Source of the DNA: a virus
Taxonomy: Duplodnaviria; Heunggongvirae; Uroviricota; Caudoviricetes
DNA length: 64,000 nucleotides
Virus record (IMG/VR): IMGVR_UViG_2851976983_000001
Location: 36,474 to 100,473 of that record
Strand: one strand, 5' to 3'
Part shown: positions 1 to 64,000 of the stretch, one piece after another
How positions within the stretch are numbered: position 1 is the stretch's first letter
Layout of the letters: each line of letters starts with the position of its first letter
Notes under the pieces: generated by a model
What the model was told of the DNA's origin: nothing
Seen by the model: only the letters and a program-made list of their open reading frames with translations
Databases searched by the model: none
Position numbers and translations under genes: made by a program

Positions 1-83
1 TTGATGCAGCTATCGCATCTGCGGTCGACAATATTGAATCAGCCGGTATCGGTGCAATTGTTGAATCCGTCGACTCGGCTCTT

Positions 84-410
84 GTGGGCTTAAGCGATAT
101 CGCGGAACTGACAGACCTGTCTCGCCAGGCAGTGGCGTTGCTCAAAGACGGTAAGCGCGGAAGCGGCGACTTCCCTTGCCCTGTACAACGCATAAAAGGC
201 CAGTCTCCTCTCTGGGATTGGGCTGATGTGGCTGAATGGCTCATGAATAACGGACGACTTAAAGAGGGCGATCAAATTGTCCAAAATGCCCGAACTTTGA
301 GTAAATGGAATCTGGCGCTTCGAAACAGCGTCTCGAAAGATTTCAACGAAATAGAGCAAATTGCGGAGAAACTGATTAAACGCCGCAAAGATATTGCGAA
401 ATGCGCATAA
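84..410 (+). CDS. hypothetical protein; frame is open to the window start, so possibly 5'-truncated
   Basis: ORF track 84..410 (alternative start); in-frame codons 3..83 contain no stop; followed by a hairpin terminator. Confidence 0.4.
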   Translation: MGLSDIAELTDLSRQAVALLKDGKRGSGDFPCPVQRIKGQSPLWDWADVAEWLMNNGRLKEGDQIVQNARTLSKWNLALRNSVSKDFNEIEQIAEKLIKRRKDIAKCA

Positions 411-411
411 T

Positions 412-445
412 GATGCCCGCCAATTGGCGGGCATCTGTTCTCTGT
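412..445 (+). terminator. rho-independent terminator-like hairpin
   Basis: GATGCCCGCC-AATT-GGCGGGCATC stem-loop followed by a T-rich tract. Confidence 0.5.
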
Positions 446-526
446 AAAGGTGTCTGGCATCGTCTGGTTCGTTAACGTTTACTAAACCAATGGTGACAAA
501 AATTAGTTATCTTTGAAAAATAAAGG

Positions 527-557
527 TTGCATGAAAAGAAGGGGTATGCGTTAATAG
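527..557 (+). promoter_or_regulatory. sigma70-type promoter candidate for the cold-shock gene
   Basis: -35 TTGCAT (527..532), 17-18 nt spacer, -10 TTAATA (551..556); resembles the E. coli cspA promoter; would give a ~175-nt leader. Confidence 0.45.
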
Positions 558-739
558 CATCGTTGGTTTGCAAGACAGACCTTATGTAAGCAGTTTTAGT
601 AAAGCAGTCTCAGTTCAGTGTTATCTTCTGATTTCCCTTCTTCGTGAGTCTCCTCCTTAAGTGCCTAAGTAAGTCCCAATCTATACAGATCAAATTCTCG
701 CCGCACTATGTGGCTCACAAAATTAAGAAGGTAATATCT

Positions 740-955
740 ATGTCTAATAAAATGACTGGTTTAGTAAAATGGTTTAACTCTGATAAAGGCTTTGGCTTTA
801 TTTCTCCTGCTGATGGCAGTAAAGATGTTTTTGTACATTTTTCGGCAATTCAGAGTAATAATTTCCGCACTTTGGAAGAAGGCCAGCAGGTCGAATTCTC
901 TATCGAGAATGGGGCTAAAGGCCCAGCAGCAGCAAATGTCGTTGCTCTAAGCTGA
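740..955 (+). CDS. csp: cold-shock protein, CspA family
   Basis: [23 protein letters not shown]...VFVHFSAIQ with RNP1/RNP2-like motifs; start refined to the internal ATG at 740 within ORF 644..955. Confidence 0.9.
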
Positions 956-1230
956 TTCAACGCTGATGATCCTCATTTCTACAATAACGAAGACGGTGTA
1001 AGCCTGAGTGGATAGATTTGTAGGATTGTACAAGTTGAATAAATTAGCATGGTAAGGCCATGCTAATTAAATCGACACAACGGCCAGTTTATTCCATAAA
1101 AGTGAATTGCCCATTGTGGCGAAATGCGGGGTTGCCGCATGAATAGTCAAAGGCAGAAGCTAACTGCCGGCATGGCAAAACAAAGTGCGTAAGAGGAGTG
1201 ACTTCCTCAACAAGCGCCATAATTCTTTAT

Positions 1231-1260
1231 AAACCCGCCAACAGGCGGGTTTTCTTTATT
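1231..1260. terminator. bidirectional terminator between csp and the polymerase gene
   Basis: CCCGCC-AACA-GGCGGG hairpin flanked by an A-tract upstream and TTTTCTTTATT downstream. Confidence 0.6.
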
Positions 1261-4200
1261 ACTTATTTATTGTCTCCGCGATATCAGCCAGAATGGCCTC
1301 CAGTCGCTCTCCTTCTTCCGGTCGGAAGTACAGGATATTCGGGTTAAATCCGTAGAAGACGGTTGCATCAAGCTCTGGGAAGTACTCCTTACGACCAATC
1401 AGATCTGATGGTTTACTCTTATTGTTAAATAGTGCGGTTGAACGACTACCACACGTCAAAATGTAGGTTGGTCGTACAAGATTAATTTCTTCCCGCATAA
1501 AGTCTGTGAACTGGCCTATCTCGTCTTTGGTATAGTCTTTCTCTTTGTCCTTAACCTTCTTACAAACACCCGTGACATAAAGATCGCCCATGCGCAGATC
1601 TCCAACTGTCAGTAGTTTTGCCTTAAAGTCGTCGTATCCGTTCTCCATGAAGTAGCCGGTACGAGCGTCATTGCCGTTCGCATTGTCCAGAATGATCATG
1701 ATTTTGGGTTTAATACCAATAGTCGGGCGTATCAACTCCTCACCCAAGCCCATTTCAGCCGCCATACGTGTCATGAGTACGTTGATTTCGGCAGAACGCT
1801 TAGGATTCATTTCGAACGGACGTGATGCTTTAACAGCGTCAATGATGAGATTGCCCATCAGTTCAGCCTGGTCGCGCAGTCGTTCAGGATCAGTTGCTGG
1901 CAGACTGCCTGGCTCAATTGACGCAAAAGCCCCTACTTTATGAAGCGACTCGCGTACACGACTGTTACATGCACGCTTCTCGACCGCTTCATCGAATTGT
2001 GCCACTGACTCGAATTTGCCACCAACTTTCTCACGCGCACGCATAATTGCCTGACAACCATTTTCAGAACAGCCTTTCACAGCAGAGAATGGCGCATACA
2101 GTGCCTGACTGCCGTCTTCGAGTGTGCGGATCTCAATTCGGTTAGATGACACATTAACGTCTGGTGGCAATACGCGAATGCCATAGGTCAGCGCATCCTT
2201 CACCAGCCCCTGATGCTTATCCTCGCCCAGAATGGTGAGCGCAGCTGCGAAGAACTCAGCAGGGTAGTGCGTCTTTAGCCACATAGACTGATAACTGATT
2301 AAAGAATAAGCAACGGAGTGTGATTTATTGAACTGATAGGCTCCGTTTTTCTCAAATGCAGTCCATATCTCTTTTGCCTTCGTCTCAGACAGACCTGGAT
2401 GTGACGTTGTAACGCGCACAACTGGCATTGGCAGCTTCACTCCATGCTCCAACGCCTCTTCAACTGTCCTCAGAGTACCGTCCTCGCATTTAAAATGTTC
2501 TGCGCGATGAATCCGTTGTATTGCGCCATTTTCAAGCTCTACGTCGATCCACCCAGCTTGAGCCTGAATGACAAATTTCTCACCCATGCTCCTCATCTTT
2601 TCCATGTTCTTCTTACCGATTGCTGAACGCACACCATCCGCCTCGGCCATTGTGAAACCAGCAAGAAGCCTTGTTGCGTTCATCGTTTGTTCCTGATAGA
2701 GAATCACTCCATTTGTTTCAGAGGTCAGTTCATCCAAGACAGGATGTAGTGATGTAGGCGTCATAAATCCTTTCGCAACGGAAACATAGTCATCCAACAT
2801 GCCGGATTGAATCGGTCCCGGTCGGAAGAGGGCGGTAGTTGCGACAACGGTTTTGAAACTCATTGGCTCGATGCCACCGCCCAGATCTTTAAGCAGCTTA
2901 CGCATGGGGCCGGACTCCAGCTGGAATACGCCCTGCGTGTACCCTGCAGCGAACCCATCCAGAACCTTGCGATCGTCCAGTGGGATAGCGTCGAGATTGA
3001 TGTCTTCACCGGTACTCTCTTTGATGTAGCGTTTCGCGCTATCCAGAAGATCGAGTGTTGCCAGACCGAGAACGTCCAACTTAATCAGCCCCATCGCCTC
3101 GCAGTAACGTTTATCGAACGCAATACATCGAGCATTGCCACGCAGCTCGACGGGCGTGCGCTCTACTAATGGAACGCCAGCGACGATCATCCCCGCAGCG
3201 TGACGACCAAAACCACGCATCAGGCTTTGCAGCTTACACGCCGCTTTGAACGCTTCCGGGTTTTTCGTGGCGTATTTGTCCAGGCTGGCCAGTTGCTCGC
3301 GCAGCTCTTCCAGAGACAGGCTGTCGTCCTCCATATTCTTGAACTCTTTGGATACCGCCATATCCGCAGCATCGACACCGTAAATACGTGCAGTGTCACG
3401 CAGCGCAGATGCCGCGCCCAGATAGGTGAAGTTCGGAATGCCTGCAACGTAATCTTCGCCGTAGCGTTCATTCAGATACTCGATCACCTCATGGCGACGT
3501 GCCTGGCTGAAGTCCAAGTCCGCATCCGGCAAGTCGAGACGCTCAGGGTTGATGAAACGCTCAAACAGAAGACCGTGACGGATTGGGTCGACGTTGGTTA
3601 TGCCTATGCACCACGCCACCAGAGAACCGGCAGAGGAACCACGACCAGGCCCGACAGGAATGCCAGTTTCACGGCTGTGATTCATCAGATCGCGTACCAT
3701 CAGGAAGTAACCACAGAATCCCAGGCGAGTCAGCGTGTCCATTTCGTACTTTAGCCGCTCAACATAAACCCTGTTCTCAGAAGCAGGTGGTGTGTATCCA
3801 AACTCTTTTGTGGTAAGACGTTTACGCAGCCCTGCAACAGCCAGTTTCATCAGCGTTGCAGGTTCGTCGTCTGCCATCTTGGGCAGTGCTGGTGGCAATT
3901 CATGCCAGCGCCATGTGCAGGCATCGATAATGGAGTCCTGCGTTGTTGAGGCCATTGCAGCTGTTACCGGCACATCCATGCGAACGGAGAAGGCTTTAAG
4001 CGCCTCAAGGAGATGGCGACGACCATTGATGGCGTTATCTCGCTGGTGGGGGATACGCAGACGATGCGGCTGGTCGATTTTTATGTTGTTCGTAACCATG
4101 TGCGCAATGTCTTTAATGTCTGCATCGTCGATCGATTCGTAATAAGCGGGATAGAACGCCACTGGCTCTATTTTCAATGCGCTGGCGACTTTCATCGCCC

Positions 4201-4777
4201 GGACGTTAATCTGGTCGTAGAATGGGGTAGGGTGCGGATAAACCACACTATAGAAGTTGTCTTTTCCACCCGCTGTAATCAGTGTGCTTATGATTTTTGC
4301 AAAATCGTTGCGTTGGAACACGCTACCGATGTCGGAAGTAAGCAGGATGATGTTACCTTTGGCATATGTAGAAACCAACTGTTCGAGCGAGAGACGCGGT
4401 ACAAAGTAGAACTGTTCTCGTGTGTTGGCCGCCGTCATTAGTTCGCAGATGTCGCGATATCCTTTCTCATTTTTAATTAGAGCGGTAAACGAGTAGTTAC
4501 GTCCTCGCTCCAATGATTCCATACATCCCTTAGACTCTTTAGCAAGTTTAGCCCGGTGCTCGTATGTGGGATCATCAACGATGTTTAGTTTCACACCACA
4601 AATAACCGCCATGTCGTCACCAGCGGCACGTTGTAGTGGAATAACGCTCGCAATATTCATGCTATCTGCTGAAATTACAGCGGTGTAGCCAGCTTCTCTG
4701 GCAATCTTCACCGCGTTTTCTGCTTTTAAAGCCGACTCCCCAAGTGAGAAGTCAGTTCGAACCATCAGTGCCTTCAT
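1259..4777 (-). CDS. dnaE: DNA polymerase III alpha subunit (DnaE-type replicative polymerase)
   Basis: 1172 aa; N-terminal PHP domain; core GFCGYFLMVRDLMNHSRETGIPVGPGRGSSAGSLVAWCIGITNVDP typical of Pol III alpha. Confidence 0.9.
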   Translation of the reverse strand: MKALMVRTDFSLGESALKAENAVKIAREAGYTAVISADSMNIASVIPLQRAAGDDMAVICGVKLNIVDDPTYEHRAKLAKESKGCMESLERGRNYSFTALIKNEKGYRDICELMTAANTREQFYFVPRLSLEQLVSTYAKGNIILLTSDIGSVFQRNDFAKIISTLITAGGKDNFYSVVYPHPTPFYDQINVRAMKVASALKIEPVAFYPAYYESIDDADIKDIAHMVTNNIKIDQPHRLRIPHQRDNAINGRRHLLEALKAFSVRMDVPVTAAMASTTQDSIIDACTWRWHELPPALPKMADDEPATLMKLAVAGLRKRLTTKEFGYTPPASENRVYVERLKYEMDTLTRLGFCGYFLMVRDLMNHSRETGIPVGPGRGSSAGSLVAWCIGITNVDPIRHGLLFERFINPERLDLPDADLDFSQARRHEVIEYLNERYGEDYVAGIPNFTYLGAASALRDTARIYGVDAADMAVSKEFKNMEDDSLSLEELREQLASLDKYATKNPEAFKAACKLQSLMRGFGRHAAGMIVAGVPLVERTPVELRGNARCIAFDKRYCEAMGLIKLDVLGLATLDLLDSAKRYIKESTGEDINLDAIPLDDRKVLDGFAAGYTQGVFQLESGPMRKLLKDLGGGIEPMSFKTVVATTALFRPGPIQSGMLDDYVSVAKGFMTPTSLHPVLDELTSETNGVILYQEQTMNATRLLAGFTMAEADGVRSAIGKKNMEKMRSMGEKFVIQAQAGWIDVELENGAIQRIHRAEHFKCEDGTLRTVEEALEHGVKLPMPVVRVTTSHPGLSETKAKEIWTAFEKNGAYQFNKSHSVAYSLISYQSMWLKTHYPAEFFAAALTILGEDKHQGLVKDALTYGIRVLPPDVNVSSNRIEIRTLEDGSQALYAPFSAVKGCSENGCQAIMRAREKVGGKFESVAQFDEAVEKRACNSRVRESLHKVGAFASIEPGSLPATDPERLRDQAELMGNLIIDAVKASRPFEMNPKRSAEINVLMTRMAAEMGLGEELIRPTIGIKPKIMIILDNANGNDARTGYFMENGYDDFKAKLLTVGDLRMGDLYVTGVCKKVKDKEKDYTKDEIGQFTDFMREEINLVRPTYILTCGSRSTALFNNKSKPSDLIGRKEYFPELDATVFYGFNPNILYFRPEEGERLEAILADIAETINK

Positions 4778-4957
4778 GTGTTTTTACCTTTCTGGTTTTT
4801 TTGATTTTGTCATTTGGGAAGCCTACGAACTTCCCATGCATCGAAATCGCAACTTCTTTTGCTGATTGGTGACAATCGGGCTTGTCTGGACACACCAGAC
4901 AAGCCTTACCAGTTTCAGAAGCAGCGATAAGAGAGCCGAAACATCCTTTACGCACGA

Positions 4958-6193
4958 TCAACCAAATATTTTTTGAACAACTTCACGAGCCGCTTGTGCA
5001 GAAGCTGAAGGGAGTTTGTTAATGAAAGAACGCTCAATACCTGTCACAAAGTCGCCTCGCATCATTCCAATCTTGGCCGACAACAAAAGTTCACGAGGGC
5101 CAATTGGCTGACTGATAAGGTGTTCTTCGTATCCATCGCGAACGATACCGGCAAACTTAACCATCTTTTCTGCGTATTCATCCACGATACCGGCATTTAT
5201 CAACATGTTGATCTCTGCCTCTTTGCTCATGTATTTCACATTCGAAACGATGCCAAAACGCGAAAAGTTCGCGGCGTTCTGGATGTTTGTACCCTGGTAC
5301 AAGCCGGTTTCATCACCAGATCCGTTCGTGTTGCCAGTGCCAATGAAAGCAAACCGTTCATGCGGAGTAATGCGACGCCATTCTGGAGTCGCCTCTTTGA
5401 TGACTAACGCTTCACCTTCCAGCACTGGCTGATACACGCCAAGAATTTGTGGAAACGCAAAGTCGTATTCATCCGCGAGGTAAACCCAGCCATGCTTCAT
5501 TGCGAGCGCAAGCAAGCCAGGCTCGAAATACGTAGAGCCATCACGCGCCAGAATTTGCCCCGTAACATGTGCCTCTTCCATTGATGCTGTATGTTGGGCA
5601 CGGATCAACGGACGATTGAGCAAAGCACATAGTTGTGTAGGCAATGACGATTTGCCTGTTCCTGCATGACCCCACAAATAGCCAGGTATGCCAAGTTCAA
5701 GCATCATGAAAATGTCTTTGATCAGTTCGAAGTCGCCATATACGTATCCCTTCTTCACTTCTGGAACGAACTCTGGAAACGGCGTATTGACGTTGACGCT
5801 AACCATGAGCGGCGTCCCACGTTTTGTTCCGAGTTCTTTCACCGTTACATTTAGCAGTTCGTGAGCTGCGACCAGATCTGTCTTGTACTCAACTGTGCCT
5901 GTGTAGCCTGGGCTACTGGTCACGCCAGATGATTTGGCCATTTCGCTTTTTTGCTCGGCACGTTTAGCTTGAATTGCATCAAGTGCCTTTTTCGATAGCG
6001 TTGGCTCATCTGGAAACTGTGTTGTGTACATTTTCAGTACGGTGTCAGGATCGGCATCTTTTACTGACTCAGGAATGCCCTCGCAATTACCATTGGCTAC
6101 ATGGGACTTAAAATAGTGAAATGATTTTCCGCACCACTTGCAAACAAGGTAATCAGAAGGATTTTTTTCATTTTGCAGTGCAGTAGTAGTCAT
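4958..6193 (-). CDS. AAA+ ATPase, CobS/MoxR-like
   Basis: Walker A GHAGTGKSS, Walker B-like VYLADEYD; N-terminal Cys cluster CKWCGK; immediately followed by a vWA partner. Confidence 0.6.
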   Translation of the reverse strand: MTTTALQNEKNPSDYLVCKWCGKSFHYFKSHVANGNCEGIPESVKDADPDTVLKMYTTQFPDEPTLSKKALDAIQAKRAEQKSEMAKSSGVTSSPGYTGTVEYKTDLVAAHELLNVTVKELGTKRGTPLMVSVNVNTPFPEFVPEVKKGYVYGDFELIKDIFMMLELGIPGYLWGHAGTGKSSLPTQLCALLNRPLIRAQHTASMEEAHVTGQILARDGSTYFEPGLLALAMKHGWVYLADEYDFAFPQILGVYQPVLEGEALVIKEATPEWRRITPHERFAFIGTGNTNGSGDETGLYQGTNIQNAANFSRFGIVSNVKYMSKEAEINMLINAGIVDEYAEKMVKFAGIVRDGYEEHLISQPIGPRELLLSAKIGMMRGDFVTGIERSFINKLPSASAQAAREVVQKIFG

Positions 6194-6288
6194 GCGTTTT
6201 TCCTTTGTTTTCTAATGAGCGTTCAACTTCTTATATAAATATATCATTATCTATCGTAAGTGGTTACTTATCGTTAAGGCTGTTTTGT

Positions 6289-8397
6289 TCACTTTAAAAT
6301 GATACGAGATAGTTCAGTAACTACAGATGAACCAAGACTATCAACGCTCGTTACCAGGGCATGTTTTGAGTAAAATCTCTCCGGTGCGTCAGTCATGATG
6401 CCAATTGCCATCAAATCAATGTCAGTCTGCGTTTCAATTTGCTTCGCAACCGAACGCAAATGAGCGTCAAAACCTCTCCCAACAGCCCACGGCGCGCCAT
6501 CACTCAGAACAAGCATGATCTTCCTGTCCTCCATGCGACCGGAAAATAACGATGCAAGGCTGGCTATGCTTTCACCATCCACGTTATTAAGAAGTGGGAA
6601 TGTGTAGCCTACGCACCCCATACGTGAGCGAACTTCGCGAGAATTTACCTTTTCATTCCAATTTTTGATGATAGGTAGCATTAAAGATTCAAAGCGAGAG
6701 AACTCATACTTGACAGCCTTAAGTTCTCCTGCCGCCATATGACTACCAAATGTAGTGAAGCCGGTGATAATGTTGGGAACATTTATTCGATCAAGGGCAT
6801 CGGCGATGGTATATGCACTTGCAAGAGCCAATTGTATCGTTATACCACTCATTGAACCTGATAAATCAATCACTTGTTGAACACAGGCGTTAACGGCTTT
6901 AGATTCTTCTTTTTTACGAAACACGCGATCATCATTCATTGCTAATCTGTAGATACTAGAACCATGAATGCGCCCCCGACGCTGGCCCGGTATAAACTGA
7001 ACTCTGTTTCTGCTTGCTATTGCTCGCTCCAGGTCTTTTGCCAGCGTCGACGAAACACCTGACGAAAGATGCTTTTCAATATATTTGTCGAAGAGCTGGT
7101 TGCCTTCAGGAACGATGCGATAGCGGCTGATTGGATATCCTCCTAAATCAATATCGGAGAATGTTTTAATAAGCCGTTTGATATGGGCTTCTGCCTGATC
7201 AATCGAGCCGATGAAGTCGTATGAGCGATTGTATGGCCTGTATTCGCTTTTCGAGCTTTCTGTTAACTCGCTTTTAATCGTTTCGGATAGAGCATCTTCT
7301 GTCATGCCTCCGACTTCATCTTCTATGCTATCCAGCTCCTCTAAAGCCTCTTCCAGACTCATTTTTGACGGAGTTGGGATATCTGAAGAGCCGTCTTCTG
7401 TCGTTTTTCTTTTTTCGTGGTCAGCGGTTAATGATTCTGACGCCGCGTTATCAGAAGCATCAGAATCTGATACCTCTTTATCATTTTCTGTATCATCGAA
7501 TATTGTTTCTGATGATTCAGAATTATCTGAATCATCACTGTCATTATTATCATGTTTGTACTTACTGTGTGACTCTGGTTTGATAGATTTGTGATTATCT
7601 AGCGATGAGGGTGTCTCATGATCTTCGTCGTCTTCATTGTTTTCTCCAGAGGCATCCGTCTGGTCAGCGTCTGAAGGATCGGAAGTTTTTCCCGGAGCTG
7701 ACTCCTTACCTTTGCTTTCACTTTCAGTGTCTTTGAGGATCTTAGCTATGGTCGCAGCCACCTTTACACAATCCTCGGTGCAAGACATGTTACGCACGGC
7801 CACATCGATACCATGTTCTTTTAATAATGAAATTGGTTTCTCAATGACAGGCCAGTATTCATCCATGAAATCTACGAACGGTGCTTGGCCATCCCAGGCT
7901 CTTACAACCGGACAGAGAAAGAAGTTTAGAAAAAGCGCGCGCTGATCTTTGCCACAATAAGCAATAGCCTCTGAAGCCTTTGGTTTAAAGACTTTTTCGA
8001 TTATAAGGCGTTGAGTTGCCATCAGATTACGTCTTGTTCCGTTAAAGACCTGCCCCATTTTTCGCTCGATGAACACGTCTTCTAAGGCATTCCATAGCGA
8101 CCAGGAAGGAACGCGTCCTTTTTCTCTCATTTTGTTGGACACACGAATATCGGTAAACAAAATGTGAGCAACCTCATGATCGAGAAATCCGCGCACAGCA
8201 TTCATCAATGCCGGTGTTGCGTTATCCGGGATTGATGGGATGTTTACGAGAATTGGCTCTCCATCATCGTTATAGCGTACATAAGCGTCGTCTCCTCGTT
8301 CTGCAACAGGGATGTTTTTACCTGAAAGGAGAGCGACTACTCGTTTTACACTGTCACGGAAGTCCTGAACCTCTTTGATGGAACGTTTTTTAGACAT
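6289..8397 (-). CDS. CobT-like von Willebrand factor A domain protein with acidic low-complexity linker
   Basis: C-terminal vWA MIDAS motif VIDLSGSMSG (DxSxS); central D/E/S-rich region; paired with the upstream AAA+ ATPase. Confidence 0.6.
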   Translation of the reverse strand: MSKKRSIKEVQDFRDSVKRVVALLSGKNIPVAERGDDAYVRYNDDGEPILVNIPSIPDNATPALMNAVRGFLDHEVAHILFTDIRVSNKMREKGRVPSWSLWNALEDVFIERKMGQVFNGTRRNLMATQRLIIEKVFKPKASEAIAYCGKDQRALFLNFFLCPVVRAWDGQAPFVDFMDEYWPVIEKPISLLKEHGIDVAVRNMSCTEDCVKVAATIAKILKDTESESKGKESAPGKTSDPSDADQTDASGENNEDDEDHETPSSLDNHKSIKPESHSKYKHDNNDSDDSDNSESSETIFDDTENDKEVSDSDASDNAASESLTADHEKRKTTEDGSSDIPTPSKMSLEEALEELDSIEDEVGGMTEDALSETIKSELTESSKSEYRPYNRSYDFIGSIDQAEAHIKRLIKTFSDIDLGGYPISRYRIVPEGNQLFDKYIEKHLSSGVSSTLAKDLERAIASRNRVQFIPGQRRGRIHGSSIYRLAMNDDRVFRKKEESKAVNACVQQVIDLSGSMSGITIQLALASAYTIADALDRINVPNIITGFTTFGSHMAAGELKAVKYEFSRFESLMLPIIKNWNEKVNSREVRSRMGCVGYTFPLLNNVDGESIASLASLFSGRMEDRKIMLVLSDGAPWAVGRGFDAHLRSVAKQIETQTDIDLMAIGIMTDAPERFYSKHALVTSVDSLGSSVVTELSRIILK

Positions 8398-8495
8398 GGC
8401 TAATCCTTTGTTATGAAAACAAATTATTTACTAGTGTGTTTAATGTAGCACTGCGCGAACAGGGAACTAAGCCATTCGCGCAGGGAGAAGAGGGG

Positions 8496-8708
8496 TTAAC
8501 AGATTCTGACGGCTAAAGACCCGGAGCCGGTATTGAGAAGCGTGAAGCGTTTGTTGTTAAGTTCGAATATAAAGCCAGTTGTGTCATTCACACCAACCTG
8601 AATCTGCTCATTCGGTAGATCGGTGAGGATGTCAGCTACACACTCATCAGCTAATTTCTGTACGTGTCCGATCTCAAGAGCGATTAGGCTGGAAATAGTG
8701 GTGTTCAT
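8496..8708 (-). CDS. hypothetical small protein
   Basis: 70-aa ORF in an otherwise non-coding, AT-rich divergent region. Confidence 0.3.
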   Translation of the reverse strand: MNTTISSLIALEIGHVQKLADECVADILTDLPNEQIQVGVNDTTGFIFELNNKRFTLLNTGSGSLAVRIC

Positions 8709-8884
8709 TCAATCAATCCATTCTAACTTATACTATGGTAAGGAATACTACTAAAATTTGTATCAATACTGAATACATTCATATCATATGCAAGTTAATT
8801 TTCTTACCTATTTTGGGCTAATTTTTCTCCGTGCAATGGCCTTTAACCGGTCTTTTAAGTGCCTATCGAAAATAATGATAATAG

Positions 8885-8912
8885 CTTTACAACCCTAACC
8901 TTTGATGTAATA
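8885..8912 (+). promoter_or_regulatory. sigma70-like promoter candidate for the HTH gene
   Basis: TTTACA (8885..8890), 16-nt spacer, TAATAT (8907..8912), ~50 nt upstream of the ATG at 8960. Confidence 0.35.
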
Positions 8913-8959
8913 TCGGTAAGCACTTACCAGAGAGAATTGAACGCGCAAAGGTTGTAACC

Positions 8960-9346
8960 ATGTCTGATAACAAGATTGAATTTATAGAAAGTCGCTACGC
9001 TGCTTTTATCGCAGGGTTGATTGAATCCTCACCTATGAGCCAGGCCCAGATAGCCAAAACAATTGGGTATAAAAACGCCAACAACCTTTCTTTAATTAAA
9101 AGTGGCAAAATTCCTTTGCCTATCGATAAGGTTCGTCCGCTGGCGCTGGCGCTGGGTATTGAGCCTAGTCGTCTTATGATGATGGTGCTGGAAGAACGCC
9201 AACCTGAACTCGCAGCATTTTTGTACAAAGAAGGCACCGCTCCTCTTAACGAGGACGAAAAACAGGTTCTTGCTGCATATAACGAGCGATTCGGTAAAGA
9301 GAAAGGCGCATCACAAAAGGTTGTTGAGGCCATAAAGTCTCTATGA
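8960..9346 (+). CDS. helix-turn-helix DNA-binding protein (XRE/Cro-CI-like regulator)
   Basis: SQAQIAKTIGYKNANNLSLIKSGK HTH-like segment; convergent with and overlapping the integrase 3' end. Confidence 0.5.
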   Translation: MSDNKIEFIESRYAAFIAGLIESSPMSQAQIAKTIGYKNANNLSLIKSGKIPLPIDKVRPLALALGIEPSRLMMMVLEERQPELAAFLYKEGTAPLNEDEKQVLAAYNERFGKEKGASQKVVEAIKSL

Positions 9347-10444
9347 AAAATTTACACGAATAAGCTCTGTTGATAGACGATCTCCCTTGAATTTGTGGTC
9401 AATTTCGTCTAAATCCGGTTGATCTACGATTGATGCGATGTACGTCGAGAAACTTTCTAAGGCGTCTCGCATCTCGTCCATATAATCGTGCCGGTCGTAG
9501 ACCCGATCTATCCCCTCAAGACTGTGGTTCATGATTTTGCGTGATACCTCCTGGCTTATGCCTAATGCTGGGAAGTAACTACGCGCAGTACGGCGCAAAT
9601 CTCGGGGTGTAAATGGCTCAAGCTCCATCAGTTCTGGTCGTTCCAGAATACGACGTAATGCCTGGGCTATTGCCACTTTAGACATAGGAAGGTCTTTCCC
9701 GATTTTTTTATTCGAAGGCACGAGCCACTGGCTGTCTTTACCGTATTCGAACAACTCTTCAATGCATGTGCGCATTAATGTGCTTAAAGGCAGCGAATGC
9801 TCACGTGCTGACTTGTTTCTCTTGCCTTGATTCCAAACTCCACGCTTAAGATTGAACTCACTTTTTTTAGCCCGCAGTACTTCGTCAGGTCGTCTTGCTG
9901 ATACAAGACACAGTCTGGCCGCCCATTTTGTACCAGCGCACACATTGAAGTAGTCCCATATATTCCAGAACACCCATACCTCTGCGTCGGTCAGCTTCCG
10001 CTCGCGAGGTGTGGGCTTTGCGCCACCGGCAACTTTGTTTAGTGACATATCGTTTAGCGGTGACACGTCTATCATCCCCTGGAAGGCGCACCAGCTAAGG
10101 AACTGCTTCATCAGAGAGAAAACGCGGCGGCCCATAACAATTTTGCCATCCAATATTAGAGGGTTGACCAGTTGGTTCACCATGAACCTATTAATGTCAC
10201 TTACTTTTACATCAGCAATGTGCGGCAAAACATGTATCAAAATACAATGAACAGCGATCTCTGGCCGACGTCTGGTTATCAGCAGAGATAAGCGAGTGAA
10301 TAACATGAATGCGTCCGAGAATCTCATATCATTGCTAACCTGCGAGATCATAACGGCCTGCATTTGAGATGCTCTTTCGAGATACTCAATCGCCTCTTTT
10401 GAGGTGTTCTCCGCAGCGCGTGCTCTGTCAAAGCTATTTTTCAT
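9341..10444 (-). CDS. int: tyrosine recombinase / phage integrase
   Basis: C-terminal catalytic signature FTPRDLRRTARSY...IMNHSLEG...VYDRHDY (R...HxxR...Y). Confidence 0.85.
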   Translation of the reverse strand: MKNSFDRARAAENTSKEAIEYLERASQMQAVMISQVSNDMRFSDAFMLFTRLSLLITRRRPEIAVHCILIHVLPHIADVKVSDINRFMVNQLVNPLILDGKIVMGRRVFSLMKQFLSWCAFQGMIDVSPLNDMSLNKVAGGAKPTPRERKLTDAEVWVFWNIWDYFNVCAGTKWAARLCLVSARRPDEVLRAKKSEFNLKRGVWNQGKRNKSAREHSLPLSTLMRTCIEELFEYGKDSQWLVPSNKKIGKDLPMSKVAIAQALRRILERPELMELEPFTPRDLRRTARSYFPALGISQEVSRKIMNHSLEGIDRVYDRHDYMDEMRDALESFSTYIASIVDQPDLDEIDHKFKGDRLSTELIRVNFS

Positions 10445-10542
10445 ATGACAATCACCGAGTTACGCCGATTCACTGTATAAGTAAACAGTATATTAGGCAT
10501 AGATTCTTATAGGATCAAGAGTAAAAGTAACTCATTTTCAGC

Positions 10543-10575
10543 AATGATTCCATACATAGTAGGTATGGAATCATT
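10543..10575. promoter_or_regulatory. 13-bp inverted-repeat operator-like site upstream of the integrase
   Basis: AATGATTCCATAC-N7-GTATGGAATCATT perfect inverted repeat ~100 bp upstream of the int start; half-site copies at 15560..15577 and 16582..16598. Confidence 0.45.
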
Positions 10576-10655
10576 TAGATGTTGTTTTTTGAATTTTAAG
10601 GGAAACAGGAGTGAGTTTGGTGGGAATAAAAAACGGCTCCTGTGAGCCGTTAAAA

Positions 10656-10904
10656 TCAGAGGGGGCTGACGTATGCAGCCAGTTCTGTGTATCCGCCAAT
10701 CGGTTGACCATCGATCAGTACTTGGGGGATAGTCTCTACCGGTTTACCAACAATTTCACTTAGTTTTTCCTTGTCGATACCGGCAGTGGTGATGTCGATG
10801 TACTCATAATCACCGTAGCCATGTCCCTTTAGTTGCTTCGCCATCTCGACCGCACGTTTGCAGTATGAGCAATTATCGCGTCCGTAGATAACGACCTTCA
10901 TCAC
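10656..10904 (-). CDS. glutaredoxin / NrdH-like redoxin
   Basis: MKVVIYGRDNCSYCKRA with CxxC active site; ~80 aa. Confidence 0.75.
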   Translation of the reverse strand: MMKVVIYGRDNCSYCKRAVEMAKQLKGHGYGDYEYIDITTAGIDKEKLSEIVGKPVETIPQVLIDGQPIGGYTELAAYVSPL

Positions 10905-11266
10905 TTCACCTCGTGCAACTGCTGCTTGAGAAGATAGCCTTCCAGGGGCCAGATTTTGGCAATCGCGTTCTGGCGTGCAATTTTACGTCCGATCTCCGGA
11001 TCAAAGTTCTCCGGGCTGGCGCACGCAGACTCGCCGGTTACGGTGTAGCCGTTCTCCAGCACAAGAACGCAGAAGGTCAGCAGTTCGAGTGATTGCAGGG
11101 CCGGTTCAGGCTCTTCCTGCTTCAGCCACAACGGTGAGCTGCGATATCCGTCCGCGCCGGTAAAGTAAAACTCGCCTGAGATAACAGCTTCAATGCGTTC
11201 CGGGGTAACACGCGCGGCCGTTTTGCCTTTGGCCACAATCTCTTTTTCGATATCCATATCGGTCAT
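10901..11266 (-). CDS. hypothetical protein
   Basis: 121-aa ORF; stop overlaps the glutaredoxin start (ATGA coupling). Confidence 0.5.
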   Translation of the reverse strand: MTDMDIEKEIVAKGKTAARVTPERIEAVISGEFYFTGADGYRSSPLWLKQEEPEPALQSLELLTFCVLVLENGYTVTGESACASPENFDPEIGRKIARQNAIAKIWPLEGYLLKQQLHEVK

Positions 11267-11281
11267 TTTGGTTTCCTTACG

Positions 11282-11488
11282 TTAAAAACGAGCGATCCGA
11301 GCAAGAAGAATCAGGTCATACGCCTTCATCGTGTCCAGCTGCTTAATGAGGATGATGCGGTCGACATACAGCAGGCGAGCAAACACGTCGCCTGCAATGT
11401 ACGCCTCCTGTTCTTTGATGCGACCACACAGTTCTTCGTGTTCATCCATGACACGTTTCTGGTGTGGCAGGTACTCTTTGGTCATTGG
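11282..11488 (-). CDS. hypothetical small protein
   Basis: ORF 11282..11626 trimmed to the internal ATG (MTKEYLPHQ...) that begins just after the PhoH stop. Confidence 0.4.
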   Translation of the reverse strand, partial: PMTKEYLPHQKRVMDEHEELCGRIKEQEAYIAGDVFARLLYVDRIILIKQLDTMKAYDLILLARIARF

Positions 11489-11495
11489 CTTTCCC

Positions 11496-12269
11496 TTACT
11501 GATAGGCTTCCAGTGCGACTTTGCATAGCTCAGAACGCACGCAATCTTCGGTCGCAAACTCAATAAGGCCAACATGGGAGGAAGGTTTAAATCGCTCCAG
11601 TGCATCTTCCAGACCAGACTTAACATTGCTTGGCAGGTCGCATTGCGTCACATCTCCGTTCACAATGACGGTTACGTTCTCGCCCATACGGGTCAGGAAT
11701 ATTTTCATTTGTGACGCTGTAACGTTTTGCGCCTCATCGAGAATGACTACAGCGTTCTCGAACGTGCGCCCACGCATGTAAGCGAATGGGGCAATCTCTA
11801 CTTTGGCCACCTCTGGCTTTAAGCAATATTCAAGGAACGAGCCACCCAAACGCTTCTGTAACACGTCATAGACGGGACGGAAGAACGGAGCGAACTTCTC
11901 GCTCATGTCGCCCGGAAGGAAGCCCAGATCTTCTTCTGCTTGCAATACTGGACGCGTCACGATGATCTTCCCGACTTCCTTATCCAGCAGACGCTGCGCT
12001 GCGACGGCAGCTGCCAGGTAGGTCTTGCCGCAACCGGCTTCACCAGTGGCGAACGTCAGAGGTTTGGTATCGAGGGATATAAGATAGTGGGCCTGGGCCT
12101 CGTTACGTGCTTCGATGGGAGAGTTGTCACGTTTAGGTTTTGGTGGCAGAGCAGGGGCGGCAGCCAGCTCGTCAACGATGATTGTGTCAATTTCGTAGCC
12201 GTGGATGCGTGGTTTTGACTTCAGCGCCTGACGAGCTGCGCGACGCGCCTGTTTACGTTTGTTTCCCAT
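11496..12269 (-). CDS. phoH: PhoH-family ATPase
   Basis: Walker A GEAGCGKTYLA and conserved PhoH core; start refined to MGNKRK with AAAGGA RBS. Confidence 0.85.
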   Translation of the reverse strand: MGNKRKQARRAARQALKSKPRIHGYEIDTIIVDELAAAPALPPKPKRDNSPIEARNEAQAHYLISLDTKPLTFATGEAGCGKTYLAAAVAAQRLLDKEVGKIIVTRPVLQAEEDLGFLPGDMSEKFAPFFRPVYDVLQKRLGGSFLEYCLKPEVAKVEIAPFAYMRGRTFENAVVILDEAQNVTASQMKIFLTRMGENVTVIVNGDVTQCDLPSNVKSGLEDALERFKPSSHVGLIEFATEDCVRSELCKVALEAYQ

Positions 12270-12382
12270 ATTGAGTCCTTTCAAGTGAGTAACTGAAAGA
12301 ACTATACCGACAAATCATAGGTAAGTCATTACCTATTTTTTGTGTATTATCCCTCTACCATATAGAGGGATATCTTCATGAC

Positions 12383-13171
12383 TCACGGCAGTTTTGCTCT
12401 AATTTCGAGTAATTTTTGTGCCGTGACGCTGATGTCATAAGCCAGATCTTGGGTTTGGTTAATGATTCCGTAAAAGCGCTCAACCTCTTCAGGATAAAAA
12501 CGTCTGATATGGGGGATGTCGATATAATCATAATACCCAAGCCCACCCGCGGAATATTCTCTGAAAAGCGCCCAAAAGTTGTTCACTTTCCCGACCAACT
12601 CCATACGGATTGTTTCTAAAACAACATCATTGAAGCTGTAAAAGGGGTTATAGGCAATATTATCAAATGCGTAGAGTGGGTCGGTAATGTTGGTGCTTAC
12701 TTTTGCCCGGAACTGTTCGCTCTTCAGCATTTGGAGGTAGTTATAATTAAAAATATCAGTAATAGCTTTTAGAACACCGATGTCTCTATCTGAGTAATTG
12801 TTCTGGCTCACCTGGTGCGTCATTTGAAGCAGTAAAGATTGCCGAGTTTCGGCCAGTTGCTTCCAGTTTTTCAATTGCTCAACAGAATAGATAGTGTGGT
12901 CAGAGTCAATGAGTGCGCCATGTGAACGACACATCCATATACCGTTATCAATCGAGCTTCGCTGTTCTGGGGTCAAGCTAGGATCATATCTCGGCCCACC
13001 TGGCGCTGCTGCTGTAATATGGGCCGCAATACCATTATTAATCCTGCCGTTTGTATCACTGCTATCCGGGCCTACTGTTGTCTGGTTGCAGCCAAGAAAA
13101 GAGCATTTCCAGCCTACGCGTTCGGCCAGTGTTCGCTTCACCGATTGGGGAAAATCATCTCTGTTACTCAC
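12383..13171 (-). CDS. HNH endonuclease-like domain protein with uncharacterised C-terminal domain
   Basis: N-terminal WKCSFLGCN...AAHI...NGIWMCRSHGALID (Cys pairs plus His/Asn spacing of HNH nucleases); the remaining ~150 aa match nothing I recognise. Confidence 0.5.
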   Translation of the reverse strand: MSNRDDFPQSVKRTLAERVGWKCSFLGCNQTTVGPDSSDTNGRINNGIAAHITAAAPGGPRYDPSLTPEQRSSIDNGIWMCRSHGALIDSDHTIYSVEQLKNWKQLAETRQSLLLQMTHQVSQNNYSDRDIGVLKAITDIFNYNYLQMLKSEQFRAKVSTNITDPLYAFDNIAYNPFYSFNDVVLETIRMELVGKVNNFWALFREYSAGGLGYYDYIDIPHIRRFYPEEVERFYGIINQTQDLAYDISVTAQKLLEIRAKLP

Positions 13172-13211
13172 GATTAACCTCGCTGTGTTTAAACAATCTT
13201 ATGGTTATTTG

Positions 13212-13781
13212 TTAGTGGCGTTTGTCTTCTTCCAGACGCGCCGTTTTTAAGTGTTTGTCGGTAAAGGTAAGTAACGTTACGCCCTCATCTTTATTCATGA
13301 AACCGGCACCGTTTATCATCATGATCAGGCGCTCTTTGCCGCGGAATACCTCATAATACTTTCCCGCTGCACATGACATTGTCTTGGCGCACTCCAACCC
13401 ATTCAAGGCTGTTTCATCAAATACCTGATCTTTAGTGGCAACCGGCTTCCCGTATTCTTTCGTAAGCATTTCGTCGAGCTGCATGAAGGTATACTTGCCG
13501 ACGTTGGTAGTCATGCTTGACTCAACTTTGCCATCAATCAATCCACCGGTGGTATGCGGTTCCTTACCTTCAGCCGCTGCTTTATCGAACAAAGCGAAGG
13601 CTTCGATGTTTGGGGTTCGTTTTTCAAAGTGGGTTTTGTACTGGCTCTCAAGGGAGTTTTTGTCCTGACCGATTAGTGTAATTTTATCGACTTCAGACTC
13701 GTTGCATCCCGTGAGTGTGAACGCGATTATTAGAGAGGTGAGAATAGTGAAGTTGCGCTTTTTCATTGATGCTATCTCCAT
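13212..13781 (-). CDS. lipoprotein
   Basis: MKKRNFTILTSLIIAFTLTGC signal peptide with LTGC lipobox. Confidence 0.6.
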   Translation of the reverse strand: MEIASMKKRNFTILTSLIIAFTLTGCNESEVDKITLIGQDKNSLESQYKTHFEKRTPNIEAFALFDKAAAEGKEPHTTGGLIDGKVESSMTTNVGKYTFMQLDEMLTKEYGKPVATKDQVFDETALNGLECAKTMSCAAGKYYEVFRGKERLIMMINGAGFMNKDEGVTLLTFTDKHLKTARLEEDKRH

Positions 13782-13844
13782 GCAAACAGCTACGTTCCTA
13801 CTACGGGTGGCACTTCAGATAAATACTTTAGACCTTGGCAGATA

Positions 13845-14573
13845 TTAACCGATGCTGTTTTGATACCTGCGAACTGCCGCATCCAATTCACTAACATATC
13901 GATTAAACTCACCCACAACATACTCCAAAAATTGATCGTCCATGAGGACACCGTTGAAGAAATTTACTGTTATACCGGCGTTTTCATTCTTTGCACGATT
14001 GATTGCGCGGATATCTCGCTTCTGTGTTTCTGACTTCTTTGCTTTTGATTTTAAAAGGTTATGATAGTTTTCGGCAACACCATCGTTGTGAGCCATGATA
14101 TTTCTGATGGCCGCCAGATGAGCAATATCCCTGATGCCTTTGCCTCCTATGGTTCCAGTAAGTCGCTTATGGCAATCTTCGACCGTTTTGAATCTTTTGT
14201 CTGTCACCTCGCCCGACAATCTATCCATGACCTCAAGGCATTCAACCATGCGGTGTTCAAATAACCCGAACATCGTCAGAAATGCCGAACGACGAGTAAG
14301 TTGTGAAATCAAGTGCTTGTATTCCGATTTGACTTCATCAGCATCGAATCCAGAACATGAACCGCAGGTAAAATACTGTACCGTATATAGATGAATTTTA
14401 CCTTCATCGTCCTCATGCTCATCGTCATACTCACCCTCCGAGACTGCGCCCGGAAGATCGGCATCACTAAGAGCGCGAGCAATGTTTACTTCAGCCTGTT
14501 CAGCTAGCATCTTCATGATTGTAATTGATTTCGTGGCTCCCCAAAGTTGTAGATTAATAAATATCTTTGCCAT
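13845..14573 (-). CDS. hypothetical protein with HEPN-like Rx4H motif
   Basis: IAHLAAIRNIMAHND contains R-x4-H; acidic N-terminal stretch; last gene upstream of the tRNA region. Confidence 0.3.
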   Translation of the reverse strand: MAKIFINLQLWGATKSITIMKMLAEQAEVNIARALSDADLPGAVSEGEYDDEHEDDEGKIHLYTVQYFTCGSCSGFDADEVKSEYKHLISQLTRRSAFLTMFGLFEHRMVECLEVMDRLSGEVTDKRFKTVEDCHKRLTGTIGGKGIRDIAHLAAIRNIMAHNDGVAENYHNLLKSKAKKSETQKRDIRAINRAKNENAGITVNFFNGVLMDDQFLEYVVGEFNRYVSELDAAVRRYQNSIG

Positions 14574-14656
14574 CTTCCTTGTTCCTTAGAGTGTTCGGAG
14601 AAGATCCAAATAGCGTCAACCAAATGCCGCTGAATTCATATGTACGACCGCAAAGC

Positions 14657-14680
14657 AAAATGGGGCCGAAGCCCCATTTT
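14657..14680. terminator. bidirectional terminator hairpin
   Basis: AAAATGGGGCCGAAGCCCCATTTT; same GGGGCCGAAGCCCC core as 15141..15164. Confidence 0.55.
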
Positions 14681-14835
14681 ATTCAAACTATTTATTCTGC
14701 TGGCACCTAAACAAAAGGTAAAGCATAAGCAGAGATAGGACTTGGCTATGCAGAGGAGCCTGAATAAATGTCGTTAGCATTTCACTCATCGAAAGATACC
14801 TCTATTCGATTAATCAAATGCGCTACGAGACCAAA

Positions 14836-14864
14836 TTGACGTAGATTCACCTTAGTTGTAAGAT
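14836..14864 (+). promoter_or_regulatory. strong sigma70 promoter candidate on the plus strand
   Basis: -35 TTGACG (14836..14841), 17-nt spacer, -10 TAAGAT (14859..14864). Confidence 0.45.
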
Positions 14865-14870
14865 GAACTT

Positions 14871-14969
14871 GTATTGACGTATCCGTTCTCGTAACGCGAT
14901 ATGAGGTTTTTAACGATGGCAGTCGTTAAAAACCAGAAAGAACTCCCGTTCGGGGGTTCTTTTTTTTTT
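14871..14969 (+). ncRNA. candidate ~100-nt small RNA
   Basis: Downstream of the promoter above; two hairpins (14905..14934 with an 11-bp stem; 14939..14960) followed by a T9 tract; no plausible ORF. Confidence 0.3.
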
Positions 14970-15140
14970 GCGTAGTAGTCACTTTCCCATTGCACTTCCC
15001 TCTCGTTGTATGAAAACTACGGATTGTAGCATTTCCAATAGCTTGTTTATAATTTGCATAGCATAGCACAACCCACATGCGCATGTAGGACTGACAGGAA
15101 TTGCCCCACAACGTATAAAAAAGTTTGTGATTATCAAAGA

Positions 15141-15164
15141 AAAAAGGGGCCGAAGCCCCTTTGG
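15141..15164. terminator. bidirectional terminator hairpin
   Basis: AAAAAGGGGCCGAAGCCCCTTTGG. Confidence 0.5.
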
Positions 15165-15236
15165 ATTATGGTTTGCGCTAAAAAAGTGTTGCTACGATGC
15201 TAAGAAGCAATGGTTAAGAACGTCTGCCGTGTCTAT

Positions 15237-15319
15237 CACAGCGCTGAACGGTTTGGCGACATTTGCGGAGTCTTTCCGTTCGGACGGTGGTGGCGAACTC
15301 CAAACCGTTCAGCGCTGTG
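15237..15319. repeat. long perfect inverted repeat (20-bp arms) abutting the tRNA 3' end
   Basis: CACAGCGCTGAACGGTTTGG ... CCAAACCGTTCAGCGCTGTG with ~43-nt loop. Confidence 0.6.
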
Positions 15320-15320
15320 T

Positions 15321-15395
15321 TGGCGATGGTGGGTGGACTCGAACCACCGACCAGTTGATTAACAGTCAACCGCTCTACCACTGAGCTACACCATC
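15321..15395 (-). tRNA. tRNA-Asn (anticodon GUU)
   Basis: Minus-strand sequence GATGGTG-TA-GCTC-AGTGGTA-GAGC-G-GTTGA-CTGTTAA-TCAAC-TGGTC-GGTGG-TTCGAGT-CCACC-CACCATC-G-CCA folds as a cloverleaf with encoded CCA; 75 nt. Confidence 0.85.
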
Positions 15396-15834
15396 ATATT
15401 TCGCGGCGGTACTTGTTGATGGACAACCAGGCAACCAGGAACTTTCCCGCAACTTGCACTTTACGTTAGTGCCAGACGAGGCTTGTGGCGCGCTCACATA
15501 GAGCAAAGATCTGGAATCCTTCTCGGTGGTTGACGGCCGCCAGATTCTTCGATCTTATTGGATGTATGGAATCATCCATGTTGTGAAACCAGGGGCTACA
15601 TAGGCAACAATGATTTCACCAGAGGGTTAAAGAATCCTGCTTTCACAACGTTGAGGCCGCTGAACCGATTTATGTTCGACCCAACATATTGATCAGTCAC
15701 TACAGCTCTGTGGAATCACCTGTATGATTAAAAGAAAAACAGTGACCTCAACGTTGTGCGCTGGCTAACCAAGCCAGCCGGGTTACGTCGCCGCTTTTAA
15801 CCCAAGATTAAACGACATAAGTAATGGAAATGAC

Positions 15835-15949
15835 GTAACAGGATGGACGGTCAGCTGGCTGAAACCGGGATGATGGAATGGAATGAGGAAACCAACCGTC
15901 CATCCTGTTACTTCATCGAATAGGGCATGGGTGGTGCAACATGCCCTAT
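15835..15949. repeat. two consecutive strong hairpins in an ORF-free region
   Basis: 16-bp perfect stem GTAACAGGATGGACGG/CCGTCCATCCTGTTAC (15835..15911) then 10-bp stem ATAGGGCATG/CATGCCCTAT (15920..15949). Confidence 0.5.
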
Positions 15950-16143
15950 CCTGCGTTCTGAAATCACACTCGCTCAGTGTGTCCCATTTCGGTGACGAGG
16001 CTGGAAACTGACCTCGCTGGTGTTTGGCTTCTTAGGCTACTGCCAGGTACGTATCTTCGTTTGCAGTTATATTTAACGTTCAAACAGTCGCATCTCAACG
16101 AAAACAAGTGAATCTTATACGTATTAAATAAGTAAGTAAATGC

Positions 16144-16449
16144 TTATTTTTCTGTGGCTCGTTCAGTTGCTATCTTTTTGATCAAACTCACCTTCTGTTC
16201 CGGCGTTCTCGTGATGATGGCCGTAAAACGCTTCGCATGAATAGTGATAGTTTCGTTCTCCTTCAGTTCACCGTAGTGAGTCTCCAGCAGAGAACCCAGG
16301 CGCCACAGGCCGTCGTCTATGCGTTTATGGCTGGCAAATCTGATCAGCAGTAGCTTTACGATTAACTGACCAATGTAAAAGGCATATCCGAAGCCGGCCG
16401 CCACAAGGTAGGTTACCAGCCACCAGTAGAAAGAGGTCAAATTGCTCAT
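16144..16449 (-). CDS. hypothetical membrane protein
   Basis: N-terminal hydrophobic helix FYWWLVTYLVAAGFGYAFYIGQLIV; start overlaps the upstream stop. Confidence 0.5.
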   Translation of the reverse strand: MSNLTSFYWWLVTYLVAAGFGYAFYIGQLIVKLLLIRFASHKRIDDGLWRLGSLLETHYGELKENETITIHAKRFTAIITRTPEQKVSLIKKIATERATEK

Positions 16450-16598
16450 TTCCGCACTCCCGTCTCGTGAACAACCCGATACAGACGCTTACCGATGCGA
16501 AGCGTTTTGGTTTCCAGTTCCTGCCTGACCATATCGCGACAGATACTGAAGCCGAGGGCCACGCCCCCAGCAAAAGATAATAGGATGTATGGAATCAT
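16446..16598 (-). CDS. small membrane protein (50 aa) missing from the ORF track
   Basis: Hand translation MIPYILLSFAGGVALGFSICRDMVRQELETKTLRIGKRLYRVVHETGVRK; start and stop overlap both neighbours. Confidence 0.4.
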   Translation of the reverse strand: MIPYILLSFAGGVALGFSICRDMVRQELETKTLRIGKRLYRVVHETGVRK

Positions 16599-16810
16599 CA
16601 GAACGCCCCCGCCTCAGTCAATTGCTGCAACAGTGAGTGTCCTTTTTCAGTGAGTTGATAGTTCTCCACACATCCCTTTGGCGAAACGTTAGCGACAAGA
16701 TTCATACGTTCCAGTTTGGCGCGGGTCTTTGGCTTCCAGTTGGAATAGAACTCTTTCCATTGGCTGATTTCACGCAGAGTTTCCTTCTCCCGTTTACTTA
16801 ACATGATCAT
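16598..16810 (-). CDS. hypothetical protein
   Basis: 70-aa ORF translationally coupled to both neighbours. Confidence 0.5.
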   Translation of the reverse strand: MIMLSKREKETLREISQWKEFYSNWKPKTRAKLERMNLVANVSPKGCVENYQLTEKGHSLLQQLTEAGAF

Positions 16811-16970
16811 CCTTAATCTCCTTCAGTGTGTACGTGATATCTACAATGCGGTTAATGCGGCCGCGCCTCTGCATGACACCGGCTTTTACGTAATCGTTGA
16901 TGCAGCTGGACGTAACCAGACTGCCGATAACAATGCCGACGACCAAAAATACAATCATCCAGCCGAGCAT
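16794..16970 (-). CDS. small membrane protein (58 aa) missing from the ORF track
   Basis: Hand translation MLGWMIVFLVVGIVIGSLVTSSCINDYVKAGVMQRRGRINRIVDITYTLKEIKDDHVK; ATG overlaps the ligase stop. Confidence 0.4.
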   Translation of the reverse strand: MLGWMIVFLVVGIVIGSLVTSSCINDYVKAGVMQRRGRINRIVDITYTLKEIKDDHVK

Positions 16971-18292
16971 CAGTCTTTATCTCCAATACGGTCTTCGGTA
17001 TCTCGCAGACATTTCGGCCACTTCAGACGTGGGTGGCGTAAGCTACCGTCCGGCGTTTTCTCATGGCAGTGAACCTCGACGATGCGTCCACGATACTTCT
17101 CCTGATTGTTCCAGATCTCATCCAGGTACTTATGCTTGATACCGCTGGCACGAACGATGACGCCGTTCTCCAGACGAATCACTATCTTGCCCAGCGTATG
17201 CGCAAAGCCAGAGTCCGGGTCGCCTGGCTCGAAGTCGATGATTTCACCGTCTTCGGAATCCTCGTCTTTCAACTTCCACCAGCTGCGGGTACGCTTGAAC
17301 TCGTAAACAGAATCCGGATCTTTGCCCATCTCCCCCTCTTCGTTCTCGTCCAGGCGCTTCATGAAGCGTTCGATAAAGTCTCCATGGCTATGGATGATGT
17401 AGAACGGATGCAGGTGGATATCTTGCGCGTAATCTTCCCCGCAAGTGTTGCGGAACAACGCCACCAGCATAGCCAGGCGCTCTTTCAGCTTCATGCCGGT
17501 CTTCAGGTACTCTTTGCTTTTTGCCTGAGCACGCCACTCCGGTAAGAAGAAATCGAAGATGTGGTAAACGGCACCAATGGCTTTCACGTTCTTCTTGCGA
17601 AGCGCCGATACGGACTGGTTGAACGTACCTGCAGTACCCTCACCATCGAAGAAGATGTGCTTGAACCCGGAGAGTCTGCCTCGCTCCAGCATGGCCGGTT
17701 TAAGGTGATCGAGTGACGTAATCGGATTTCCGGTACGCGTCAGGAAGTTCACCTCTTCCTCGTCAACGATGACTTCGCAGATAACCCGGAGACCATCGAG
17801 TTTGAGGCTGCCGATCATTGGCCACTTGGCCTTTGGATTTGGTTTAAATGGGTATTTGTCGCCTTTCTCCTTGTACGGAGACGCCAGCTGTACCTCAAAC
17901 TTCGGAATTGGGTTTTCGAACACCTTGTTGCACAGGCTGATGCCGACGCCGGCTTTCGGATCTTTCAGCAGGAAGCGACGAAACACGTCCTGCCCGTCAG
18001 CGCACATTGAGGCAACGAGTGATTCGACAGCAGTAATGGCCGCGTTCCCGGTCAGTTCGCGCGCCGCCAGCTTCTCCAGCAGCTCGACTACCTTCTGGTC
18101 GATGGGTACGGAAGTATCGAGTGGCTCGACCACTTTGTACTTCTTCACACCGAATCGAATGAATGGGTTGAGCATTAGCGAGACCATGCTCTGCTCAAAT
18201 TCATCAAGGTTGGCCAGCGCCTCTTTTTTGGCGTTGGTTCCCATCGTTTTTATGGCATCCAGCTTGTGCTTTAGGGCGATCAGTTTTTCCAT
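16970..18292 (-). CDS. ATP-dependent DNA ligase
   Basis: Adenylation motif I SLKLDGLR (KxDGxR); 440 aa. Confidence 0.85.
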   Translation of the reverse strand: MEKLIALKHKLDAIKTMGTNAKKEALANLDEFEQSMVSLMLNPFIRFGVKKYKVVEPLDTSVPIDQKVVELLEKLAARELTGNAAITAVESLVASMCADGQDVFRRFLLKDPKAGVGISLCNKVFENPIPKFEVQLASPYKEKGDKYPFKPNPKAKWPMIGSLKLDGLRVICEVIVDEEEVNFLTRTGNPITSLDHLKPAMLERGRLSGFKHIFFDGEGTAGTFNQSVSALRKKNVKAIGAVYHIFDFFLPEWRAQAKSKEYLKTGMKLKERLAMLVALFRNTCGEDYAQDIHLHPFYIIHSHGDFIERFMKRLDENEEGEMGKDPDSVYEFKRTRSWWKLKDEDSEDGEIIDFEPGDPDSGFAHTLGKIVIRLENGVIVRASGIKHKYLDEIWNNQEKYRGRIVEVHCHEKTPDGSLRHPRLKWPKCLRDTEDRIGDKD

Positions 18293-18326
18293 TAGTGTTT
18301 AACCTCCATCGGTCGCTCGGGAGTTT

Positions 18327-18791
18327 TCATGTGTTTTCTTTGGTTGCTTCTTCAATGAGTGCCGCGTACACGTCAGTGACAGGCCCCAGTGAATCGGTGG
18401 ACGTGGTTTCGGGTTTGGCTGGTTCTGTTTTCTTCGTGCGTTGAATCGTCATGGTGTTGCGCTTCCGGGTAAGCGTTCTGGCGTGGTCGTTTTGCTCTTC
18501 CACTTCTTTGATAAGCGCAGCCATATCGATGAAGTAGAGCTGTTCGCCTTTGCGGATCTCTTCGACCATCATCTTCAGCGCCTGGCATTTTCCAGCAGCA
18601 ATGGCCGCAGCGCAGGACTGGAACGATGTCGCTGGGAGACGCTTCTCTTTGTAGGCGAGGATGGTGTGCTGGCAGACTGTATAGCTGCAATGGGCCTCAT
18701 GGCCGTTGATCTTCACTTCCTGACAGCGCAGCGAATAACCGTTGTTTCCGGAGATAGACGGGATTTTCGACAAATCTGTTTTTGTGGACAT
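18327..18791 (-). CDS. hypothetical Cys/His-rich protein
   Basis: Trimmed to MSTKTDL; CQEVKINGHEAHCSYTVCQH zinc-binding-like cluster; ATAAGTAAGTAC motif ~20 nt upstream. Confidence 0.5.
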   Translation of the reverse strand: MSTKTDLSKIPSISGNNGYSLRCQEVKINGHEAHCSYTVCQHTILAYKEKRLPATSFQSCAAAIAAGKCQALKMMVEEIRKGEQLYFIDMAALIKEVEEQNDHARTLTRKRNTMTIQRTKKTEPAKPETTSTDSLGPVTDVYAALIEEATKENT

Positions 18792-18872
18792 GCTTCTAAC
18801 CGTAGTCGTGTACTTACTTATTGAGCGCAGTTTAAAAAAGCCCCACCAGGGGGCTAAATGGTTTATCAAGGC

Positions 18873-19667
18873 TTACCAGGTAGCCCAGCCAGTCATTTTG
18901 TCCTGAGCGGCTTCGAACCGGTATGGTTCCAGTAAATCGTTGGCATGGTGGACGGCGTAGGATTTTGCCTCCTGTTTAATCATCGGCAGCTCGTTGGCCA
19001 GGCGTGCCACCTGCCCTGCAAAACTGGCGAGCACACCGTCACATGTCTGACCCGCGTCGACAATGATGCGCACCAGGTCTAAGTCGCTGCGGCACATATC
19101 GCAGATGATGCCGTATTCCACCTCACGAATGCGCTCAACGGCTTTTTTGGTATCGCCACTGACCACCAACTCCAGCAAACCAGGTGGGGTTGTCAGATCT
19201 GTAACGCGTTCGGTAACTTCAGGCAGTTCGACAATGCTCAGGAACGCCGCGATAGAAGGATCATCCTCTACGCCAGCCCTGCCTTTGATCGCGCGAAGAG
19301 TCGCGTCGACAATTTCCTCAAACCGTTCACCTTCATCGCACACTGCCTGATTGGTGTAGACAACGCGACCGTCGTACCATGCACCGGCGCGTACTTCGAC
19401 CGTTGCGTCCTTCATTTTGCGAGTGAACGCCACGAGTGCCGCGCGTTTCTGTTTAACACCAGGCAGCTCCGGGGACTCCCCAAAACGAACCCAGACCCGC
19501 ATGTATTTCGAGCCTTCCGAAAGAGGTGCGGTGCTCACAGACGTGGCGATGTGCTCCAGCGCAGTCTGGATCGCCTCATCGATAATCTTCTGGCGCTCTT
19601 CTGTATCAATTTCTACGCCTGATTTGTCGATGATTTCGGTAACGGACTTCTGAATATCTGCTTTCAT
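18873..19667 (-). CDS. hypothetical protein
   Basis: 264-aa ORF; perfect ATAAGTA-N6-TACTTAT palindrome upstream at 19711..19730. Confidence 0.5.
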   Translation of the reverse strand: MKADIQKSVTEIIDKSGVEIDTEERQKIIDEAIQTALEHIATSVSTAPLSEGSKYMRVWVRFGESPELPGVKQKRAALVAFTRKMKDATVEVRAGAWYDGRVVYTNQAVCDEGERFEEIVDATLRAIKGRAGVEDDPSIAAFLSIVELPEVTERVTDLTTPPGLLELVVSGDTKKAVERIREVEYGIICDMCRSDLDLVRIIVDAGQTCDGVLASFAGQVARLANELPMIKQEAKSYAVHHANDLLEPYRFEAAQDKMTGWATW

Positions 19668-19850
19668 AAAGGTTCCTCAATTCCTTCGTCGAGCATATTC
19701 TTACAGAAATATAAGTATGTATCTACTTATCAATGTAGGCGTTTAGTTTCGTTTATAAAAAATGCTCTTAATCTTGTCCAGTTGTAGCTGTCAGGTCACT
19801 TCTATATGATTTCACTTAACTAATACGTTAAACACACAAGGCTTAGGTCT

Positions 19851-20903
19851 ATGACAACGTTGTCCAAAAACGTGATGCAACACAGGAAGGTATTGAAAGA
19901 AACTGGTTTGGCGTTTGCCAAATCTATACCGCTTGTTGGACCTCATATTGAGGCAGCGGAAAAAATGTTCACGTTGTTCTCAGAGATAAATGCGACGACT
20001 TGTCGTGATCGATTCAACCGTTACATTATGGGCATTGGTGAAATTTGCGACGATGAGGTCGATATCTCAAGAGAACACTTTTCGGCGTTAGTCAAAAAGC
20101 TCGTGCTTGATGATGAAGACAAGAAAACAGAATACTACATTCGCTTGACGGTAAGCCTAGCCCGCAGCAGCCTTAACGACGATGAAAAACTATTTTTTAT
20201 CCACATACTGAGTGGGTTAACCTGCTTTGATATTGAATATGCGCGCAAACTTTACATCACAACAAGCTCGCCAATAAAAGGCTATAAATCAACTGTATTA
20301 GCCCAAGTTAGCCTCACATCACAAAAAAGTGGAATGGCTCTGAGATCGCTAAATAAGCTCATAACCTCGGGTCTCGTCTACGAAGACAGGGCTGGCGAGA
20401 TCCAAGCGAACCCCATGTTCAAATTAACAGATGAACTTGAGCGTCTTTTAGGATTTATTTTTCACAAGGATGATTTGGAGCCTGAAGCTTTATCTATTGA
20501 GCCAAAGGAAGAATACGACGTCATTATCATTGAAAGCAGCGAAATCTATAGTGGGGCATATCCAAACAGCATTTATCGTAGTTTGAAAGCCGCCGGCATT
20601 AAGGTTTGCATAGAAAAAAATGAAGACTGCATTACAACCAAGCTGGCAAAGTACTTCATCTCAGTCAAAACAGGGAGCGGACTCAATGGTGAAGGTGAGT
20701 GGATTGAATTTGGGCAAATTTACGTCCTCAAACGCCTAGATTCAAGCAGTAAACGTTTCTATGAAAATGAGCACAGTGAGACAGTCAGTATCAGCAATTT
20801 TAAACCTAAGGATAACGACCAAACATATGATGCAAGTTTGCTAAATATAGCACTAAATAATATCGCTGCGTTTGTCCTGAACCGTCTGTCTCCCACAACT
20901 TAA
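19851..20903 (+). CDS. hypothetical protein; orphan plus-strand AT-rich gene
   Basis: 350-aa ORF opposite to the surrounding minus-strand replication genes; no motif I recognise. Confidence 0.6.
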   Translation: MTTLSKNVMQHRKVLKETGLAFAKSIPLVGPHIEAAEKMFTLFSEINATTCRDRFNRYIMGIGEICDDEVDISREHFSALVKKLVLDDEDKKTEYYIRLTVSLARSSLNDDEKLFFIHILSGLTCFDIEYARKLYITTSSPIKGYKSTVLAQVSLTSQKSGMALRSLNKLITSGLVYEDRAGEIQANPMFKLTDELERLLGFIFHKDDLEPEALSIEPKEEYDVIIIESSEIYSGAYPNSIYRSLKAAGIKVCIEKNEDCITTKLAKYFISVKTGSGLNGEGEWIEFGQIYVLKRLDSSSKRFYENEHSETVSISNFKPKDNDQTYDASLLNIALNNIAAFVLNRLSPTT

Positions 20904-20904
20904 A

Positions 20905-22086
20905 CTACACGAGTGACTCGATACCGAGCACTTTGCATTTTAACTCCAGCTGTTTGGAGTAAGGCTTGGCACGATAATAGGCTTTGAGGATCTGCTCTGG
21001 CGTCGCGTCGCCGGGGTCGAGACCTTCTTCGCCCAGACAGGCCACTTTGACATTTAGTCCGATGCTGGTGAGGCGTTTGGCCGCCGACATGGTGTTGCGG
21101 ATCGCTTGCTTCTCGCTATCCCACATCATGATGACGTTGCGTAATCCACGCGCCTTGAGCGTCAGGAACGCGCCCAACTGATCTTCAGCGTCCTCATTCA
21201 TATTTCCGGACAAGTGCATCCCGAACGTGCCAATTGGCTCTACATAATCCCTCAGCGTCTTTTCGTCGAAGATGGCTCGCTTCACGCCCATTACGTCAAA
21301 TGCCCCTTCACACACAACGACTGTTTGTTTCCCGACTGCGTTGTGGCCGTTGTAGAGAAACTTACCCGACGCCGGCAGCTGCATAGGGAAGAGATAACGG
21401 CGTTCTGCTGCACCGGTAATGTCACGCCCCTGGAAGGTCTTCATCACGCCATCCAGATCGTAAACCGGTATCAGGATGCGCATATCAAACACCTGCCCTT
21501 TGACCTGGTCTGTGTACGGATCGACGTATGCGTGCTTGCCTTCGACGCAGTAACGCAGATCAAAGTATTTGGCCAGATCCGGGGAGATATGGCGCTCCAC
21601 CAGATAATCAGGAAGACGACCGTCAATGGGGAGTTCGTAATGTCGAGGGAGAGCTACTGGCCCTTCGAGTTCAACCTTGCTGGCCAGCACGACCTCTTCC
21701 TTCTTCGGCGCCCATCCTTGTGAGATCAGCGCGTTCTGCACATATTCCTCGAACTGTCGTCGTGATTTACCGCTGTAGTGCTTGAGGAAGACCAGCTTAT
21801 TGAACTGAATCTCTTCGGGATGATCACCAGCAAAGCATTTGCCGACGCCACTGGTCAGATTGAAATATACCTTCCAGTTGGAGCTGCCACATACCGGACA
21901 CTCCTTGATATTCACTTCACGACCGCGAGCACTCACGCCTCCACGTCGATAAACGATACCTTCAGTGTCCAACCATTGTTCAAAATCTAATTCGGTAATT
22001 AGCTCTTTCAGCTCGCTCACGATAATTCCACTTTTAATAGGCAATATTGTGACCAACCTAAATGTTGATATAACATAAAGGCTCAT
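20905..22086 (-). CDS. DNA primase (zinc-ribbon + TOPRIM)
   Basis: CPVCGSS...CFAGDH zinc-binding motif and TOPRIM VVVCEGAFD; start uncertain (ATG at 22086 or GTG near 22021; the ORF-track start 22158 lies beyond a hairpin). Confidence 0.7.
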   Translation of the reverse strand: MSLYVISTFRLVTILPIKSGIIVSELKELITELDFEQWLDTEGIVYRRGGVSARGREVNIKECPVCGSSNWKVYFNLTSGVGKCFAGDHPEEIQFNKLVFLKHYSGKSRRQFEEYVQNALISQGWAPKKEEVVLASKVELEGPVALPRHYELPIDGRLPDYLVERHISPDLAKYFDLRYCVEGKHAYVDPYTDQVKGQVFDMRILIPVYDLDGVMKTFQGRDITGAAERRYLFPMQLPASGKFLYNGHNAVGKQTVVVCEGAFDVMGVKRAIFDEKTLRDYVEPIGTFGMHLSGNMNEDAEDQLGAFLTLKARGLRNVIMMWDSEKQAIRNTMSAAKRLTSIGLNVKVACLGEEGLDPGDATPEQILKAYYRAKPYSKQLELKCKVLGIESLV

Positions 22087-22167
22087 GTGTTTTTCTTTTG
22101 TGGTTTGGCAAAAGAAAAGTTGTTTCACCAATGAATCAAGCGTGGAGGTGTTCTCCACGCTTATTTT

Positions 22168-23508
22168 TTAGGTAACGTCTAAGATTCGCTCAATGAAGCG
22201 CATTTGTTCGAGTTTTTGTTTAACGCGAATGCTGATCCCTCCCTGCTGGTTACGTGAACCAGCAAAGTAGAGACGAGCCTCTCCTTTCGCTTCTTCTTCT
22301 TCGGTTTTGTTGATCGTTATTACCAGGTCAGCAATACGTACTTTTTCGATGTTGTCGGCGGCGTGCATCATTGTGGCAACTTCTGACGCGCCACCTTCAC
22401 GGTTTGTCTGCGATGCCGTGATTCCAGCAACGTTATGTTTGTCATAAAGAGCACGTAAATCGGTGTAGATACTACGAATGTTGGCGCGATCATCACGAAG
22501 GTCATAACTGGCACGCATCAAATCTGCGTAGTCGACAACAACCATGTCAGGCACCATGCCGTTGGCTTTCATGCTGTTAAGCATACGGTCCAGATCTGCC
22601 GGTGACATACTTCCTGACGGACGCTCAACCACCCACAAACTACCAATCCCCTTCGTGGCTCCCAACTCTGCCAACTTACGATGAACCTCATCGCGCCGTT
22701 CCACCAGCTTGGACATTTCCGTCTCCGACAATCTTGCATCAAAACGGTCGGATAAAATGGTAGTGTGAACCTCCAGCGAGAGATACAGAACATTGTAGCC
22801 AGCAAGCGTTGCGTTTATGGAAAACTCACCCATTGCGGTCGATTTACCGGATTTAGCGAACCCCATGAAGAGCACCATTTCACGCTTCGCCCAGCCTTTT
22901 TGGTACAGCAACCTATCGAGCAGAGGGAGTCCAGTTGTAATGCTGTTTGGCACATACTCCTCTGAAGCCTCATATTCACGCGCTTTCAATCGCTCACTTG
23001 CGGAGGTGTAGTAGTCATAGATTCCGGTCGCTTCGTTCGATCCAATCTGCTGAACCTTGGCCATGATTGCCATCGCCCCCTGAAAGTCGCCTTTCTCTTT
23101 CAGTTCAGCAGCCTTAATCAGAGCATCATCAAACGCTACGCTTTTTGCGAAGGTTGATACCTGGTCAACCATGTACGAGGTATCGGACAATTTTTCTGCA
23201 AGGATGCGCTTAAACGCAGCAACAACATCGGCGAATAGTTCCTCACGGATAGTCTTATCGCGTTTCGCACGCTTAAGCATATCCAGAATTGCAGATGAAG
23301 AGGGCGCGCTCTTGTACATACGGTAATAGCCCGAAACCATATTAACCAATATGGCATTGGCCGCATTGGCAAATTGGCTAGGCACAACCAGATCTCCCGC
23401 ACGAGTAAGAAACTCGTGATCACGACAAAAATATGCCGTCAGTCTGTTCTGGAAATCTTCATCAAACTCTTCGGACAGCCCGCGTCCTGTATGGCAAAGT
23501 TCGGTCAT
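22168..23508 (-). CDS. DnaB-type replicative helicase
   Basis: Walker A GFAKSGKST and RecA-like C-terminal core; 446 aa. Confidence 0.85.
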   Translation of the reverse strand: MTELCHTGRGLSEEFDEDFQNRLTAYFCRDHEFLTRAGDLVVPSQFANAANAILVNMVSGYYRMYKSAPSSSAILDMLKRAKRDKTIREELFADVVAAFKRILAEKLSDTSYMVDQVSTFAKSVAFDDALIKAAELKEKGDFQGAMAIMAKVQQIGSNEATGIYDYYTSASERLKAREYEASEEYVPNSITTGLPLLDRLLYQKGWAKREMVLFMGFAKSGKSTAMGEFSINATLAGYNVLYLSLEVHTTILSDRFDARLSETEMSKLVERRDEVHRKLAELGATKGIGSLWVVERPSGSMSPADLDRMLNSMKANGMVPDMVVVDYADLMRASYDLRDDRANIRSIYTDLRALYDKHNVAGITASQTNREGGASEVATMMHAADNIEKVRIADLVITINKTEEEEAKGEARLYFAGSRNQQGGISIRVKQKLEQMRFIERILDVT

Positions 23509-23551
23509 GTGCTTTCCTTTGTTTTTTAAACAAATTGTTTTCTAGTATTAG

Positions 23552-24292
23552 TTAATTAGATAGGGGATCAATAAACCGCCGTGCTTCTTCCAGTTCTTCT
23601 GGAAAGTGGGCGGAAATAAGGCGCTCTGGAACGATTTCCATTAGCCAGATAGCGGAGAAAATTGCGCGTATGCGCTTGCTGCGGGGGATGGTGCGTAAAC
23701 GCTCCAGAATCCACTCAAAATAGCTTTCCTGGATCGGGTTGAACTGCATGTCTCCCATATGCTTAAAGCTAACCAGAGAGTCATCCAGACGGGTTGTTGC
23801 GCGTCTGGCTAATTTCTCTTCAAATATCTCAATCAGTTCTGGCTGCCATAAATGCTGTGGGCGCGGCAGCTTGTCCCACAGCCGTCGTGCAGCTGCGGAA
23901 AGAACGGTGGAGATAAAGTAGTCGTATGAGCAGCAATAGCGGTCAGCAAACTGGCGTGCTTTCCATAGAGACGTTTTATTGGCAGTCGACAACTCCTGAT
24001 AAGGCAGGCGTTTTAACCCGGTGGTGAACGGAGCTGTTTCAAAGTGTTCTCGACCGTGCGTCAGCATGATATTTGAGTACTGACGTTTGTATGCCTCCGT
24101 AAAAAGACAGGTGGCCATGAGAGGATGCATGTCGCGGTAATCAAACCACTTCGTCTCGAAGAGTTCAGCCTCGTCTTTACAGCGCGACAAACCAATGTTT
24201 TCAGCGACCCACTTGTCCATAACAGCGGTATTCCACTCTGTCATGAAGTCGTACTGGTCGTTGTCGATGGTATCGAAAAAGATTTGGCTCAT
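23552..24292 (-). CDS. hypothetical protein (possible helicase loader by position)
   Basis: 246-aa ORF immediately upstream of the helicase; GATAAGTAAGTAA motif ~20 nt upstream of the ATG. Confidence 0.45.
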   Translation of the reverse strand: MSQIFFDTIDNDQYDFMTEWNTAVMDKWVAENIGLSRCKDEAELFETKWFDYRDMHPLMATCLFTEAYKRQYSNIMLTHGREHFETAPFTTGLKRLPYQELSTANKTSLWKARQFADRYCCSYDYFISTVLSAAARRLWDKLPRPQHLWQPELIEIFEEKLARRATTRLDDSLVSFKHMGDMQFNPIQESYFEWILERLRTIPRSKRIRAIFSAIWLMEIVPERLISAHFPEELEEARRFIDPLSN

Positions 24293-24408
24293 GTGGCTCG
24301 CCTGGTAGGTAGTTACTTACTTATCACAATGAGCGAATGATAGCGACTGGTGGCAGTTTTTGGAAGTGGAAACGGAAGGGAGTTGTTCTGGTGGTGTCTT
24401 TTAAAAGA

Positions 24409-24463
24409 CCTGCTTCCGTATATATTTAATAAGTTACTTATTATTTATATATACAGAAGCAGG
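24409..24463. repeat. 55-bp palindromic element, copy A
   Basis: CCTGCTTCCGTATATATTTAATAAGTTACTTATTATTTATATATACAGAAGCAGG; near-identical copy at 61865..61919. Confidence 0.8.
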
Positions 24464-24574
24464 CATAACTTGTCGTCTTAGACGCCCAGAAGCTCTACAC
24501 TTTGAGCCTGTTAAATTGATTAAAAACTTATGTGTAAAATAGAACGCATTAGTCAGTAGCTAAGAGATGCAATA

Positions 24575-25342
24575 ATGGACGATTTATCGGTATACGCGAG
24601 ATCATTGGATAAGGCTAAATACTATGTTTACTGTCTCTATGATACAGAAGACAAGATGAAAAGACCGTTTTACATAGGAAAAGGCAAATCGACTCGTTGT
24701 CTCGATCACATCAAGTATCCCGATGACTCTCCCAAATCCATGCGGATCAAAGAACTTTTGGCTAATAAAAAATTAGGCATAGATATACTTCGTCATGGTA
24801 TGGATGAAACCACAGCCAAACTTGTTGAGGCGACATGCATCGACCTTATGGGGGTCGGAGAGCTTACGAATAAGGTTCGAGGAAGTGGTTCCATGATGGG
24901 CAGAATATCACTGGACGCCTACCATCACTTAGTGCTGCAAGAGGAAACTGAAATTGCTCCTGAGCACGCCGGTCTTGCCTTCCTGCTAAACAGCACCTAC
25001 AAGTCAGGAATGTCCGCTCTGGCATTATATGAAGCTACGCGTGGCGTATGGGCAAAGGTTCCAAGAGACGAGAATCTCAAATATGCCTACGCTACATATG
25101 GTGGGCTGATAATGGAAGTTTATCAGATTGAATGCTGGGTCAAAGCCGGTTCTCAGCAGTACTTTACAAGGGATATAGCTCTTGGCCCCGACACAAAACG
25201 TTATGAATTTGTTGGCAGAATAGCCGATGAGCATATTAGAAAACTGTATGTAGGCAAATTAATCAAGAAGCCACCAAGCTACGGTAGCCCTTTTGTGAAG
25301 GTTGGGGTGGTTAGGACTGAACATAGTGTTAGCGCGGCATAA
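24575..25342 (+). CDS. GIY-YIG nuclease-domain protein (homing-endonuclease-like)
   Basis: N-terminal YYVYCLYD...PFYIGKGKSTRCLDH resembles the GIY-(x10-13)-YIG...R core; plus strand, own terminator. Confidence 0.45.
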   Translation: MDDLSVYARSLDKAKYYVYCLYDTEDKMKRPFYIGKGKSTRCLDHIKYPDDSPKSMRIKELLANKKLGIDILRHGMDETTAKLVEATCIDLMGVGELTNKVRGSGSMMGRISLDAYHHLVLQEETEIAPEHAGLAFLLNSTYKSGMSALALYEATRGVWAKVPRDENLKYAYATYGGLIMEVYQIECWVKAGSQQYFTRDIALGPDTKRYEFVGRIADEHIRKLYVGKLIKKPPSYGSPFVKVGVVRTEHSVSAA

Positions 25343-25359
25343 AGCTGACACAGTAGTTA

Positions 25360-25396
25360 TGCATTGGCGCAACGTACGCGCCAATGCATGATTTTT
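25360..25396 (+). terminator. rho-independent terminator of the GIY-YIG gene
   Basis: TGCATTGGCGC-AACGTAC-GCGCCAATGCA followed by TGATTTTT. Confidence 0.6.
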
Positions 25397-25754
25397 AACC
25401 TTTTTTCATCAACTCTCGTTTGATTTCATCGGTACGCATCGTGACATCGGCAGCTGTGATCGCCTCGTTAAGTTTCACGATGTCCTCGATTTCCTGCGGT
25501 GACTTCTCTGCCAGATGGAAAATGGCTGCGCGAATCACGTCTGAACGGGTGAACTTCTCGAAGCGAGGGATGAACTTCATCATCTCCAGCAGTTCGAAGT
25601 ATTCGTCCTCCAGTGACATTGTGCGGCTTTTAATTTTCTCTTTGCCACGAGTCGGGCGTCCCTGTGGTCTGACTGGTTGGCGCAAAGGAGTTGTGTTCTT
25701 AGCCGGTGCATCAGGCTCTTTGCGCTTTGCTAGGTCACCCATTTTCATGGACAT
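25395..25754 (-). CDS. small partition/centromere-binding protein candidate (ParG/ParB-like)
   Basis: 119 aa, basic N-terminus; translationally coupled to the ParA gene (ATGA overlap). Confidence 0.4.
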   Translation of the reverse strand: MSMKMGDLAKRKEPDAPAKNTTPLRQPVRPQGRPTRGKEKIKSRTMSLEDEYFELLEMMKFIPRFEKFTRSDVIRAAIFHLAEKSPQEIEDIVKLNEAITAADVTMRTDEIKRELMKKG

Positions 25755-26422
25755 TATTCTTCTTCCTCCAGACTCAACAGATAATCTACAAATTCTTCAA
25801 ACTCGGCTTCCGCCTTTTTGTCGCGCTCGCTACCGGTCATTTCAAAGATAGAACGACCAGACTCTTCCGCATCATCATAGACGTTGCGGTTATATAGATT
25901 GACTGGCGCAGACTCGATGCCAAACGTCTCAACAATCTCTTTAGCCGCCAGAATGCGAGACACTTGTGATGGCAAAGCCGGGCACTGGTTCATGACCGCG
26001 CGGACCTTCACTTTATCGTTTACATTACGAACATTGTCGATAATAGGATCGATGTCACGCAGAGATTTCAAATCACGACGCTTAGGACGAAGCGGGATAA
26101 TGATAACGTCGGCCATCAGCATCGCTTGTCGCTGAATTTCGGAGTCAAAGCCACCAGCATCTACCACTACATACTCAGCTCTACCCTGAAGCGATTTTAG
26201 GTGCTTAATGATGTCATCCTGAACGTATGCAAAAGGAATCAGCTCAAGGTCTTCGTTCTGTCGACGGTCTTCACACCAGCTCGTTGTCGTGCGCTGAATA
26301 TCTATATCGGTGATATAAACCTTCTTCTTCTTTTTGACTTTCAGGCAAACGGCAATTTGCTGGGCAACGGTGGATTTGCCAGGCCCGCCCTTTGTGCCGC
26401 CAACCACAAAGATCTTGGTCAT
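25754..26422 (-). CDS. parA: ParA-family partition ATPase
   Basis: Deviant Walker A VGGTKGGPGKST; 222 aa, typical of small type Ib ParA. Confidence 0.8.
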   Translation of the reverse strand: MTKIFVVGGTKGGPGKSTVAQQIAVCLKVKKKKKVYITDIDIQRTTTSWCEDRRQNEDLELIPFAYVQDDIIKHLKSLQGRAEYVVVDAGGFDSEIQRQAMLMADVIIIPLRPKRRDLKSLRDIDPIIDNVRNVNDKVKVRAVMNQCPALPSQVSRILAAKEIVETFGIESAPVNLYNRNVYDDAEESGRSIFEMTGSERDKKAEAEFEEFVDYLLSLEEEE

Positions 26423-26568
26423 TGGAGAGTTCCCTTTGCGTATATAATTATCGTCTGAAACAACTTGTTTTCTTATATGTGATATAGCCTAAATGCCTAC
26501 GGCTGTGGTGTAAAGGTTAAATGGTAGGTGCTGCCTTAGAATTTTTAGGCGAGAATCAATGGCTGTTA

Positions 26569-26594
26569 ACAAAAAAGGCGACCAAAGTCGCCTG
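26569..26594 (-). terminator. rho-independent terminator after the 26599..27351 gene
   Basis: On the minus strand: GGCGAC-TTTG-GTCGCC followed by TTTTTT. Confidence 0.6.
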
Positions 26595-26598
26595 ATTT

Positions 26599-27351
26599 TT
26601 AATCTTTTAGGTATAAACCTACTGGAGTTCTTGTTTTGCGGGAGATGATAAGTACGATAAATTTCTGAACGTTAACTTGCACTTTGTTTGGGAGCCAAGA
26701 GCTTAACTCTGCATCAAGCAACAATCCTCTGTTCCACGGCAAAAATCCGGTTTCTTTCCCCATCCCGTACTCGCCTAACACATCCTCGAACGTTTCTGTT
26801 TTGGCATTGTATATACGCACATCGCCGGTTCGCATGAGAGGCCCTGCCCAGATCTTAGCACCAGGAATGGTTTGTGTATCGTCGCAGACTAAATGCTCAT
26901 ACCAATGAAGAAGAAAGAGATAGGTACGGTGACACAATCCTCGCTGACGACGCTCTCTGACAGTTTCGACACCAGCTACCTGGTAACATTCGATCTCATT
27001 ACCGTCTTCAACAAAACTATATTCACGCAGAGCTATCCTACCAGCGATCGTATTTTTGTTTTCGTCCAGAAGCCCGGACTGGAGCACCTCTTTGATAATC
27101 TCTTCTTCAGGGGCATCTTCATCCGCTCGATCTAAGATGAATTCGCTCAGGTCGCCTTGGTCGCGCGCACCTACACGTTCCATAGAGACATACAGGCAAA
27201 TGTCATCTTCTGGTTCAATGATTTCAATTTCTGAGATTTTATAGAGGGAGGCTTCATTGATAAGAAAGCCAAAACGAACAACACGAGTCTCCCCTTTATG
27301 AGGAAACTCGCTTAGATCTTTTGAATATGCGCTATCTAGTGTAGGAGCCAT
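26599..27351 (-). CDS. hypothetical protein
   Basis: 250-aa ORF overlapping the upstream 127-aa gene. Confidence 0.5.
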   Translation of the reverse strand: MAPTLDSAYSKDLSEFPHKGETRVVRFGFLINEASLYKISEIEIIEPEDDICLYVSMERVGARDQGDLSEFILDRADEDAPEEEIIKEVLQSGLLDENKNTIAGRIALREYSFVEDGNEIECYQVAGVETVRERRQRGLCHRTYLFLLHWYEHLVCDDTQTIPGAKIWAGPLMRTGDVRIYNAKTETFEDVLGEYGMGKETGFLPWNRGLLLDAELSSWLPNKVQVNVQKFIVLIISRKTRTPVGLYLKD

Positions 27352-27719
27352 TTTGTAGCAGAATCATCAGCCTTAACCGTGCTGACAATGCTACCATGAT
27401 TGCGTAAGAAGCGGCGAATAGAATGTTCAATAACCTCCGAAAAAGCCTCGATAAAACGAGACAGCTCAGGGTACTGTTTAGCTGGCTTGACTACAAAACG
27501 AACACGACCATTCAGGTAAATTGCTTCAGCTAATGGCTTCACGCTTGCACCAGCGCGCTCAACATCGTCTTTGAAGGTAACGATGAAGCGTGAGTCTTCC
27601 GGTTCAATAGCGTCATTATTGAGCTTACGTACTTCAAGCTTGTGCTGATTCAGCACATGAGTCTCGATAATACTCGTGCAATCGCGAATAGTTTGTATAG
27701 AACGTTTCTCGTTCAGCAT
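27336..27719 (-). CDS. hypothetical protein
   Basis: 127-aa ORF; first gene of a two-gene unit downstream of the lysis cassette. Confidence 0.5.
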   Translation of the reverse strand: MLNEKRSIQTIRDCTSIIETHVLNQHKLEVRKLNNDAIEPEDSRFIVTFKDDVERAGASVKPLAEAIYLNGRVRFVVKPAKQYPELSRFIEAFSEVIEHSIRRFLRNHGSIVSTVKADDSATKWLLH

Positions 27720-27943
27720 GTGTCCACCTTAGCCGTTAACACAAGTGTCATTGCGGCACCCCTCTCGGGGTTGAAGGCTACGAGGATGCGTAGCCTGTAT
27801 GTGCCCACTTACGTGGATGCCTAATAAATCTACATCAAATTACTAAATGATTCAACATGAGCTTGAGTGAACAGGCGTGTATATGAGTGAAGATGCCATC
27901 TTTAGGATAAAAGGTAAACTGAGACCACTCATCAATCATCGCC

Positions 27944-28171
27944 TCAGTTCAGGTGCCCCCACTCACACAGCCTTTCACCTATCGTATTGTGGATAAGCAA
28001 CTGTCGCTCCGTTTCCTCAGTCATAAAATCCTCTCTACTCACATAGATAGGATTTGCAGCATCGCAGAATAGCACGCCTGGAGCCTGCGTCTTAATCACG
28101 CACCCATTTATCAAGCAGCTCGCGATGAACACCAGAGGCATCTTTTTGCCGCACTTCATTAACCGTTTCAT
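27944..28171 (-). CDS. outer-membrane spanin candidate (Rz1-like lipoprotein)
   Basis: MKRLMKCGKKMPLVFIASCLINGC with lipobox, encoded in an alternative frame overlapping the 3' part of the Rz-like gene; start uncertain. Confidence 0.5.
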   Translation of the reverse strand: MKRLMKCGKKMPLVFIASCLINGCVIKTQAPGVLFCDAANPIYVSREDFMTEETERQLLIHNTIGERLCEWGHLN

Positions 28172-28343
28172 TTTTGACATCCACTGTGCTTTGAAGTCGT
28201 TTTCTGTCTTCCTGTTTTGCCTTCTCTTCCATTGCTCGTCGCGCCGCATTTCCGCCCATCGTGTAAGCGCCGACAAGAACGAAAAGAACGGCAGCCAGCG
28301 TAATCAAAGCAACTTTTAGCTTTGTCATCAGGCTGCCTAGCAT
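28092..28343 (-). CDS. inner-membrane spanin candidate (Rz-like)
   Basis: N-terminal TM ALITLAAVLFVLVGAY followed by a charged region. Confidence 0.55.
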   Translation of the reverse strand: MLGSLMTKLKVALITLAAVLFVLVGAYTMGGNAARRAMEEKAKQEDRKRLQSTVDVKNETVNEVRQKDASGVHRELLDKWVRD

Positions 28344-28344
28344 A

Positions 28345-29064
28345 TTAGACCATCCCTTTCTGGTGTCTTCTTACCTGCGACCAGGCGATAAATCCAGCCA
28401 CAACAATAGTGGCAATACCGAAGATGATGCGTACTGTATCCCCGCTAGAGATATGACCTTGTGCTTTATCCATAGCAGCGGAAACCTGCGGCATAACATC
28501 TGCCAGCTGCGCCAGACCAATACCTGCTGTAACAGTTGCGCCAGCGGTTTCTTTAGTTACAGGAACAGCCTTCACGGTTTTCACCGGCTTAACGACGCCA
28601 GCTCGACGCAGACCTTCCTCAATAACTTCTGCCGCATACCAGGTGTTCAGCGTTTTTAGTGGACCTCGACCATTCTCGTGGCGAATGATTGCCTCAACCA
28701 AAGGTCGAAGGATGTCGTAATCATGCAGATCGATGATCATGTCTGCGGTTACACCAACGGCTTTAGACACCTCATTAATGTAGGCGTCAGTGTTGTTTTC
28801 ATTCGGCGGTGCCCAACGTTCAATAACTTCACGAATGGTATCGATACTTGAGCCGTCTTTTGCGCGACGTTTGTCGTGGTAGGTAATTAGAGTCACCGCC
28901 AGCGCACGAATCCCCCAAACAGGGTCTTTAAACGTGCAAAAGCGCGGTTCGTCTGGATTCGCAACCAGACCTTGCCACGGTGATCCTTTATCAAGATTAC
29001 CGGGGTTATTATTACGAATGCCTCTCGGAGTCTTCATCCTTGATCTCCTGTTATTGCAGTCCAT
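28345..29064 (-). CDS. lysis-cassette protein, possible endolysin/peptidoglycan-associated with C-terminal TM anchor
   Basis: Sits between holin-like and spanin genes; N-terminal GIRNNNPGNL motif; C-terminal hydrophobic helix IIFGIATIVVAGFIAWSQV; enzymatic class not established. Confidence 0.35.
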   Translation of the reverse strand: MDCNNRRSRMKTPRGIRNNNPGNLDKGSPWQGLVANPDEPRFCTFKDPVWGIRALAVTLITYHDKRRAKDGSSIDTIREVIERWAPPNENNTDAYINEVSKAVGVTADMIIDLHDYDILRPLVEAIIRHENGRGPLKTLNTWYAAEVIEEGLRRAGVVKPVKTVKAVPVTKETAGATVTAGIGLAQLADVMPQVSAAMDKAQGHISSGDTVRIIFGIATIVVAGFIAWSQVRRHQKGMV

Positions 29065-29386
29065 TTTTTACGCCATACGCGGCTAACCCCAAAAGCAGTG
29101 CAGTAATAATGAACGACGTTATTTTAGAAACAATGCCGCCAAAGAACCCACTGGAGATGGAATCTAACCGGTTAAGGAGCTTGTCCAGGTTGGAGTGTTG
29201 AATACTATGTTGCGCTGGGGTCATATCACCAAAGTAGGTTTTCAGCTGATCATTGACCTCCTGGCCAATTTCTTCACGTAGCTCTTTGCCTAATTTGCCA
29301 ACAACCTCCCGAGCAACGATCGCGGCAATACGCTCAACTTGCTCTGTTGTAACGCCCGCCATCTCGTTCGACATGTTTTCCTCCAT
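29051..29386 (-). CDS. holin-like small membrane protein
   Basis: 111 aa with C-terminal TM ITSFIITALLLGLAAYGV; first gene of the lysis cassette. Confidence 0.45.
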   Translation of the reverse strand: MEENMSNEMAGVTTEQVERIAAIVAREVVGKLGKELREEIGQEVNDQLKTYFGDMTPAQHSIQHSNLDKLLNRLDSISSGFFGGIVSKITSFIITALLLGLAAYGVKNGLQ

Positions 29387-29452
29387 GAAAAGTCAAATCG
29401 GGATGGCGGATTTATATCACATTTCACCCTTTTGTTGTAGGTGTGTACTTAC

Positions 29453-29689
29453 CTACCATTCAGCATTGCAACGGACTGATGAGAAAGCACCTACTCCTAC
29501 CCATCGCCAGTTATAGATGCTACCCGCTTTGTATAAGGTATAGTCGTTCACTTTTTTAACAGCATATATGGGTATGACTGTCTCCTGTCCACCAATGATA
29601 GCCTCACCATAACATATAGGTGTCGGCAATTTCTGGCAGCCAGTAAGAGAGAGAACAACAGCTATTGTTAGAAATAATCTTTTCATCAT
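29453..29689 (-). CDS. small lipoprotein
   Basis: MMKRLFLTIAVVLSLTGC signal peptide with LTGC lipobox; 78 aa. Confidence 0.6.
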   Translation of the reverse strand: MMKRLFLTIAVVLSLTGCQKLPTPICYGEAIIGGQETVIPIYAVKKVNDYTLYKAGSIYNWRWVGVGAFSSVRCNAEW

Positions 29690-29696
29690 TTACTCA

Positions 29697-30305
29697 TCAG
29701 TTATACAGATTTCTATTTATTACCGGTACTCTGCCATTTACGCTAAAACTATGGCCGCCATTAAGTTGGTTTACGAATATAGAGCTAACAGTATTTCCAT
29801 ATGCCGCATATCCATAAACCATTGTCATGGCCCCGCCCGGTACTGGAACCGCGAACACATTTGCATATGTTGGGATTATCGCTGGCGGGTAATCAAAAAC
29901 ATGCCCTCCAGAACTGTTCCACTCCGTATTATTAAGAAAGGTAAATGAAAGTGGGATATTTGCCGTATTATAGATCTCCTCTCCTCGCGCATTGAAAAAA
30001 CTCATGCCCCAAGTTTCTTTTTTGGCTATACCTTTCGAAAATACGTATATCGTGGCACTAGAGTCGCTACCCTGACCTCCGAAACTGTAAATCACCTGGT
30101 TGTTACGCACTATTCTGTTGGCTATTAATGAAACAGCTTTCGAATAGGAAACAAAAATCATCGGTGAACGATCTGGAGATATTTGGGTGTTAAACTCTGT
30201 CCCGCCAGACAAAGAAACAACCTGCTTTCTCTGAAAAACGATAGGAGACAAAGAAGGAGACATCCAGACCTTCCCGTCAGATCGATATATCTTGCTTCCG
30301 TACAT
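29697..30305 (-). CDS. hypothetical protein downstream of the tail fibre
   Basis: 202-aa ORF. Confidence 0.5.
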   Translation of the reverse strand: MYGSKIYRSDGKVWMSPSLSPIVFQRKQVVSLSGGTEFNTQISPDRSPMIFVSYSKAVSLIANRIVRNNQVIYSFGGQGSDSSATIYVFSKGIAKKETWGMSFFNARGEEIYNTANIPLSFTFLNNTEWNSSGGHVFDYPPAIIPTYANVFAVPVPGGAMTMVYGYAAYGNTVSSIFVNQLNGGHSFSVNGRVPVINRNLYN

Positions 30306-30559
30306 TATTTTTGAAAAACCAATATGTTTAAATTGCCACTAGCTCCAGACCATGAAATGGTATTTCCAGAAACCGTAAGACTTGTGTATTTCCCATTGGT
30401 TACGTCCATTATGTAATAGTCGATTCCCAATCCCGCCTCAACCTCATATGTTCTACTTCCAGAACCAGAGGGAGTAAAATAATCGAGGTAATAAACAGGG
30501 GCCAACGCATCGACCATCTCCTGTCTTGATGGCGACCATACCTGTGCACCATAGCTCAT
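30305..30559 (-). CDS. hypothetical protein downstream of the tail fibre
   Basis: 84-aa ORF; start overlaps the next gene's stop. Confidence 0.45.
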   Translation of the reverse strand: MSYGAQVWSPSRQEMVDALAPVYYLDYFTPSGSGSRTYEVEAGLGIDYYIMDVTNGKYTSLTVSGNTISWSGASGNLNILVFQK

Positions 30560-32023
30560 AAATATATCCTTATACTTTTAAGCAGGGGCTGGTTTAGTTC
30601 CAGCCCCGATTGAAGTTGTTTATTCTTTAGGTGAATTTAACTTCGTTTCAAGCTCCTCAACCCTTTTGGTCAATTGCTGAATATGATGAATGAGTGGTAC
30701 AACCAAACGCTCATACATCACCCCTTCAGCGACCATACCATTTGAGGAAATATCTTCTGGAGAATCATTATTTGTTGGTTCACGCCAATGGACATATTGC
30801 GGGGCAATCTCACCTACCTCTTCAGCAATAAGGCCGTAATACCCCCAATCCTTTCGGTCACCTCGACAAATTGAACGATACCAAACAGGTCTTAATGACA
30901 AAAGTTCATCAGCATATCGATCTTGTAATGTTTCAATATCCTTTTTATAGCGCCTTGAAGATGTTGAACGCCAAACTGTATTGATACCTGGGTTTGGATC
31001 AATGTACATATTGGCACCGCTAGTAGTTGTGCCAATATCCCATATAGCAAACCCTCCACTACCGCCTGATTTGACAACCAGTGTTTCAGCAATAATATCC
31101 AGGTTGCCACTATAGCCTGTCAGTGATGATCTGCTTGCATAGGAACTTAGAAGGTTTGTTACCTCTGTTTTCGTGTAAGCATTAAGGTTAGCCGCAGTCA
31201 AAGTAATATCGGCAGAGCCATCAAACGCCACACCAGCAATTTTCCTTGCTGTCTGCAATTTTGTGGCTGTTGCGGCATTACCAGTAGTATTCTGATTACC
31301 GGTTGTATTCACACCAGGGATTGAATCCTTAGCAGTATATACCTGCGCCCACGCTGACCATGCCGCATCTGTGGTATCTCTTCGTGAGCGAATGAAAACT
31401 GGCGCATGTGCACCGCTCGTACCACTCCAGCCAATAAGCAACTCGCCCTCACCAGCAGCACTCGCACCTTTCATGTGCAATACGTTGCCATACGTGGTCG
31501 GATAGCTATTGTTGTACGCCTCGTACATTTGAATGCCAGCAGTGCCTTGAGTAGAGCCGCTTAATGCCGTAACTCGGCCACGAGATACCAGTGTATTAAT
31601 GTTGATATCGCCTGAGCCATCAAACTTAACACCATTGATGTTTCTCGCTGTTTGCAACTTCGTAGCTGTTGAAGCATTACCGTTCAAACTACCATTTACG
31701 CCACCAGTCACATTTAGTCCATTACCAATTGATACCGCACCGCTGGTATTATTAATTGTAATAGGTCGCAAACCGTTCCATGAACCTAATGTGTCTCCTG
31801 ATGCTGTTAGCATGAAATATGTGTTCGATCCATCATTACGGATAAAGAACCCAAAGCTACCGTAAGCAATGCGGAAACCATTTGCATATTTTGAAATGAT
31901 CTCACCAGAAGACGTTAATCCGCCAGTTAACGCTCCTCCAGATAGTGGTAAAGCTCCGACATCAGCCGCAGTAGGCTTGTTTTTAGTGTTATACGCTCTG
32001 CGCCATCCTGGTTGGATTTGCCC

Positions 32024-32929
32024 CTATATTTCCAGACATCTGTTATCACTTAACCCATTACAAGCCCGCTGCCGCAGATATTCCCGTGGCGAGCGATAAC
32101 CCAGCGCACTATGCGGATGCCATTCGTTATAATGCTCGAACGCCTCTGCAAGGTTCTTTGCTGCCGTTAACCCGTCTGGTTTGGGCATGATACTGATGTA
32201 GTCACGCTTTATCGTTTTCACGAAGCTCTCTGCTATTCCGTTACTCTCCGGACTCCGCACCGCCGTGTTCTTCGGTTCAAGTCCCAACATCCGGGCGAAC
32301 TGGCGTGTTTCATTAGCCCGGTAGCATGAACCATTATCCGTCAGCCACTCCACTGGAGACGACGGAAGATCGTTGCCGAAGCGGCGTTCCACCGCTCCCA
32401 GCATGACGTCCTGTACTGTTTCACTGTTGAAGCCGCCGGTAGTCACCGCCCAGTGCAGTGCCTCACGATCACAGCAGTCCAGCGCGAACGTGACACGCAG
32501 TCTCTCTCCGTTATCACAGCAGAACTCGAACCCGTCAGAGCACCATCGCTGATTGCTTTCTTTCACGGCCACTCTGCCTGTATGTGCCCGTTTCGATGGC
32601 GGTACAGCAGGTTTTCGCTCAAGCAACAGCGCATTCTGGCGCATGATCCGGTAAACACGTTTGGCATTGATCGCAGGCATACCATCAAGTTCTGCCTGTC
32701 TGCGAAGCAGCGCCCATACCCGACGATAACCATACGTGGGCAGCTCTCCGATAACATGGTGTATACGGAGAAGCACATCCGTATCATCAGTGTGACGACT
32801 GCGGCGGCCATCCATCCAGTCATCGGTTCGTCTGAGAATGACGTGCAACTGCGCACGCGACACCCGGAGACAACGGCTGACTAAGCTTACTCCCCATCCC
32901 CGGGCAATAAGGGCGCGTGCGCTATCCAC
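32024..32929 (-). CDS. insD: IS2 transposase OrfB
   Basis: 301 aa, recognised as IS2 InsD. Confidence 0.9.
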
Positions 32930-33252
32930 TTTTTTGCCCGTCCATATTCAACGGCTTCTTTGAGGAGTTCATTTTCCATCGTTTTCTTGCCGAGCAGGCG
33001 CTGGAGTTCTTTAATCTGCTTCATGGCGGCAGCAAGTTCAGAGGCAGGAACAACCTGTTCTCCGGCGGCGACAGCAGTAAGACTTCCTTCCTGGTATTGC
33101 TTACGCCAGAGAAATAACTGGCTGGCTGCTACACCATGTTGCCGGGCAACGAGGGAGACCGTCATCCCCGGTTCAAAGCTCTGCTGAACAATTGCGATCT
33201 TTTCCTGTGTGGTACGCCGTCTGCGTTTCTCCGGCCCTAAGACATCAATCAT
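32887..33252 (-). CDS. insC: IS2 OrfA (HTH)
   Basis: [41 protein letters not shown]...; ORF-track start trimmed to the IS2 orfA ATG. Confidence 0.9.
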
Positions 33253-36134
33253 CTGTTCTCCAATGACTAGTCTAAAAACTAGTATTAAGACTATCACTTA
33301 TTTAAGTGATACTGGTTGTCTGGAGATTCAGGGGGCCAGTCTACTGGTGAATAGCTCGTCCCGTTAAATACATAGATAAACTCCGCATTAGTGAGAGCAC
33401 CAGAGACACTCGTCGTTGTGGCCGTTGTTATACGGATCGTATAATTGTTTGAGCTACTACCGTTATTAAATACCTCTATAACAGCTCCTGCTAATGGAAT
33501 AACGCCACAACCAGTTTCACTATTTGGTATGGTTGCACTATTGGCATAGGCCCACGCACATCGAGCAATCCATGACTTTGTGTTAAATGCTCCATTATTT
33601 TGCAATAACGTCACTAACTGTGCTGTTGTTATTGCTCCGCCATTACTTCCTGTAGTTAACCAACCAGTAGGAGATGCCGGGCAACCTATATTTGCTGGCG
33701 ACAAGGAAATATTTGCCGAGCCGTCAAACGACACCCCATTGATAGTACGCGCAGTCTGCAACTTCGTAGCAGTAGCCGCGTTGCCCGTTGTATTCTGATT
33801 ACCAGTCGTATTAACACCTGGCAAATTAATATTCGCAGTACCATCAAAGCTCACGCCGCCGATAGTTCTTGCCGTCTGAAGTTTTGTAGCAGTTGCAGCA
33901 TTACCAGTGGTGTTCTGATTACCCGTAGTATTTACACCTGGAAGGTTGATATTTGCAGAACCGTCGAAACCAACTCCACCGATAGATCTTGCCGTCTGCA
34001 ATTTCGTTGCTGTACTTGCATTACCATTTAATGTTCCGGTGATCCCACCAGTAACAGACAACGGACCTGAAACTGTTCCTCCGGTTGTTGGCAGTGCTCC
34101 AATATCTAACGGCGTCGGTTTCTGATGTGTGCTATACATCGTATAAACAACACCATCGGTAACGCTGGAAGGCTTACTAGCTGAATATGTTGGCGATGTA
34201 TAAATAGAAACTGTCGCATTTGCAGTACAATCCCAATGGATATTTACACGAGTCGCATAATTGCCAATCTCAACGTAAATATCATATGTATCGCCGGATG
34301 TGTTGATCCAGGCGAAATTCGTTAATCCGACAGCTGTACGCTTCCACAAAGCACCTGTAATCCCTTTGGGGTTTCCATTGCCTGCTCGTAGAACCAGTTC
34401 TGAAATGCCTGCCTGATGTGGGGAGCCGACGTTGTAACCAGCGCCACCAATCAATGCGATGTAAACGATGGAACTCGCTTGTGGCATTGTAACAGTAGCC
34501 AGTTTGAACCACCCGGCCCCGCCAGAGAAAGACATCGTTATTGAATTTAAAGTACCAATATCTTTCGGCGTTAATGTGATATCCGCAGTCAGTGCTTTCC
34601 CGTTAATTTTTCGGTTAGATGGCACCCTGCTGTTCGCATTGTCATTGACTACTTTAACTGCTTTTGGCGTTGCGGCCAGCGATTCACTGGTGCTGTCGAC
34701 AGCACTGCTAAGTTTCACAACACCTTTAGTTGTAAGGCTTGCGTCTTCCATCGCAACTGCACCGGCAATCTCTTCAGCACGATCAGCAGCAGCTTCCGCA
34801 CGGGTCGCAGCGGATTCAGCAGCAGTTTTGCTCTGAGATGCTGCCGTCGCACTGCCTGCCGCCTCTGTTGCTTTCGTGGATGCCGTCGTGGCGCTGCCCT
34901 TCGCTGCTGACGCCTGTCTGGTCGCCTCATCTTTTGAAGCAGACGCAGATGATGCCGATGACGCTGCCGAACTGGCGGACGATGCGGCTGCCGTTTTTGA
35001 GGATTCTGCACGGGTTTCCGACGCTTTCGCGTTCGTTTCGGATGTCTTCGCTGCGGAAGCAGACCTCGCTGCTGCGCTGGCCTGTTCAGTGGCTTCGCCA
35101 GCCTTCGTTGTGGCTGTTGAAGCAGACGATGCGGCACTTTCTGCCGATTTTCCGGCGGCGGTGGCACTGGCTGAGGCCTGCCCGGCACTTGTTGACGCGG
35201 CACTGGCAGACGACGCAGCCGCTGTTTTTGAGCCTGCCGCAGCCGAGGCGCTCTGTCCCGCTGCCGTTTCAGAAGACCTGGCGTTCGTCTCGGACGTTTT
35301 TGCCGCCTTCGCGGAATTTCCTGCCGCCGTTGCCGAGGAAGCGGCATTACTGGCGCTCGAGGCTGCGCTCGTTTCTGATGATTTCGCTGCCTCTTTTGAG
35401 GCCGCCGCATCCCGGGCTGAGGTGGCAGCTTCTGACGCCTTCGTGGTCGCGGTGGATGCAGAAGTGGCTGCAGATTTTTGTGACGCTGCAGCATTCGTTT
35501 CAGACGTTTTCGCGGCACCGGCACTGGTGGCCGCCGCGCTTTTTGAGGACTCTGCAGCGGATGCACTTTGAGACGCTTGAGAGGCTTTTTCTCCAGCGGT
35601 ATTGGCGCTTTCTGCTGCTGCGGCAGCACTGGCCGCCGCCTCACGAGCTTTGTCGCCAGCAGCATCAATCGCGTCAGTGTTATTTTTATACCACTCAACG
35701 TTTTCGTTGTGCTCGTTGACGATCTGCATTAGCGGCTTAACGGCCACTTCTGTACCGTCTTCACGCTCGATTGTCACCTCATCCAGAGCAGTCAACCAAC
35801 TGCGCATGGACTTGGAATCAGCCGACATACGCGACATTAGTGCTGTAAAGCGCGCGCTAAACTGTGTTAAGTCGCCTTCATAGGTCGTAATGATTCGGCA
35901 CGGAACTTCAGACTGAGTTTCGCCGGTATAAGGTTCTGAGAGAACAATGTTCGTATCACTGGTTACGCGCTTGATCTCATACAGCTTATTGTCGGGGCCA
36001 ATGACGATCATCCCCGGCAACACACCATTAGCTGTTACGTTCCAGGCTGTCCCTGCCCCAACCAGAGTATTGCTGCCCTGTGTAAATGTGATAGTACCTT
36101 CCCTGTACCACATGTTGAATATGCTCCTTGATTT

Positions 36135-36155
36135 GGTGGGCTATCCTTGCCCACC
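36135..36155. promoter_or_regulatory. hairpin between the J-like stop and the tail-fibre start
   Basis: GGTGGGC-TATCCTT-GCCCACC; preceded on the minus strand by an ATAAGTA-type palindrome (36156..36176). Confidence 0.4.
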
Positions 36156-39100
36156 ATTAAGTATGTACCTACTTATTTTTACCTATATAAATATTTTTTT
36201 CTACATTACAGAAGGCCAATTCTTACTCGTAGGACGTTGTTATCGTCATAAACGTCAATCCGCTGACCATTTATGACCAGTCGCCCATTACCCCCGCTAT
36301 TACCGTTGATCTCAAGCGTTCCATTTTTGCCGAACCGCCATCCAGATCTACCGCTAACAAAATTGGTAGATTGCAGATCGCCTACTTTTGCATTGGTGAT
36401 TGTGCCATCCTTGATATACGCACCATTCATATAGGCGATACTGTTTTCGATAACAAATGGCGTGGTGATCTTCCCGTTAACAGAGTTGACCAAACCAAAC
36501 CTGTCAGCCTGCACCAAAAACTGAGAAAGGCCAGTGGTGTCGATACCAAGCGCAATACCAGCAACATACTTCTGCCCTCCGCTCGTTGAAGTCTCCATTT
36601 TCAACGTCCACGCGGTTGACACTTTTTTGTTGGTATCAGCAATAGCTGTTGCCTGCTGTTGAATTGTCGCGGTATTTCCATCCACCTCTGCTTTCAGAGT
36701 GTCGATTCGCCCACTTAGAGCATTATCTGCCTGCGTTCTCGCTGTCGTTTCAGTTGTGACCGCCGCAGAAATGTTGGCTGCTGTTTGAGACTCTAAGTTT
36801 GTGATTTGAGTCGCCAATGCCGCATCTTGCTCTGTACGCGTTTTCGTTTCGGTTGCTACAGCCGCTTTAATATCCTCTTTGTATTGAGAGGTCAGCTTGG
36901 TGATCTGAGACGACAACGCCGAGTCAGCATCAGTTCGAGCCTGCGTTTCAACTGCAACGGCCGCACTAATATCTTTCGCTGTCTGTGCTTTTAAACTTGA
37001 AACCTCTTTTGTTAAAGCGGTATCACCATCAGCACGAGCCGTTGTTTCTCTGGCAAGAGATGCCTCGAGATCATTAGCTTTTGCTGTAAGAGACGAAATC
37101 TGAGTGGACAATGCACTATCGGCATCAGTCCTTGCCTTTGTCTCTACAGCAACCGCTGCGGCAATATCAGTTCCGGTTTGTGCTCGCAGGCTGTTAATTT
37201 CTCGTGAGAGCGCCTGGTCAGCACTTGCTCTGGTCTCCTGCTCCTGAGTGATGGCAGCGGATATATCACCGTCAACCTTTGACTGAAGCTGGTTTATTTG
37301 TTTGGCTAACGCAGAGTCCCCGCTTGCTCGGGCCTCCTGCTCACTACGTATTGCAGCAGAAATATCATCATCAACCTTTGCCTGAAGTTGGGTGATCTGG
37401 CTTGCCAGAGCCGAATCTTCCGTTGCTCGGGCTTCTTGCTCTTCCTTAATAGCTGCGACGATATCGTTGCTTACTTTCGACTCAAGCTGAGTGATCTGTG
37501 TCGTCAGAGCTTCATCGGCAGATGTGCGAGCCTCCTGCTCTGTACTAATCGCCGCGCTGATATCTCCTTCAAACTTAGATTGCAGCTGAGTGACACGCTT
37601 TGCCAACGCTTCATCGCCATCGGCACGAGCGGTGGACTCTTCCAGAATACTGGCCTTAATGTCTTCGCCAATTTCTACGCGAATTTCCTCAACCTTCGTG
37701 GCCATTGCAGACATATCATCAGCAAAGGTTTTCTGTGTTGTTGCGATCTTCGCGTTATTGACCATCTGCTTGTGCTGGTCTTCATCTTGACGAAGAGCCA
37801 GGTCAATATTTGTTTTGGCTAACGCCTCAATGTTCGTAGTCAGTTCTGCACTGGCACGATCGACCTCTGCAACCGTCTTTTTCATTTCTTCAACGGCAGC
37901 GGAGCTTTCCTCTACCGTTGACTGCAACACTTCCAGTTGTTTAGCGTTTGCAGCATCGCCTTCAACACGAGCCTCGCTTTCCTTAGCAATAAGAGCCGCC
38001 GCTTCATCTCTTGCAGCCTTTATTGCCTCGACTGTATTAGCGAGAGCTTTATCGTGTTCAGATACGGTGTTTTCGATTTCAACAATTGCAGCATCAGTAG
38101 CATCAATTTTTTCAAACGCTTCATTGACCTTGTCGATCGTTGCCGAAACCTCACCTTTAAGCTCGGTTTGTGCGTTCTCCAAAGCATCGCTACGCTCGTT
38201 GAATTTTATTTCAAAACCCGCGAGGTTATCGCTGAACTGCTTATCTAATTCAGCTATATCTTCCTTAACGTCGTTTACCGACCCCTCCAAAGATTCGACG
38301 CTCTGGTTGATATGCTCATTTAACTCGTCAACTGCTTCTTGAGAGGCTTTGCTGTTGATGTCCTCAAGCAGAGCCTGACCAAGCTCGGAAGATGTAATTT
38401 TGCCAGCCAGGAACGACAGTACATCGCGAGTTGTCGCCTCTGTACCCAAGTTTGAGTTCGGAGGGCTTAACATACCTCGCTTGTTCGATGCTCGAACCCA
38501 GTAATACCACGTTTCGCTATCCCCAAGACCAGCATGTGTAAAGGTGGTGCTTGCAGACTCTGCGATCAGTTTCGCCGTATCCAGATTGTTGGTCTGGGAT
38601 GCGTAAACATTAATGTGATCAAGGTCTACCGAATCTGGATTAACCCAATTCAGTATCACATTACGATAGTCTCCAACGGCCGTTAATGACGTTGGGGCAT
38701 CCGGCGGTGTCATTGTGCCCAACACCTGATAAACGGTACTGATAATCTCTGTTTTTTTACCGTTGAATGAAACCGCATACAGTTGGAAGTCGTAGTGTCC
38801 ATTCTCCGCGACATTAACGATTTCGTATTGCTCTTCGGTTACACGCGCCGATTGCCAGTTCGATACATTGTTTTCATCAGAACGTCGCCAACTGATCCAA
38901 TACTCTGGAGATTTTCCTTCCCATGTTGCAGTCAGTTTTACTGACAGGTTGCCCGGGCTTGAGAGATAAGTCCCTTCAGTGATTTGCAGATTAGATGGCT
39001 TGGAGTAAGTTGGGTCCAATACCGTCGTATTCTGCGGGATCAGCGTTGCGCCATTGTCGATTGCCTCATATTTAGACGGATTGTTCTCAACAGCGGTGAT

Positions 39101-39229
39101 GTCAAAGCTACCCGGCGTTTCCCCCTGCGCGATGTTAACGATGCGAACGCGCATAGGTTCGAGATCTGGTTCTGTAATTGTCCAGACACCGTTCAAAACA
39201 GGCGTTTCCGCTGACGACAGGGCTTTTGA

Positions 39230-41174
<1,945 letters not shown>

Positions 41175-41199
41175 ACTTCCTGAGAAAGAGGTAAACAGG

Positions 41200-41522
41200 A
41201 TGACTAAAAATACTCGTTTTTCCCCCGAAGTCCGTCAACGGGCAGTCCGTATGGTTCTGGAAAGTCAGGATGAATATGACTCACAGTGGGCGGCAATTTG
41301 TTCCATTGCCCCAAAGATTGGCTGTACGCCGGAGACTCTGCGTGTCTGGGTTCGCCAGCATGAGCGGGATACCGGGGGCGGTGATGGTGGGCTCACCAGC
41401 GCTGAACGTCAGCGTCTGAAAGAGCTGGAACGTGAAAATCGTGAACTGCGCCGCAGTAACGATATCCTTCGCCAGGCTTCCGCTTATTTTGCGAAGGCGG
41501 AGTTCGACCGCCTCTGGAAGAA

Positions 41523-41526
<4 letters not shown>
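41200..41526 (+). CDS. IS3-family transposase OrfA
   Basis: [57 protein letters not shown] (HTH + leucine zipper). Confidence 0.9.
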
Positions 41527-42551
<1,025 letters not shown>

Positions 42552-44219
42552 CGATTTTGCCTTCCTGATTCAATATCCGAATAAAGCTGCCACTTTTAGC
42601 TAACGACACAGGCGCATCGAGAGTGATGCTGTTTTTGGTAAACTCCACAATTCGACCGGAGTTACGTTTACCTGCACGATATTTGTTCTGAATCAGAACG
42701 GTTTCACCAGGCATCAGAAATGAGGCGTCTAAGCCGGCAGTAAATGTAATTACATCCGACTCCATTCTGGCGGTATACAAAAGCCACAAACCAACTCGGT
42801 GAGCCTGGCCTCGGCTTGTACATCCAAATGCTACGACTTCTGTTTTACGCTCACCATAACGGCGCATTGCGTCCTGATCTTCAACGTATTCGATGTTTTG
42901 CTTATAACCGTCCTCCTTGTTGTTGTAGGTTACGAGCGCAACGGATGGGCGATCTTTACGCGCAGAACCTTTATAGGTAAACAGTCCATCTTTGACGTTG
43001 GAGTTGGTAAACATCATTACCGGATCTGATGGGCTATCCTGCATGATGTTAACCATGCCACCAGCCCAAAACACCATGCCGCGGAATGCACCGGCAATAT
43101 CCTGAATTAATCGGTATGCGTCTTGTCGACTGGTGATCTGCGTATTGATTGCAAAGCGTTTCTCTTTACCCCCAAAGCCATCATCGACCTCTTCGTCACA
43201 ATATCGACCAATCTGGTAGAGCTGGCCGAGGTCAATCATGGATTCCGACACAAATTGCCCAAGACCATACCGAGTATTGGTAAGCAAATCGTAGAGAATC
43301 CACGCAGGGTTTGAAGAAGACAACAGCTTAAAAGTACCGTCCCATACGCCGACATAAGTATTGGTGTATTCGTTGTAGTTTGACGGTACTCGGATTTTGA
43401 TACCGCGCACCAAATACGAACGGGAAGGGATTGTGCTACCAAACTGCTCTGAATTGACCTTCAAGCCAACAAGAGCAGAGTTAGGGTAGTTCATTGGCGT
43501 GTCGACAATCTCACCGATGGAATCAACCCATGTGTCGTTGTAGAGGTACTGGCTACTATTATCATCTGTAAGACGAATCACCCTAACCTTGTATGCACGA
43601 CCAGGCTTAGGCAGTTTCAGCTCATAGCTACGGTAATACACGCCGGTTTTCTTTGCCGTTAGCGTGATATCAACGCTTTTCTCACCTTCTGCCACTACAT
43701 CAGAAAATGTTGCGTCTGCGTTGGCGATCTGGAATTTGTACTTCACCGTAGTGCCATTTGTATCGCCAGAGCTTTTATCAACGCTACGTAAAGAGGGGAA
43801 TTTCATGATGACACGAACGCGATCAGCTTCATCGTTATCGATTGAAACCGTAACGTCGTGTGTTTTTTTAAGCTGAATATTTACGGACTTAGGCGTTTCG
43901 ACAAAATCAAAACCAGCCATTGGCGTCTGATCTTGTGAGCCGTCACGAAAATCCCATGTAATACCGCTGAAGTTGGAAGAGCCATCTTCATTCAAGATCG
44001 GTAAATCGTCGATGAAGATCGACTTTGCGCCATTTACCAGGCCACCGATAACCCCCTCGCCAAGAAGGTCGAGGATGGCTGCCATAGCACGAGAATTGAC
44101 AGTATCATCAGCTTCAACCGGGGTACGGCTGGAGCTTTTACTTTTCTTGCCACCAGCACCGGCAATAAGAAGCGGTAATTTTTTCTTCTTGAACTGTTCC
44201 ATGTCCAAAAAATCCTTGA

Positions 44220-44810
44220 TTACATAAGCTGGTCGATGGTGATAGAAGAACTCACGACCTGTGAGCCAACTAAAATTTCCTCGCCATAGATAAGCTGTAC
44301 AGGGTTCCCCTGGTTTGTTGTGTTTTGAGGTCCATCAAAGTAATAAGAGTTCGAGTTATCCGCCTGCCTCACACTTTCGTTAGTGGCTTGCGGAGATATG
44401 ATTTGCGCTATACCGCCCATCATCAGTGACAAACCGAGAGGCGCAAGAGCGGGCACCCATATCGAGGCAACCATTAATACTGCTCCAACAACCGTCTGAA
44501 ACCATCCAAAAGCAGATCCACCACTTCCTCGCGGAACAGGGGTAATGCGGATTTTTGCAATATTGTCAGACTGCCCCATCATCTGATATTCACTCTCGTC
44601 CACAGACCACTTGTGGCCCTGTTTATTGGTGATCTGGATGTGGTATCTGTCATAGGTTTTGATATTGCGCTTCATCCATGCTTTAAACCCAGGCTTGTTG
44701 GCCTCAATTAAATCCAGAGCCTGTTTTGTATTACGCACCTTTAGATGCCAGTGGCGGCCAAAATGTTTGGCCATAGGGCCGCCAAGCTGCACATGAACTA
44801 ACTCAGACAC
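44220..44810 (-). CDS. tail assembly protein, lambda gpI-like
   Basis: 196 aa; hydrophobic central segment; position between K-like and J-like genes. Confidence 0.65.
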   Translation of the reverse strand: MSELVHVQLGGPMAKHFGRHWHLKVRNTKQALDLIEANKPGFKAWMKRNIKTYDRYHIQITNKQGHKWSVDESEYQMMGQSDNIAKIRITPVPRGSGGSAFGWFQTVVGAVLMVASIWVPALAPLGLSLMMGGIAQIISPQATNESVRQADNSNSYYFDGPQNTTNQGNPVQLIYGEEILVGSQVVSSSITIDQLM

Positions 44811-45622
44811 GTCTCATCTCCCTTGAGCAAGTCTCTGTGACGCAAGTGATGCGTCGTATGTTTCTGATACATCCCGCCGTAATAAGCACGACAACTAAGG
44901 CGGTCGATCTGGTGATGAAGAATCATTCCATCGCCGATATAAACCGCACAGTGGTCAGGCATTTTTCCGTATTGGATAAAGAAGACGTCCCCACGTTGAG
45001 GTTCTGTTCCGGGCGCAAGCCGTACCAATCCTTCGTTTCGGTAGTTCTGATCGAGAATGTCGTTATCGCCGGTGTACCACGATGGAATATGCAGGTGTGC
45101 GTTCGGGTTTAGTTCGACGTTAAACTCACGCTTCAAATAGTCCCGACACAACATCCAGCAATCAAATACGCCAAATACATACGGTCTGCCCAGGTATGGC
45201 ATTTCGAAACCATCAGGAGTGATCACATTCATCTCGCTAAAATGGAAAGGGGCATCTCCCTCAACATTCTTGCGAATAGCCAGAATCATCCACGGAACTT
45301 CCGTCGCTTCGCAGCCTGCACGATCGGCATCAGATGCTTCTGCTGATTCATCAGTATGTGAATGCCAGATTGCGATAACATCACCCGCATCCTCTGCCGC
45401 CATAATGTCGTCAACGTGCATTACAAAAGTGTTCTGCGGGTTCTCCGAAACATTCCGCGCTTCCATAAAGCGATATTTGTCGCCATTAGTTCTAACCAGA
45501 AAGCCACACGCTTCATTAGGGTAGCGATTTATGGCGCAGAGATAGATTTGCTGCATAACGTCAGAGCCAAGCTCAGGGATTGCTTTATTACCCATACCGC
45601 GTAGCTCCAATAAATCCGCCAA
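44798..45622 (-). CDS. tail assembly protein, lambda gpK-like (JAB/MPN + NlpC/P60)
   Basis: EACGFL...HSH JAB-like motifs and DCWMLCRDY NlpC/P60-like Cys motif. Confidence 0.75.
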   Translation of the reverse strand: MADLLELRGMGNKAIPELGSDVMQQIYLCAINRYPNEACGFLVRTNGDKYRFMEARNVSENPQNTFVMHVDDIMAAEDAGDVIAIWHSHTDESAEASDADRAGCEATEVPWMILAIRKNVEGDAPFHFSEMNVITPDGFEMPYLGRPYVFGVFDCWMLCRDYLKREFNVELNPNAHLHIPSWYTGDNDILDQNYRNEGLVRLAPGTEPQRGDVFFIQYGKMPDHCAVYIGDGMILHHQIDRLSCRAYYGGMYQKHTTHHLRHRDLLKGDETCLS

Positions 45623-46286
45623 AATGGATCACACCGTCGGCAAAATAATTCCGACGCGCATTACAGGCGTCATAACGTTTTGTGCAGTAATCAGCACCAG
45701 ACATAGACGTCTGCTGGTTATTTTTGTCGAAATATGGACCGGTATAGCCGCATTCTGGCCCTCGGTATTTCCACGGGCAGGTGTTTTTAATGATCTGACG
45801 ATACGGCAGTTGCACCCCCATCAAATCGAACACACTGGACAATTCAAACTCGACAACCTGATGAGTTTCGAGAGTTTTCTGTTCGATAAACCACATTTCA
45901 TCCGGGAAATGTTGGTTTGGATCTGCTGTTGGGTTGCCGTCTTTAAAATTAACGGCATCGAGGAAGCGAGCCAGCGTCATCTTGCGAATAATGCGGCAGC
46001 CAACAAGATCGTCGTTCGCCTGAACTTCCGCAGAGACGGTTCCGGCAAAGTTCGATACCTGAATTTTTGGACGTGGCAACGTTCCCTGGCCAGTTTTGTC
46101 AAAGCCTGATGCTTTGATTGGCCACGGCTCGTATGTCACTCCTTGCCAGACGACCGGTTGCATCAGTTCGTTTGTTCCGGCGTGGAAGAATAGCTTCCCC
46201 CCTGAAGTTGTGTTCGACATATCCAGTACGAACAACTCAATGAGTGCAGAGGGAGATAAGCTCTGAATATCAGCTTTAATTCCCAT
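45588..46286 (-). CDS. minor tail protein, lambda gpL-like
   Basis: Collinear with lambda L (...VVWQGVTYEPWPIKASGFD..., C-terminal Cys cluster); start trimmed to MGIKADIQ with AAGGA RBS. Confidence 0.8.
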   Translation of the reverse strand: MGIKADIQSLSPSALIELFVLDMSNTTSGGKLFFHAGTNELMQPVVWQGVTYEPWPIKASGFDKTGQGTLPRPKIQVSNFAGTVSAEVQANDDLVGCRIIRKMTLARFLDAVNFKDGNPTADPNQHFPDEMWFIEQKTLETHQVVEFELSSVFDLMGVQLPYRQIIKNTCPWKYRGPECGYTGPYFDKNNQQTSMSGADYCTKRYDACNARRNYFADGVIHFGGFIGATRYG

Positions 46287-46368
46287 TGTTTCATCCTTGA
46301 AATAAGTAGGCGCTGACATCCTGTCAGCGCCACAATGATAGTAAATTAGTACTTACTTATCCAGATAC

Positions 46369-46704
46369 TTAAGCCTCAAATACTTGTCTGAATGTAGCAG
46401 TTAAGACACAGTACCCCTGATATCGCTTGACCGTATGACTGTCACATACAACTACAATCTGCTTGCCTCTTGGATTAACCCAATAGAACGATTCAACGCC
46501 TGATCGCTCAGTCAGGAAGTCATCGATTGCATTAATTTCGTTGTATGATCTGGTAAAGGTTAACGACCATTCTTCTTTAATACGATTAAGACCTTGAGCC
46601 TGTCGCTGCTCGTAGTCATCACCAAAATTAAGTACCGTTACATTCGGTTTTACGCTTTTTTCAGATTCGTAATCTGGATACCAATTAAACGTTTGTCTTT
46701 CCAT
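46369..46704 (-). CDS. minor tail protein, lambda gpM-like
   Basis: 111 aa; position and size match lambda M. Confidence 0.65.
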   Translation of the reverse strand: MERQTFNWYPDYESEKSVKPNVTVLNFGDDYEQRQAQGLNRIKEEWSLTFTRSYNEINAIDDFLTERSGVESFYWVNPRGKQIVVVCDSHTVKRYQGYCVLTATFRQVFEA

Positions 46705-46746
46705 CTCACATCCTTGTGAGACTGCCCCGGTCGGGGCAGTCGATAG

Positions 46747-49700
46747 TTAGTTACGTTGAGTGTTTGGGTTGAGTGATCCGCCAGGGCGTTTCTCTTGAGC
46801 GATAGTCTCAAGCGCGATTGCTTTCATCCGTTGAGCGGCATTGTTCCATATGCTTTCTGTATCGCCGGATTCAGTTGTGCTACCGTCACTATGGACGTTG
46901 ATCTCAATTGATACCGGAGAAAGAACATTTCCTCCTCCACTCATACCATCGGTACTGAGCGTTACAGGGATTGTTCGACCATCAGGCAATGGAACATACG
47001 CCTCATTCATATCGCCTTCCCCAAACAACGCCAATTGAGGTGAGTTGGCGATACCGCCTTTCTGGTATGCCCGGAGCGGGATCACGCCGTCTTTTCCGAA
47101 TATGCCACCATTTGCAAACTTCGGAATTGCAGGAATACCATTCGTGCCATCGGCAGCAGAACTGGTCAGATTGTTGAACCCGGAAGTTGAGCCAGAAGAA
47201 CCGGACATCAATCCATCGAATCCACCACCAGCCCATACTGAAACCAAACCAGATGCAACTGTCGCGCCGAAATTCAACCACTTATTACCAGAGCCGGAAG
47301 CATTAGCTCCAAGCATTGCAAACGCGGCAGACAGAGCGCCGGTAACAGAGCTGAGGTTCTGCATCGAGAAGATGGAGTCCTTCACTGCTTTTGTCTCAGC
47401 ATCTTTGGCTTCGGTGCTATCAAATAGCCCCGATACCCAGCTACCAATCGCATTTGTTGCTGTGCCAATTGCGCTGGTGGTCTGCTGTGTTGTTTGCCCC
47501 AATCCAGTTACCGAACTGGACGTCTCCTTCGTGGCTTCTCCTACCGACTTGTCGCCATTAACAGTGTTGCCCATTCGTACACCTTGATTGGCAACGGCAG
47601 AAGCAACTCCAGTGAGCAAATTGCCACTCTGTGAACTACCAGCTGCGGTGGTTCCCATCCCCAACATGTTCATTAGAGGCAGCGTGATTTGCGACTTCAC
47701 GACCATATTGGTGATATCTTTCAAAATGGACTGAGATAGGCTGGAGAAGCTCATCTTCCCGTTAATAACGAAATCAGTCAGGACATCAGTTAAGCCACTA
47801 AACAAATCAGTCCAGGTGCTTTCGATCTGCTCTGCCAAGTTTTCGTATTCCAGTGCCAACTTCTGCGTCGCAGTCCCCGTCTCTTTAATAAGCGCGGTAT
47901 TGCCAGCAGCAATCAGTTGATTGATTTTCTTTGTATAAAGCGCCACAACTTTAGGATCAGACGCCTTATCACGAAGTTCTATCAACGCTTTGAGATTGCG
48001 GTTGTAGGTGTCTTCGAAATCAGCAACTTTCTCTTCGCGAGACGGCGTATAGCCAGCACTAATAATGGAATCCGCCTCCGGTGCCCAAGTGGAGATCATC
48101 TGCTCAACATTGCGGCGATTAAACATCTCGCGATATTCAGGTGTCGCATTTTTGAGGTCTTCAAGACGTTTTTTCGCCTTGTCGATCATCTCTTGAGTGA
48201 TGAACTCGTTAGGAACCGCATTAGCCAAATCTGTCAGCGATTTCGTTGTATCGCGAAGAGACTGATCAAACGATACCGTAGCCTTAGAGCTTTCACCCAT
48301 TTGCCCCATAAGCTGATCGGCTTTGTCCAGAGCCTTCTGGTATCCGGCTGCCAGTTTCTGTTGCGCTGCCTGTTCCTTCTTGGCCGCACGCTGCGAGGCG
48401 TTAGCTGATCGTTGGGCTGCTTTCTCGGCAGCTGCTGCATCCTGTTCACGAGCTTTAGTTAGTGCAGCAATGGCTGCGGCACGCTCTTCATCGCTCATTT
48501 TCTCCAGAGAGCTGGCGCTGGATGCTTTCTGCAAATTAAGCTGCGTCTTGAGTTGTTTAGGCCCAATAATCGGCTTACCTTCGAAGTCCATCATCGGAGT
48601 GCCGTCAGGCAAAGTACGCTGATAAGTCGCAGAATCCATCTGGTTTCGCATATATTGCGCCAACGCCTTCTGAGCAGCTTTATCAGTTGTACCTAACCCA
48701 AGAACAGTCCCCTGGTTTGACATTACGCCCTTACCAGTTTTGGCCGCGTTATCTCTCTCGAACTCTGCCTGAGTAAGTTCCTGAGCAACGGCTTCCAAAT
48801 GCTCCTGATAACCACGAATACTGCCTTGCAGTTTCTGGATTTGCTCGGTATTGCCATCCTTTTTGGCTTTTTCAAGCTGATCATTAAGAGTCGCGATTTG
48901 CTTCTCGGTCGCATTCTTACGAGAAGAAAGTGAATCAACCAGTTTTTGCGCAGGCTCCAGATAGCTTTTGTTTACCGTTTCACGTAACGGTGCCAATAGC
49001 TTGTTCTTTTCGTCATCTGAAAGTGAACCGTCATCATTGATTTTCTGGATCTTGTCCAGAGCCTCCTGCCGGGCTTTCACGAATGTTGCCGCGAAAATCT
49101 GGTTTTCCGCTCGAATTTTCTCAATCTGAGATTCGGCAGCCTCTTTAGCCAAACGCTTTGCTACAGCGCCGTCACCAAGAGCTATCGTGCCGGTTATCTT
49201 TTGATATTCTTCCTGATTTTTTTTCAGGCGTGCTTCGATGTCAGCCTTCGACTCTTTGTGAGTAATAACACCGGCAGAGTTAGATACGTAATTAACACCC
49301 TCACCAGTTTTTAATGCTCGTTGATCAGCAAGAATCTGCTTTTCGAGCTTTTCTGCGCGGTCGGCCATTTGTGCACGTTTGGCCGCCGTCATCGCCTCTG
49401 GTATTTTCCTAATCTCGTCAACGACCTTTGAAGTTTCGCTGCGGAGCATGGTCATGTACGTGATTAGGCCAGCAACAGCTACAGTGGCAACTGTAAATGC
49501 TGCCCCTATAGGGTTTGCTGCAATGAACGCCGTTAATCCAGCAAAAGCGCCTTTAAGCCCCGTAATCGCCCCACGGATGGCGAAAATAAGAGAGGGGATC
49601 GGAGCCAGCCCCATACGTGCCGCACGATTGAATCGAGTTACTGCTGTAGCGCCGAGGTTAAATGGAGTCTGTATGGCGGTCGCCATCGTGGCAAAGGTGC

Positions 49701-51339
49701 TAACCATCTGGCTCCCAGCGCCAACTACCCCCATGATCCCTGCTCGCATCAGTTTGAACGCAACCATCGCGGCCACGACCTTACCGAGATTAATTACCAG
49801 TTCTTGGTTCTTTGCTAACCATTGAGCAAGCTGACGCAACCCATCGATTGCCGTTGTTAACCCCGAACCTAAAGAATTGGCAAACGAAATCCCTTCGGCG
49901 CTATTCATGATTGAAGCCAGTTCTTTCATCCCCTTCGATAGAGAATCCAGATATCCGGCCTGACCAACCCGATCAGCAAATAACGTGAATGACGTCTGAA
50001 GTTGCGCCAGCGCACCTGTGTAGGTTTGCATCATGTCTTTCGCTGCGTTCTCATTCTCCGCACGCAGACCAACAAACATCAGAGACAACGCCTGTTTTGC
50101 CTCAACCGTACCGCTGGCAACGGCTTTAGTCAGTTCCCCCATAGTGATGCCTGCGGCGTCTGCCATTGCCTGCATCGCGTTAGGAACGGCTTCACCTAAT
50201 TGCTGACGTAGCTCTTCCATTGACACAACGCCCTTACCGGACATCTGCTGAACGGCCACAGCCGCACGTTTCAACAGCTCACTATCACCACCAAAACGAG
50301 CAACGGAGTCCACCAGCGCCTTCAGAGAACCATCGGTTGGATCTAAGCCAGCAGAACGAAACTTCACGAAGGAGTCTGTTAACGCCTGCATCGCGAACGG
50401 CGCATTTTGAGCCATGTCTACGATGTACTTCATATCATCAGCCGCAGCCTGGCCCGGGTTGGACTTCTCCTTATTCAACCCTCGAAGCATCACCCGCATA
50501 CGTTCCATTTCGGCCGCAGCTTCAACAATAGGCTTCTGCCACCCAAACATGATGTCAGTAACCGTTCTGGCTGCATCTCCGATCTCGCCAAGCAGGAAAA
50601 TGTTGCCACGAAGGCCAGAGAACATACCTCCTTCGTTACTTTTACCGCTATGGCCAGAAGCGCCGCTACGCCGCCCGCTACCACCATCGCCACTTCCAGA
50701 TGTACGAACGCGTACCGGCTTGCTAATCAGTTGCTGACGTCCGATAACTTCGTCCATCTGCTCACGAACCTTTTTCAGTCCCTCGGCAGCCTGACTCGTT
50801 GTGACACCCCAATTACTGAGTCGCTTCGTCGTGGTATTAAGGCGCGTATTCATGCCACTCACGGACACAGAGGCTTCTTTGACCTCCGTACCAAAGCGGC
50901 TTGCGCTTTTGCTTGCATAGGTCGCCCAATCAGAGAAATCATTTAGCTCTGATTGCACTTTACGTAATGACGCGGTGAGTTTATCTACTGAAGAAGTTGT
51001 CGTATCGACGCGCTCAATCAGGGCTTTAAGACCAGAATTGAGGCTGGTGATGTTGCCACGCATTTTACGCGTAGCATCTGAAGCAAGCTCAAAACCGGCA
51101 GCTACATCCTGTAGTTTATCTGCCGTAGAATCGAGCTTGCTTTCCAGAACGCCAATGATACGGGCGACCGAACCCAAAGAGCGTTCAAAGGTTTGGATTT
51201 TTTGAGCAGGCTTTGTTACCTGCTCACCAAATCGAGTAAGCAGTTTCCCCGCACGATCGATTGACGCTGTAAACTGTTTGTCTTCCAGCGACAGGATAAA
51301 CTCTACGTTTTGTGACATTCCCTTGTCATCCTCTGCCAA
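46747..51339 (-). CDS. tail tape-measure protein
   Basis: 1530 aa, long helical/coiled-coil core, Gly-rich hydrophobic segments, lambda gpH-like C-terminal region. Confidence 0.9.
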   Translation of the reverse strand: MAEDDKGMSQNVEFILSLEDKQFTASIDRAGKLLTRFGEQVTKPAQKIQTFERSLGSVARIIGVLESKLDSTADKLQDVAAGFELASDATRKMRGNITSLNSGLKALIERVDTTTSSVDKLTASLRKVQSELNDFSDWATYASKSASRFGTEVKEASVSVSGMNTRLNTTTKRLSNWGVTTSQAAEGLKKVREQMDEVIGRQQLISKPVRVRTSGSGDGGSGRRSGASGHSGKSNEGGMFSGLRGNIFLLGEIGDAARTVTDIMFGWQKPIVEAAAEMERMRVMLRGLNKEKSNPGQAAADDMKYIVDMAQNAPFAMQALTDSFVKFRSAGLDPTDGSLKALVDSVARFGGDSELLKRAAVAVQQMSGKGVVSMEELRQQLGEAVPNAMQAMADAAGITMGELTKAVASGTVEAKQALSLMFVGLRAENENAAKDMMQTYTGALAQLQTSFTLFADRVGQAGYLDSLSKGMKELASIMNSAEGISFANSLGSGLTTAIDGLRQLAQWLAKNQELVINLGKVVAAMVAFKLMRAGIMGVVGAGSQMVSTFATMATAIQTPFNLGATAVTRFNRAARMGLAPIPSLIFAIRGAITGLKGAFAGLTAFIAANPIGAAFTVATVAVAGLITYMTMLRSETSKVVDEIRKIPEAMTAAKRAQMADRAEKLEKQILADQRALKTGEGVNYVSNSAGVITHKESKADIEARLKKNQEEYQKITGTIALGDGAVAKRLAKEAAESQIEKIRAENQIFAATFVKARQEALDKIQKINDDGSLSDDEKNKLLAPLRETVNKSYLEPAQKLVDSLSSRKNATEKQIATLNDQLEKAKKDGNTEQIQKLQGSIRGYQEHLEAVAQELTQAEFERDNAAKTGKGVMSNQGTVLGLGTTDKAAQKALAQYMRNQMDSATYQRTLPDGTPMMDFEGKPIIGPKQLKTQLNLQKASSASSLEKMSDEERAAAIAALTKAREQDAAAAEKAAQRSANASQRAAKKEQAAQQKLAAGYQKALDKADQLMGQMGESSKATVSFDQSLRDTTKSLTDLANAVPNEFITQEMIDKAKKRLEDLKNATPEYREMFNRRNVEQMISTWAPEADSIISAGYTPSREEKVADFEDTYNRNLKALIELRDKASDPKVVALYTKKINQLIAAGNTALIKETGTATQKLALEYENLAEQIESTWTDLFSGLTDVLTDFVINGKMSFSSLSQSILKDITNMVVKSQITLPLMNMLGMGTTAAGSSQSGNLLTGVASAVANQGVRMGNTVNGDKSVGEATKETSSSVTGLGQTTQQTTSAIGTATNAIGSWVSGLFDSTEAKDAETKAVKDSIFSMQNLSSVTGALSAAFAMLGANASGSGNKWLNFGATVASGLVSVWAGGGFDGLMSGSSGSTSGFNNLTSSAADGTNGIPAIPKFANGGIFGKDGVIPLRAYQKGGIANSPQLALFGEGDMNEAYVPLPDGRTIPVTLSTDGMSGGGNVLSPVSIEINVHSDGSTTESGDTESIWNNAAQRMKAIALETIAQEKRPGGSLNPNTQRN

Positions 51340-51595
51340 ATATTTGCATCAGTTGCTCTTTGGCGTCAGGGTCTGCCTTATCCTGGCTTGGATCGTAGAC
51401 TTTATCTGTTACGACTGGTCTTCCAATCCTGAGTTGCAAACCCTCCATGAACGCCTTCACAGCCTCGCCATCCGCCTGGGACGCACGAGCGACTTGTAAG
51501 TTGCGGACATCCTCTTCCGCACGCAGACGGTCTATATTGCGACTGAGCATCCAGAACATCGTGAGAGGAACGTTCAGTAGCTCTAATGGCGACAC
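51326..51595 (-). CDS. tail assembly chaperone T-portion (GT frameshift product)
   Basis: Frame stays open upstream of the annotated start and overlaps the G stop in the -1 frame. Confidence 0.5.
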   Translation of the reverse strand: MSPLELLNVPLTMFWMLSRNIDRLRAEEDVRNLQVARASQADGEAVKAFMEGLQLRIGRPVVTDKVYDPSQDKADPDAKEQLMQIFGRG

Positions 51596-51675
51596 GGCGT
51601 AGTGAGCAACTACACGACTGAAATAGAATCCGAGATCTATTGAGACGGTCCTTGTCCCGGATTCATCGCGGGAAA

Positions 51676-51993
51676 TTACTTTGCCCCTTCGCCAGCCGCT
51701 TTTTCGTTTTCTTCATCAATCACTTCCATAGCGAAGGTGAAGATCTGCTGGAGTTGCGGAACAGTCAGTTTTTCAAGAACTTCGTCAGGTACTGAAGGGA
51801 TAACCTTACGAACCAGATCTGCATAAGCTGTCACTTGCTCAACAGGAGACATGTTCATGAGATCTTTACCTTCCATCTGCTTGATGGAAACGAACAGACC
51901 TACCGTCATTTCAACGATGGGATATTCCTGACCGCCAAATTTGATGCTTTTCTTCGGAGGCAGAATGGAATCGAGATCGAGTAATTTGGTCAT
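51676..51993 (-). CDS. tail assembly chaperone (gpG-like)
   Basis: 105 aa acidic protein between major tail and tape-measure genes. Confidence 0.6.
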   Translation of the reverse strand: MTKLLDLDSILPPKKSIKFGGQEYPIVEMTVGLFVSIKQMEGKDLMNMSPVEQVTAYADLVRKVIPSVPDEVLEKLTVPQLQQIFTFAMEVIDEENEKAAGEGAK

Positions 51994-52048
51994 TGGTTAA
52001 AATCCTTTTAAAAGAGAGGCCCATCCTGAGCCTCTGCTTAATTACTGA

Positions 52049-52795
52049 TTAATCTGCGGGGTTAATCGTTACTGATTTAGTTGCCTTCTTACCACCGCTA
52101 TTGCTGGTGAAGGAGATATTTGTAGAACCCTGCGCCACACCACGTACCAGACCCGTTTGATCTACCGTGGCCTTTTCCTGGTCTTCGGATTCCCAAACAC
52201 CGGTTTTGTCTGCGGCATCAGCTGGAGTGATTTCGGCTGTCAGTTGCACAGTTTCTCCAGCTTTTACGGTTGGAGATTCCGGTGCGATCGACACAGTTTT
52301 TACCGGTTTAGGGCCGCTCATTCTTCCCAGAACGCCTTCGTCATCAGGGTATGCGCTGAACTGAACAGAGAACACACGAACATCATCAGACTGGTAGGTC
52401 ATAGTGAAGTTGCCCGCGGTTGCCGCTTTCGGGATGGTCAACACATAGTCGGTGGTGTCCTGCGGAGTCAGAACCAGCTCCTTCGCCACATCAATCAGGT
52501 TAACGCCCTGTGCAGATGTGATCGTGACAGAGTTGTCATCTTCGCTCAGAGTAGAACCAGGCATCAGGTCAACCATGTTTTGGAGTACAGACTCAGCCAG
52601 AGGCGCGGTGATGGTAATGTTGCGCCCCTGAACTAATTCGGAAATTACGGTCTGCCCCAACTGATCGACGGTGACTTTCAGTGTTTCAGTGGCTACTTCA
52701 ACCTGAACACCACCTTTGGTGTAACCCAAATCCACACCACCAAACGACACCTTACAGGCACCAAGTTTGATGTTTTTTACATGGGTATTAGACAT
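52049..52795 (-). CDS. major tail protein with C-terminal Ig-like (Big_2) domain
   Basis: Start trimmed to MSNTHVK with AAGGAG RBS; C-terminal Ig-like segment VKTVSIAPESPTVKAGETVQLTAEITP... Confidence 0.7.
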   Translation of the reverse strand: MSNTHVKNIKLGACKVSFGGVDLGYTKGGVQVEVATETLKVTVDQLGQTVISELVQGRNITITAPLAESVLQNMVDLMPGSTLSEDDNSVTITSAQGVNLIDVAKELVLTPQDTTDYVLTIPKAATAGNFTMTYQSDDVRVFSVQFSAYPDDEGVLGRMSGPKPVKTVSIAPESPTVKAGETVQLTAEITPADAADKTGVWESEDQEKATVDQTGLVRGVAQGSTNISFTSNSGGKKATKSVTINPAD

Positions 52796-52844
52796 TGATG
52801 GAAAACTCCTTTTTCCGTTAATTCTACGCATTCATTGCGCTAAT

Positions 52845-52862
52845 AGTAAGTATATACTTACT
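52845..52862. promoter_or_regulatory. perfect 18-bp palindrome upstream of the major tail gene
   Basis: AGTAAGTATATACTTACT. Confidence 0.45.
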
Positions 52863-52869
52863 AATTGAG

Positions 52870-53376
52870 TTAATTCAATAAATAGCCAGCAAATTCAACA
52901 GGAATGCCTGCTTCTATTAATGCCCCATCATTTTTGGGATAAATGATTGGCATCGCCATCGGTCGAACAAGTCGAAAATAAACACCACCAGATTCCGTTT
53001 CCTCTACTGGAAACATCTCAATGATTTTATTGGCTTTCTCAACCGTCGTAGTAATTGACGAACCACGCACAATTATTGTGAATGATTCGTGGTAAAAGCC
53101 CTGTAGCTCATGATCGATGCTGATACCGGTATTTGGGTTAATAAGCAGGACGCCAGATTTCACATTGGCAGGCAAGTAGTGACAGAAAATGTCAGTCCCG
53201 ACCGTGCCAATCTTTGCCTTCTGCATCAAACTTGCAAACGCTTCAATAAACACATTAACCTCTCGTAAAACCGGCTTTTCTGGCAGCCTCAAGAATCGCT
53301 TCTGAGAACTGCTTCTCGCTAATTTCCACCGCTCTTTCCAGAAAGTGTGGCCCAACACGAGGTTTAACACCGGCAA
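52870..53376 (-). CDS. tail completion/terminator-like protein (by position)
   Basis: ORF 168 aa; true start probably internal because of overlap with the upstream gene. Confidence 0.4.
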   Translation of the reverse strand: MPVLNLVLGHTFWKERWKLARSSSQKRFLRLPEKPVLREVNVFIEAFASLMQKAKIGTVGTDIFCHYLPANVKSGVLLINPNTGISIDHELQGFYHESFTIIVRGSSITTTVEKANKIIEMFPVEETESGGVYFRLVRPMAMPIIYPKNDGALIEAGIPVEFAGYLLN

Positions 53377-53728
53377 TTGGTGGGTTTGTCACGTTCTTCA
53401 TTCGAGAAAGATAACCGAGTCGGTATTTACCCAGCTCCATGTACTTAGCATAGTCACCTACTTCTACGCCCGGATGCCCCTGACGTGGTTTTGCTCCAGA
53501 CACAGAAAGCTCAATACGCAGCCCTGAATAACCTTCTTTAATCACCCTGGCAAAGATGGCTGTCTCCAGAGATCCGGTTTCCAGCGGGGCCATTGCACGG
53601 CTGAGACGCTCAACCAAACGCGCCAGCTTTTCCATGTCCCGAATAAGATATCGCTTAAATGCTTTCTGGCTGTTGTTGAGTCGATTCCCCGCACGTTTGA
53701 ACTGATGCGCATCGTATTTCAGACCCAT
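53255..53728 (-). CDS. head-tail joining/tail component protein (by position)
   Basis: 157-aa ORF in the head-tail connector block. Confidence 0.4.
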   Translation of the reverse strand: MGLKYDAHQFKRAGNRLNNSQKAFKRYLIRDMEKLARLVERLSRAMAPLETGSLETAIFARVIKEGYSGLRIELSVSGAKPRQGHPGVEVGDYAKYMELGKYRLGYLSRMKNVTNPPIAGVKPRVGPHFLERAVEISEKQFSEAILEAARKAGFTRG

Positions 53729-54159
53729 ATATTCGCCCCTACTTCAAGATGCCCTGGTCTTCCTCGTAGCCCCCAGCGGCGATGAACACTGGACACCTTT
53801 AATTTTTGACCTTCAAGGATCAGTACATCATCAAGTTGTACAGCCGCTTCCAAAGGGACAACTAACACAGCATCAAACAGCTCCAGACTCGCCTTACCAC
53901 GACTACCAGAGCTATCAGCACGAACTGACGATTTCTCATTACTCTGTTCGAACTTAACCACGCCGACATTCGTCTTCCTGACGAATTGTAATTGCGCCTC
54001 ACCGTAAACGTTCTTTGCGCCAAAGCGGTAGATCGCAATTTCTGTTTGCCATGAAATATTCATGCTCTCTCCCTGTTGTTGTCGGTCGCTCTCATTACTG
54101 GCCAAAAACCCTTTAGACCAAAAGTAAATAATGCGACTGGCGTTACGCACGGCGAACAA
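53719..54159 (-). CDS. head closure/head-tail adaptor (by position)
   Basis: ORF 146 aa, probable internal start MNISWQTE. Confidence 0.4.
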   Translation of the reverse strand: MFAVRNASRIIYFWSKGFLASNESDRQQQGESMNISWQTEIAIYRFGAKNVYGEAQLQFVRKTNVGVVKFEQSNEKSSVRADSSGSRGKASLELFDAVLVVPLEAAVQLDDVLILEGQKLKVSSVHRRWGLRGRPGHLEVGANIWV

Positions 54160-54976
54160 TCATACGGTTGTTGATGTAACTGACCAGCAAGCGCCAGGTA
54201 CTGCGAGCCACATGCACGTTTGCAGCTTTACCGGTACGGTACATGTTGGTTGTTTCACCGATTGACTCTGACAAAATGCCATCCTCTCGTGCTGCGGCAA
54301 CATCATTGCCATTTGCGATCTCACACGCTTCGTTGACAACGGCAAGCATCAACGCTTCTTTGAAGTAGTCAGGGAACTCTTCAAACTTCTCCTGCGTCAT
54401 CTTTTCCCAATCGACTAAATCATGCCGGTACGCTCCATCTGCTCCCCACGGAATGTCATACACATTCAGCATATTTTGAGGGCGATCGTATCGGTCAAAG
54501 TCGATACGTAGAATTTTGCGGATTGAGAACGGTAAAGTTTTAATTCGTCTGGTAGCCTCAATGAGACGCTTGCGCATTAAGCCTTCACCATCCGACAGCA
54601 AAGTGTCCCCATTCAGCATATCGATCGCCTGCATTTGAGCATCAGCGACAGTTGCAAACGACTGTTCTGGTATCGACAGTTCAAAACTATTCAGCAGAAC
54701 ATACATTTGCCGCTCTTCATGCATCAGACCCGATGCAACAGCCTTCACAATGACGTACCGCAGATCGCGTTCTTTCTCAGAGAGCTGGTTATATTCAGCC
54801 GACACGACAACCGGAATCGACATTTGACCGCTGGTGATTTCTAGCGGCTCGCCATCAACGAGAATAGCCCCGGTGCTGTCCTTTACTGTGTAGGTAGCAG
54901 ATTCGATATCCAGCACGTTGAAGGCAAATGAAAGGGAAACAGCTTCACCGCTACGATACGAGTCGATCTGCGCCAT
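54143..54976 (-). CDS. hypothetical virion protein
   Basis: 277-aa ORF in the head-tail block. Confidence 0.4.
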   Translation of the reverse strand: MAQIDSYRSGEAVSLSFAFNVLDIESATYTVKDSTGAILVDGEPLEITSGQMSIPVVVSAEYNQLSEKERDLRYVIVKAVASGLMHEERQMYVLLNSFELSIPEQSFATVADAQMQAIDMLNGDTLLSDGEGLMRKRLIEATRRIKTLPFSIRKILRIDFDRYDRPQNMLNVYDIPWGADGAYRHDLVDWEKMTQEKFEEFPDYFKEALMLAVVNEACEIANGNDVAAAREDGILSESIGETTNMYRTGKAANVHVARSTWRLLVSYINNRMIVRRA

Positions 54977-55410
54977 TACTCACCGCCTTGTGCTTTCAGG
55001 ATGCCTTCAATCATCTCGACAATTCCTTTCGCTTTGACACCAACCTGATTACCAATCACACGTAGACCGGCAATGCCTTCATTGTCTGCAATTGACTCCA
55101 ACTCTTCTCGTGTGAAAGTCTGGATCTGTTTGGCCGGTTCATCTGGTGTCCCACGTTTCATTGGCACAATGTCAGGTGCTGCTGGCTCGGTAATCAGGTC
55201 TGCGGTCAACTCGCCACGATCACTGTATGCGGCAGACGGAGAAACATTTTTGCCCTCGACTGTTGATGCTCGCATTGAGGCACAAATCCTTTGCTGATCG
55301 ATAAAAGGCAACTCCGCTACGGACACCCCGTTCTCGAACTGAACGCCGCACAACATTCCCGAATAACCGGAAAATTGCGGTTCTAATAAAACAATTTTTG
55401 CTGGTTTCAT
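54976..55410 (-). CDS. hypothetical virion protein
   Basis: 144-aa ORF. Confidence 0.4.
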   Translation of the reverse strand: MKPAKIVLLEPQFSGYSGMLCGVQFENGVSVAELPFIDQQRICASMRASTVEGKNVSPSAAYSDRGELTADLITEPAAPDIVPMKRGTPDEPAKQIQTFTREELESIADNEGIAGLRVIGNQVGVKAKGIVEMIEGILKAQGGE

Positions 55411-55454
55411 AACGCATTCTCTCTACATGGGCGGCTTTCGCCGCCCAATATTGA

Positions 55455-56375
55455 TTATTCCTGTGCAGCAGTGACTTCTACGGTCGCTGTCGCTTTGTGG
55501 CTACCATCTTGGGTAGTAACCTCGATTGTGGCAGTACCAGCCGCAACGCCAGTTACAACACCGGTTTCGCTATCCACCGTTGCAAACTCGGTATTTTTGG
55601 ATTCCCAAGTAACGGTTTTATTTGTTGCTCCTGCCGGCTCGACATTTGCGGTCAGCTGAACAGTTTTGTTTGCCTCAACGGTTGTGCTATTTGGGTCGAT
55701 TTCGACGCCGGTAACAGCCACAACAGGCGCAGTTACTTCCACCGTTGCAGTTGCCTTTTTGCTGCCATCTTGGGAAACGATCTCAATCGTCGCAGTGCCA
55801 ACTTCTACACCAGTAACGTTCCCGCTCTGGTCTACCGTTGCCTTATCTTCATTTTTGGAAGACCAGGTAACAGCCTTATTCGTCGCATTTGACGGCTGAA
55901 CATTCGCTTTCAGACTGACTGATTTCCCTTTCTCAACAGACGTTGATTCTGGCGTTACCGTTACGGATTGAACGGCTACCGGATTTACGGTGACTTCCAC
56001 TGAAGCGGAAAGCTGGGTTTCCTGATCAGTTGCAGTAATTTTTACTTTGCCTGGTGCTACGCCAGTTACTAATCCAGTGCCGTTAACGGTTGCAATTTGG
56101 TCATTGGCTGACTTCCAGGTGAATGAACTGGCACTCTTACCCATACTAATACCTGCACTAAGTTGAACAGTTTTCCCAACCAAAACTGACGGTGAAGCCG
56201 GGGTTATGTTTACGGATTGGGAGAGGGGAACCGCCTGCAAACAAGCAGATAGCTGACTTTGTTGCCGCTCGGTTAAAGGTTCATCGGAGATAGAATTGGT
56301 AAATCCGGCACGGCACATATGCCCCGTAAAATCCGAAAATGCCTCTTCCGTAATCTTCATCTTTTGTTCTGGCAT
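55455..56375 (-). CDS. Ig-like (Big_2) repeat protein, probable capsid decoration protein
   Basis: Three tandem ~90-aa Ig-like repeats (TVQLTANVEPAGATNKTVTWES... pattern), also visible as DNA-level tandem repeats. Confidence 0.6.
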   Translation of the reverse strand: MPEQKMKITEEAFSDFTGHMCRAGFTNSISDEPLTERQQSQLSACLQAVPLSQSVNITPASPSVLVGKTVQLSAGISMGKSASSFTWKSANDQIATVNGTGLVTGVAPGKVKITATDQETQLSASVEVTVNPVAVQSVTVTPESTSVEKGKSVSLKANVQPSNATNKAVTWSSKNEDKATVDQSGNVTGVEVGTATIEIVSQDGSKKATATVEVTAPVVAVTGVEIDPNSTTVEANKTVQLTANVEPAGATNKTVTWESKNTEFATVDSETGVVTGVAAGTATIEVTTQDGSHKATATVEVTAAQE

Positions 56376-56385
56376 TTCTCGCTCC

Positions 56386-56416
56386 TACAAAAAGGGTGGG
56401 CGTATAGCCCACCCTT
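56386..56416 (-). terminator. terminator/attenuator hairpin between capsid and decoration genes
   Basis: Minus strand: AGGGTGGGC-TATA-CGCCCACCCT followed by TTTTTGT. Confidence 0.55.
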
Positions 56417-56448
56417 TAACATAGATAACTACTTATCTACTACACTGA

Positions 56449-57324
56449 TTAAATTTTTACATTGGTCAGTGCAGCGATAGCCTTATCGTGCTTATTCGCC
56501 AGAGAGCAGTACCACTTCACACGGGTACGTACTGCGTCTTTGTTCTGTACAGTACCAATGTTTTCAACAACGATACCTGCGTTGTCGCCGCCATACAGAC
56601 CAGTAACGCCGTTCTCTTCTGACAGATGCAGGCAGTAGATGCTTGCTTTGCCAGAATCGGTCGGGATGAAGTCGTTGATGATGAACGGAACGCCGTTATG
56701 ACACAGCATCGGACGACCGAAGTTCTCCATCATGATTTCAGACGGACCTACGTTTACTGTACGCAGCAGCGCACGGTAAGCACGCAGGTGCTCTGAACGC
56801 ATCATGATGCAGTCAGCACCAAGATCTTTCACCGCATCGACCAGTTCGTCGAACATAGAGAAAGTCATAGATGCACCGGCGATATCGATCTTCTGATCTG
56901 CGTGCATCAGGCGTGGAATGCCGTCAAACGCCTTGTTGTTGGAGCTGGAGTCACCCAAAATCAGGTTGCGACGGAACGCACGAGCCAGACCTTTAACTTT
57001 CTGACGAACCTGAATAGCCAACTGGTTGTTGGTGTCGGCCATAGTGGTCGCCAGGAATTTATCAACGTCTACGTCACCTGCCAGAATACGCAGTTTCGCA
57101 ACGCATTCTTCGAAGGTTGCTGCACCTTCAGGGATGGTGTCGTTAACGTCGATGAAGGTAGCTTCACTCAGCGTTTTTTCACGGTTGTACAGATATGCCT
57201 TTGAATTAATTTTCATAAAAGGCAGGATGGCAAACAGGTCATCGCGATCGATGATGGTTTCAATCACGCCCTGTTCAAGTTCGTTGTTAGACAGCTTTTC
57301 AGCTTCTTCACGCAGTAATGGCAT
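56449..57324 (-). CDS. major capsid protein candidate
   Basis: 291 aa, directly downstream of the scaffold-like gene and followed by a terminator; abundant-protein context. Confidence 0.6.
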   Translation of the reverse strand: MPLLREEAEKLSNNELEQGVIETIIDRDDLFAILPFMKINSKAYLYNREKTLSEATFIDVNDTIPEGAATFEECVAKLRILAGDVDVDKFLATTMADTNNQLAIQVRQKVKGLARAFRRNLILGDSSSNNKAFDGIPRLMHADQKIDIAGASMTFSMFDELVDAVKDLGADCIMMRSEHLRAYRALLRTVNVGPSEIMMENFGRPMLCHNGVPFIINDFIPTDSGKASIYCLHLSEENGVTGLYGGDNAGIVVENIGTVQNKDAVRTRVKWYCSLANKHDKAIAALTNVKI

Positions 57325-57349
57325 CTATCAATTCCCTTTGATTTAGATG

Positions 57350-58237
57350 TTACTTAAGTCCAATTTTCCCCAGACCGGAGGCCAACTTATCCATAGTCGA
57401 CTTGTTCTTCGGTTGGGATATTGTGTAGGTCGATTTGGAATGTGAGCCTACACCCTGCTTGGCTTCGCTACGCATCAATGCGTCAGCTTCCGGATCTGCC
57501 CGCACAATGCGTTCAATCGCGGATTCAAACGGCAACGGCTTACCTTCACCGTCAACCAGAACAGCTCGTTCTTTGTGACCTGCCGGTTTGTCATAACCCA
57601 CTACGCTACCGTCTTCACCCACTTCAAAATGAGAACCGTAGATCACGCGGGCTTTTGCCGGAGTCATCAGAACTTTGTCACGTAGGAAGAGAGAGTTACT
57701 GAAGGAAGCGCCCACGGTCATCTCGACTAATTGAGATTTCAGTGATGCGTTTTCACTTTCCAGTGCTGCATAACGTTCGTCACGCTGTGCCAGCTCTGCC
57801 TGGTGTGCTTCGATCATCTGTTTTTTAACAGCATCGAACTCACCACGACGCTCCAGTTCAGCTTGCTCCGCCTCACGACGTGCGTTTTCTGCGGCCTGTT
57901 CAGCTTCTAAAAGCTGGCGAGCACGAGCCGGATCGATATCACCGTACTGAGCAAGCTGATCGGCCAATGTGCGCTCTTTCTCTTTGCGCTTCATGTTCTC
58001 CTTCAGCAGTTCAGCACCAGCTTTCTTGGTTTTACGAAGTTCGGCCAGTAACTCTTCCTGAGTCATGCCAGCGTATTCGTCATCGCCCTTCGGCTGCTCT
58101 TTTTGTTCACCCTGTTTGTCAGGATCTTGTGTACTCTGCTCATTATCAGCAGCTACACCGCCAGCGCCTCCACGCTCATGCGCTTCAGCGACATCCATCA
58201 GACCACGACGGGCCAAAAGCATTTGCCACAGATTCAT
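57350..58237 (-). CDS. scaffolding protein candidate
   Basis: 295 aa, strongly charged coiled-coil-like centre (EAEQAAENARREAEQAELERRGE...). Confidence 0.55.
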   Translation of the reverse strand: MNLWQMLLARRGLMDVAEAHERGGAGGVAADNEQSTQDPDKQGEQKEQPKGDDEYAGMTQEELLAELRKTKKAGAELLKENMKRKEKERTLADQLAQYGDIDPARARQLLEAEQAAENARREAEQAELERRGEFDAVKKQMIEAHQAELAQRDERYAALESENASLKSQLVEMTVGASFSNSLFLRDKVLMTPAKARVIYGSHFEVGEDGSVVGYDKPAGHKERAVLVDGEGKPLPFESAIERIVRADPEADALMRSEAKQGVGSHSKSTYTISQPKNKSTMDKLASGLGKIGLK

Positions 58238-58258
58238 AAAAATTCCTTTTGTTACTTA

Positions 58259-59833
58259 TCACTCGTTCTCTTGAGTAGATGAGTCCCCATTCCCTCGGGG
58301 TTGATCTTGCCCGCTTTCTTGGGCTGCACCACGATCATAAGTAAGTACTGACTTATTTTCAAGGGTATTTAGATCATTTTTTGGAGGAAAATTCAAGAGA
58401 TCTTTATCAAATTCCTTTTTCATCGCCTCAGTAATGTTCGGGAAAATCTTCTCAATAAGCATTTCCATCTGGTGACGACGTACAGAGTCCGGTGCCTGAA
58501 GTAATGACAGTTTCTCGGCAACAGAAAATTCATCAGTAAGGCCACGAATATCGAAACTTTCTGGATACGCAATTAAAGAGTGGTCTTCGTCCAGATCTAC
58601 CCCCATCCATTTCGCAACCAGTAGCATGATTTGGCGTTCAGCCCTTTCCAGACGCTCTGCTTTTGTGACAAGCAAGCTATTTACACGCTGGAAGTCATAC
58701 ATTTTTGCGGCACCAGATGAGTTATCGATTCCCTGTGCGTTGTCCTGCTTCGTTCGCTCACCAGCTACACCAACTGAATGGTAGATTTCGTTAATCACCG
58801 TCTTAATCGTAGTGATGATCATCTGAGCTTGTTTCGGGTCTGGTGACAGATAAAACGGCTGGTTTCCACCTTCAGAATCGTAGGTGAAGACTCGCTTTGT
58901 GCCCATTTCAAGCACTTTAGTGTGGTTTTCATCACCAGGTAAAAGCGACTGTACTGGTATAGCCAACTGGCTAAATGTCTGATCCTGAATAATGGCATCA
59001 AGGTTTGACAGATAGTTTGCAACCGCACGATCAAGATAAGCGATATCATCGATCAACGATGGGCTGAAATACGGTGATTCACTTTCTCCAATACAATCAA
59101 CAGGAAACACAGGAACTACGCCGAGATTATGCTCACCGCTATCCTCTAAAATAACTTTTGCCTGACGGCGACCTGCTCCACCAGCGCCCTTCTTCACTTC
59201 CTCACGGAACAGATACCACTCGTTTTGTGTCCACAGACGATAACGTTGGTATTCCTGACCTGTAGAAGTAAAAGGATCTGCGTCATCGCGAGCGACTTCC
59301 ACAATTAACGCCCATAACATATTCCCGTCGTCGTCCCATGCCACATCCAGCATTTGCTGAGGTGAAATCCAGTAGGCGTAGGCGCGAGCATCTTTCTTTT
59401 TCTCGTCAGCTACTGACTCAACATCACCACTCATCGTGCTATCGACAACAACCCATATGCGACCGTAAATAGACGACTGCAAATCAATAGCGGCCATAAA
59501 TGAGTCAATAGAGGCATTCTGGCGAGTCGCACGTTTCCAGAAATTGCGGATCTGCTCTGGTGCCTCTTCGATATTTCTATGAATGTCTTCTTTAAAGAGA
59601 TATTTGTTGATGAGGTTTACCACCTCACGAGTGTGGTTGAAGCGATAAGCACGTTCAACTCGCTCCTTAAACTCCTGATCTCCCTCTTTAAAGTAACGAA
59701 AGATATTGTCTGTAAACCAACCACGCCCGCCAGCGTAAGTGCTGGCGAGGAAGTCCCAATGTTCTTTTTTCTTTTCGTATTCCGGGTGGCGTCGCGCCAC
59801 CAGATCCTTAATTTGTTTGTCGTTCAATTCCAT
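58259..59833 (-). CDS. portal protein
   Basis: 524 aa between large terminase and scaffold; acidic C-terminus. Confidence 0.7.
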   Translation of the reverse strand: MELNDKQIKDLVARRHPEYEKKKEHWDFLASTYAGGRGWFTDNIFRYFKEGDQEFKERVERAYRFNHTREVVNLINKYLFKEDIHRNIEEAPEQIRNFWKRATRQNASIDSFMAAIDLQSSIYGRIWVVVDSTMSGDVESVADEKKKDARAYAYWISPQQMLDVAWDDDGNMLWALIVEVARDDADPFTSTGQEYQRYRLWTQNEWYLFREEVKKGAGGAGRRQAKVILEDSGEHNLGVVPVFPVDCIGESESPYFSPSLIDDIAYLDRAVANYLSNLDAIIQDQTFSQLAIPVQSLLPGDENHTKVLEMGTKRVFTYDSEGGNQPFYLSPDPKQAQMIITTIKTVINEIYHSVGVAGERTKQDNAQGIDNSSGAAKMYDFQRVNSLLVTKAERLERAERQIMLLVAKWMGVDLDEDHSLIAYPESFDIRGLTDEFSVAEKLSLLQAPDSVRRHQMEMLIEKIFPNITEAMKKEFDKDLLNFPPKNDLNTLENKSVLTYDRGAAQESGQDQPRGNGDSSTQENE

Positions 59834-59859
59834 TTGAATAACCTTAGATAATTACTTAC

Positions 59860-61116
59860 CTATCGAGAACCACCAAGAATAACACGGTTTTTGACTGGAT
59901 ACCTACGATGTACTGGATAGCCCAATGCGTCTGCACTATGCTCAATGCCACCTGTCTTATCCATATCTCGTGTTCCAGGCTTGTAGATGACTTTTTCCAG
60001 TGAATCAATCAAATGCTTGCACTTCGGATCGATATACAGCCGGATATCTCCAGATGCGGTCATCAGCATTCGGTTAACAGCATTAACACGATCCGCAATT
60101 GGCGGGTGCTTTTTCGAATAATCGACACGTAAGAATCCCTTCTCTTTGAATATGTCGACGTCAGACTCCCCGCGAGCATGTTGGCGATAAGCACCTGCCG
60201 GATCTGGAAATACCGTTATCTGTGATTTCCAGCGCCAGAAGCGTCTCTCAAGCTCATCACAAACCTCTGCCGTGTTAGAGGAAAAGAGCACCAATTCATC
60301 AATTGCCCATAGCTCACCATTTGGCTGAGGTTGCAAAATTACGGAAGACATCGGGTCAATGTTGAAGTCCTGCCCTACCCATATAGGCAACCGAGGGTTG
60401 AACTGAAGCGGTTTTACATGCACGTTACGATCGAACGGGTAGTAAACGCGCCCGGACATGTTCTCAAAGCTGGCCAGGTACTCCTGAGCGAACGATTTGG
60501 GGTCCATATCGTTCTTAGCAGCTTCAATTTCCGCCGTAGGTACAAACGGAGAATCGGCAGTTACAAACTGCCAGCTCTTCCACTGTCCCTTTCTTTGCAG
60601 CTCTACGTTCTGGCCTATAGTCCACAGTTTGTGAAATTCCGAGAAGCCTTTTGGCGTACCAATGATCAGTGCACCGCCGCGTGTCGATGAAAGAGTAGGT
60701 CGTAACACCTTGTACCAAGTGTCAGCCTTCATATCCTGAAATTCATCAAGCACTACAAAATGCAACGCTACGCCGCGCAGAGTGTCAGGCTTATCAGCAC
60801 CTTTGAGGGCGATCTCCGAACCGTTCTTCAACACGATTGTCATCGTGGTGTCGTTCTTTTTCCTAACCCACTTACGAGGCAGAACTTCCTGTAGATCGTC
60901 CCACAAAATCTGGCGAGCCATCTGGTAAGTAGGAGCGACATACCAGACCCTTTGCTTTTTTTCCTTTGCCGCCGCACGAATAATAGTGGAGATCGACAAC
61001 CGGGATTTTCCCCAGCGTCGACCAGCACAAACAACTTTAAATCGATGCGGAGACTGGAAGACTTTCATCTGTCCAGAATGCAGTTGCACAAGACTGAGCG
61101 AGGACGGGATTGCCAT
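59860..61116 (-). CDS. terminase large subunit
   Basis: Walker A VCAGRRWGKS, Walker B-like HFVVLDEF; 418 aa. Confidence 0.8.
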   Translation of the reverse strand: MAIPSSLSLVQLHSGQMKVFQSPHRFKVVCAGRRWGKSRLSISTIIRAAAKEKKQRVWYVAPTYQMARQILWDDLQEVLPRKWVRKKNDTTMTIVLKNGSEIALKGADKPDTLRGVALHFVVLDEFQDMKADTWYKVLRPTLSSTRGGALIIGTPKGFSEFHKLWTIGQNVELQRKGQWKSWQFVTADSPFVPTAEIEAAKNDMDPKSFAQEYLASFENMSGRVYYPFDRNVHVKPLQFNPRLPIWVGQDFNIDPMSSVILQPQPNGELWAIDELVLFSSNTAEVCDELERRFWRWKSQITVFPDPAGAYRQHARGESDVDIFKEKGFLRVDYSKKHPPIADRVNAVNRMLMTASGDIRLYIDPKCKHLIDSLEKVIYKPGTRDMDKTGGIEHSADALGYPVHRRYPVKNRVILGGSR

Positions 61117-61748
61117 TATTCGTCCTCCCCTTCACTTCCATCATCTGTCGCATCAAATTCGCTTAGAGCTTCTTCTTCCAACGTCTCAAGCAATTCGTCA
61201 TCGATGATTTCAGGCTCGTCGTCTTCCTGACGTAATTTCGCCACCTGGGAAGGCGTAAGCTCACCAAATACCAGATTCGGAATTTCTTCCTCGTCATTTT
61301 CCGCATGATCCATGCCCAATGCTTTGGACGAAACTTCAAAGCATTTTGCAAGGGTATTACTGGCTCTCTGTAAGCTCTTGAGAGAATCCTCAATCGCCCC
61401 TAAAGGCTTACCCTCACGTTTGGCCGTAGTGACTTCGACCATCACCATCTGCCCCAACGCATACGCCCAGCCGTCATAACGTGTACGACGTTCTTCTATC
61501 TTTTCTGCACGGGCTTTAGCGCGAAGCTCTGCGTCAGATTTAAGAGACTCACGAACCATCTTCCCAACAGAGTCCGCGCCTTTCTCTAATCCTCGCTTTT
61601 TGAAATGTCTGGAGAGTGTTTCACGACGAATGCCGTACTCTTCCTCCAGCTTTGAGAGTGTATATTCGCCTGACGTCCATTTGGCTTCAGCTTCGGCCCA
61701 CTCCGCTGGTGTCAGGCGAGTTTTTACCTCGTCTTTTTCGACCGTCAT
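61116..61748 (-). CDS. terminase small subunit candidate
   Basis: 210 aa, N-terminal HTH-like segment, acidic C-terminus, ATGA-coupled to the large subunit. Confidence 0.6.
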   Translation of the reverse strand: MTVEKDEVKTRLTPAEWAEAEAKWTSGEYTLSKLEEEYGIRRETLSRHFKKRGLEKGADSVGKMVRESLKSDAELRAKARAEKIEERRTRYDGWAYALGQMVMVEVTTAKREGKPLGAIEDSLKSLQRASNTLAKCFEVSSKALGMDHAENDEEEIPNLVFGELTPSQVAKLRQEDDEPEIIDDELLETLEEEALSEFDATDDGSEGEDE

Positions 61749-61864
61749 AGATCCCTCTAAAACACACAGAGCGCGTCCATGCGCTCTAAAACAACTTGTT
61801 TACTGCATCTGCTAACCAACTTGTTTTCTGGGGTGTTTAATTAGGTCTGGCATGTCTTACGAAG

Positions 61865-61919
61865 CCTGCTTCCGTATATATTTAATAAGTTACTTATTAT
61901 TTATATATACAGATGCAGG
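61865..61919. repeat. 55-bp palindromic element, copy B
   Basis: CCTGCTTCCGTATATATTTAATAAGTTACTTATTATTTATATATACAGATGCAGG; one mismatch relative to copy A. Confidence 0.8.
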
Positions 61920-61943
61920 TCTTTAAATAAGCTCCCAGACCGA

Positions 61944-62210
61944 TTACATCACCAGTAACTTCGCTTTGGCTCGACCTAAAGTGGTTAACCCAAGAGTTCG
62001 GCGGTGATAGCGATTGTCACTGCGTTGGCGCGTATGCCCTTTCTCCACCAGCCCCTTTTTTATCAGAGCGCGAATTGAGAACTGGATACTTTGCTTGGTT
62101 GTCTTGTACGGCAAAACTTCAAGCAATTCGTCCAGGTCAAGTAGATGACCTCGCTCATAACCGAGATTGAGCGTTTTGATGATGTCCTTTTGTTTATCGG
62201 TTAACGTCAT
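61944..62210 (-). CDS. small DNA-binding protein (winged-helix-like)
   Basis: 88 aa, basic; ...KQSIQFSIRALIKKGLVEK... recognition-helix-like segment. Confidence 0.4.
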   Translation of the reverse strand: MTLTDKQKDIIKTLNLGYERGHLLDLDELLEVLPYKTTKQSIQFSIRALIKKGLVEKGHTRQRSDNRYHRRTLGLTTLGRAKAKLLVM

Positions 62211-62219
62211 GGCAAATCC

Positions 62220-63110
62220 TTATGCCGGTAAAGCAATTTCTAACGGTTTATCCAAAGGTTGTTTGTCGAATGCCAGCAGTGGCAGCGTGTCAGGCAGTCG
62301 ACGGCCAAAGTCAGGGTTTCGGTACACACCATACAACGGAGACGTAAAGCTCAGGTTGTGAATGTCCTTGAGCAGCTTCACAATGCTGGCCTCGTCCACC
62401 AGACTGTCGGCAATGTCCTGAATCGTCGTGCCACGATTCCGCCCAGCTTTTGCCAGGGAACTGTTCTTGTGGTAGTCCGCCACCAGATCACGCAGTGCAC
62501 GGCGACGACGAGACTCGCTCATTGCGAACAACTCTTTGACGATCGCCTCGTTATCACCCGGGTCGGAACGGAAATGGCGCTGGAATACACGCAGTGCACT
62601 TTCATAGCTCTTCGGTCGCTCAGGGCGGATGAACTTAAACCCTGCTTTCATGGCGAAGGGATTGTATTTGCTCATCGAGGACTGGATCTCAATGATTGGC
62701 CGGTCATGCATCCTGCTAACCAGGTTAATCATTCGATAAGAGACGCCTACGCCACGATACTGAGTATCCACAACTGAGCGACTGATCACCGCAAAGTTGT
62801 TATTTACGTACCGACCCCAGTACTGGTTAGCCACGGTGGTATTAGTGGTTGGTTTCAACTTAGGAAACATGCGGTGGCGAGGTGCCAGCAGTAGTTTCGG
62901 GTAAGCCATAACCACGACGCCCACCAGACGGTCATCAAGTTCGCAGCGATAGTAAGTTGGCGCGAAAGGTTTGCCGTCTGTTTTGTAGTGAAGCGACTTA
63001 AGAGCGTGCCAGTCCTCTACAGTTCCCTTTGTGACAGTCATTCGCTCCAGAAAGTCCAGATGACGCGGAAACTCTTCAGGGCGGTAGCGTTTAATGATGA
63101 TGTCCGTCAT
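62220..63110 (-). CDS. GNAT-fold acetyltransferase-like protein with C-terminal extension
   Basis: VVDTQYRGVGVSYRMINLV (Q/RxxGxG motif A) and ...NPFAMKAGFKFI; ATGA-coupled to the upstream ATPase. Confidence 0.45.
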   Translation of the reverse strand: MTDIIIKRYRPEEFPRHLDFLERMTVTKGTVEDWHALKSLHYKTDGKPFAPTYYRCELDDRLVGVVVMAYPKLLLAPRHRMFPKLKPTTNTTVANQYWGRYVNNNFAVISRSVVDTQYRGVGVSYRMINLVSRMHDRPIIEIQSSMSKYNPFAMKAGFKFIRPERPKSYESALRVFQRHFRSDPGDNEAIVKELFAMSESRRRRALRDLVADYHKNSSLAKAGRNRGTTIQDIADSLVDEASIVKLLKDIHNLSFTSPLYGVYRNPDFGRRLPDTLPLLAFDKQPLDKPLEIALPA

Positions 63111-63772
63111 AAATGAACCTCATCATGACTACCATTGTGATATTCCACCTTCACGCGTTCTTTGTAGTGCTTGGTTATCTGCATATCCGGGCGCAGCGCG
63201 TTCTTCAGGTCTTCGTGAGTCGTCGCCACCATTACCGTTGCACCAACCTTTCGAGCGGCACGCTGGAGGTTAGATGCCACAACCTGAGCGGTTACACGGT
63301 CTAGAACAGCACCGAACTCGTCAGCAGCCCACACTTTAGCGCCTGACTCAATCAGTTTGGCAATCTTGAGACGATATTTCTGACCGTCTGACATTTCAGA
63401 AGGCTTGCGAACAAACAGATATGCATCGTTCAGACCAGCCATAGATAACAACCCAAGCGCATCGCTGGTCGTTTTGCCCAACTGATCGATGACGTTAACC
63501 TCATTATCGAAGGTAAAATCATCGATGGAGGCTACAGACAGCCCTTCATCCTTCATCTGTCGTTGCAACTCGCGCAGCACAACGGATTTGCCGGAACCGG
63601 ATTGGCCGGTGATGTACACCACATCGCCCTGCTTCACTTCCAGCTCCAGATTGTCGTAAAGCGTCCACTCTTTTTCGTCCAGGCCAAGCCCGAACGACTC
63701 AGCGATTTCCAACGTGCGCGTGGTTTTATTTACGCGTGTCTGAAACGATACGTTGATGATGTATTTGCTCAT
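63107..63772 (-). CDS. soluble ABC-type ATPase (nucleotide-binding domain only)
   Basis: Walker A GQSGSGKS, signature-like MSDGQKYR, Walker B VWAADEF, H-loop ATTHE; 221 aa, no TM segments. Confidence 0.65.
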   Translation of the reverse strand: MSKYIINVSFQTRVNKTTRTLEIAESFGLGLDEKEWTLYDNLELEVKQGDVVYITGQSGSGKSVVLRELQRQMKDEGLSVASIDDFTFDNEVNVIDQLGKTTSDALGLLSMAGLNDAYLFVRKPSEMSDGQKYRLKIAKLIESGAKVWAADEFGAVLDRVTAQVVASNLQRAARKVGATVMVATTHEDLKNALRPDMQITKHYKERVKVEYHNGSHDEVHL

Positions 63773-64000
63773 GCAGCCATCTCCCCGGAAGAGATCTTCT
63801 CCGCATATGCCACAAATGCGTCTACCCCGCTTTCTCCCGTCATTTCTTCCATGTGGGCAAGCAAATCACCAACAACAATGGCAGAGCCAGCAGGAAGCGT
63901 TTTAAAGCCCAATACGTCGACAACACGTACTTCTTCCGCTGCAACTTCACGACTGATCTCGGTGTGTTCATCCTTCTGTCGTTTAGTTTCTTCGCCAAGA
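63769..64000 (-). CDS. hypothetical protein, 5' end beyond the window
   Basis: Open frame from the window edge ending ...FVAYAEKISSGEMAA with a stop overlapping the ATPase start. Confidence 0.4.
   Translation of the reverse strand, partial: LGEETKRQKDEHTEISREVAAEEVRVVDVLGFKTLPAGSAIVVGDLLAHMEEMTGESGVDAFVAYAEKISSGEMAA

Follow-up and report, generated by a model that had tools for sequence, protein, structure and literature searches.

Conserved, unannotated stem-loops beside a phage-plasmid tRNA-Asn gene as candidate structured spacer or processing RNAs of the tRNA transcription unit

The tRNA cluster of phage T4 reportedly also produces the co-transcribed stable RNAs species 1 and 2 (rnaC and rnaD), which are released by processing and of which species 1 is said to be an RNase III substrate in vitro. 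These stable RNAs are approximately 120 to 140 nt in length, and their function is not known. From the 3′ trailer of the Escherichia coli glyW-cysT-leuZ tRNA operon comes 3′ETS-leuZ, which is said to act as an sRNA sponge and to end at the operon terminator. The R1.1-type sites of phage T7 and sib of phage lambda are RNase III hairpins with stems of about two helical turns that set RNA ends and stability. GOLLD and ROOL RNAs are phage encoded, are found “often near tRNA islands,” and sometimes hold tRNAs in a linker (PMC12286853). Here, a hairpin located directly downstream of a phage-borne tRNA-Asn gene was found to be real, conserved, and unannotated, and the present sequence evidence favors viewing it as a structured spacer or processing RNA of a phage tRNA transcription unit.

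The window, that is, the whole stretch of 64,000 nt that was analyzed (positions 36,474 to 100,473 of IMG/VR record IMGVR_UViG_2851976983_000001), is, as judged from its matches, an SSU5/pHCM2-type phage-plasmid. Plasmid p503829_100 of E. coli (NZ_CP025870.1) matched a 401-bp query around the tRNA and hairpin with 100% identity. Over the tRNA/hairpin region, pHCM2 of S. Typhi CT18 was likewise 100% identical, and Salmonella phage SSU5 gave a partial match with 97.7% identity. According to the record annotation, phage replication genes (ligase, primase/helicase, and dnaE) lie on one flank of the tRNA locus; the other flank holds a variable block (PhoH, glutaredoxin, and integrase), with tail genes farther out. 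A functional tie of the tRNA and hairpin to a downstream HEPN-like gene was considered and dropped, because this gene is missing in SSU5 and in LF82-type plasmids, which keep the tRNA and/or the hairpin.

The sole tRNA called by ARAGORN in the 64 kb was tRNA-Asn(gtt) on the minus strand at positions 15321 to 15395, which scored 76.2 bits against the Rfam tRNA model (RF00005; gathering score, 29). Read on the minus strand, the gene runs GAUGGUG...CACCAUC-G-CCA, so that CCA is encoded, and the anticodon loop of this tRNA-Asn(GUU) is CUGUUAA. The ARAGORN call, the Rfam score, and the sequence itself thus agree with the canonical fold and encoded CCA proposed in a sequence-only reading of the locus. 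The gene is already known and is not new, having been annotated in SSU5 and in the record of the identical plasmid and reported in genome notes on pECOH89 and AnCo3. The sequence-only reading had further set both the acceptor stem and the discriminator G apart from the host tRNA-Asn. The first part stood, since all four stems, the acceptor, anticodon, and T stems among them, differ between the cargo tRNA-Asn and E. coli asnT. The second part did not, since asnT of E. coli K-12 ends in ...GAGGA-G-CCA and therefore has G73 as well; the anticodon loop is also identical in the two, and the differences are confined to stems. The identity set of AsnRS consists of G34-U35-U36 and the discriminator G73, all of which are present in the cargo tRNA-Asn, and charging by enterobacterial AsnRS would thus be expected.

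Several observations support the proposal that the window tRNA-Asn is cargo of a mobile element and not an integration target. No second copy of the 3′ 25-mer of the tRNA was found in the 64-kb window with up to 3 mismatches allowed, the stems are unlike those of asnT, and the relatives are mostly plasmid borne. Relatives of the tRNA-Asn were present in 774 of 5,426 complete E. coli genomes, where 792 of the 805 matching places were on plasmids; the host asn genes were unmatched in this search save for one weak partial match to a chromosomal tRNA-Asn. A prophage att site was rejected on these grounds, namely, the stems, the lack of a duplicated 3′ end, and the plasmid location of the E. coli matches.

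A codon usage rationale for the tRNA, which the sequence-only reading had implied, failed. In 24 element genes, the Asn codons AAC and AAU were used 21.3 and 17.6 times per 1,000 codons, respectively, which we take to be about the E. coli level, so codon supply does not account for the tRNA-Asn gene. The codons enriched in the element were ACA, UCA, AGA, and AUA, and the matching tRNAs are found on relatives and do not include the window tRNA-Asn. The tRNA cargo of P1 comprises Asn and Thr(UGU), and that of SSU5-like relatives comprises Asn with or without Tyr, Thr(UGU), Ser(UGA), Arg(UCU), and Met. This content (Asn here and Thr(UGU), Tyr, Ser(UGA), and Arg(UCU) in relatives) overlaps the published targets of the PARIS and OLD defenses, with tRNA-Thr(UGU) being among the tRNAs cleaved by OLD, and the overlap suggests an anti-defense role over codon supplementation. 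During infection, the tRNA-Asn would more plausibly serve to supplement or replace its host equivalent, for example, when tRNA-cleaving defenses act, than to correct a codon bias, and anti-defense tRNA supply by the element appears to be a reasonable lead. Evasion of PARIS through the tRNA sequence was set aside and remains only a lead: the window tRNA-Asn retains an AriB-type site, U36-A-A-U-C|A41 (UAAUC|A), and so resembles the cleaved motif and not an escape variant. The tRNA-Asn of LF82-type relatives carries U39C.

On the transcribed strand, a single A separates the CCA of the tRNA-Asn from the first base of the stem-loop HP-C (positions 15237 to 15319, minus strand; 5′ arm, 15300 to 15319; loop, 15257 to 15299; 3′ arm, 15237 to 15256). 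The arms, which read CACAGCGCUGAACGGUUUGG and CCAAACCGUUCAGCGCUGUG on the minus strand, are 100% complementary, and the perfect 20-bp inverted repeat with a 43-nt loop just 3′ of the tRNA is as it had been described at the outset. Folded as RNA, HP-C had a predicted energy of −44.3 kcal/mol (z = −6.1), and none of 200 shuffles folded equally well; its end pattern, CACARCG...CGYTGTG, would be expected by chance 0.03 times per window. When the whole window was scanned for closely spaced repeats, HP-C was the only perfect inverted repeat reported. Strong inverted repeats with wide spacing were located almost entirely at 15.2 to 15.9 kb of the window, with three of the four such repeats other than HP-C lying within 600 nt of it. 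Within the loop, alignment and motif search revealed the motif AAGACUCCGC (GCGGAGTCTT on the plus strand) at positions 15265 to 15274 on the minus strand. Among relatives, five types of HP-C loop were found and the loop had been swapped repeatedly, with AAGACUCCGC being kept in four of the five types.

No annotated feature covered HP-C in the records examined, and a literature search on these hairpins, on pHCM2 sRNAs, and on P1 ban-operon RNA returned nothing relevant. No Rfam 15 family was assigned to the hairpins either at the gathering threshold or at an E value of ≤10, including DicF, C4, STnc100, GOLLD, and ROOL. Between positions 14550 and 16200, the tRNA alone passed the Rfam threshold; the hairpins gave sub-threshold microRNA precursor matches of the kind typical of any long hairpin, and sub-threshold STnc100 matches were confined to P1-like loci.

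By sequence and alignment, HP-C opens a conserved 3′ trailer of approximately 180 nt, made up of the hairpin, a linker, a U-rich stretch, and a strong intrinsic terminator. The linker (AUAGACA..CGGCAGACGUUCUUAACCAU..; positions 15163 to 15236, minus strand) is 74 nt in length, contains a weak stem, and ends in a U6 run, and its alignment columns are nearly invariant between lineages whose hairpin loops differ. The intrinsic terminator (AAAGGGGC-UUCG-GCCCCUUU followed by a U tract; positions 15137 to 15162, minus strand) was recognized by a terminator scan and by its conservation and forms the end of the tRNA/trailer unit. The scan call itself spans positions 15143 to 15162, approximately 75 nt downstream of HP-C, and reads AAAGGGGC-UUCG-GCCCCUUUUUUC on the minus strand; the terminator was kept in 26 of 29 distinct relatives. 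It is highly improbable that HP-C is itself the transcription terminator or an attenuator of the tRNA gene, even though its place directly 3′ of the tRNA and its very stable stem would suit such a role. The stem is followed by ATAGACAC, with no T run, and a 43-nt loop is far beyond terminator geometry. HP-C was not called by the scan that called the canonical terminator downstream of it, and relatives place similar hairpins between tRNAs that are necessarily co-transcribed. The first impression that HP-C is no simple terminator was therefore correct. No minus-strand sigma-70-like promoter was called between positions 14800 and 16200, and read-through from the upstream genes, which are co-oriented with the minus strand, was therefore assumed.

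Conservation was examined in approximately 100 related loci, obtained from viral contigs scanned with the 3′ half of the tRNA and from plasmid and phage records. The tRNA arrays of these relatives consisted of Asn alone, Asn-Ser, Asn-Thr-Ser, or Asn-Tyr-Thr-Ser, sometimes with Met in addition. Most SSU5-like arrays with a hairpin ended in a homologue of HP-C followed by the linker (ATAGACA..CGGCAGACGTTCTTAACCAT..) and the terminator, whichever tRNA was last. The module of hairpin and trailer was thus terminal after Asn or Ser, and it was also found with no preceding tRNA, being present in L011, L082, and L104 without an intact tRNA upstream. The sequence after the hairpin was different in 3 of 29 distinct relatives, and in the Klebsiella relatives L049, L101, L062, and L110, the hairpin was kept with a different downstream sequence. 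In the E. coli genomes, HP-C with its trailer was found at 243 places in 242 of 5,426 genomes, with a median of one per genome; every place was on a plasmid and none on a chromosome. A dispersed repeat of the REP, ERIC, or MITE kind was rejected, given that HP-C is single copy per genome and restricted to plasmids and that the long hairpins of the window are clustered at 15.2 to 15.9 kb.

Across 29 distinct sequences, 98.4% of the cells of the 20-bp HP-C stem were paired, and compensatory changes were found at two pairs, 14/87 (UA<->CG, 8 sequences) and 18/83 (GC<->AU, 11 sequences). The covariation score of HP-C was matched by none of 500 shuffles, and pairing dropped to 21 to 55% in slid controls. 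Position 23/78 was U.G in 28 of the 29 sequences, and the perfect repeat is therefore a peculiarity of the pHCM2 lineage. HP-C, as well as the upstream hairpin HP-B and the leader described below, was classed as conserved structured RNA, with the independent events being few and the sequences related. Because the changes are compensatory and the G.U pairs fall on the tRNA-sense strand only, HP-C appears to be selected as RNA on that strand. G.T pairs also stabilize hairpins of single-stranded DNA, so the strand asymmetry alone is compatible with a function of the DNA strand.

At the DNA level, the palindrome is a weak point and a rearrangement breakpoint, with a deletion endpoint of SSU5 at the center of HP-C. 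The homology of SSU5 to the window ends at position 15278, the exact symmetry center of the palindrome, beyond which SSU5 joins its cobT-like gene directly and lacks approximately 8 kb that is present in the window. The remnant of the hairpin in SSU5 consists of the 5′ arm and half of the loop, and the 3′ half, the linker, and the terminator are lost; since SSU5 is nonetheless a viable phage, lytic growth does not require the element. In contig L063, HP-B was inverted exactly between its arms, with both flanks collinear. These rearrangements, the cassette-like variation in tRNA and hairpin numbers among relatives, and a tyrosine recombinase gene 5 kb from the locus would all be compatible with HP-C acting as DNA, whether as a recombination or tRNA-cassette boundary, as an invertible segment, or as a single-strand replication initiation signal. 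Such a role is judged decidedly improbable. Inversion was seen at only 1 of approximately 100 loci and never for HP-C, the element is single copy, and the compensatory and G.U-only sense-strand variation would be unexpected of a duplex protein-binding site. The rearrangements look like functionless by-products of palindrome instability; a single inversion in approximately 100 loci together with the strand-specific G.U pattern argues that DNA recombination is a by-product and not the selected function. The core-site consensus of integron attC sites (R′′/R′) is RYYYAAC...GTTRRRY, from which the HP-C arms, reading (A)CACAGCG...CGCTGTG(A), depart. In a search against NCBIfam, the tyrosine recombinase matched only a generic integrase domain (33.8 bits) and matched no integron-integrase model, and an integron attC site or gene cassette was therefore rejected. 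The 83-nt HP-C is an RNA element and neither a terminator nor an att site.

HP-C is the terminal member of an unannotated family of stem-loops that have the ends CACARC...GYTGTG and stems of 19 to 27 bp. Members of this family abut tRNA 3′ ends, and they fill the leader upstream of the tRNA as well. Among 96 non-identical arrays, all 74 cases that were strictly scored had the first hairpin base at −2, +1, or +2 relative to the end of the CCA. Stem positions across the family comprised 63 of the G.U type and 5 of the A.C type on the tRNA-sense strand, which argues for selection of the family structures on that strand. The structured noncoding leader (positions 15396 to 16110, minus strand) was predicted by RNAalifold to contain at least eight conserved stem-loops, including HP-A and HP-B, with 126 predicted pairs in 13 diverse relatives, 17 of them with a compensatory change; the z score of the minimum free energy was −6.3 for the sense strand and −4.9 for the antisense strand. 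The whole leader, approximately 750 nt in length, could be aligned across divergent lineages, and it was devoid of coding sequence annotation.

Within the leader, HP-A (positions 15830 to 15916, minus strand) has a stem of 22 to 27 bp and is conserved, with compensatory and G.U changes. HP-B (positions 15644 to 15758, minus strand) is a paralogous long hairpin (CACAACGUUGAGG...CCUCAACGUUGUG) with a 19-bp stem and four compensatory pairs in 25 distinct relatives, and it showed 24 single-sided changes of the G.U type (G.U or U.G) versus 5 cells with nonstandard pairs. HP-B starts with CACAACGUUGAGG, the LF82-type HP-C starts with CACAGCGUUGAGC, and the hairpins between tRNAs start with CACAAC(A)GGUAAG or CACAACGAUAAG; the loops were too different between hairpin types for a single covariance model. 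An independent scan with the HP-B pattern yielded 17 further loci, most of which were again tRNA arrays. One locus with the HP-B pattern was an unrelated temperate-phage contig, in which the hairpin was located in an early leader with a CI-like repressor gene upstream and no tRNA nearby.

We tentatively favor, with somewhat less than even confidence, a role for the stem-loops as cis-acting processing and end-protection (stability) modules of a long polycistronic tRNA transcript. Transcription of the minus strand would join HP-C to the cargo tRNA-Asn in one RNA; the homologous tRNA of P1 and the hairpins related to those of the window are located in the ban operon, which is controlled by the C1 repressor and annotated as a transcription unit. 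A co-transcribed and processed RNA, as suggested in the sequence-only reading, would be consistent with all of the results. The transcript would then be cut at the tRNA 3′ end or, by a putative RNase III-type cleavage, within the stem of approximately 20 bp, both the cleavages and the enzymes being postulated. A stem of approximately 20 bp is about the minimum for a substrate of E. coli RNase III, and the stems of HP-C (20 bp) and its paralogues (19 to 27 bp) provide near-continuous double-stranded RNA of about this length. With the first stem base at −2 to +2 nt relative to the CCA, such a cut would leave the released tRNA with only a short tail, which exonucleases could trim. The downstream RNA would be left with a flush 5′ stem-loop cap and a terminator and may persist as a stable by-product; 5′-terminal stem-loops are known to stabilize E. 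coli RNAs. The basal CACARC/GYTGTG sequence and the loop motif would not be needed in a generic RNase III or capping hairpin, which hints at a sequence-specific partner.

Conserved sequence beyond the stem also bears on a trans-acting function. The hairpin and its trailer of approximately 180 nt could form an sRNA of the 3′ external transcribed spacer type that, after release from the tRNA, would use the invariant linker, the loop motif, or both to pair with or sponge RNAs of the host or the plasmid. We regard this as rather unlikely. The linker (CGGCAGACGUUCUUAACC) is nearly invariant despite loop replacement, the loop motif recurs in all but one of the loop types, and the U6 run ahead of a GC-rich terminator that carries a U tail recalls the architecture of Hfq-type sRNAs; persistence of the module at the three loci without an intact upstream tRNA fits as well. 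No convincing complementary site, however, was found in the 64-kb window, where the complement of the loop motif occurred once, with 1 mismatch and in a coding region, and a duplex scan with the linker and motif returned only self-complement matches. The four Klebsiella relatives, which keep the hairpin in front of other sequence, and SSU5, which is without the module, likewise speak against it.

The density of structure around the tRNA raises the further alternative that HP-C is one domain of a multi-domain RNA of approximately 1 kb (leader, tRNA, and trailer) that would function as one unit, making it a counterpart of GOLLD and ROOL in enterobacterial phage-plasmids. The conserved and densely structured leader, with the pair counts and sense-strand z score given above, would fit such an RNA, as would the embedding of tRNAs between hairpins, the presence of the same hairpin types and of part of the leader in the P1 ban-operon leader, and the occurrence of GOLLD and ROOL in phages near tRNA islands (PMC12286853). 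Nevertheless, this alternative appears quite unlikely: no large RNA of Rfam, GOLLD and ROOL included, was matched even at an E value of ≤10, and nearly all predicted pairs belong to local hairpins, with scant supported long-range pairing. In addition, the modules have been shuffled, duplicated, and deleted between relatives, which independent units fit better than one folded body.

The interest of the locus rests not on the tRNA but on a broad and unannotated hairpin family. If the hairpins are indeed processing or capping modules, they would explain how a single early transcript quickly yields mature tRNAs; as independent RNAs, they would constitute a widespread unannotated noncoding RNA family in important plasmids. 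It is unlikely, though conceivable, that P1-type and SSU5/pHCM2-type elements express early an undescribed RNA family, marked by CACARC...GYTGTG stem-loops and conserved loop motifs, with a function of its own beyond tRNA processing. Such a family would extend over approximately 1 to 2.5 kb with embedded tRNAs, its hairpin RNAs or the whole array might be regulatory, decoy, or anti-defense RNAs, for example, and it would parallel, in enterobacterial elements, the unexplained RNAs found at the tRNA islands of other phages. Phage-plasmids of the pHCM2/SSU5-like and P1-like types are common in clinical Enterobacteriaceae, and the noncoding surroundings of the tRNA, approximately 1 kb, are blank in the records examined.

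Compared with the described systems, the locus resembles GOLLD and ROOL in that conserved structured noncoding RNA adjoins phage tRNA genes or is interspersed with them, but its structure is a string of local hairpins with no pseudoknotted body and no Rfam match. Long stems in phage transcripts, predicted for the locus, are also a feature of T7 R1.1 and lambda sib; the loops of 43 to 85 nt with conserved motifs that are found here are atypical of those sites. As in 3′ETS-leuZ, a tRNA-operon 3′ trailer extends up to the terminator, there surviving processing as a discrete RNA; 3′ETS-leuZ differs in being short and without a 20-bp 5′ hairpin. The T4 stable RNAs resemble what is proposed for the present hairpins in being structured non-tRNA RNAs interspersed in a phage tRNA unit, whereas the window locus has many paralogous hairpins with a common basal sequence.

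Among close relatives, SSU5, pECOH89, AnCo3, and the LF82 plasmid carry tRNA-Asn at the same locus, and their reports list the tRNA alone. In P1 (NC_005856), the sole annotations over the hairpin region are a “dicF-like region” and two antisense ORFs, plp and upl, and HP-C with its trailer was not found there. The module order also differs: the HP-B-like hairpin of P1 follows the tRNAs, and HP-B of the window precedes the tRNA. P1 and the window element are both phage-plasmids, of different phage families, and trnA of P1 is 91% identical to the window tRNA-Asn and shares its acceptor stem and anticodon arm. P1-like elements further share hairpin types with the window element, including GGTAAGGG..CCCTTACC flush after trnT and CACNACAACGTTGAGAAC..., and a homologue of a leader stem-loop that is conserved between them with compensatory changes.

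In L063 (7638-7749, the homologue of window 15644-15758), a natural inversion had taken place at the inverted repeat of HP-B, a long hairpin in the structured leader upstream of tRNA-Asn(GUU): the hairpin was flipped precisely between its 19-bp arms, and the sequences on both sides of it remained collinear with the window. When the window was compared with phage SSU5 (L002), homology stopped at window position 15278 (about 5998 in L002), which is the exact symmetry centre of HP-C, the perfect 20-bp inverted repeat that follows tRNA-Asn. SSU5 lacked approximately 8 kb found in the window (7.1 to 15.28 kb), a segment carrying genes for an integrase, a regulator, GrxA, Gp49, PhoH, an HNH-like protein, and a HEPN-like protein.

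Just downstream of the terminator that closes the conserved region 3' of tRNA-Asn (the trailer), a 242-amino-acid hypothetical protein was encoded (13845-14573, minus strand) that contained an R-N-I-M-A-H motif of the HEPN Rx4H type and had weak PADLOC matches to HEPN models (RTasHEPN, E = 9e-4; Cas13c). Searches with this protein returned no significant match in Pfam (one was below threshold), no match in NCBIfam, and no sequence relative in the PDB. In PADLOC, the N-terminal ~125 amino acids of a 262-amino-acid hypothetical protein (12383-13171, minus strand) matched defence-effector nuclease domains, including PDC-M68A (1.6e-23), CBASS endonuclease effectors, and Shedu SduA. The genes for these two proteins and for PhoH appear to form a variable islet of defence or accessory genes beside the tRNA locus.

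A tRNA-Arg(UCU) occupied the tRNA-Asn position in L006, L008, and 14 other loci, and because the acceptor stem and T arm were identical to those of tRNA-Asn, whereas the D loop and anticodon arm differed, its sequence looks like the product of an anticodon-arm swap. A one-base change (GTT to GTG) in L090 resulted in a call of tRNA-His, and the tRNA-Asn genes of L104, L117, and L126 were truncated. In four loci (L071, L075, L091, and L108), tRNA-Asn was directly followed by a tRNA-Thr-like 5' half (GCCGGTTTAGCTCAGTGGGAGAGCAC) and then by a structured, unrelated sequence of ~130 nt. This combined stretch received no ARAGORN call and may represent an interrupted or intron-bearing tRNA.

Where the leader begins, a conserved inverted repeat, ATAAGTA-N6-TACTTAT (window 16050-16085, minus strand; columns 63-100 of leader alignment A4), overlapped promoter-like hexamers. 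These read TTTACT-17-TATGAT in Klebsiella-type relatives and were spaced by only 15 nt in the window type, and a promoter scan made no call at them in the window. The repeat and hexamers may constitute an operator and promoter of the tRNA/hairpin transcript. An HP-B-like hairpin (GCAACGTTGAGAGC...GCTCTCAACGTTGTG) was also found in an unrelated contig of a temperate phage (L121, 1965-2070), where it lay in the early leader with no tRNA in the vicinity. The order there was a CI-like repressor gene, a promoter-like site with operator-like repeats, a leader of ~0.8 kb, and a ParB-like gene.

Elsewhere in the window, a plasmid-borne cspG was preceded by a cspA-type thermoregulator 5' UTR (562-980; RF01766, 185.7 bits). 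Tail-fibre and host-specificity genes were disrupted between about 31.8 and 42.4 kb by IS2, IS100, and an IS3-family element (ALIL pseudoknot at 41481-41597), and this copy of the phage-plasmid is therefore probably defective as a phage.

The P1 and P1-like tRNA arrays contained repeated matches to STnc100 (RF02076), a prophage sRNA family, at 30 to 36 bits, below the gathering score of 47; the window had no such match. These matches lay a short way downstream of tRNA-Ser in the P1-like L015 (5180-5291) and L071 (3357-3475) and ~580 nt downstream of trnT in P1 (L111, 3556-3675) and L109 (725-845), both of which lacked tRNA-Ser. The element trailer (window 15173-15186, minus strand) and the trailer of Escherichia coli asnT (L112, 1133-1146) had a 14-mer, CTTTTTTAGCGCAA, in common, which either was left over from a bacterial tRNA-Asn locus or is a chance occurrence of low-complexity sequence.

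Follow-up and report, generated by a model that had tools for sequence, protein, structure and literature searches.

A minus-strand operon of an SSU5/pHCM2-type phage-plasmid carries an ssrA-like noncoding RNA with a tag template and a 5' end antisense to host tmRNA

What can a phage-plasmid encode in a stretch of DNA that has neither annotation nor a credible gene? The question is raised by positions 15396-16143 of a 64,000-nucleotide stretch of viral DNA, here called the window. A preliminary description of this region claimed that no open reading frame of 60 amino acids or more was credible, and the longest one within 15396..16143 is indeed 47 amino acids long. It proposed three candidates, a replication origin, a packaging site or structured RNA, a list that is partly supported: the region is a noncoding RNA operon on the minus strand of a phage-plasmid of the SSU5/pHCM2 type. 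Along the transcript, a putative promoter is followed by an ssrA-like RNA, long hairpins, a tRNA-Asn and a terminator (Table 1). The decisive content had been missed: a tag reading frame of the tmRNA type, and an antisense copy of the host ssrA.

Table 1. Features of the operon, in the order of transcription; positions are those of the window.
Feature	Positions	Strand	Remarks
Putative sigma-70 promoter	16112..16140	-	TTTACT (16140..16135), 17-nt spacer, TAAGAT (16117..16112)
5' anti-ssrA domain GUUUUCGUUGAGAUGCGACUGUUU	16082..16105	-	antisense to nt 82-104/105 of host tmRNA
Linker upstream of the resume codon, …AAAUAUAACU	16065..16081	-	-4 is A and -5 is U (A86/U85 in tmRNA)
Tag reading frame	16032..16064	-	GCA AAC GAA GAT ACG TAC CTG GCA GTA GCC TAA
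Helix 5 analogue around the stop codon	16017..16046	-	CUGG/CCAG; invariant, paired in 100% of copies
Pseudoknot PK-A	15982..16016	-	stem 1 CGAGG/CCUCG; stem 2 UUCCA/UGGGA
Pseudoknot PK-B	15953..15981	-	stem 1 CACACU/AGUGUG; stem 2 GCG/CGC only, in the SSU5 lineage
Core, from linker and tag to helix 5, PK-A and PK-B, with homology to the element in unrelated phages	15945..16078	-	covariance model R1
Hairpin I13	15918..15951	-	the 10-bp hairpin of the preliminary description, extended to 12 bp; covariation
Long hairpin I1	15830..15916	-	22-bp stem, variable 43-nt tip; arms 95% complementary
Pseudoknot PK-C	15780..15818	-	AUGUCGUU/GGCGACGU and GGGUU/AACCC
Hairpin H6	15760..15778	-	GCUGGC-UUGGUUA-GCCAGC; where tmRNA would have its T-arm
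Long hairpin I4	15644..15758	-	19-bp stem, 77-nt variable tip; 99.1% paired
Hairpin I5	15575..15654	-	5' arm overlaps the 3' arm of I4
Less conserved spacer	15396..15576	-	about 75% column identity; holds the conserved 17-mer AUGAUUCCAUACAUC (15557..15576)
tRNA-Asn (GUU)	15321..15395	-	CCA encoded; ARAGORN; Rfam 76.2 bits
Hairpin I2	15237..15319	-	perfect 20-bp stem, 43-nt loop; directly 3' of tRNA-Asn
Intrinsic terminator	15143..15162	-	GGGGC-UUCG-GCCCC then U-run; ends the operon

Homologues of the element are found in 770-797 plasmids, including pMT1 of Yersinia pestis and pHCM2 of Salmonella Typhi, and in 494 phage records. Among 5426 complete E. coli genomes, 255 have one. Only three species-representative genomes match (Buttiauxella, Kluyvera and Pseudocitrobacter), which indicates that the element is confined to mobile elements of Enterobacteriaceae. 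The phage homologues lie in unannotated DNA, and most of the 494 records come from unrelated lineages, lambdoid, T1-like, FelixO1-like and Vi1-like phages among them. The covariance model R1, built from 24 phage copies outside the SSU5 lineage only, has a single match in the 64-kb window, over the full length of the model: it covers the core, with a score of 77.3 bits and E = 1.8e-16. We found no earlier description of an ssrA-like or anti-tmRNA RNA of enterobacterial phages in the searchable literature, tmRNA-database papers included: exhaustive ssrA surveys of phage and plasmid genomes do not report the element. As to expression, a survey of small RNAs of Y. pestis pMT1 lists no RNA at its locus, which counts against the model presented below, and an RNA-seq paper on S. 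Typhi (strain Ty2) does not mention that locus.

The RNA read from the minus strand over 15740-16108 folds with -131.4 kcal/mol, or z = -5.09 against shuffles, the plus strand reaching z = -2.94. In the 24 phage copies, 94.3% of the cells are paired, compared to 30-40% when the partners are slid, and 10 pairs are changed on both sides. The 25 SSU5-like copies yield 96.8% against 34-46%, with 12 pairs changed on both sides and G.U pairs that can form on the minus strand only; such conserved pairs, illegal on the other strand, indicate an RNA rather than a cruciform. Two hairpins had been noticed at the outset: the 16-bp stem sits inside a hairpin with 22-nt arms (15830-15851 / 15895-15916), and the perfect 10-bp stem has its arms at 15920-15929 / 15940-15949. 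The preliminary description made its case depend on hairpins being conserved in related elements, and this is what we observe, with compensatory changes, in 25 diverged relatives. The context agrees with the structured RNA that it had proposed: the element is collinear with the tRNA-Asn, ahead of a minus-strand terminator and behind a putative, sub-threshold promoter.

It is extremely improbable that the locus acts at the level of DNA, whether by starting lytic replication or by serving for packaging, in spite of its inverted repeats, its lack of genes and the nearby genes for ligase, primase and helicase. Not only are the conserved G.U pairs those of one strand, but the homologous core lies in unrelated genomic contexts in other phages: a late leader, a gap between tail genes, tRNA clusters. 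The sequence searches that the preliminary description had suggested for an origin came out negative: the cumulative GC skew is monotonic across the locus, without a turn, no DnaA box lies in the region (the only two of the window are at 20197 and 27988), and the region contains no direct-repeat family that could serve as iterons. An origin of replication is thus not supported, and the RepB initiator is encoded elsewhere on the replicon. Nothing points to a packaging site either; such sites usually lie in the small terminase gene or beside it, and the terminase gene is about 44 kb away from the element.

The helices of the core vary but stay paired. The inner stem of helix 5 covaries in other phages. 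Stem 1 of PK-A has compensatory variants TGAGG/CCTCA, CAAGG/CCTTG and CAGGG/CCCTG across phages, and its stem 2 has CCGA/TCGG, CCAA/TTGG and CCAG/CTGG. In PK-B, stem 1 covaries as CGCAC/GTGTG, CGTAC/GTATG, CGCAT/ATGTG and CGCAG/CTGTG, and stem 2, weak in the window with its 3 bp, has 4-8 covarying base pairs in other phages. As in tmRNA, pseudoknots thus lie downstream of the template, with compensatory changes in both stems of PK-A and of PK-B. The pseudoknot PK-C is plausible and moderately supported, because it shows little covariation: its first stem is 100% paired, with three invariant U.G pairs, and its second 82% paired, the alignment of one clade being shifted.

Further along the transcript, 6 of the 12 pairs of hairpin I13 are changed on both sides among the 25 SSU5-like copies, with 98.5% of cells paired and a variable loop that tolerates indels. 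Hairpin I1 has 96.9% of its cells paired, and an alternation of G.U, G-C and A-U at pair 215-271 that is legal only on a minus-strand RNA; from its form, it may be a processing site for RNase III. Hairpin H6 is 100% paired, with one compensatory change from G-C to A-U, and its loop UUGGUUA, compared by eye with the T-loop consensus, is not a T-loop. Three pairs of I4 are changed on both sides, and the hairpin is deleted in one relative, L170, which makes it dispensable. The core of I5, with 80% pairing in relatives, is weaker than the other helices.

The coding signal is short. The frame opens on the resume codon GCA, has neither start codon nor Shine-Dalgarno sequence, and ends at TAA: read directly from the sequence, it yields ANEDTYLAVA*, to be compared with ANDENYALAA in E. 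coli. With its threshold lowered to 80%, ARAGORN recognises both the resume consensus and the tag, and the Rfam tmRNA model aligns the resume region of a FelixO1-like homologue. The 134 copies of the tag comprise 24 distinct DNA versions, each of 10 codons, and none has an internal stop. The LAVA end was forced by the search pattern that collected the copies, a sampling bias, but codons 1-6 were free to vary: their variation is at third positions, apart from exchanges between D/E and N, exchanges between Y and F, and a free codon 5. Changes are confined to third positions and conservative replacements in frame 0 only; in frame +1, they are radical.

Upstream of the frame, position -4 is an A in 9 of 9 variants, and position -5 is U or C, never A. 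Genetic studies of tmRNA show that A86 is the main determinant of the frame, and that U85C is tolerated (PMC2481249); the element has the equivalent of A86 at -4, and an equivalent of U85 that is not A. A hidden protein gene was also considered and rejected: the longest open reading frames have 37-47 amino acids, and the conserved frame is that of the 10-codon tag. The 47-codon frame on the minus strand (15964..16107) has a TTG start and ends near the end of the conserved block, and is not the conserved one.

How much of a tmRNA is this element? It resembles bacterial tmRNA (ssrA; Rfam RF00023), especially the enterobacterial form, in having a GCA resume codon without start codon, a 10-codon tag A-N-[DE]-x-x-[YF]-…-A with the length and register of ANDENYALAA, an A-rich linker, a stop codon within a helix, pseudoknots after the template, and an overall length of about 350 nucleotides. 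It differs in ending its tag by LAVA instead of ALAA, and in what surrounds the template: we detect no tRNA-like domain, that is, no 7-bp acceptor stem, G3.U70 pair, T-arm or 3' (N)CCA. The place of the pseudoknot PK1, which should stand between that domain and the template, is taken by a segment of 24-44 nucleotides that is antisense to the host ssrA; a hairpin or a linker comes next, and the Rfam model can align no more than a hairpin here.

Gene finders reflect this difference. The element scores 14.8-29 bits in Rfam, under every gathering threshold for tmRNA (47-84 bits): the best match in the window is beta_tmRNA with 14.8 bits, and homologues reach at best 16 bits with the tmRNA model and 29.2 with tmRNA_permuted. 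The Rfam scan suggested by the preliminary description succeeds for the tRNA alone: at gathering scores, it is the only family found in the region, and a permissive scan adds only microRNA-like hairpin noise and the 14.8-bit match. ARAGORN misses the element at its default settings and finds no tRNA-like domain in it. On the whole replicon of about 100 kb (plasmid NZ_CP025870.1), it finds tRNA-Asn and no other tRNA or tmRNA, which disposes of an acceptor piece encoded elsewhere, and a permissive Rfam scan of positions 50001-100000 of the replicon yields no tRNA-like or tmRNA-like match.

One could still imagine a self-sufficient tmRNA, in one or two pieces, whose tRNA-like domain has diverged too far, or is supplied by a neighbouring tRNA-like RNA: the tRNA-Asn precursor in the window, or the TLD-like or D-armless tRNA-like modules of other phages. 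We judge this quite unlikely. The tag and pseudoknots are tmRNA-like, ARAGORN does call a tmRNA at the 80% threshold, and there are the sub-threshold matches to permuted tmRNA, at 26-29 bits. However, the acceptor piece called by the relaxed ARAGORN falls inside a protein gene, the conserved membrane-protein gene upstream of the element (16144..16449), and no acceptor piece is otherwise encoded upstream in the same gene, as two-piece tmRNAs would have it. Neither in the window nor in the fetched loci is there a consistent T-arm and acceptor strand able to pair with the GUUUUCG of the 5' domain, and the only T-loop of the SSU5 lineage is that of tRNA-Asn; a complete tmRNA is rejected on these grounds, the relaxed calls being implausible. 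In other lineages, a tRNA-like gene that has G3.U70, A73 and CCA lies after FelixO1-like copies, and lambdoid copies adjoin a TLD-like module; these might be true partners there, but such modules have closed acceptor stems of their own. Finally, the 5' domain is better explained as antisense to the host ssrA.

This 5' domain is antisense to the part of the host tmRNA that comprises the linker, the resume codon and codons 1-5, and pairing in vivo is predicted. In the window, it shares 19 of 23 aligned positions with the reverse complement of E. coli ssrA, and only 6 with that of the element's own tag region. The identity rises to 32/33 in lambdoid, 29/30 in T1-like and 23/25 in FelixO1-like copies, with 27/32 in Vi01; matches to the own tag region have 6-9 nucleotides in most lineages, and at most 17/22 in two. 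The segments GUUUUCG and GCGAC of the 5' end (GUUUUCG…GCGAC) are invariant across phage lineages, and 106 enterobacterial ssrA genes out of 112 have the host target TAGTCGCAAACGACGAAAACTA without any change, the comparison being with E. coli K-12 and metagenomic ssrA genes only. Since the phage lineages share ancestry, the fact that they all address one target site cannot count as independent support.

Energies point in the same direction. RNAduplex gives -27.8 kcal/mol for the window's domain and host tmRNA, as 10 bp plus 11 bp, and none of 200 shuffles does as well; 200 of 200 shuffles are also beaten by the lambdoid and T1-like copies, and the FelixO1-like and Vi01 duplexes are weak, with z about -2. 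Net of the costs of unfolding, dimer folding remains favourable, by -5 to -14 kcal/mol. The target is the single-stranded linker and template of the host tmRNA: as expected of an antisense RNA, the complementarity to a specific host transcript is extended, conserved and accessible in both molecules. A ribosome-display oligonucleotide presumably covers the same region of tmRNA. Pairing in cis, with the element's own tag as main partner, was discarded, as own codons 3-5 vary while GUUUUCG is invariant, and we found no other consistent cis partner for GUUUUCG.

An RNA that keeps a tag template, and whose 5' end is antisense to the host tmRNA, suggests that the phage may block or rewrite the host's tagging of unfinished proteins. 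The explanation that we prefer, tentatively and at somewhat less than an even chance, is that a phage RNA derived from ssrA base-pairs with the host tmRNA, so as to cover the tag template of the host and to offer its own instead. In this explanation, the main product of the operon is an RNA of about 350 nucleotides that has kept the mRNA-like half of tmRNA, probably cut out of the tRNA-Asn precursor, at the long hairpins as well as at the tRNA. Its first 24 nucleotides would pair with nucleotides 82-105 of the host tmRNA, masking the host resume codon and the first codons of the tag, and its own linker and resume codon would emerge 17 nucleotides past the duplex, beside the host PK1. The result would be a hybrid two-piece tmRNA, with SmpB and a tRNA-like domain charged with alanine from the host, and with the template from the phage; products of stalled ribosomes would receive (A)ANEDTYLAVA in place of (A)ANDENYALAA.

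The stronger version of this claim, that enterobacterial phages and phage-plasmids share a template-swap RNA, an inter-genomic two-piece tmRNA that changes the tag on all stalled-ribosome products from AANDENYALAA to AAN[DE]xx[YF]LAVA, we regard as possible but on the doubtful side. Template substitution as such is purely what we infer from the two halves of the RNA, and we know of no natural tmRNA that accepts a template in trans. The host's own template, being covalently attached, would compete with that of the phage.

The main rival to template presentation is a pure antisense inhibitor, or decoy: the RNA would pair with the host tmRNA and shut down trans-translation or tagging, its own tag never being translated, and its tmRNA-like body would perhaps titrate SmpB, S1 or RNase R. 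It rests on the same complementarity and needs no unprecedented step. Synthetic oligonucleotides that are antisense to tmRNA block trans-translation in vitro (PMC3384345), which is a precedent for the preferred explanation as well, and a mini-tmRNA similar to that of mycobacteriophage DS6A, which keeps only the tRNA-like domain, inhibits the host tmRNA (PMC4131195). We nevertheless hold an inhibitor to be somewhat unlikely, since a short antisense RNA would be enough for this task, and it leaves unexplained why the tag varies with codon periodicity while conserving its amino acids, why it keeps 10 codons without stops, and why the A at -4 is invariant.

A last alternative takes the element for a captured ssrA gene in decay, a relic that is now only a leader, spacer and processing scaffold for expression of the tRNA-Asn. 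It does lie on the same strand, upstream of the tRNA, and shares its minus-strand terminator; its long hairpins resemble RNase III sites, and some of its modules, such as I4, are dispensable. But we judge a relic to be very unlikely: the block from the tag to PK-B is more conserved than the tRNA and the flanking genes, and positions 15940..16140 are nearly invariant among 51 copies, the neighbouring protein being only about 76% identical. The variation pattern shows selection, and the element is kept in phages where no tRNA follows, such as HK620.

Each half of the preferred explanation has relatives among known systems. Two-piece, or permuted, tmRNAs of alpha- and beta-proteobacteria and cyanobacteria (RF01849-51, RF04321) likewise consist of two base-paired chains, one of them with the template, and their models are the closest, though weak, Rfam matches of the element. 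There, a single gene of one organism encodes both pieces, which are joined by the acceptor stem and P2, whereas the proposed partner here is an intact host tmRNA, paired at its template region. Phage-encoded derivatives of ssrA are known from mycobacteriophages such as Bxz1 and DS6A, and from Bacillus phage G; those are complete, or keep the tRNA-like half, unlike the present template and pseudoknot half with its antisense domain. Phage and prophage anti-sRNAs, and synthetic anti-ssrA oligonucleotides, also have a 5'-terminal seed complementary to a host regulatory or housekeeping RNA. To our knowledge, anti-sRNAs only sequester or destabilise their target and none has a functional replacement module; the element, in contrast, would carry one in the form of a tag template.

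Bacteria rely mainly on trans-translation, by tmRNA and SmpB, to rescue ribosomes and to tag proteins, and this system is a drug target. A family of phage RNAs that combines the template half of tmRNA with an antisense to the host tmRNA would thus be a new viral takeover of host quality control, acting by silencing the tagging or by changing the tag. The family spans phage-plasmids of the SSU5/pHCM2/pMT1 type and FelixO1-like, Vi1-like, T1-like and P22-like phages, a good many of which are therapy candidates. If the model is true, tmRNA can work with a template that comes in trans, the dependence of some phages on host ssrA, observed long ago, has a ready explanation, and there is a natural tool for reprogramming degradation tags. 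In the most sober reading, a highly conserved and unannotated RNA gene is added to hundreds of clinical plasmids, and a blind spot of tmRNA gene finders is exposed.

Some minor observations concern the borders of the element. The promoter was read by eye: 8 of its 12 positions match, which is under the threshold of the scanner. Its sequence is retained in SSU5-like relatives, and TTGACA-17-TAGATT or TATAGT stands at the corresponding distance from GUUUUCG in the T1-like and FelixO1-like copies; judged from these sequences, 16112..16140 would act as a promoter. It overlaps the repeat motif TTACTTACTTAT, which is the ATAAGTAAGTAA of the preliminary description, present at 16128..16139; the window has seven copies of ATAAGTAAGTAA with at most one mismatch, for 0.14 expected. 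The other repeat reported there, the 17-mer GGATGTATGGAATCATC, is found where it had been placed, at 15560..15576, and again at 16583..16599 and, with one mismatch, at 4512..4528, that is, three copies for 0.00 expected. The best-conserved stretch is 15950..16140, the hairpins being less conserved, and the structured region runs on past the tRNA, with a hairpin at 15237-15319 and the terminator at 15143-15162; both facts had escaped the preliminary description. The 17-mer of the spacer is also the start of a small open reading frame at 16598.

The window is part of the E. coli plasmid p503829_100 (NZ_CP025870.1), a phage-plasmid of the SSU5/pHCM2/pMT1 type, and its coordinates are those of the plasmid minus 8192. 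The 748-base gap beside tRNA-Asn is 100% identical in p503829_100, 97% in Salmonella phage SSU5 and 97.7% in S. Typhi pHCM2, is matched in 797 plasmids (Klebsiella, Escherichia, Enterobacter, Yersinia, Salmonella, others), and bears no annotation in any record examined. All genes around it lie on the minus strand. The preliminary description saw no credible ORF of 60 amino acids or more, and the longest is indeed 47 aa; its two hairpins and two repeat motifs are also where it placed them. Against shuffles, the fold of the minus-strand RNA has z = -5.09, and that of the plus strand z = -2.94. The gap contains a gene for a minus-strand RNA that is conserved, structured and homologous to the portion of tmRNA comprising template and pseudoknots: this ssrA-like RNA has no recognisable tRNA-like domain, and begins with an antisense copy of host ssrA.

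Features of the gap and its surroundings, and positions of the repeats (window coordinates)
Feature	Position	Strand	Place
DNA ligase gene, then small ORFs		minus	first in order along the minus strand
Membrane-protein gene, 101 aa	16144..16449	minus	precedes the 748-nt gap
tRNA-Asn	15321..15395	minus	after the 748-nt gap
Hairpin, perfect 20 bp, 43-nt loop	15237-15319	minus	directly 3' of tRNA-Asn
Terminator	15143..15162	minus	after the hairpin 3' of tRNA-Asn
Motif TTACTTACTTAT, copies	1259, 16128, 18810, 24313, 46349, 58337, 59852		
17-20-nt repeat	15557-15576, 16580-16599, 4512-4528		

An invariant block of the minus strand, …AAAUAUAACU GCA AAC GAA GAU ACG UAC CUG GCA GUA GCC UAA, encodes ANEDTYLAVA and a stop, without a start codon; its counterpart in E. 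coli ssrA is …AAUAGUC GCA AAC GAC GAA AAC UAC GCU UUA GCA GCU UAA, or ANDENYALAA. The 134 copies of this tag that were collected, with a pattern that fixed the LAVA codons and left codons 1-6 free, contain 24 DNA versions, all exactly 10 codons long and devoid of internal stops. The third position varies in each of codons 1-6. Codon 5 is free to vary and, this codon aside, the only changes in first and second positions are G/A in codon 4, which turns D/E into N, and A/T in codon 6, which turns Y into F. A single lineage has GCT AAT in place of GCA AAC, which still encodes A-N. The +1 frame undergoes radical changes among versions. In the linker, position -4 is always A, and position -5 holds U or C but never A. 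The frame of E. coli tmRNA depends chiefly on A86; the substitutions U85C and U85G are tolerated, and U85A does harm (PMC2481249). The tag varies in the manner that marks a trans-translation template and sets it apart from ordinary genes and neutral spacers.

An alignment of 51 distinct copies, obtained via the neighbouring protein, shows that window 15940..16140 is almost invariant; the protein itself is about 76% identical between clades. Hairpins have conserved stems and variable loops, with indels. When phage genomes are searched by BLAST with the conserved core, a homologous stretch of 65-113 nt emerges in some 360-480 records of phages unrelated to SSU5, in lineages that are not independent of each other: they include Klebsiella T1-like siphoviruses, Vi1-like Ackermannviridae, FelixO1-like phages and the P22-like HK620. 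This stretch almost always falls in DNA devoid of annotation, and its settings differ: between pR'/qut and the late terminator in HK620, within a tRNA cluster in FelixO1-like phages, and in a tail-gene gap, with two tRNAs after it, in T1-like phages.

On the 3' side of the tag, there are a stop-codon helix and two H-type pseudoknots, PK-A and PK-B, and all four pseudoknot stems exhibit compensatory changes between phage lineages. In 24 non-SSU5 copies, 94.3% of cells pair, versus 30-40% when partners are slid, and both sides change at 10 pairs (47 cells). The covariation score is 0.229 versus 0.106 in shuffles, with 0 of 500 as high; since the sequences share ancestry, such counts should not be read as probabilities, and the structure argument rests on the slid-partner control and on an independent model match. 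The covariance model, built from these 24 copies only, has a single match in the 64-kb window, at 15945..16078(-), over the full model length (77.3 bits, E ~2e-16). In the window's lineage, stem 2 of PK-B has only 3 bp.

The block from tag to PK-B is invariant in the SSU5 family, where variation tests bear on the elements further 3': hairpins I13 (the 10-bp hairpin of the preliminary description) and H6, the long hairpins I1 (which contains its 16-bp stem), I4 and I5, and a third probable pseudoknot. Here 96.8% of cells pair, versus 34-46% when slid, and both sides change at 12 pairs (68 cells), with six of the pairs in I13. Read from the opposite strand, several conserved G.U pairs would turn into A.C mismatches, which argues for the minus strand and for RNA as the molecule: judging from the sequences, the gene product is a minus-strand RNA. 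Two SSU5-like loci are natural variants that could reveal its dispensable parts: L008 has an insertion of about 260 nt within PK-B, and L170 lacks I4, through a deletion between two CAACGTTG copies.

The 5' domain has two invariant motifs: the first, GUUUUCG, matches by exact complementarity the CGAAAAC of the E. coli tag codons (gaC GAA AAC), and the second, GCGAC, is complementary to GUCGC, a stretch across the resume codon of the host. Compared with the reverse complement of E. coli K-12 ssrA, identities are 32/33 in lambdoid phages (ssrA nt 68-105), 29/30 in T1-like phages (68-106), 23/25 in FelixO1-like phages (81-106), 27/32 in Vi01 (68-104) and 19/23 in the window (82-104). The match to the element's own tag region is 6-9 nt in most lineages, and at most 17/22 in two. 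The first 26 nt of the window's element and ssrA 81-105 form 10 + 11 bp at -27.8 kcal/mol, versus a mean of -19.1 (sd 2.4) for shuffles, 0 of 200 being as good; lambdoid and T1-like duplexes are likewise beyond shuffles, and FelixO1-like and Vi01 duplexes are not significant on energy alone. Dimer folding, with the unfolding cost paid, is still favourable (-5 to -14 kcal/mol). The host target TAGTCGCAAACGACGAAAACTA is kept in 106 of 112 enterobacterial ssrA genes from metagenomes. Since phage tag codons 3-5 vary and both motifs are constant, their partner should be constant as well, and is best identified, from these comparisons, as host tmRNA.

We propose the following course. Transcription would begin at a weak sigma-70-like promoter, 16140..16112 (other phages have stronger ones at the same relative place), and one transcript would hold both the ssrA-like RNA and tRNA-Asn, to be processed at the tRNA and at the 19-22-bp hairpins, which resemble RNase III substrates. 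The 5' domain would pair with host tmRNA in its single-stranded linker and template, and the phage linker and resume codon would emerge 17 nt past the duplex, on the side closest to host PK1, P2 and the tRNA-like domain. They would be at roughly the place where the native template starts, 11 nt after PK1: a ribosome rescued by host Ala-tmRNA-SmpB would thus resume on the phage template, adding (A)ANEDTYLAVA. To our knowledge, a tmRNA using a template in trans has no precedent; if true, template substitution would be a categorically new mechanism. A more sober alternative is that the ssrA-like RNA may only block host tagging, as synthetic anti-tmRNA oligonucleotides do, but pure blocking gives no reason for the tag to be constrained as coding sequence is, and use of the phage template by host tmRNA is the reading that we favour. 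The locus is absent from the sRNA lists of Y. pestis pMT1.

At default settings, ARAGORN finds no tmRNA here or in other phages; at an 80% threshold it reports the tag, with proposed tRNA domains that fall within the upstream protein gene. Rfam matches are all sub-threshold (14.8-29 bits), a T-arm plus a strand pairing with GUUUUCG was not found in the window or the loci compared, and tRNA-Asn is the single tRNA-shaped gene that ARAGORN detects in the complete 100-kb replicon. Published surveys that covered phages and plasmids exhaustively for ssrA, by means of ARAGORN and Rfam, name no carriers other than mycobacteriophages, Bacillus phage G and DS6A. The ssrA-like RNA descends from tmRNA and would work like it, but the tRNA-like domain that defines the class was not found, and it is therefore not filed as a tmRNA; by its sequence it qualifies as a trans-acting antisense RNA. 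In the literature that can be searched, we found no earlier account of an RNA of this kind.

In other lineages, tRNA-like modules lie beside the element, and might be relevant there. In the FelixO1-like phage AYO145A (L072 2667-2745), the ssrA-like RNA is directly followed by a tRNA-like gene that lacks a D-arm and is unannotated; this gene has G3.U70, A73, an encoded CCA and anticodon loop CUUCUAA, scores 31.7 bits with Rfam tRNA and is missed by ARAGORN. In lambdoid and T1-like phages (L069, L071, L076, L088, L115, L168, others), the ssrA-like RNA is within "RNA islands" of repeated adapter hairpins, N6-GG-U-AAGAGCAUU[variable tip]AGUGCUCUU-U-CC-N6', and cloverleaf-like domains, GUUGUGGUG…GCCGGAGAUCAGCACCGGC-CACCACAAC, with a hypervariable central arm, are present as well; no tool annotates either, and the HK620 cloverleaf-like domain terminates in …CACCACA-G-CCA. 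In lambdoid L088 and L076, one of the tips of the adapter hairpins forms a mini tRNA-like domain, GGGCGACG… with a true T-arm GGUAGAGGGUUCGAAUCCCUAC, upstream or downstream of the ssrA-like RNA; its third pair is G.U if the preceding A is the 5' end, and it resembles the DS6A-type TLD-only tmRNA.

Motif TTACTTACTTAT, the reverse complement of ATAAGTAAGTAA in the preliminary description, has 7 copies versus 0.14 expected; judged by eye, they are apparently intergenic, and the motif may serve as a promoter or operator element specific to the phage. The copy at 16128 overlaps the -35 region of the putative promoter. The 17-20-nt repeat is the beginning of small ORFs (MIPYI…), and two direct copies flank a 1023-bp unit of two small ORFs and the ssrA-like RNA, which suggests a cassette that may be gained or lost through recombination.

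The hairpin 3' of tRNA-Asn has the same architecture as I1, and only its downstream half is common to SSU5. In the Klebsiella clade of SSU5-like elements (L030 4070-4616), tRNA-Tyr, tRNA-Thr and tRNA-Ser come after tRNA-Asn, inserted ahead of the conserved hairpin half and terminator. Elsewhere, window 562..980 (+) is a full-length cspA-type 5'UTR thermoregulator (Rfam, 185.7 bits), upstream of the phage-plasmid's cspG cold-shock gene. The p503829_100 copy is probably defective, since its tail genes are interrupted by IS2, IS100 (two copies) and an IS3-family element with an ALIL pseudoknot (window 41481..41597 and NZ_CP025870.1). The same record also has metG (Met-tRNA ligase) and apbC.

What the first reader, a model, noticed from the sequence alone, without database searches (positions are those of the whole stretch)
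16144..16970. Chain of four translationally coupled small genes, two absent from the ORF track
Between the ligase and the tRNA region, four minus-strand ORFs of 58, 70, 50 and 101 aa are linked by overlapping stop/start codons (ATGA or TGATG). Three of the four have a single predicted TM helix. The 50-aa and 58-aa genes are below the 60-aa ORF cut-off and were found by hand translation.
Basis: seen in the sequence. Interest (0 to 1): 0.4.

Follow-up and report, generated by a model that had tools for sequence, protein, structure and literature searches.

The report
Four small conserved phage-plasmid genes
The four small overlapping genes behind the DNA ligase gene are real and conserved, but they are already annotated as hypothetical proteins in SSU5-type phage-plasmids (three tiny membrane proteins and one mini winged-helix protein), so the finding is ordinary; the "non-coding" stretch just after them, however, holds an unannotated tmRNA-like gene shared by many unrelated phages.

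Summary
The window is an SSU5-like phage-plasmid: 100% identical to E. coli plasmid p500465_152 and 97.5% to Salmonella phage SSU5. The four minus-strand ORFs exist exactly as described (58, 70, 50 and 101 aa). One correction: the 58/70 junction is a 17-nt overlap, not ATGA/TGATG.

They are real genes. The order, the ATG starts, the overlap geometry and a Shine-Dalgarno motif before each start are kept in relatives that have diverged to 50-80% protein identity. dN/dS is 0.07-0.16.

They are not new. SSU5 annotates them as SSU5_045-048, and they fall in PHROGs 4381, 4054, 6302 and 4507, all of unknown function.

- **The 58, 50 and 101 aa products:** predicted single-pass membrane proteins with basic tails. 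The 58 and 50 aa proteins look like paralogues.
- **The 70 aa product:** a minimal winged-helix protein.
- **Setting:** they sit in the replication module, are as silent as the ligase in a lysogen, and are individually dispensable.
- **Function:** unknown. The best guess is accessory lytic-cycle proteins acting at the inner membrane.

Noticed in passing: directly downstream (about 16105-15920) lies an unannotated tmRNA-like element with a tag frame encoding ANEDTYLAVA*. It is found beside tRNA clusters in hundreds of unrelated phages.

The parts
16970..18292 (-). ATP-dependent DNA ligase (440 aa). It is the upstream gene of the chain. Its TGA stop overlaps the ATG of the 58-aa gene (TGATG).
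   Evidence: ORF. Pfam PF01068 at E 4e-11 and phrog_114 at E 4e-124. Annotated as DNA ligase SSU5_044. The junction is conserved in all loci that keep the 58-aa gene.
16794..16970 (-). g58: a 58-aa predicted bitopic membrane protein. The N-terminal TM segment covers about residues 2-22 and the tail is basic, with the motif GVMxxRGR(I/V)YRI(V/I). It is the orthologue of SSU5_045 and belongs to phrog_4381.
   Evidence: ORF and sequence. KD 2.61. phrog_4381 at E 9e-39. dN/dS 0.15. Full-length tblastn hit in 475 plasmid records. The motif is kept in distant L024 and L021. Some RefSeq records call a 54-aa version from Met5.
16598..16810 (-). g70: a 70-aa soluble minimal winged-helix protein. Its start overlaps the end of g58 by 17 nt. 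It is the orthologue of SSU5_046 and belongs to phrog_4054. The family motif is WKPKTRxKLExxGLV.
   Evidence: phrog_4054 at E 6e-47. AlphaFold2 pLDDT 82, with H6-17, H27-35, b39-41, b50-53 and H55-67. Foldseek against PDB hits MarR/PadR wHTH domains with TMq 0.72-0.77. dN/dS 0.07. Distant 60-77 aa homologues come from the exhaustive HMM search. The N-terminus MI(V/M)LSK is conserved through the overlap.
16446..16598 (-). g50: a 50-aa predicted bitopic membrane protein. It has an N-terminal TM segment and a basic tail, KTKTLRIGKRVYRVVHET. It is the orthologue of SSU5_047, belongs to phrog_6302, and is a probable paralogue of g58.
   Evidence: phrog_6302 at E 1.5e-34. KD 1.85. dN/dS 0.16. hhalign against g58 gives probability 72%, E 3.5e-5, collinear over 4-47. 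With the tails alone the score is 16.0, reached by 1 of 200 column shuffles. Full-length tblastn hit in 666 plasmid records.
16144..16449 (-). g101: a 101-aa predicted bitopic membrane protein. It has a long N-terminal hydrophobic helix, a cytoplasmic helix, a beta-hairpin and a C-terminal helix. It is the orthologue of SSU5_048 and belongs to phrog_4507. Databases mislabel it 'C-type natriuretic protein'.
   Evidence: phrog_4507 at E 1e-58. No Pfam hit at E<=1. AlphaFold2 at low confidence (pLDDT 64): H2-61, b67-71, b76-80, H86-99. dN/dS 0.11. Homologues occur only on SSU5-like contigs of about 100-114 kb. Full-length tblastn hit in 639 plasmid records.
16794..16810 (-). The 17-nt overlap of the g58 stop region with the g70 start. 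An AAGGAG Shine-Dalgarno motif lies 7 nt upstream of the g70 ATG, inside g58.
   Evidence: Sequence. The same 17-nt overlap occurs in every locus that holds both genes, including distant L024. Shine-Dalgarno conservation.

Best explanation
**What it is.** These are four genuine protein-coding genes. They form the 3' tail of the DNA-ligase transcription unit in the replication module of an SSU5-like phage-plasmid.

**Expression.** They are expressed together with the ligase during lytic development and are silent in the plasmid (lysogenic) state. Each start codon overlaps or abuts the preceding stop and also has its own Shine-Dalgarno motif. Ribosomes finishing one gene can therefore re-initiate on the next, which ties the yields of the small proteins to one another and to the ligase. 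This step is inferred.

**Products.**
- g58 and g50, which are probable paralogues, and g101 insert into the inner membrane through an uncharged N-terminal helix. Their basic C-terminal tails face the cytoplasm. This N-out/C-in topology is inferred from the positive-inside rule.
- g70 is a free-standing 70-aa winged-helix protein whose most conserved segment is the predicted recognition helix. It is most likely a nucleic-acid binder.

**Most likely role.** They are accessory lytic-cycle proteins that act at the cytoplasmic face of the inner membrane, either in host takeover or in organising phage DNA metabolism. They are useful but individually dispensable, because natural relatives lack g58, g50, g70 or g101 in various combinations.

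**Probabilities.**
- Real, co-expressed genes: about 0.95.
- Translational coupling contributes: about 0.6.
- Membrane location of the three proteins: about 0.8.
- The functional guess: about 0.3.
For: - **Identity of the element.** 97.5% to SSU5 and 100% to plasmid CP025897.1.
- **Conserved architecture and junctions.** Seen in L001-L011, L014 and L024.
- **Purifying selection.** dN/dS and codon-position bias.
- **Ribosome-binding sites.** Conserved Shine-Dalgarno motifs.
- **Gene families.** PHROG membership.
- **Membrane prediction.** Hydropathy and charge distribution: no charged residue before the TM segment, and 8-13 K+R after it.
- **g70 fold.** AlphaFold2 model and Foldseek hits.
- **Genomic setting.** The genes lie between helicase/primase/ligase and the tRNA, cobT-like and DNA polymerase genes, all on one strand.
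- **Expression in a lysogen.** In the LF82/Cyrano transcriptome the ligase scores 5.9 and the three annotated small genes 6.4, 5.0 and 7.6 normalised units. This is at or below the local background, and they are not among the listed 'morons' (PMC9928086).
- **Dispensability.** L012 and L016 lack g58, with the ligase stop fused ATGA to g70. L013 lacks g58 and g70 and most of the ligase. L014 and L015 carry a different C-terminus on g50 and have lost g101. The record counts differ: 475, 632, 666 and 639.
Against: - No experiment bears on translation, topology or function.
- Each gene has its own Shine-Dalgarno motif, so coupling may be unnecessary.
- No terminator or promoter was identified that delimits the unit.
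- The g101 model has low confidence.
- No homologue of any of the four has a known function.
- The lysogen transcriptome shows silence in lysogeny but not induction in the lytic cycle.
Confidence: 0.8

Rival explanations
1. Superinfection exclusion or immunity proteins: small membrane proteins that block DNA entry of competing phages, as T4 Imm/Sp or the Sie proteins of temperate phages do.
For: The proteins are small and single-pass, the locus is variable with gene gain and loss, and Klebsiella relatives carry defence genes nearby (AbiH, AbiGi).
Against: - The genes are silent in the lysogen, at the same level as the ligase. They could therefore protect only during lytic growth.
- The soluble parts are predicted to be cytoplasmic, not periplasmic.
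- SSU5 already has an annotated Cor exclusion protein elsewhere, SSU5_025.
- There are no PADLOC hits.
Confidence: 0.1
2. A membrane tether for phage DNA replication or repair. The winged-helix protein binds DNA and the bitopic proteins anchor it, or the replisome and ligase, to the inner membrane. This would be functionally like phi29 p16.7/p1.
For: - The genes sit in the replication module and are co-expressed with the ligase.
- The architecture is an N-terminal TM segment, a helix and a small C-terminal domain.
- The cytoplasmic tails are basic.
- g70 and a g101-like TM protein stay adjacent in distant relatives L020 and L021.
Against: - There is no sequence match to any solved structure.
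- More distant g70 homologues occur without TM neighbours, in lambdoid-type early regions.
- The genes are individually dispensable.
Confidence: 0.08
3. Lysis proteins: a holin, antiholin or spanin-like set.
For: The proteins are small, with one TM segment and charged C-termini.
Against: - SSU5-like elements have a complete lysis cassette about 12 kb away, beside the tail genes: holin SSU5_026, endolysin SSU5_027 and Rz/Rz1 SSU5_028-030.
- The chain lies in the replication module, next to no muralytic enzyme.
Confidence: 0.03
4. A toxin-antitoxin-like module: one or more small membrane toxins controlled by the winged-helix protein.
For: Small hydrophobic peptides lie next to a small DNA-binding protein. 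SSU5-like elements carry several TA systems.
Against: - The genes have no promoter of their own and are embedded in and coupled to the ligase unit.
- They are silent in the plasmid state, when a TA addiction module would need to be expressed.
- Members are lost singly without the partner.
Confidence: 0.04
5. Chance ORFs in non-coding DNA, or a non-coding element read as ORFs.
For: None beyond their small size.
Against: - dN/dS is 0.07-0.16 with third-position bias.
- The starts and stops are conserved.
- Only 7 of 5000 shuffles give a four-ORF chain.
- Independent annotation exists in many records.
Confidence: 0.01

Closest known systems
Salmonella phage SSU5 genes SSU5_045, 046, 047 and 048, and their orthologues in Y. 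pestis pMT1, S. Typhi pHCM2-type plasmids, Klebsiella phage pJN2-26 and E. coli phage-plasmid Cyrano
   Same: Same genes, same order and same junctions. Protein identity to SSU5 is 95-99%.
   Different: Nothing of substance. The window copy carries a few substitutions at otherwise invariant residues: g58 Y40N, g50 K29E and g101 D8Y.
PHROG families 4381, 4054, 6302 and 4507 (all 'unknown function')
   Same: Full-length matches at E 9e-39 to 1e-58.
   Different: None. The families carry no functional information.
Winged-helix DNA-binding domains of MarR/PadR-type regulators (for example MepR 4ld5, FabT-DNA 6jbx, LmrR)
   Same: The g70 model superposes on their wHTH core with TMq 0.72-0.77 and probability 1.0.
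   Different: - g70 is only 70 aa and lacks the N- and C-terminal dimerisation helices.
- The helix before the recognition helix is replaced by a loop.
- Sequence identity is 15-20%.
- The Pfam and NCBIfam matches are below threshold.
phi29 p16.7: an early bitopic membrane protein that organises membrane-associated phage DNA replication (own knowledge)
   Same: Small early or replication-module proteins with an N-terminal TM segment, a helical linker and a small C-terminal domain.
   Different: No detectable sequence similarity. The function of the present proteins is untested.
Strings of small overlapping ORFs that follow replication genes in many phages, for example T7 genes 1.4-1.8 after ligase 1.3 and T4 30.1-30.9 after ligase gene 30 (own knowledge)
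   Same: The layout is the same: tiny, tightly packed genes, often overlapping, dispensable and mosaic, behind a DNA ligase gene.
   Different: The sequences are unrelated.

Membership tests
SSU5-like phage-plasmid gene set (SSU5_045-048) | Orthology by sequence and by position between the ligase and the tRNA region | tested here: met
   97.5% DNA identity to SSU5 over 15900-18300, with the same four annotated CDSs. tblastn gives 95-99% identity.
PHROGs 4381 / 4054 / 6302 / 4507 | Significant full-length HMM match | tested here: met
   E values of 9e-39, 5.7e-47, 1.5e-34 and 1.1e-58, covering nearly the whole profile.
Translationally coupled operon | Stop/start overlap or abutment of successive cistrons, conserved in relatives | tested here: met
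   Overlaps are 1, 17, 1 (4 in many relatives) and 4 nt. They are conserved in all loci that hold the gene pairs.
Translationally coupled operon | Downstream translation depends on translation of the upstream cistron | not testable with these tools
   This needs reporter fusions with upstream nonsense mutations. Each start also has its own Shine-Dalgarno motif.
Winged-helix-turn-helix DNA-binding proteins (fold level) | Helical core with a recognition helix followed by a beta-hairpin wing | tested here: met
   AlphaFold2 pLDDT 82. The top 50 PDB Foldseek hits are almost all wHTH regulators of the MarR/PadR type, with TMq up to 0.77. BFVD hits are small phage wHTH proteins, including TubR.
MarR / PadR family (membership) | Family HMM match above threshold, and dimerisation helices flanking the wHTH | tested here: not met
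   There is no Pfam MarR or PadR hit, only HTH_45 at E 0.076 and 13.5 bits against a cut-off of 25.5. The protein is 70 aa with no flanking helices.
Natriuretic peptide family (the database label 'C-type natriuretic protein' for g101) | Match to the natriuretic peptide domain | tested here: not met
   g101 has no Pfam family at E<=1 and no NCBIfam family. The name appears only as a propagated NCBI label.
Holins / lysis cassette | TM protein encoded next to the endolysin and spanin genes | tested here: not met
   The lysis cassette is SSU5_026-030, about 12 kb away. The chain is flanked by the ligase and a tRNA region.
Known anti-phage defence proteins | Match to a PADLOC model | tested here: not met
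   No hit at E<=1 for any of the four.
Bitopic N-out/C-in inner-membrane proteins | One hydrophobic segment of about 20 aa or more and the positive-inside charge pattern | tested here: met
   KD maxima are 2.61, 1.85 and 1.63. There are 0 charged residues N-terminal of the segment and 8-13 K+R C-terminal. This is prediction only; the topology has not been measured.

The most novel reading that the evidence does not exclude
The winged-helix protein g70 and the three bitopic proteins form one membrane-anchored nucleic-acid-binding assembly. It would tether replicating or nicked phage-plasmid DNA, and the co-translated ligase, to the inner membrane. This would be a phi29 p16.7-like solution built from unrelated mini-proteins. 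The fixed stoichiometry would be set by the conserved stop/start overlaps.
Probability: 0.08. Interest if true: 0.5.

Novelty: already known. Interest (0 to 1): 0.18.

Why it matters
For the finding itself, little.

- **Gene calling.** It shows that sub-60-aa ORFs in this window are real genes that a length cut-off hides, and that public annotation is inconsistent. Cyrano omits the 58-aa gene, many RefSeq records omit the 50-aa gene, and PGAP often starts the 58-aa gene at Met5.
- **A wrong name.** The 101-aa protein carries a baseless name, 'C-type natriuretic protein'.
- **Modest new points:**
  - the 58- and 50-aa proteins are probably paralogues;
  - the 70-aa protein belongs to a wider family of 60-77 aa phage winged-helix proteins;
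  - genes are gained and lost precisely at the stop/start junctions, which keeps the downstream coupling intact.
- **The neighbour is of greater interest.** It is an unannotated tmRNA-like gene that standard tools miss and that many unrelated enterobacterial phages carry next to their tRNA genes.

Tried and rejected
- **Family scans.** Pfam, NCBIfam and PADLOC gave nothing significant for any of the four.
- **Solved structures.** The PDB sequence search with the g101 and g70 profiles gave only chance-level hits.
- **Big protein database.** The searches with the g101, g70 and g58 profiles found only SSU5-like relatives. Only the exhaustive HMM search with g70 reached distant homologues.
- **g101 structure.** The AlphaFold2 model was too uncertain (pLDDT 64) for a fold search.
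- **A shared tail motif.** I considered a C-terminal motif, [GK]R[IVF][YT][RA][IV][IV]xxT, common to all three membrane proteins. Profile comparison of the tails supports only g58 against g50 (1 of 200 shuffles). It does not support g101 against either (42 and 136 of 200), so the three-way relationship is rejected.
- **Promoters and terminators.** The consensus scan gave fewer sites than expected by chance and no terminator after g101.
- **Lysis function.** Rejected because of the separate lysis cassette.
- **The name.** A literature search for 'C-type natriuretic protein' found nothing.
- **Neighbouring element.** Rfam at E<=1 and ARAGORN at default settings find nothing. The Y. pestis sRNA catalogues list only sR082 and sR083 on pMT1, and neither maps to the element.
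Full report
**1. What the window is**

The region 15900-18300 is 97.5% identical to Salmonella phage SSU5. The region 16100-17000 is 100% identical to E. coli plasmid p500465_152 (CP025897.1, 152.5 kb). It matches 759 plasmid records from Klebsiella, Escherichia, Enterobacter, Salmonella, Yersinia (pMT1), Citrobacter and Cronobacter. The element is therefore an SSU5-type phage-plasmid.

**2. The observation**

The four minus-strand ORFs are at exactly the stated coordinates and lengths.

- They follow a 440-aa ATP-dependent DNA ligase, whose stop overlaps the first small gene (TGATG).
- The 70/50 junction is TGATG and the 50/101 junction is ATGA.
- The 58/70 junction is a 17-nt overlap rather than ATGA/TGATG. 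This is the only error in the description.
- Hydropathy maxima are 2.61, 1.85 and 1.63 for the 58-, 50- and 101-aa proteins and 0.01 for the 70-aa protein. There are no charged residues ahead of the hydrophobic segment, and the tails are lysine- and arginine-rich. This agrees with 'three of four have one TM helix'. By the positive-inside rule (established knowledge) it implies an N-out/C-in topology.
- A four-ORF chain arose in 7 of 5000 dinucleotide shuffles.

**3. Are they genes?**

I fetched 17 related loci and located the orthologues by tblastn.

- *Architecture.* In eleven loci the order ligase-58-70-50-101 is intact, with ATG starts throughout. The ligase/58 overlap (1 nt), the 58/70 overlap (17 nt) and the 50/101 overlap (4 nt) are invariant. 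The 70/50 junction is either 1 or 4 nt.
- *Divergence.* Protein identities fall to 50-80%, while the ligase stays at 85-99%.
- *Selection.* Median pairwise Nei-Gojobori dN/dS is 0.15 (58 aa), 0.07 (70 aa), 0.16 (50 aa) and 0.11 (101 aa), against 0.04 for the ligase. Variable columns are concentrated at third codon positions.
- *Ribosome-binding sites.* Each start has a conserved GGAG-type motif 7-10 nt upstream.
- *The overlap.* Within it, the N-terminus of the 70-aa protein (MI[VM]LSK) is conserved while the C-terminus of the 58-aa protein varies. This supports the upstream ATG at 16810.
- *A more distant relative.* L024, with a ligase 70% identical, keeps ligase, then ATGA, then a 66-aa g58-like gene, then the 17-nt overlap, then a g70-like gene.

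The genes are real.

**4. Are they new?**

No.

- SSU5 annotates them as SSU5_045-048.
- pJN2-26 and pMT1 annotate all four.
- Cyrano annotates three.
- Each matches a PHROG of unknown function at E 1e-34 to 1e-58.
- Annotation is patchy. The 50-aa gene is missing from several RefSeq records, and the 58-aa gene is sometimes started at Met5.
- The 101-aa protein is widely named 'C-type natriuretic protein'. No domain match supports that name.

**5. What the proteins look like**

*g70*
- With a 24-sequence alignment it folds confidently (pLDDT 82) into helix, loop, helix, beta-hairpin, helix.
- Foldseek places it on the winged-helix cores of MarR/PadR regulators, with TMq 0.72-0.77, and on many small uncharacterised phage proteins.
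- It lacks the dimerisation helices of those families and does not reach any family threshold. It has a winged-helix fold but is not a MarR or PadR member.
- An exhaustive profile search found 30 relatives. They include 60-77 aa proteins at about 40% identity that share WKPKTRxKLExxGLV, which is the predicted recognition helix.
- Their contexts are of two kinds. The first is other ligase-linked chains: L020 has ligase, then ATGA, then g70-like, then ATGA, then a 92-aa TM protein; L021 has g58-like, g70-like and a 78-aa TM protein with a g101-like tail. The second is strings of small early genes in lambdoid-type contigs.

*g101*
- It models at low confidence as one long helix (TM plus cytoplasmic), a beta-hairpin and a terminal helix.

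*g58 and g50*
- They align collinearly, with hhalign probability 72% and E 3.5e-5.
- The similarity survives removal of the TM segments: 1 of 200 column shuffles reaches the score.
- They share G(R/K)R(I/V)YR(I/V)V, so they are probably tandem paralogues.
- A link of g101 to either is not supported.

The g101, g70 and g58 families are confined to contigs of about 100-114 kb of the SSU5 type, apart from the distant g70 relatives.

**6. Context and expression**

- In SSU5 the chain lies in a long same-strand block. The order is helicase, primase, two hypotheticals, ligase, the four genes, tRNA, cobT-like genes, DNA polymerase.
- A full lysis cassette and a Cor exclusion gene lie about 12 kb away.
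- In the published lysogen transcriptomes of E. coli LF82, normalised expression is 5.9 for the Cyrano ligase and 6.4, 5.0 and 7.6 for the three annotated small genes. The neighbouring tRNA-overlapping CYRAN_40 scores 151. The small genes are not among the lysogeny-expressed 'morons' (PMC9928086).
- They therefore behave like the ligase and are repressed in the plasmid state.

**7. Mosaicism**

- Full-length tblastn hits occur in 475 (g58), 632 (g70), 666 (g50) and 639 (g101) plasmid records.
- L012 and L016 lack g58, and the ligase stop is fused to the g70 start (ATGA), re-using the ligase-internal GGAG.
- L013 has a deletion from ligase codon about 80 to g50. It leaves an 82-aa ligase stub still overlapping the g50 start by ATGA.
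- L014 and L015 keep 26 N-terminal residues of g50 fused to a different tail and have lost g101.
- Genes are thus gained and lost exactly at the junctions, and none is indispensable.

**8. Explanation**

- *Shown:* the genes are real, selected, overlapping and ligase-linked, and they are silent in lysogeny.
- *Inferred:* co-transcription with the ligase, re-initiation at the overlaps, membrane insertion with cytoplasmic tails, and nucleic-acid binding by g70.
- *Best guess, about 0.3:* accessory lytic-cycle proteins working at the cytoplasmic face of the inner membrane.
- *Rivals:* superinfection exclusion 0.1, replication tether 0.08, toxin-antitoxin 0.04, lysis 0.03, artefact 0.01. The reasons are given in the rival entries.

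**9. Verdict on the finding**

It is correctly observed and correctly interpreted, but it is already known as annotated hypothetical genes. Interest is low.

**10. Noticed next door: a tmRNA-like element (followed up partly)**

*Conservation*
- The 'non-coding' DNA directly after the g101 stop is far more conserved than the genes. Column identity is 0.93-0.98 over 16100-15951 in loci whose coding DNA is about 70-76% identical.
- It occurs in 751 plasmid records, 735 of them at 90% identity or more, and none of the listed records annotates it.
- It starts with an invariant TTTACT (16140-16135), a variable 17-nt spacer and TA(A/T)GAT (16117-16112). This is a sigma-70-like promoter pointing the same way as the genes.

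*Spread*
- Its core also occurs at about 76-86% identity in 504 phage records from unrelated groups. These include T1-like Klebsiella siphoviruses, Felixounavirus, Kuttervirus/Ackermannviridae, lambdoid HK633 and a Vibrio phage.
- It is usually in or beside tRNA clusters on the same strand. In IMG/VR loci, 74 of 124 have a same-strand tRNA within 1 kb downstream.

*The tag frame*
- The core holds a start-less reading frame: GCA AAC GAA GAT ACG TAC CTG GCA GTA GCC TAA (16064-16032), encoding ANEDTYLAVA*. An in-frame stop lies three codons upstream.
- All 123 instances encode AN[DE][EDN]x[YF]LAVA*. Synonymous codon changes occur (GCA/GCT, AAC/AAT, GCA/GCC, GCC/GCT) and the stop alternates between TAA and TGA.
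- This closely resembles the E. coli SsrA tag ANDENYALAA and its GCA resume codon (own knowledge).

*Structure*
- The stop codon sits in the loop of a helix, as in tmRNA helix 5 (own knowledge).
- Two H-type pseudoknots follow. Their stems covary: GCGAGG/CCUCGU against GUGAGG/CCUCAU against GCAAGG/CCUUGU, and GGCCC/GGGC against GGCGGGAG/CUCCCGCC against GCCCAC/GUGGGC.

*What the tools say*
- ARAGORN at default settings and Rfam gathering thresholds miss it.
- ARAGORN at an 80% threshold calls a permuted tmRNA with exactly this tag in the window (16153-15732) and in four unrelated phages.
- Rfam gives sub-threshold hits to tmRNA_permuted (20 bits, E 0.05) and to the tag region of tmRNA (E 0.015) in phage KP591P1.
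- I found no tRNA-like domain in the SSU5-type copies. In KP591P1 a tRNA-like structure with a canonical T-arm lies about 90 nt downstream.

*Literature*
- A 2014 census found ssrA in phages only in mycobacteriophages and Bacillus phage G (PMC4131195).
- My literature searches found no description of this element.

It deserves its own investigation.

Noticed in passing
window about 16105-15918, minus strand (tag frame 16064-16032). Also L033 1501-1610, L034 1501-1610, L035 1501-1566, L036 1501-1564 and IMG/VR loci from L037 onwards: An unannotated tmRNA-like element lies directly downstream of the 101-aa gene.

- **Tag frame.** It has a start-less frame, GCA AAC GAA GAT ACG TAC CTG GCA GTA GCC TAA, encoding ANEDTYLAVA* (E. 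coli SsrA is ANDENYALAA).
- **Structure.** The stop codon sits in a helix loop and is followed by two covarying pseudoknots.
- **Conservation.** It is 93-98% conserved among SSU5-like elements whose genes are about 70-76% identical.
- **Spread.** It occurs in 751 plasmid records and 504 phage records of unrelated groups (T1-like, Felixounavirus, Kuttervirus, lambdoid HK633), usually beside tRNA clusters.
- **Tag census.** All 123 instances encode AN[DE][EDN]x[YF]LAVA*.
- **Detection.** ARAGORN at default settings and Rfam thresholds miss it. ARAGORN at 80% threshold calls a permuted tmRNA with this tag.
- **Open point.** No tRNA-like domain was found in the SSU5-type copies.

   Followed up: partly
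window 16140-16112, minus strand: An invariant TTTACT, a 17-nt variable spacer and TA(A/T)GAT lie immediately after the g101 stop codon. This is a sigma-70-like promoter that would start transcription of the tmRNA-like element at about 16105. No terminator separates it from the ligase/small-gene unit.
   Followed up: partly
window 15911-15835, minus strand: A perfect 16-bp inverted repeat, GTAACAGGATGGACGG ... CCGTCCATCCTGTTAC, with a 45-nt loop lies between the tmRNA-like element and tRNA-Asn. Rfam picked it up only as a weak 'mir-6302' hairpin. Further conserved blocks lie at 15741-15860, and a T-run lies at 15739-15731.
   Followed up: no
window 16144-16449, and database records of its orthologues: The 101-aa protein is named 'C-type natriuretic protein' in RefSeq and NCBI records across many genera. 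No Pfam or NCBIfam match supports the name, so it looks like a propagated annotation error.
   Followed up: yes
L012 2507-2510, L016 2257-2260, L013 about 2500-2750 (locus + strand coordinates): Genes are lost precisely at the stop/start junctions. In two relatives the 58-aa gene is absent and the ligase stop is fused ATGA to the 70-aa gene. In Klebsiella plasmid pKP4823_2 the ligase is cut to an 82-aa stub that still overlaps the start of the 50-aa gene.
   Followed up: partly
window 16794-16970, 16446-16598 and 16144-16449: The window's copies carry non-conservative substitutions at residues that are invariant or nearly so in the relatives: g58 Y40N inside the RIYRIV motif, g50 K29E and g101 D8Y. 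A second plasmid, NZ_CP025870.1, shares the identical sequence.
   Followed up: no
L005 124-1029 (Y. pestis pMT1), L007 and L009 1-343, L017 173-1045: The DNA beyond the tRNA and tmRNA-like region is a cargo hot-spot.

- In Y. pestis pMT1, caf1R of the F1 capsule operon lies about 500 nt from the chain and the tRNA-Asn is gone.
- Klebsiella relatives carry AbiH or AbiGi abortive-infection genes there.
- Buttiauxella carries an ars operon.

   Followed up: no
whole window / CP025897.1: The source plasmid is 152.5 kb and is typed IncFIB plus MPF_F (mobilizable). Typical SSU5-like elements are about 100-112 kb and non-mobilizable. It may be a cointegrate of a phage-plasmid with conjugative-plasmid DNA. 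This rests on metadata only.
   Followed up: no

Follow-up and report, generated by a model that had tools for sequence, protein, structure and literature searches.

A 350-codon open reading frame (ORF) on the plus strand lies among the minus-strand replication genes of a phage genome, and this arrangement raises the question of whether the ORF is a genuine gene, whether it belongs to the replication module or entered it as cargo, and what its product may do. The window, that is, the whole stretch of 64,000 nucleotides that was analysed, encodes ParA, a ligase, a primase, a helicase, tail genes, a tRNA-Asn and an integrase-family gene. The region matches the E. coli plasmids CP025897 and NZ_CP025870 at 100% identity and pHCM2 of S. 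Typhi CT18 at 99.4%, and it is syntenic with the Salmonella phage SSU5; the window is therefore part of a phage-plasmid of the SSU5/pHCM2 type. Clinical Salmonella Typhi, Shigella, E. coli, Klebsiella and Enterobacter often carry such elements, the backbone of which is also that of plasmid pMT1 of Y. pestis. Their accessory content is poorly understood.

An earlier note on this DNA had described the ORF as an AT-rich orphan in a divergent promoter region and proposed that it is a horizontally acquired single-gene moron, for instance an Abi or exclusion factor. The coordinates and strand that it gave for a 350-aa ORF amid minus-strand replication genes agree with our ORF call. The features of the locus are as follows:

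16970..18292, minus strand: ATP-dependent DNA ligase
18327..18869, minus strand: gene without assigned function
18873..19667, minus strand: backbone gene of 264 aa, phrog_4248, function unassigned; left flank of the hotspot
19711..19730, no strand: 20-bp backbone palindrome ATAAGTAnGTAnnTACTTAT, 44 nt upstream of the ATG of the 264-aa gene; left border of the hotspot
~19743..20904, plus strand: accessory cassette (promoter-like element and gene), which fills the hotspot from the backbone palindrome to the primase stop
19782..19810, plus strand: promoter-like element TTGTAG-N17-TATGAT inside the cassette, proposed from conservation
19851..20903, plus strand: coding sequence of 350 aa with ATG start, phrog_22938 (ORF call, family profile, dN/dS)
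20905..22158, minus strand: Toprim/DnaG-like primase; right flank of the hotspot
22168..23508, minus strand: DnaB-like helicase

The 350-aa gene points away from the 264-aa gene and towards the primase gene, and the stop codon of the latter is 1 nt from its own. Its claimed AT-richness is borne out by the figures, as the GC content is 41.4% against 49-55% in the six nearest minus-strand genes and the GC3 is 43.9% against 51-66%; moreover, among sliding windows of equal length the gene ranks within the lowest 1.3% for GC content. The GC content of the spacer (19668-19850) is 33.9%. The ORF is a genuine coding gene and not a chance ORF, because dN/dS between its alleles is low, 89 clusters of homologues exist and AlphaFold gives confident models (see later in the text). 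By Nei-Gojobori estimates, with a ratio given only where dS is measurable, dN/dS between alleles ranges from 0.07 to 0.19 (at most 0.2 wherever measurable), which indicates purifying selection on a true coding gene. Where the ratio is measurable, it gives no sign of positive selection.

Simple promoter and terminator scans for the gene gave nothing convincing, no terminator being found, and an Rfam scan of 19300-21300 found no RNA. The element TTGTAG-N17-TATGAT and the start region are kept between the most diverged alleles, the coding parts of which are saturated at synonymous sites. Since this element scores under the threshold of a simple consensus scan, it is a putative promoter, and it is from its conservation that we infer that the cassette brings along its own promoter.

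The site between the backbone palindrome and the primase gene

The junctions of the locus were aligned in seven relatives, empty-site plasmids among them. All seven agree at the 5' end of the 264-aa gene and on through its upstream region to the palindrome, and the likeness to gene-less relatives breaks off at ~19742 and restarts at the primase stop codon at 20905. E. coli pNT1F34-108k and E. hormaechei pE5_002 have an empty site, with no more than ~17 nt between palindrome and primase stop. This empty junction is intact in 86 PLSDB plasmids, in which a 401-bp spanning probe is matched without interruption. Alleles of the 350-aa family are carried by ~55-60 SSU5-like PLSDB plasmids (41 at ≥99% identity, the others at 57-80%), and the 264-aa backbone gene is found in 755 PLSDB plasmids. 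Among 5,426 complete E. coli genomes, the SSU5-like primase region is present in 252, and only 7 have the whole flank-gene-flank arrangement.

Unrelated genes use the same site in other elements. Plasmid pHD8642-1 has a 143-aa minus-strand gene there, and Y. pestis pMT1 (43 records) has a plus-strand gene for a 240-aa protein, followed by IS elements. The pMT1 protein combines CxxC zinc-finger motifs with the HEPN-like domain DUF4145, which is also present in BxaP and RAZR, two proteins with experimentally validated abortive-infection activity (PMC10799925, PMC13434031). The pMT1 protein is the positional equivalent, on the same strand, of the window gene, and its likeness to RAZR is judged from domain layout alone; the window protein itself has no sequence or fold relationship with RAZR/BxaP.

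The comparison with relatives that the earlier note had called for thus gives a position that is not conserved, being empty in the 86 plasmids and occupied by other genes in pMT1 and pHD8642-1. A conserved position and a composition like that of the flanks had both been named as arguments against acquisition; both were looked at, and neither holds. The polymorphic site, the foreign composition, an allele divergence far above that of the flanks and the mosaicism of the alleles (see later in the text) all bear out horizontal acquisition of a single gene. There is therefore strong support for the view that the 350-aa gene is a moron, an accessory cassette complete in itself, and that it occupies a cargo hotspot of SSU5/pHCM2-type elements.

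Defence-gene hotspots of temperate phages and their satellites, as in P2 and P4, are an established concept. The gap between palindrome and primase is a case of this known phenomenon of hotspot cargo in temperate elements, and the protein family that it carries is uncharacterised. With the P2/P4-type hotspots it shares conserved flanks, swappable and compositionally foreign cargo at one site and an empty state, as well as nearby or alternative cargo consisting of known or candidate defence genes (PD-T4-3, PDC-S31, DUF4145/HEPN). It differs from them in belonging to an SSU5-type phage-plasmid, in lying within the replication module and in having a recurrent palindrome as its left border; furthermore, the defence activity of the phrog_22938 cargo is only putative. 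The PD-T4-3 homologue (PADLOC, E = 1e-23) is found in the window at a second variable site 4 kb off, between a 246-aa gene and parA, where pHCM2 and SSU5 have a PDC-S31/DUF2971 gene. Another plus-strand gene of pHCM2 with ~350 codons, which lies in this second hotspot, was compared with the window gene and is unrelated to it. DefenseFinder reportedly detects no defence system in pHCM2-like elements (preprint 10.1101/2025.09.12.675607).

The earlier note had also associated a perfect ATAAGTA-N6-TACTTAT palindrome with the region of the gene. The exact position, 19711-19730, was confirmed, but the palindrome belongs to the backbone. It is invariant in seven relatives, including the empty-site plasmids, and the window contains 11 matches with at most two mismatches where 0.14 would be expected, most of them located 13-130 nt before the start of a minus-strand gene. 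Because the palindrome is kept in empty-site elements and repeated over the backbone, a role as operator of the moron or as att site is ruled out. It is a backbone motif that marks the left edge of the hotspot and lies outside the cassette, and it probably serves the phage-plasmid as an operator or promoter element.

Domains and alleles of the phrog_22938 family

The description of the ORF as an orphan with no motif had to be abandoned, as its product is a member of phrog_22938 and contains a winged-helix domain. This family, of unassigned function, matches the window protein end to end and is matched by all 46 aligned family members (46/46). The 12 clusters returned by a word-indexed search belong to SSU5-like elements without exception and have at least 52% identity; the same type of search with a 46-sequence profile added three distant members and no others. 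A full HMM scan of 1.8 billion representatives returned 89 clusters, mostly of 340-390 aa. Viral contigs, when scanned, yielded solely SSU5-like alleles. Conservation extends over the full length across 13 alleles. The coding sequence divides into three parts:

19851..20270, plus strand: N-module, residues 1-140, a long helix and a helical bundle; recombines as a unit
20271..20465, plus strand: winged-helix domain (MarR-like), residues ~141-205, with the recognition-helix motif LRSLNKLITSGLVYE
20466..20900, plus strand: C-terminal alpha/beta domain, residues 206-350, fast-evolving; putative specificity or sensor module

AlphaFold models the whole protein with a pLDDT of 77 and a pTM of 0.72, and residues 30-215, with a deeper alignment, with a pLDDT of 94 and a pTM of 0.87. 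The predicted architecture consists of the helix and bundle (~32-139), the winged helix (~148-192) and the alpha/beta domain (~220-345). Two residues of the N-module, K92 and Y96 in the motif DDEDKKxEYYxRL, are invariant family-wide, and L123, L170, G174 and L175 are nearly invariant. The winged-helix assignment was examined in the predicted structure, in which the helix-turn-helix and the beta-hairpin wing are present, and the region has sequence similarity to MarR/SlyA. However, the protein differs from MarR/SlyA regulators in that it lacks the MarR dimerisation helices in their usual arrangement, has additional N- and C-terminal domains, is acidic overall and gives no match to Pfam MarR. 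The pI of the winged-helix segment is 8.4 in the window protein and has a family median of 5.1; as the segment is not markedly basic across the family, DNA binding is putative and not assured. The window protein is soluble, with a pI of 5.6. It has no membrane segment, and no conserved catalytic constellation is seen; this lack of a catalytic motif or membrane segment pointing to an effector speaks against a defence reading.

Annotated resources gave little for this family. For the window protein, no Pfam family scored above threshold and NCBIfam returned nothing meaningful. PADLOC 2.0 gave no significant match for the window protein or its 46 relatives, a stray weak match to PDC-M11B (E = 1e-3) being seen in one relative. 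No match was obtained when the PDB was searched by sequence with the close-allele profile or, at E ≤ 0.001, by Foldseek with the full model, and comparison with PHROGs revealed no tie to an annotated family. A literature search by accession numbers and locus tags yielded nothing.

The alleles have a history of their own. Between the window and SSU5, the flanking genes have dS values of 0.19 and 0.38 and dN values of 0.02-0.03, whereas the 350-aa gene has a dN of 0.33 and a saturated dS. The alleles are thus far older than the backbones that host them, which argues for replacement by recombination. Between the window and pHCM2, the 350-aa gene has zero amino-acid changes and a dS of 0.014, against 0.05-0.17 in the flanks; this absence of amino-acid change, together with a dS under that of the flanks, suggests that the transfer of this allele was recent. 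The fastest-evolving part of the protein is its C-terminal 140 residues (dN 0.64 versus 0.18; amino-acid identity 31% versus 73%). The alleles are mosaic, with a breakpoint near residue 140: family member P0006 matches the window protein at 99% identity in residues 1-140, 57% in residues 141-205 and 36% in residues 206-350, and P0005 compared with P0002 gives the reciprocal pattern. Residues 1-140 and 141-350 therefore behave as two exchangeable modules. As the alleles are both much older than their flanks and mosaic, the sequence comparison indicates that the cassette is swapped among elements through recombination.

Homologues in other elements and the resemblance to Abi-alpha

The distant homologues were placed in their gene contexts. 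In Klebsiella IncFIA/IncR plasmids (~49 records), a KfrA_N gene and the homologue overlap at the stop codon of the former, and an AIPR gene follows downstream; in E. coli IncF plasmids the homologue adjoins a RelE/ParE toxin-antitoxin pair and an OLD-like ATPase-Toprim protein. Nucleases accompany other members: the Geotalea homologue is followed by a stand-alone Mrr_cat nuclease, and in two groundwater-type metagenome lineages the gene for a 423-aa PLD-family nuclease precedes the homologue by 14 nt, and MqsA/ImmA and an N6 methyltransferase are encoded close by. One homologue in an integrative and conjugative element (ICE) is opposite-strand cargo in a ParA-DnaB-TraR module with a DUF4145 gene nearby, and two homologues adjoin ArdC in conjugative or integrative elements. 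On other contigs the homologue lies beside an ORF6N/antirepressor-type gene or the contig is plasmid-like. The KfrA-like, ArdC and partition neighbours of some homologues fit maintenance or anti-defence equally. Taken together, these neighbourhoods identify the family as mobile-element cargo, often, though not always, with defence-type genes.

Abi-alpha (EF2833 of E. faecalis prophage-6) was shown to cause abortive infection with premature lysis (PMC6356687), and its mechanism was still unsolved in 2025 (preprint 10.1101/2025.10.23.684294). It corresponds to Pfam PF14337/DUF4393, with a gathering score of 29 bits, and to PADLOC PDC-S47. The window protein has no match to PF14337 at E ≤ 0.1. 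Sub-threshold matches are found in 4 of the 46 relatives, the best in P0065 (26.4 bits, E = 8e-6) and the three others at E = 0.007-0.015; they span profile positions 32-161, equivalent to window residues ~77-190. The positive control, ABF73047 of the S. aureus phage phiNM1, scored 153.6 bits with PF14337 and 3.8e-43 with PDC-S47, and neither the window protein nor any of the 46 relatives matched PDC-S47.

For profile comparisons, the Abi-alpha set consisted of ABF73047 and nine more phage proteins (ten in all). Aligned with hhalign, the family and Abi-alpha alignments gave P = 0.006 and a probability of 6% over 67 columns, covering the winged helix only. The HMM of the ten Abi-alpha proteins ranked six family members above the best reversed decoy (best 3.5e-5), and the centre of the signal is SIxNLERLGLI, aligned with SLNKLITSGLV in the window protein. 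The family HMM matched none of the phiNM1 ORFs, the Abi-alpha protein included.

The two families are alike in their setting, each being a single partnerless gene on the opposite strand in the early or replication region of a temperate element; lone opposite-strand Abi-alpha genes lie beside replication or antirepressor genes in phiNM1, StauST398-5, IPP23, phi4B1, Jekyll and Javan36. An enzymatic motif is absent in both. However, Abi-alpha proteins have ~270-285 aa, against 350 aa for the window protein, which also departs from them in its N-terminal module (DDEDKKxEYY) and its C-terminal alpha/beta domain and lacks the C-terminal Abi-alpha motif KGxIxxTxFGKxFxxxC. The hosts differ as well: the window family belongs to plasmids, ICEs and phage-plasmids of Proteobacteria, the sampled Abi-alpha genes mainly to Firmicutes prophages. 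A distant kinship of the winged-helix core with Abi-alpha is thus possible, and membership in that family is not established.

Proposed function and alternative explanations

The modularity of the protein, the company it keeps in the hotspot, the neighbours of its homologues and the resemblance to Abi-alpha lead us to propose that conflict with phages or other mobile elements is the most likely function of the gene, a proposal to which we give about even weight for and against. The gene would be transcribed from a promoter of its own in cells that harbour the element as a plasmid prophage, and its product would guard the element and its host against rival phages or mobile elements by abortive infection or exclusion. 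The variable winged-helix and C-terminal module (residues 141-350) may recognise a component or a nucleic acid of the invader, and the conserved N-module would pass on the effect, either by forming oligomers or through contact with a cellular or nuclease partner. A parallel could be Abi-alpha, likewise a lone opposite-strand gene in the early or replication region of temperate phages. Counting against a defence role are the missing PADLOC and Pfam matches, the DefenseFinder result for pHCM2-like elements, the sub-threshold level of the Abi-alpha link, the family-wide charge of the winged helix, the KfrA-like, ArdC or partition neighbours of some homologues and the dN/dS values. More tentatively, and with somewhat less conviction, phrog_22938 may represent an unrecognised modular class of single-protein immunity carried by plasmids, ICEs and phage-plasmids, in which the conserved N-module is the effector or adaptor, the recombining winged-helix and C-terminal cassette confers specificity and the protein of some lineages acts with PLD or Mrr nucleases.

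The alternative that survives best, though we consider it unlikely, is a MarR-like regulator or maintenance accessory that binds DNA, senses a signal through its C-terminal domain and tunes genes of the element or the host with no attack on invaders. The winged-helix fold and the MarR/SlyA similarity would suit such a role, and a winged helix followed by an alpha/beta domain may be read as a common layout of one-component regulators. Context is also in its favour, as the Klebsiella homologue overlaps the stop codon of a gene for a DNA-binding KfrA_N protein, other homologues lie in ParA/DnaB or ParM neighbourhoods and the window gene adjoins the recurrent backbone palindrome. However, the gene is dispensable, since 86 close relatives with the same backbone and palindromes do without it, and its extreme allelic divergence, mosaicism and foreign composition would be unusual for a regulator matched to its element. 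Moreover, the winged-helix region is not basic family-wide, and the alternative occupants of the site are defence-type genes.

Less probable still is an anti-defence protein that neutralises host immunity during establishment and whose variable C-terminal domain tracks host targets. A modular, fast-evolving protein borne by mobile elements could serve either side of an arms race, and the two homologues next to ArdC adjoin anti-restriction genes. Several homologues are nevertheless operonic with nucleases, and both the same site and the neighbouring hotspot house defence-type genes. The gene faces against the early/replication operon, and its putative sigma-70-like promoter would favour expression in the carried state and not upon entry. 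Typical anti-defence proteins are also smaller than this three-domain protein of 350 aa.

A core role in replication, for instance in origin binding or as an accessory to the initiator, is very improbable and largely refuted by the presence/absence data: the gene is missing from 86 otherwise near-identical plasmids and from most SSU5-like elements of E. coli, unrelated genes take its place in pMT1 and pHD8642-1, and its composition is foreign. Finally, the AT-richness and the absence of annotation everywhere might evoke a decaying remnant or a spurious ORF, the least credible explanation and one refuted by purifying selection (dN/dS 0.07-0.19, not one non-synonymous difference from pHCM2), conservation over the full length in 13 alleles and 89 clusters, and confident structure models.

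The family is absent from curated defence databases and yet present in the clinically widespread pHCM2. Should it indeed be an immunity class, the gene would provide the first phenotype for this long-cryptic S. Typhi plasmid, and the gap between the 264-aa gene and the primase gene would be a defence hotspot of SSU5-type elements. Confirmation of the function would also carry the mechanistically unsolved Abi-alpha family into Proteobacteria, through a link that is weak but consistent, and specificity could then be dissected with the help of the natural domain-swap alleles. A precise hotspot that is either cleanly empty or filled, together with a mosaic family of interchangeable alleles, makes the gene a testable anti-phage or anti-plasmid candidate. 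The hotspot can likewise be used as a bait site for mining cargo, the HEPN/DUF4145 and 143-aa genes being already there.

Cargo sites of the phage-plasmid backbone

The first hotspot of this SSU5/pHCM2-type element is the cargo site between the backbone palindrome at 19711-19730 and the primase stop codon, where the AT-rich gene for the 350-aa window protein lies. In Y. pestis pMT1, this site is occupied by a gene encoding a zinc-finger/DUF4145 protein, followed by IS256 and IS110 elements in place of the primase and helicase. In its domain layout this protein resembles RAZR, an abortive-infection RNase known from the literature. A second AT-rich (44.5% GC) plus-strand gene is found in the replication/partition module of the window and codes for a PD-T4-3 homologue. 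At the same inter-gene site, pHCM2 and SSU5 carry a PDC-S31/DUF2971 gene, and the site therefore constitutes a second cargo hotspot.

Cargo genes at the two hotspots
L006 4321-5043 (Y. pestis pMT, NZ_CP045155): 240-aa protein combining CxxC zinc-finger motifs with a HEPN-like domain (DUF4145)
Window 24575-25342, plus strand: PD-T4-3 homologue (PADLOC, E = 1e-23) that includes a GIY-YIG domain (Pfam LEM-3_GIY-YIG)

Gene contexts and chimeric alleles of the window protein family

Distant members of the family (phrog_22938) are found in apparent two-gene units with stand-alone nucleases (L010 5588-7928; L013 3845-6186; L007 8001-9934), either preceded at a distance of 14 nt by a 423-aa PLD-family gene or followed after 165 nt by an Mrr_cat gene. 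These units suggest that in other lineages the protein acts together with a nuclease. ∼49 Klebsiella plasmids carry a homologue with 40% identity that overlaps the end of a gene for a KfrA_N DNA-binding protein at its stop codon. A gene of the abortive-infection type (AIPR) comes next, and the arrangement may represent a three-gene module.

L027 5297-9425 (K. pneumoniae plasmid NZ_CP063009): KfrA_N gene, family homologue and AIPR gene

For comparison, we considered bona fide Abi-alpha genes of Staphylococcus, Streptococcus, Bacillus and Roseburia phages (phiNM1, L030 8828-9685, and loci L031-L039). These are nearly always lone genes on the opposite strand adjoining replication or antirepressor genes, which mirrors the arrangement of the window gene.

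Within the family, two homologous alleles aligned with the window protein (P0005 and P0006, alignment A1) are natural chimeras. The nearest relatives of the N-module (residues 1-140) differ from those of the module that comprises the winged helix and the C-terminal domain (residues 141-350), which shows intragenic recombination near residue 140.

Repeated elements of the backbone

A 20-bp palindrome (consensus ATAAGTAwGTAcnTACTTAT) is present in 11 copies in the window at ≤2 mismatches, against 0.14 expected. It is kept in relatives, and the majority of the copies lie between co-directional genes, where they precede minus-strand gene starts by 13-130 nt. The palindrome has the look of an operator or promoter element belonging to the backbone of SSU5-type phage-plasmids. 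A 56-bp sequence occurs twice, with a single base difference, each time in a divergent intergenic region. Each copy is an inverted repeat whose AT-rich core holds a half-site of the 20-bp palindrome. The 56-bp sequence may serve as a master operator or resemble an origin.

Repeated elements in the window
12317, 16128, 19711, 24305, 36157, 52846, 58337: 20-bp palindrome sites
24422/24429 and 61878/61885: palindrome copies containing half-sites
24408-24463 and 61864-61919: 56-bp sequence, CCTGCTTCCGTATATATTTAATAAGTTACTTATTATTTATATATACAGA(A/T)GCAGG

Other genes of the window

15321-15395, minus strand: tRNA-Asn (GTT) gene, also present in SSU5
39370-42413, plus strand: IS21-family element (IstA-like, 340 aa; IstB, 261 aa) and adjoining IS3-type transposase (296 aa)

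The IS21 and IS3 genes are embedded among tail-region genes, and the local GC content is higher there (0.52-0.55).
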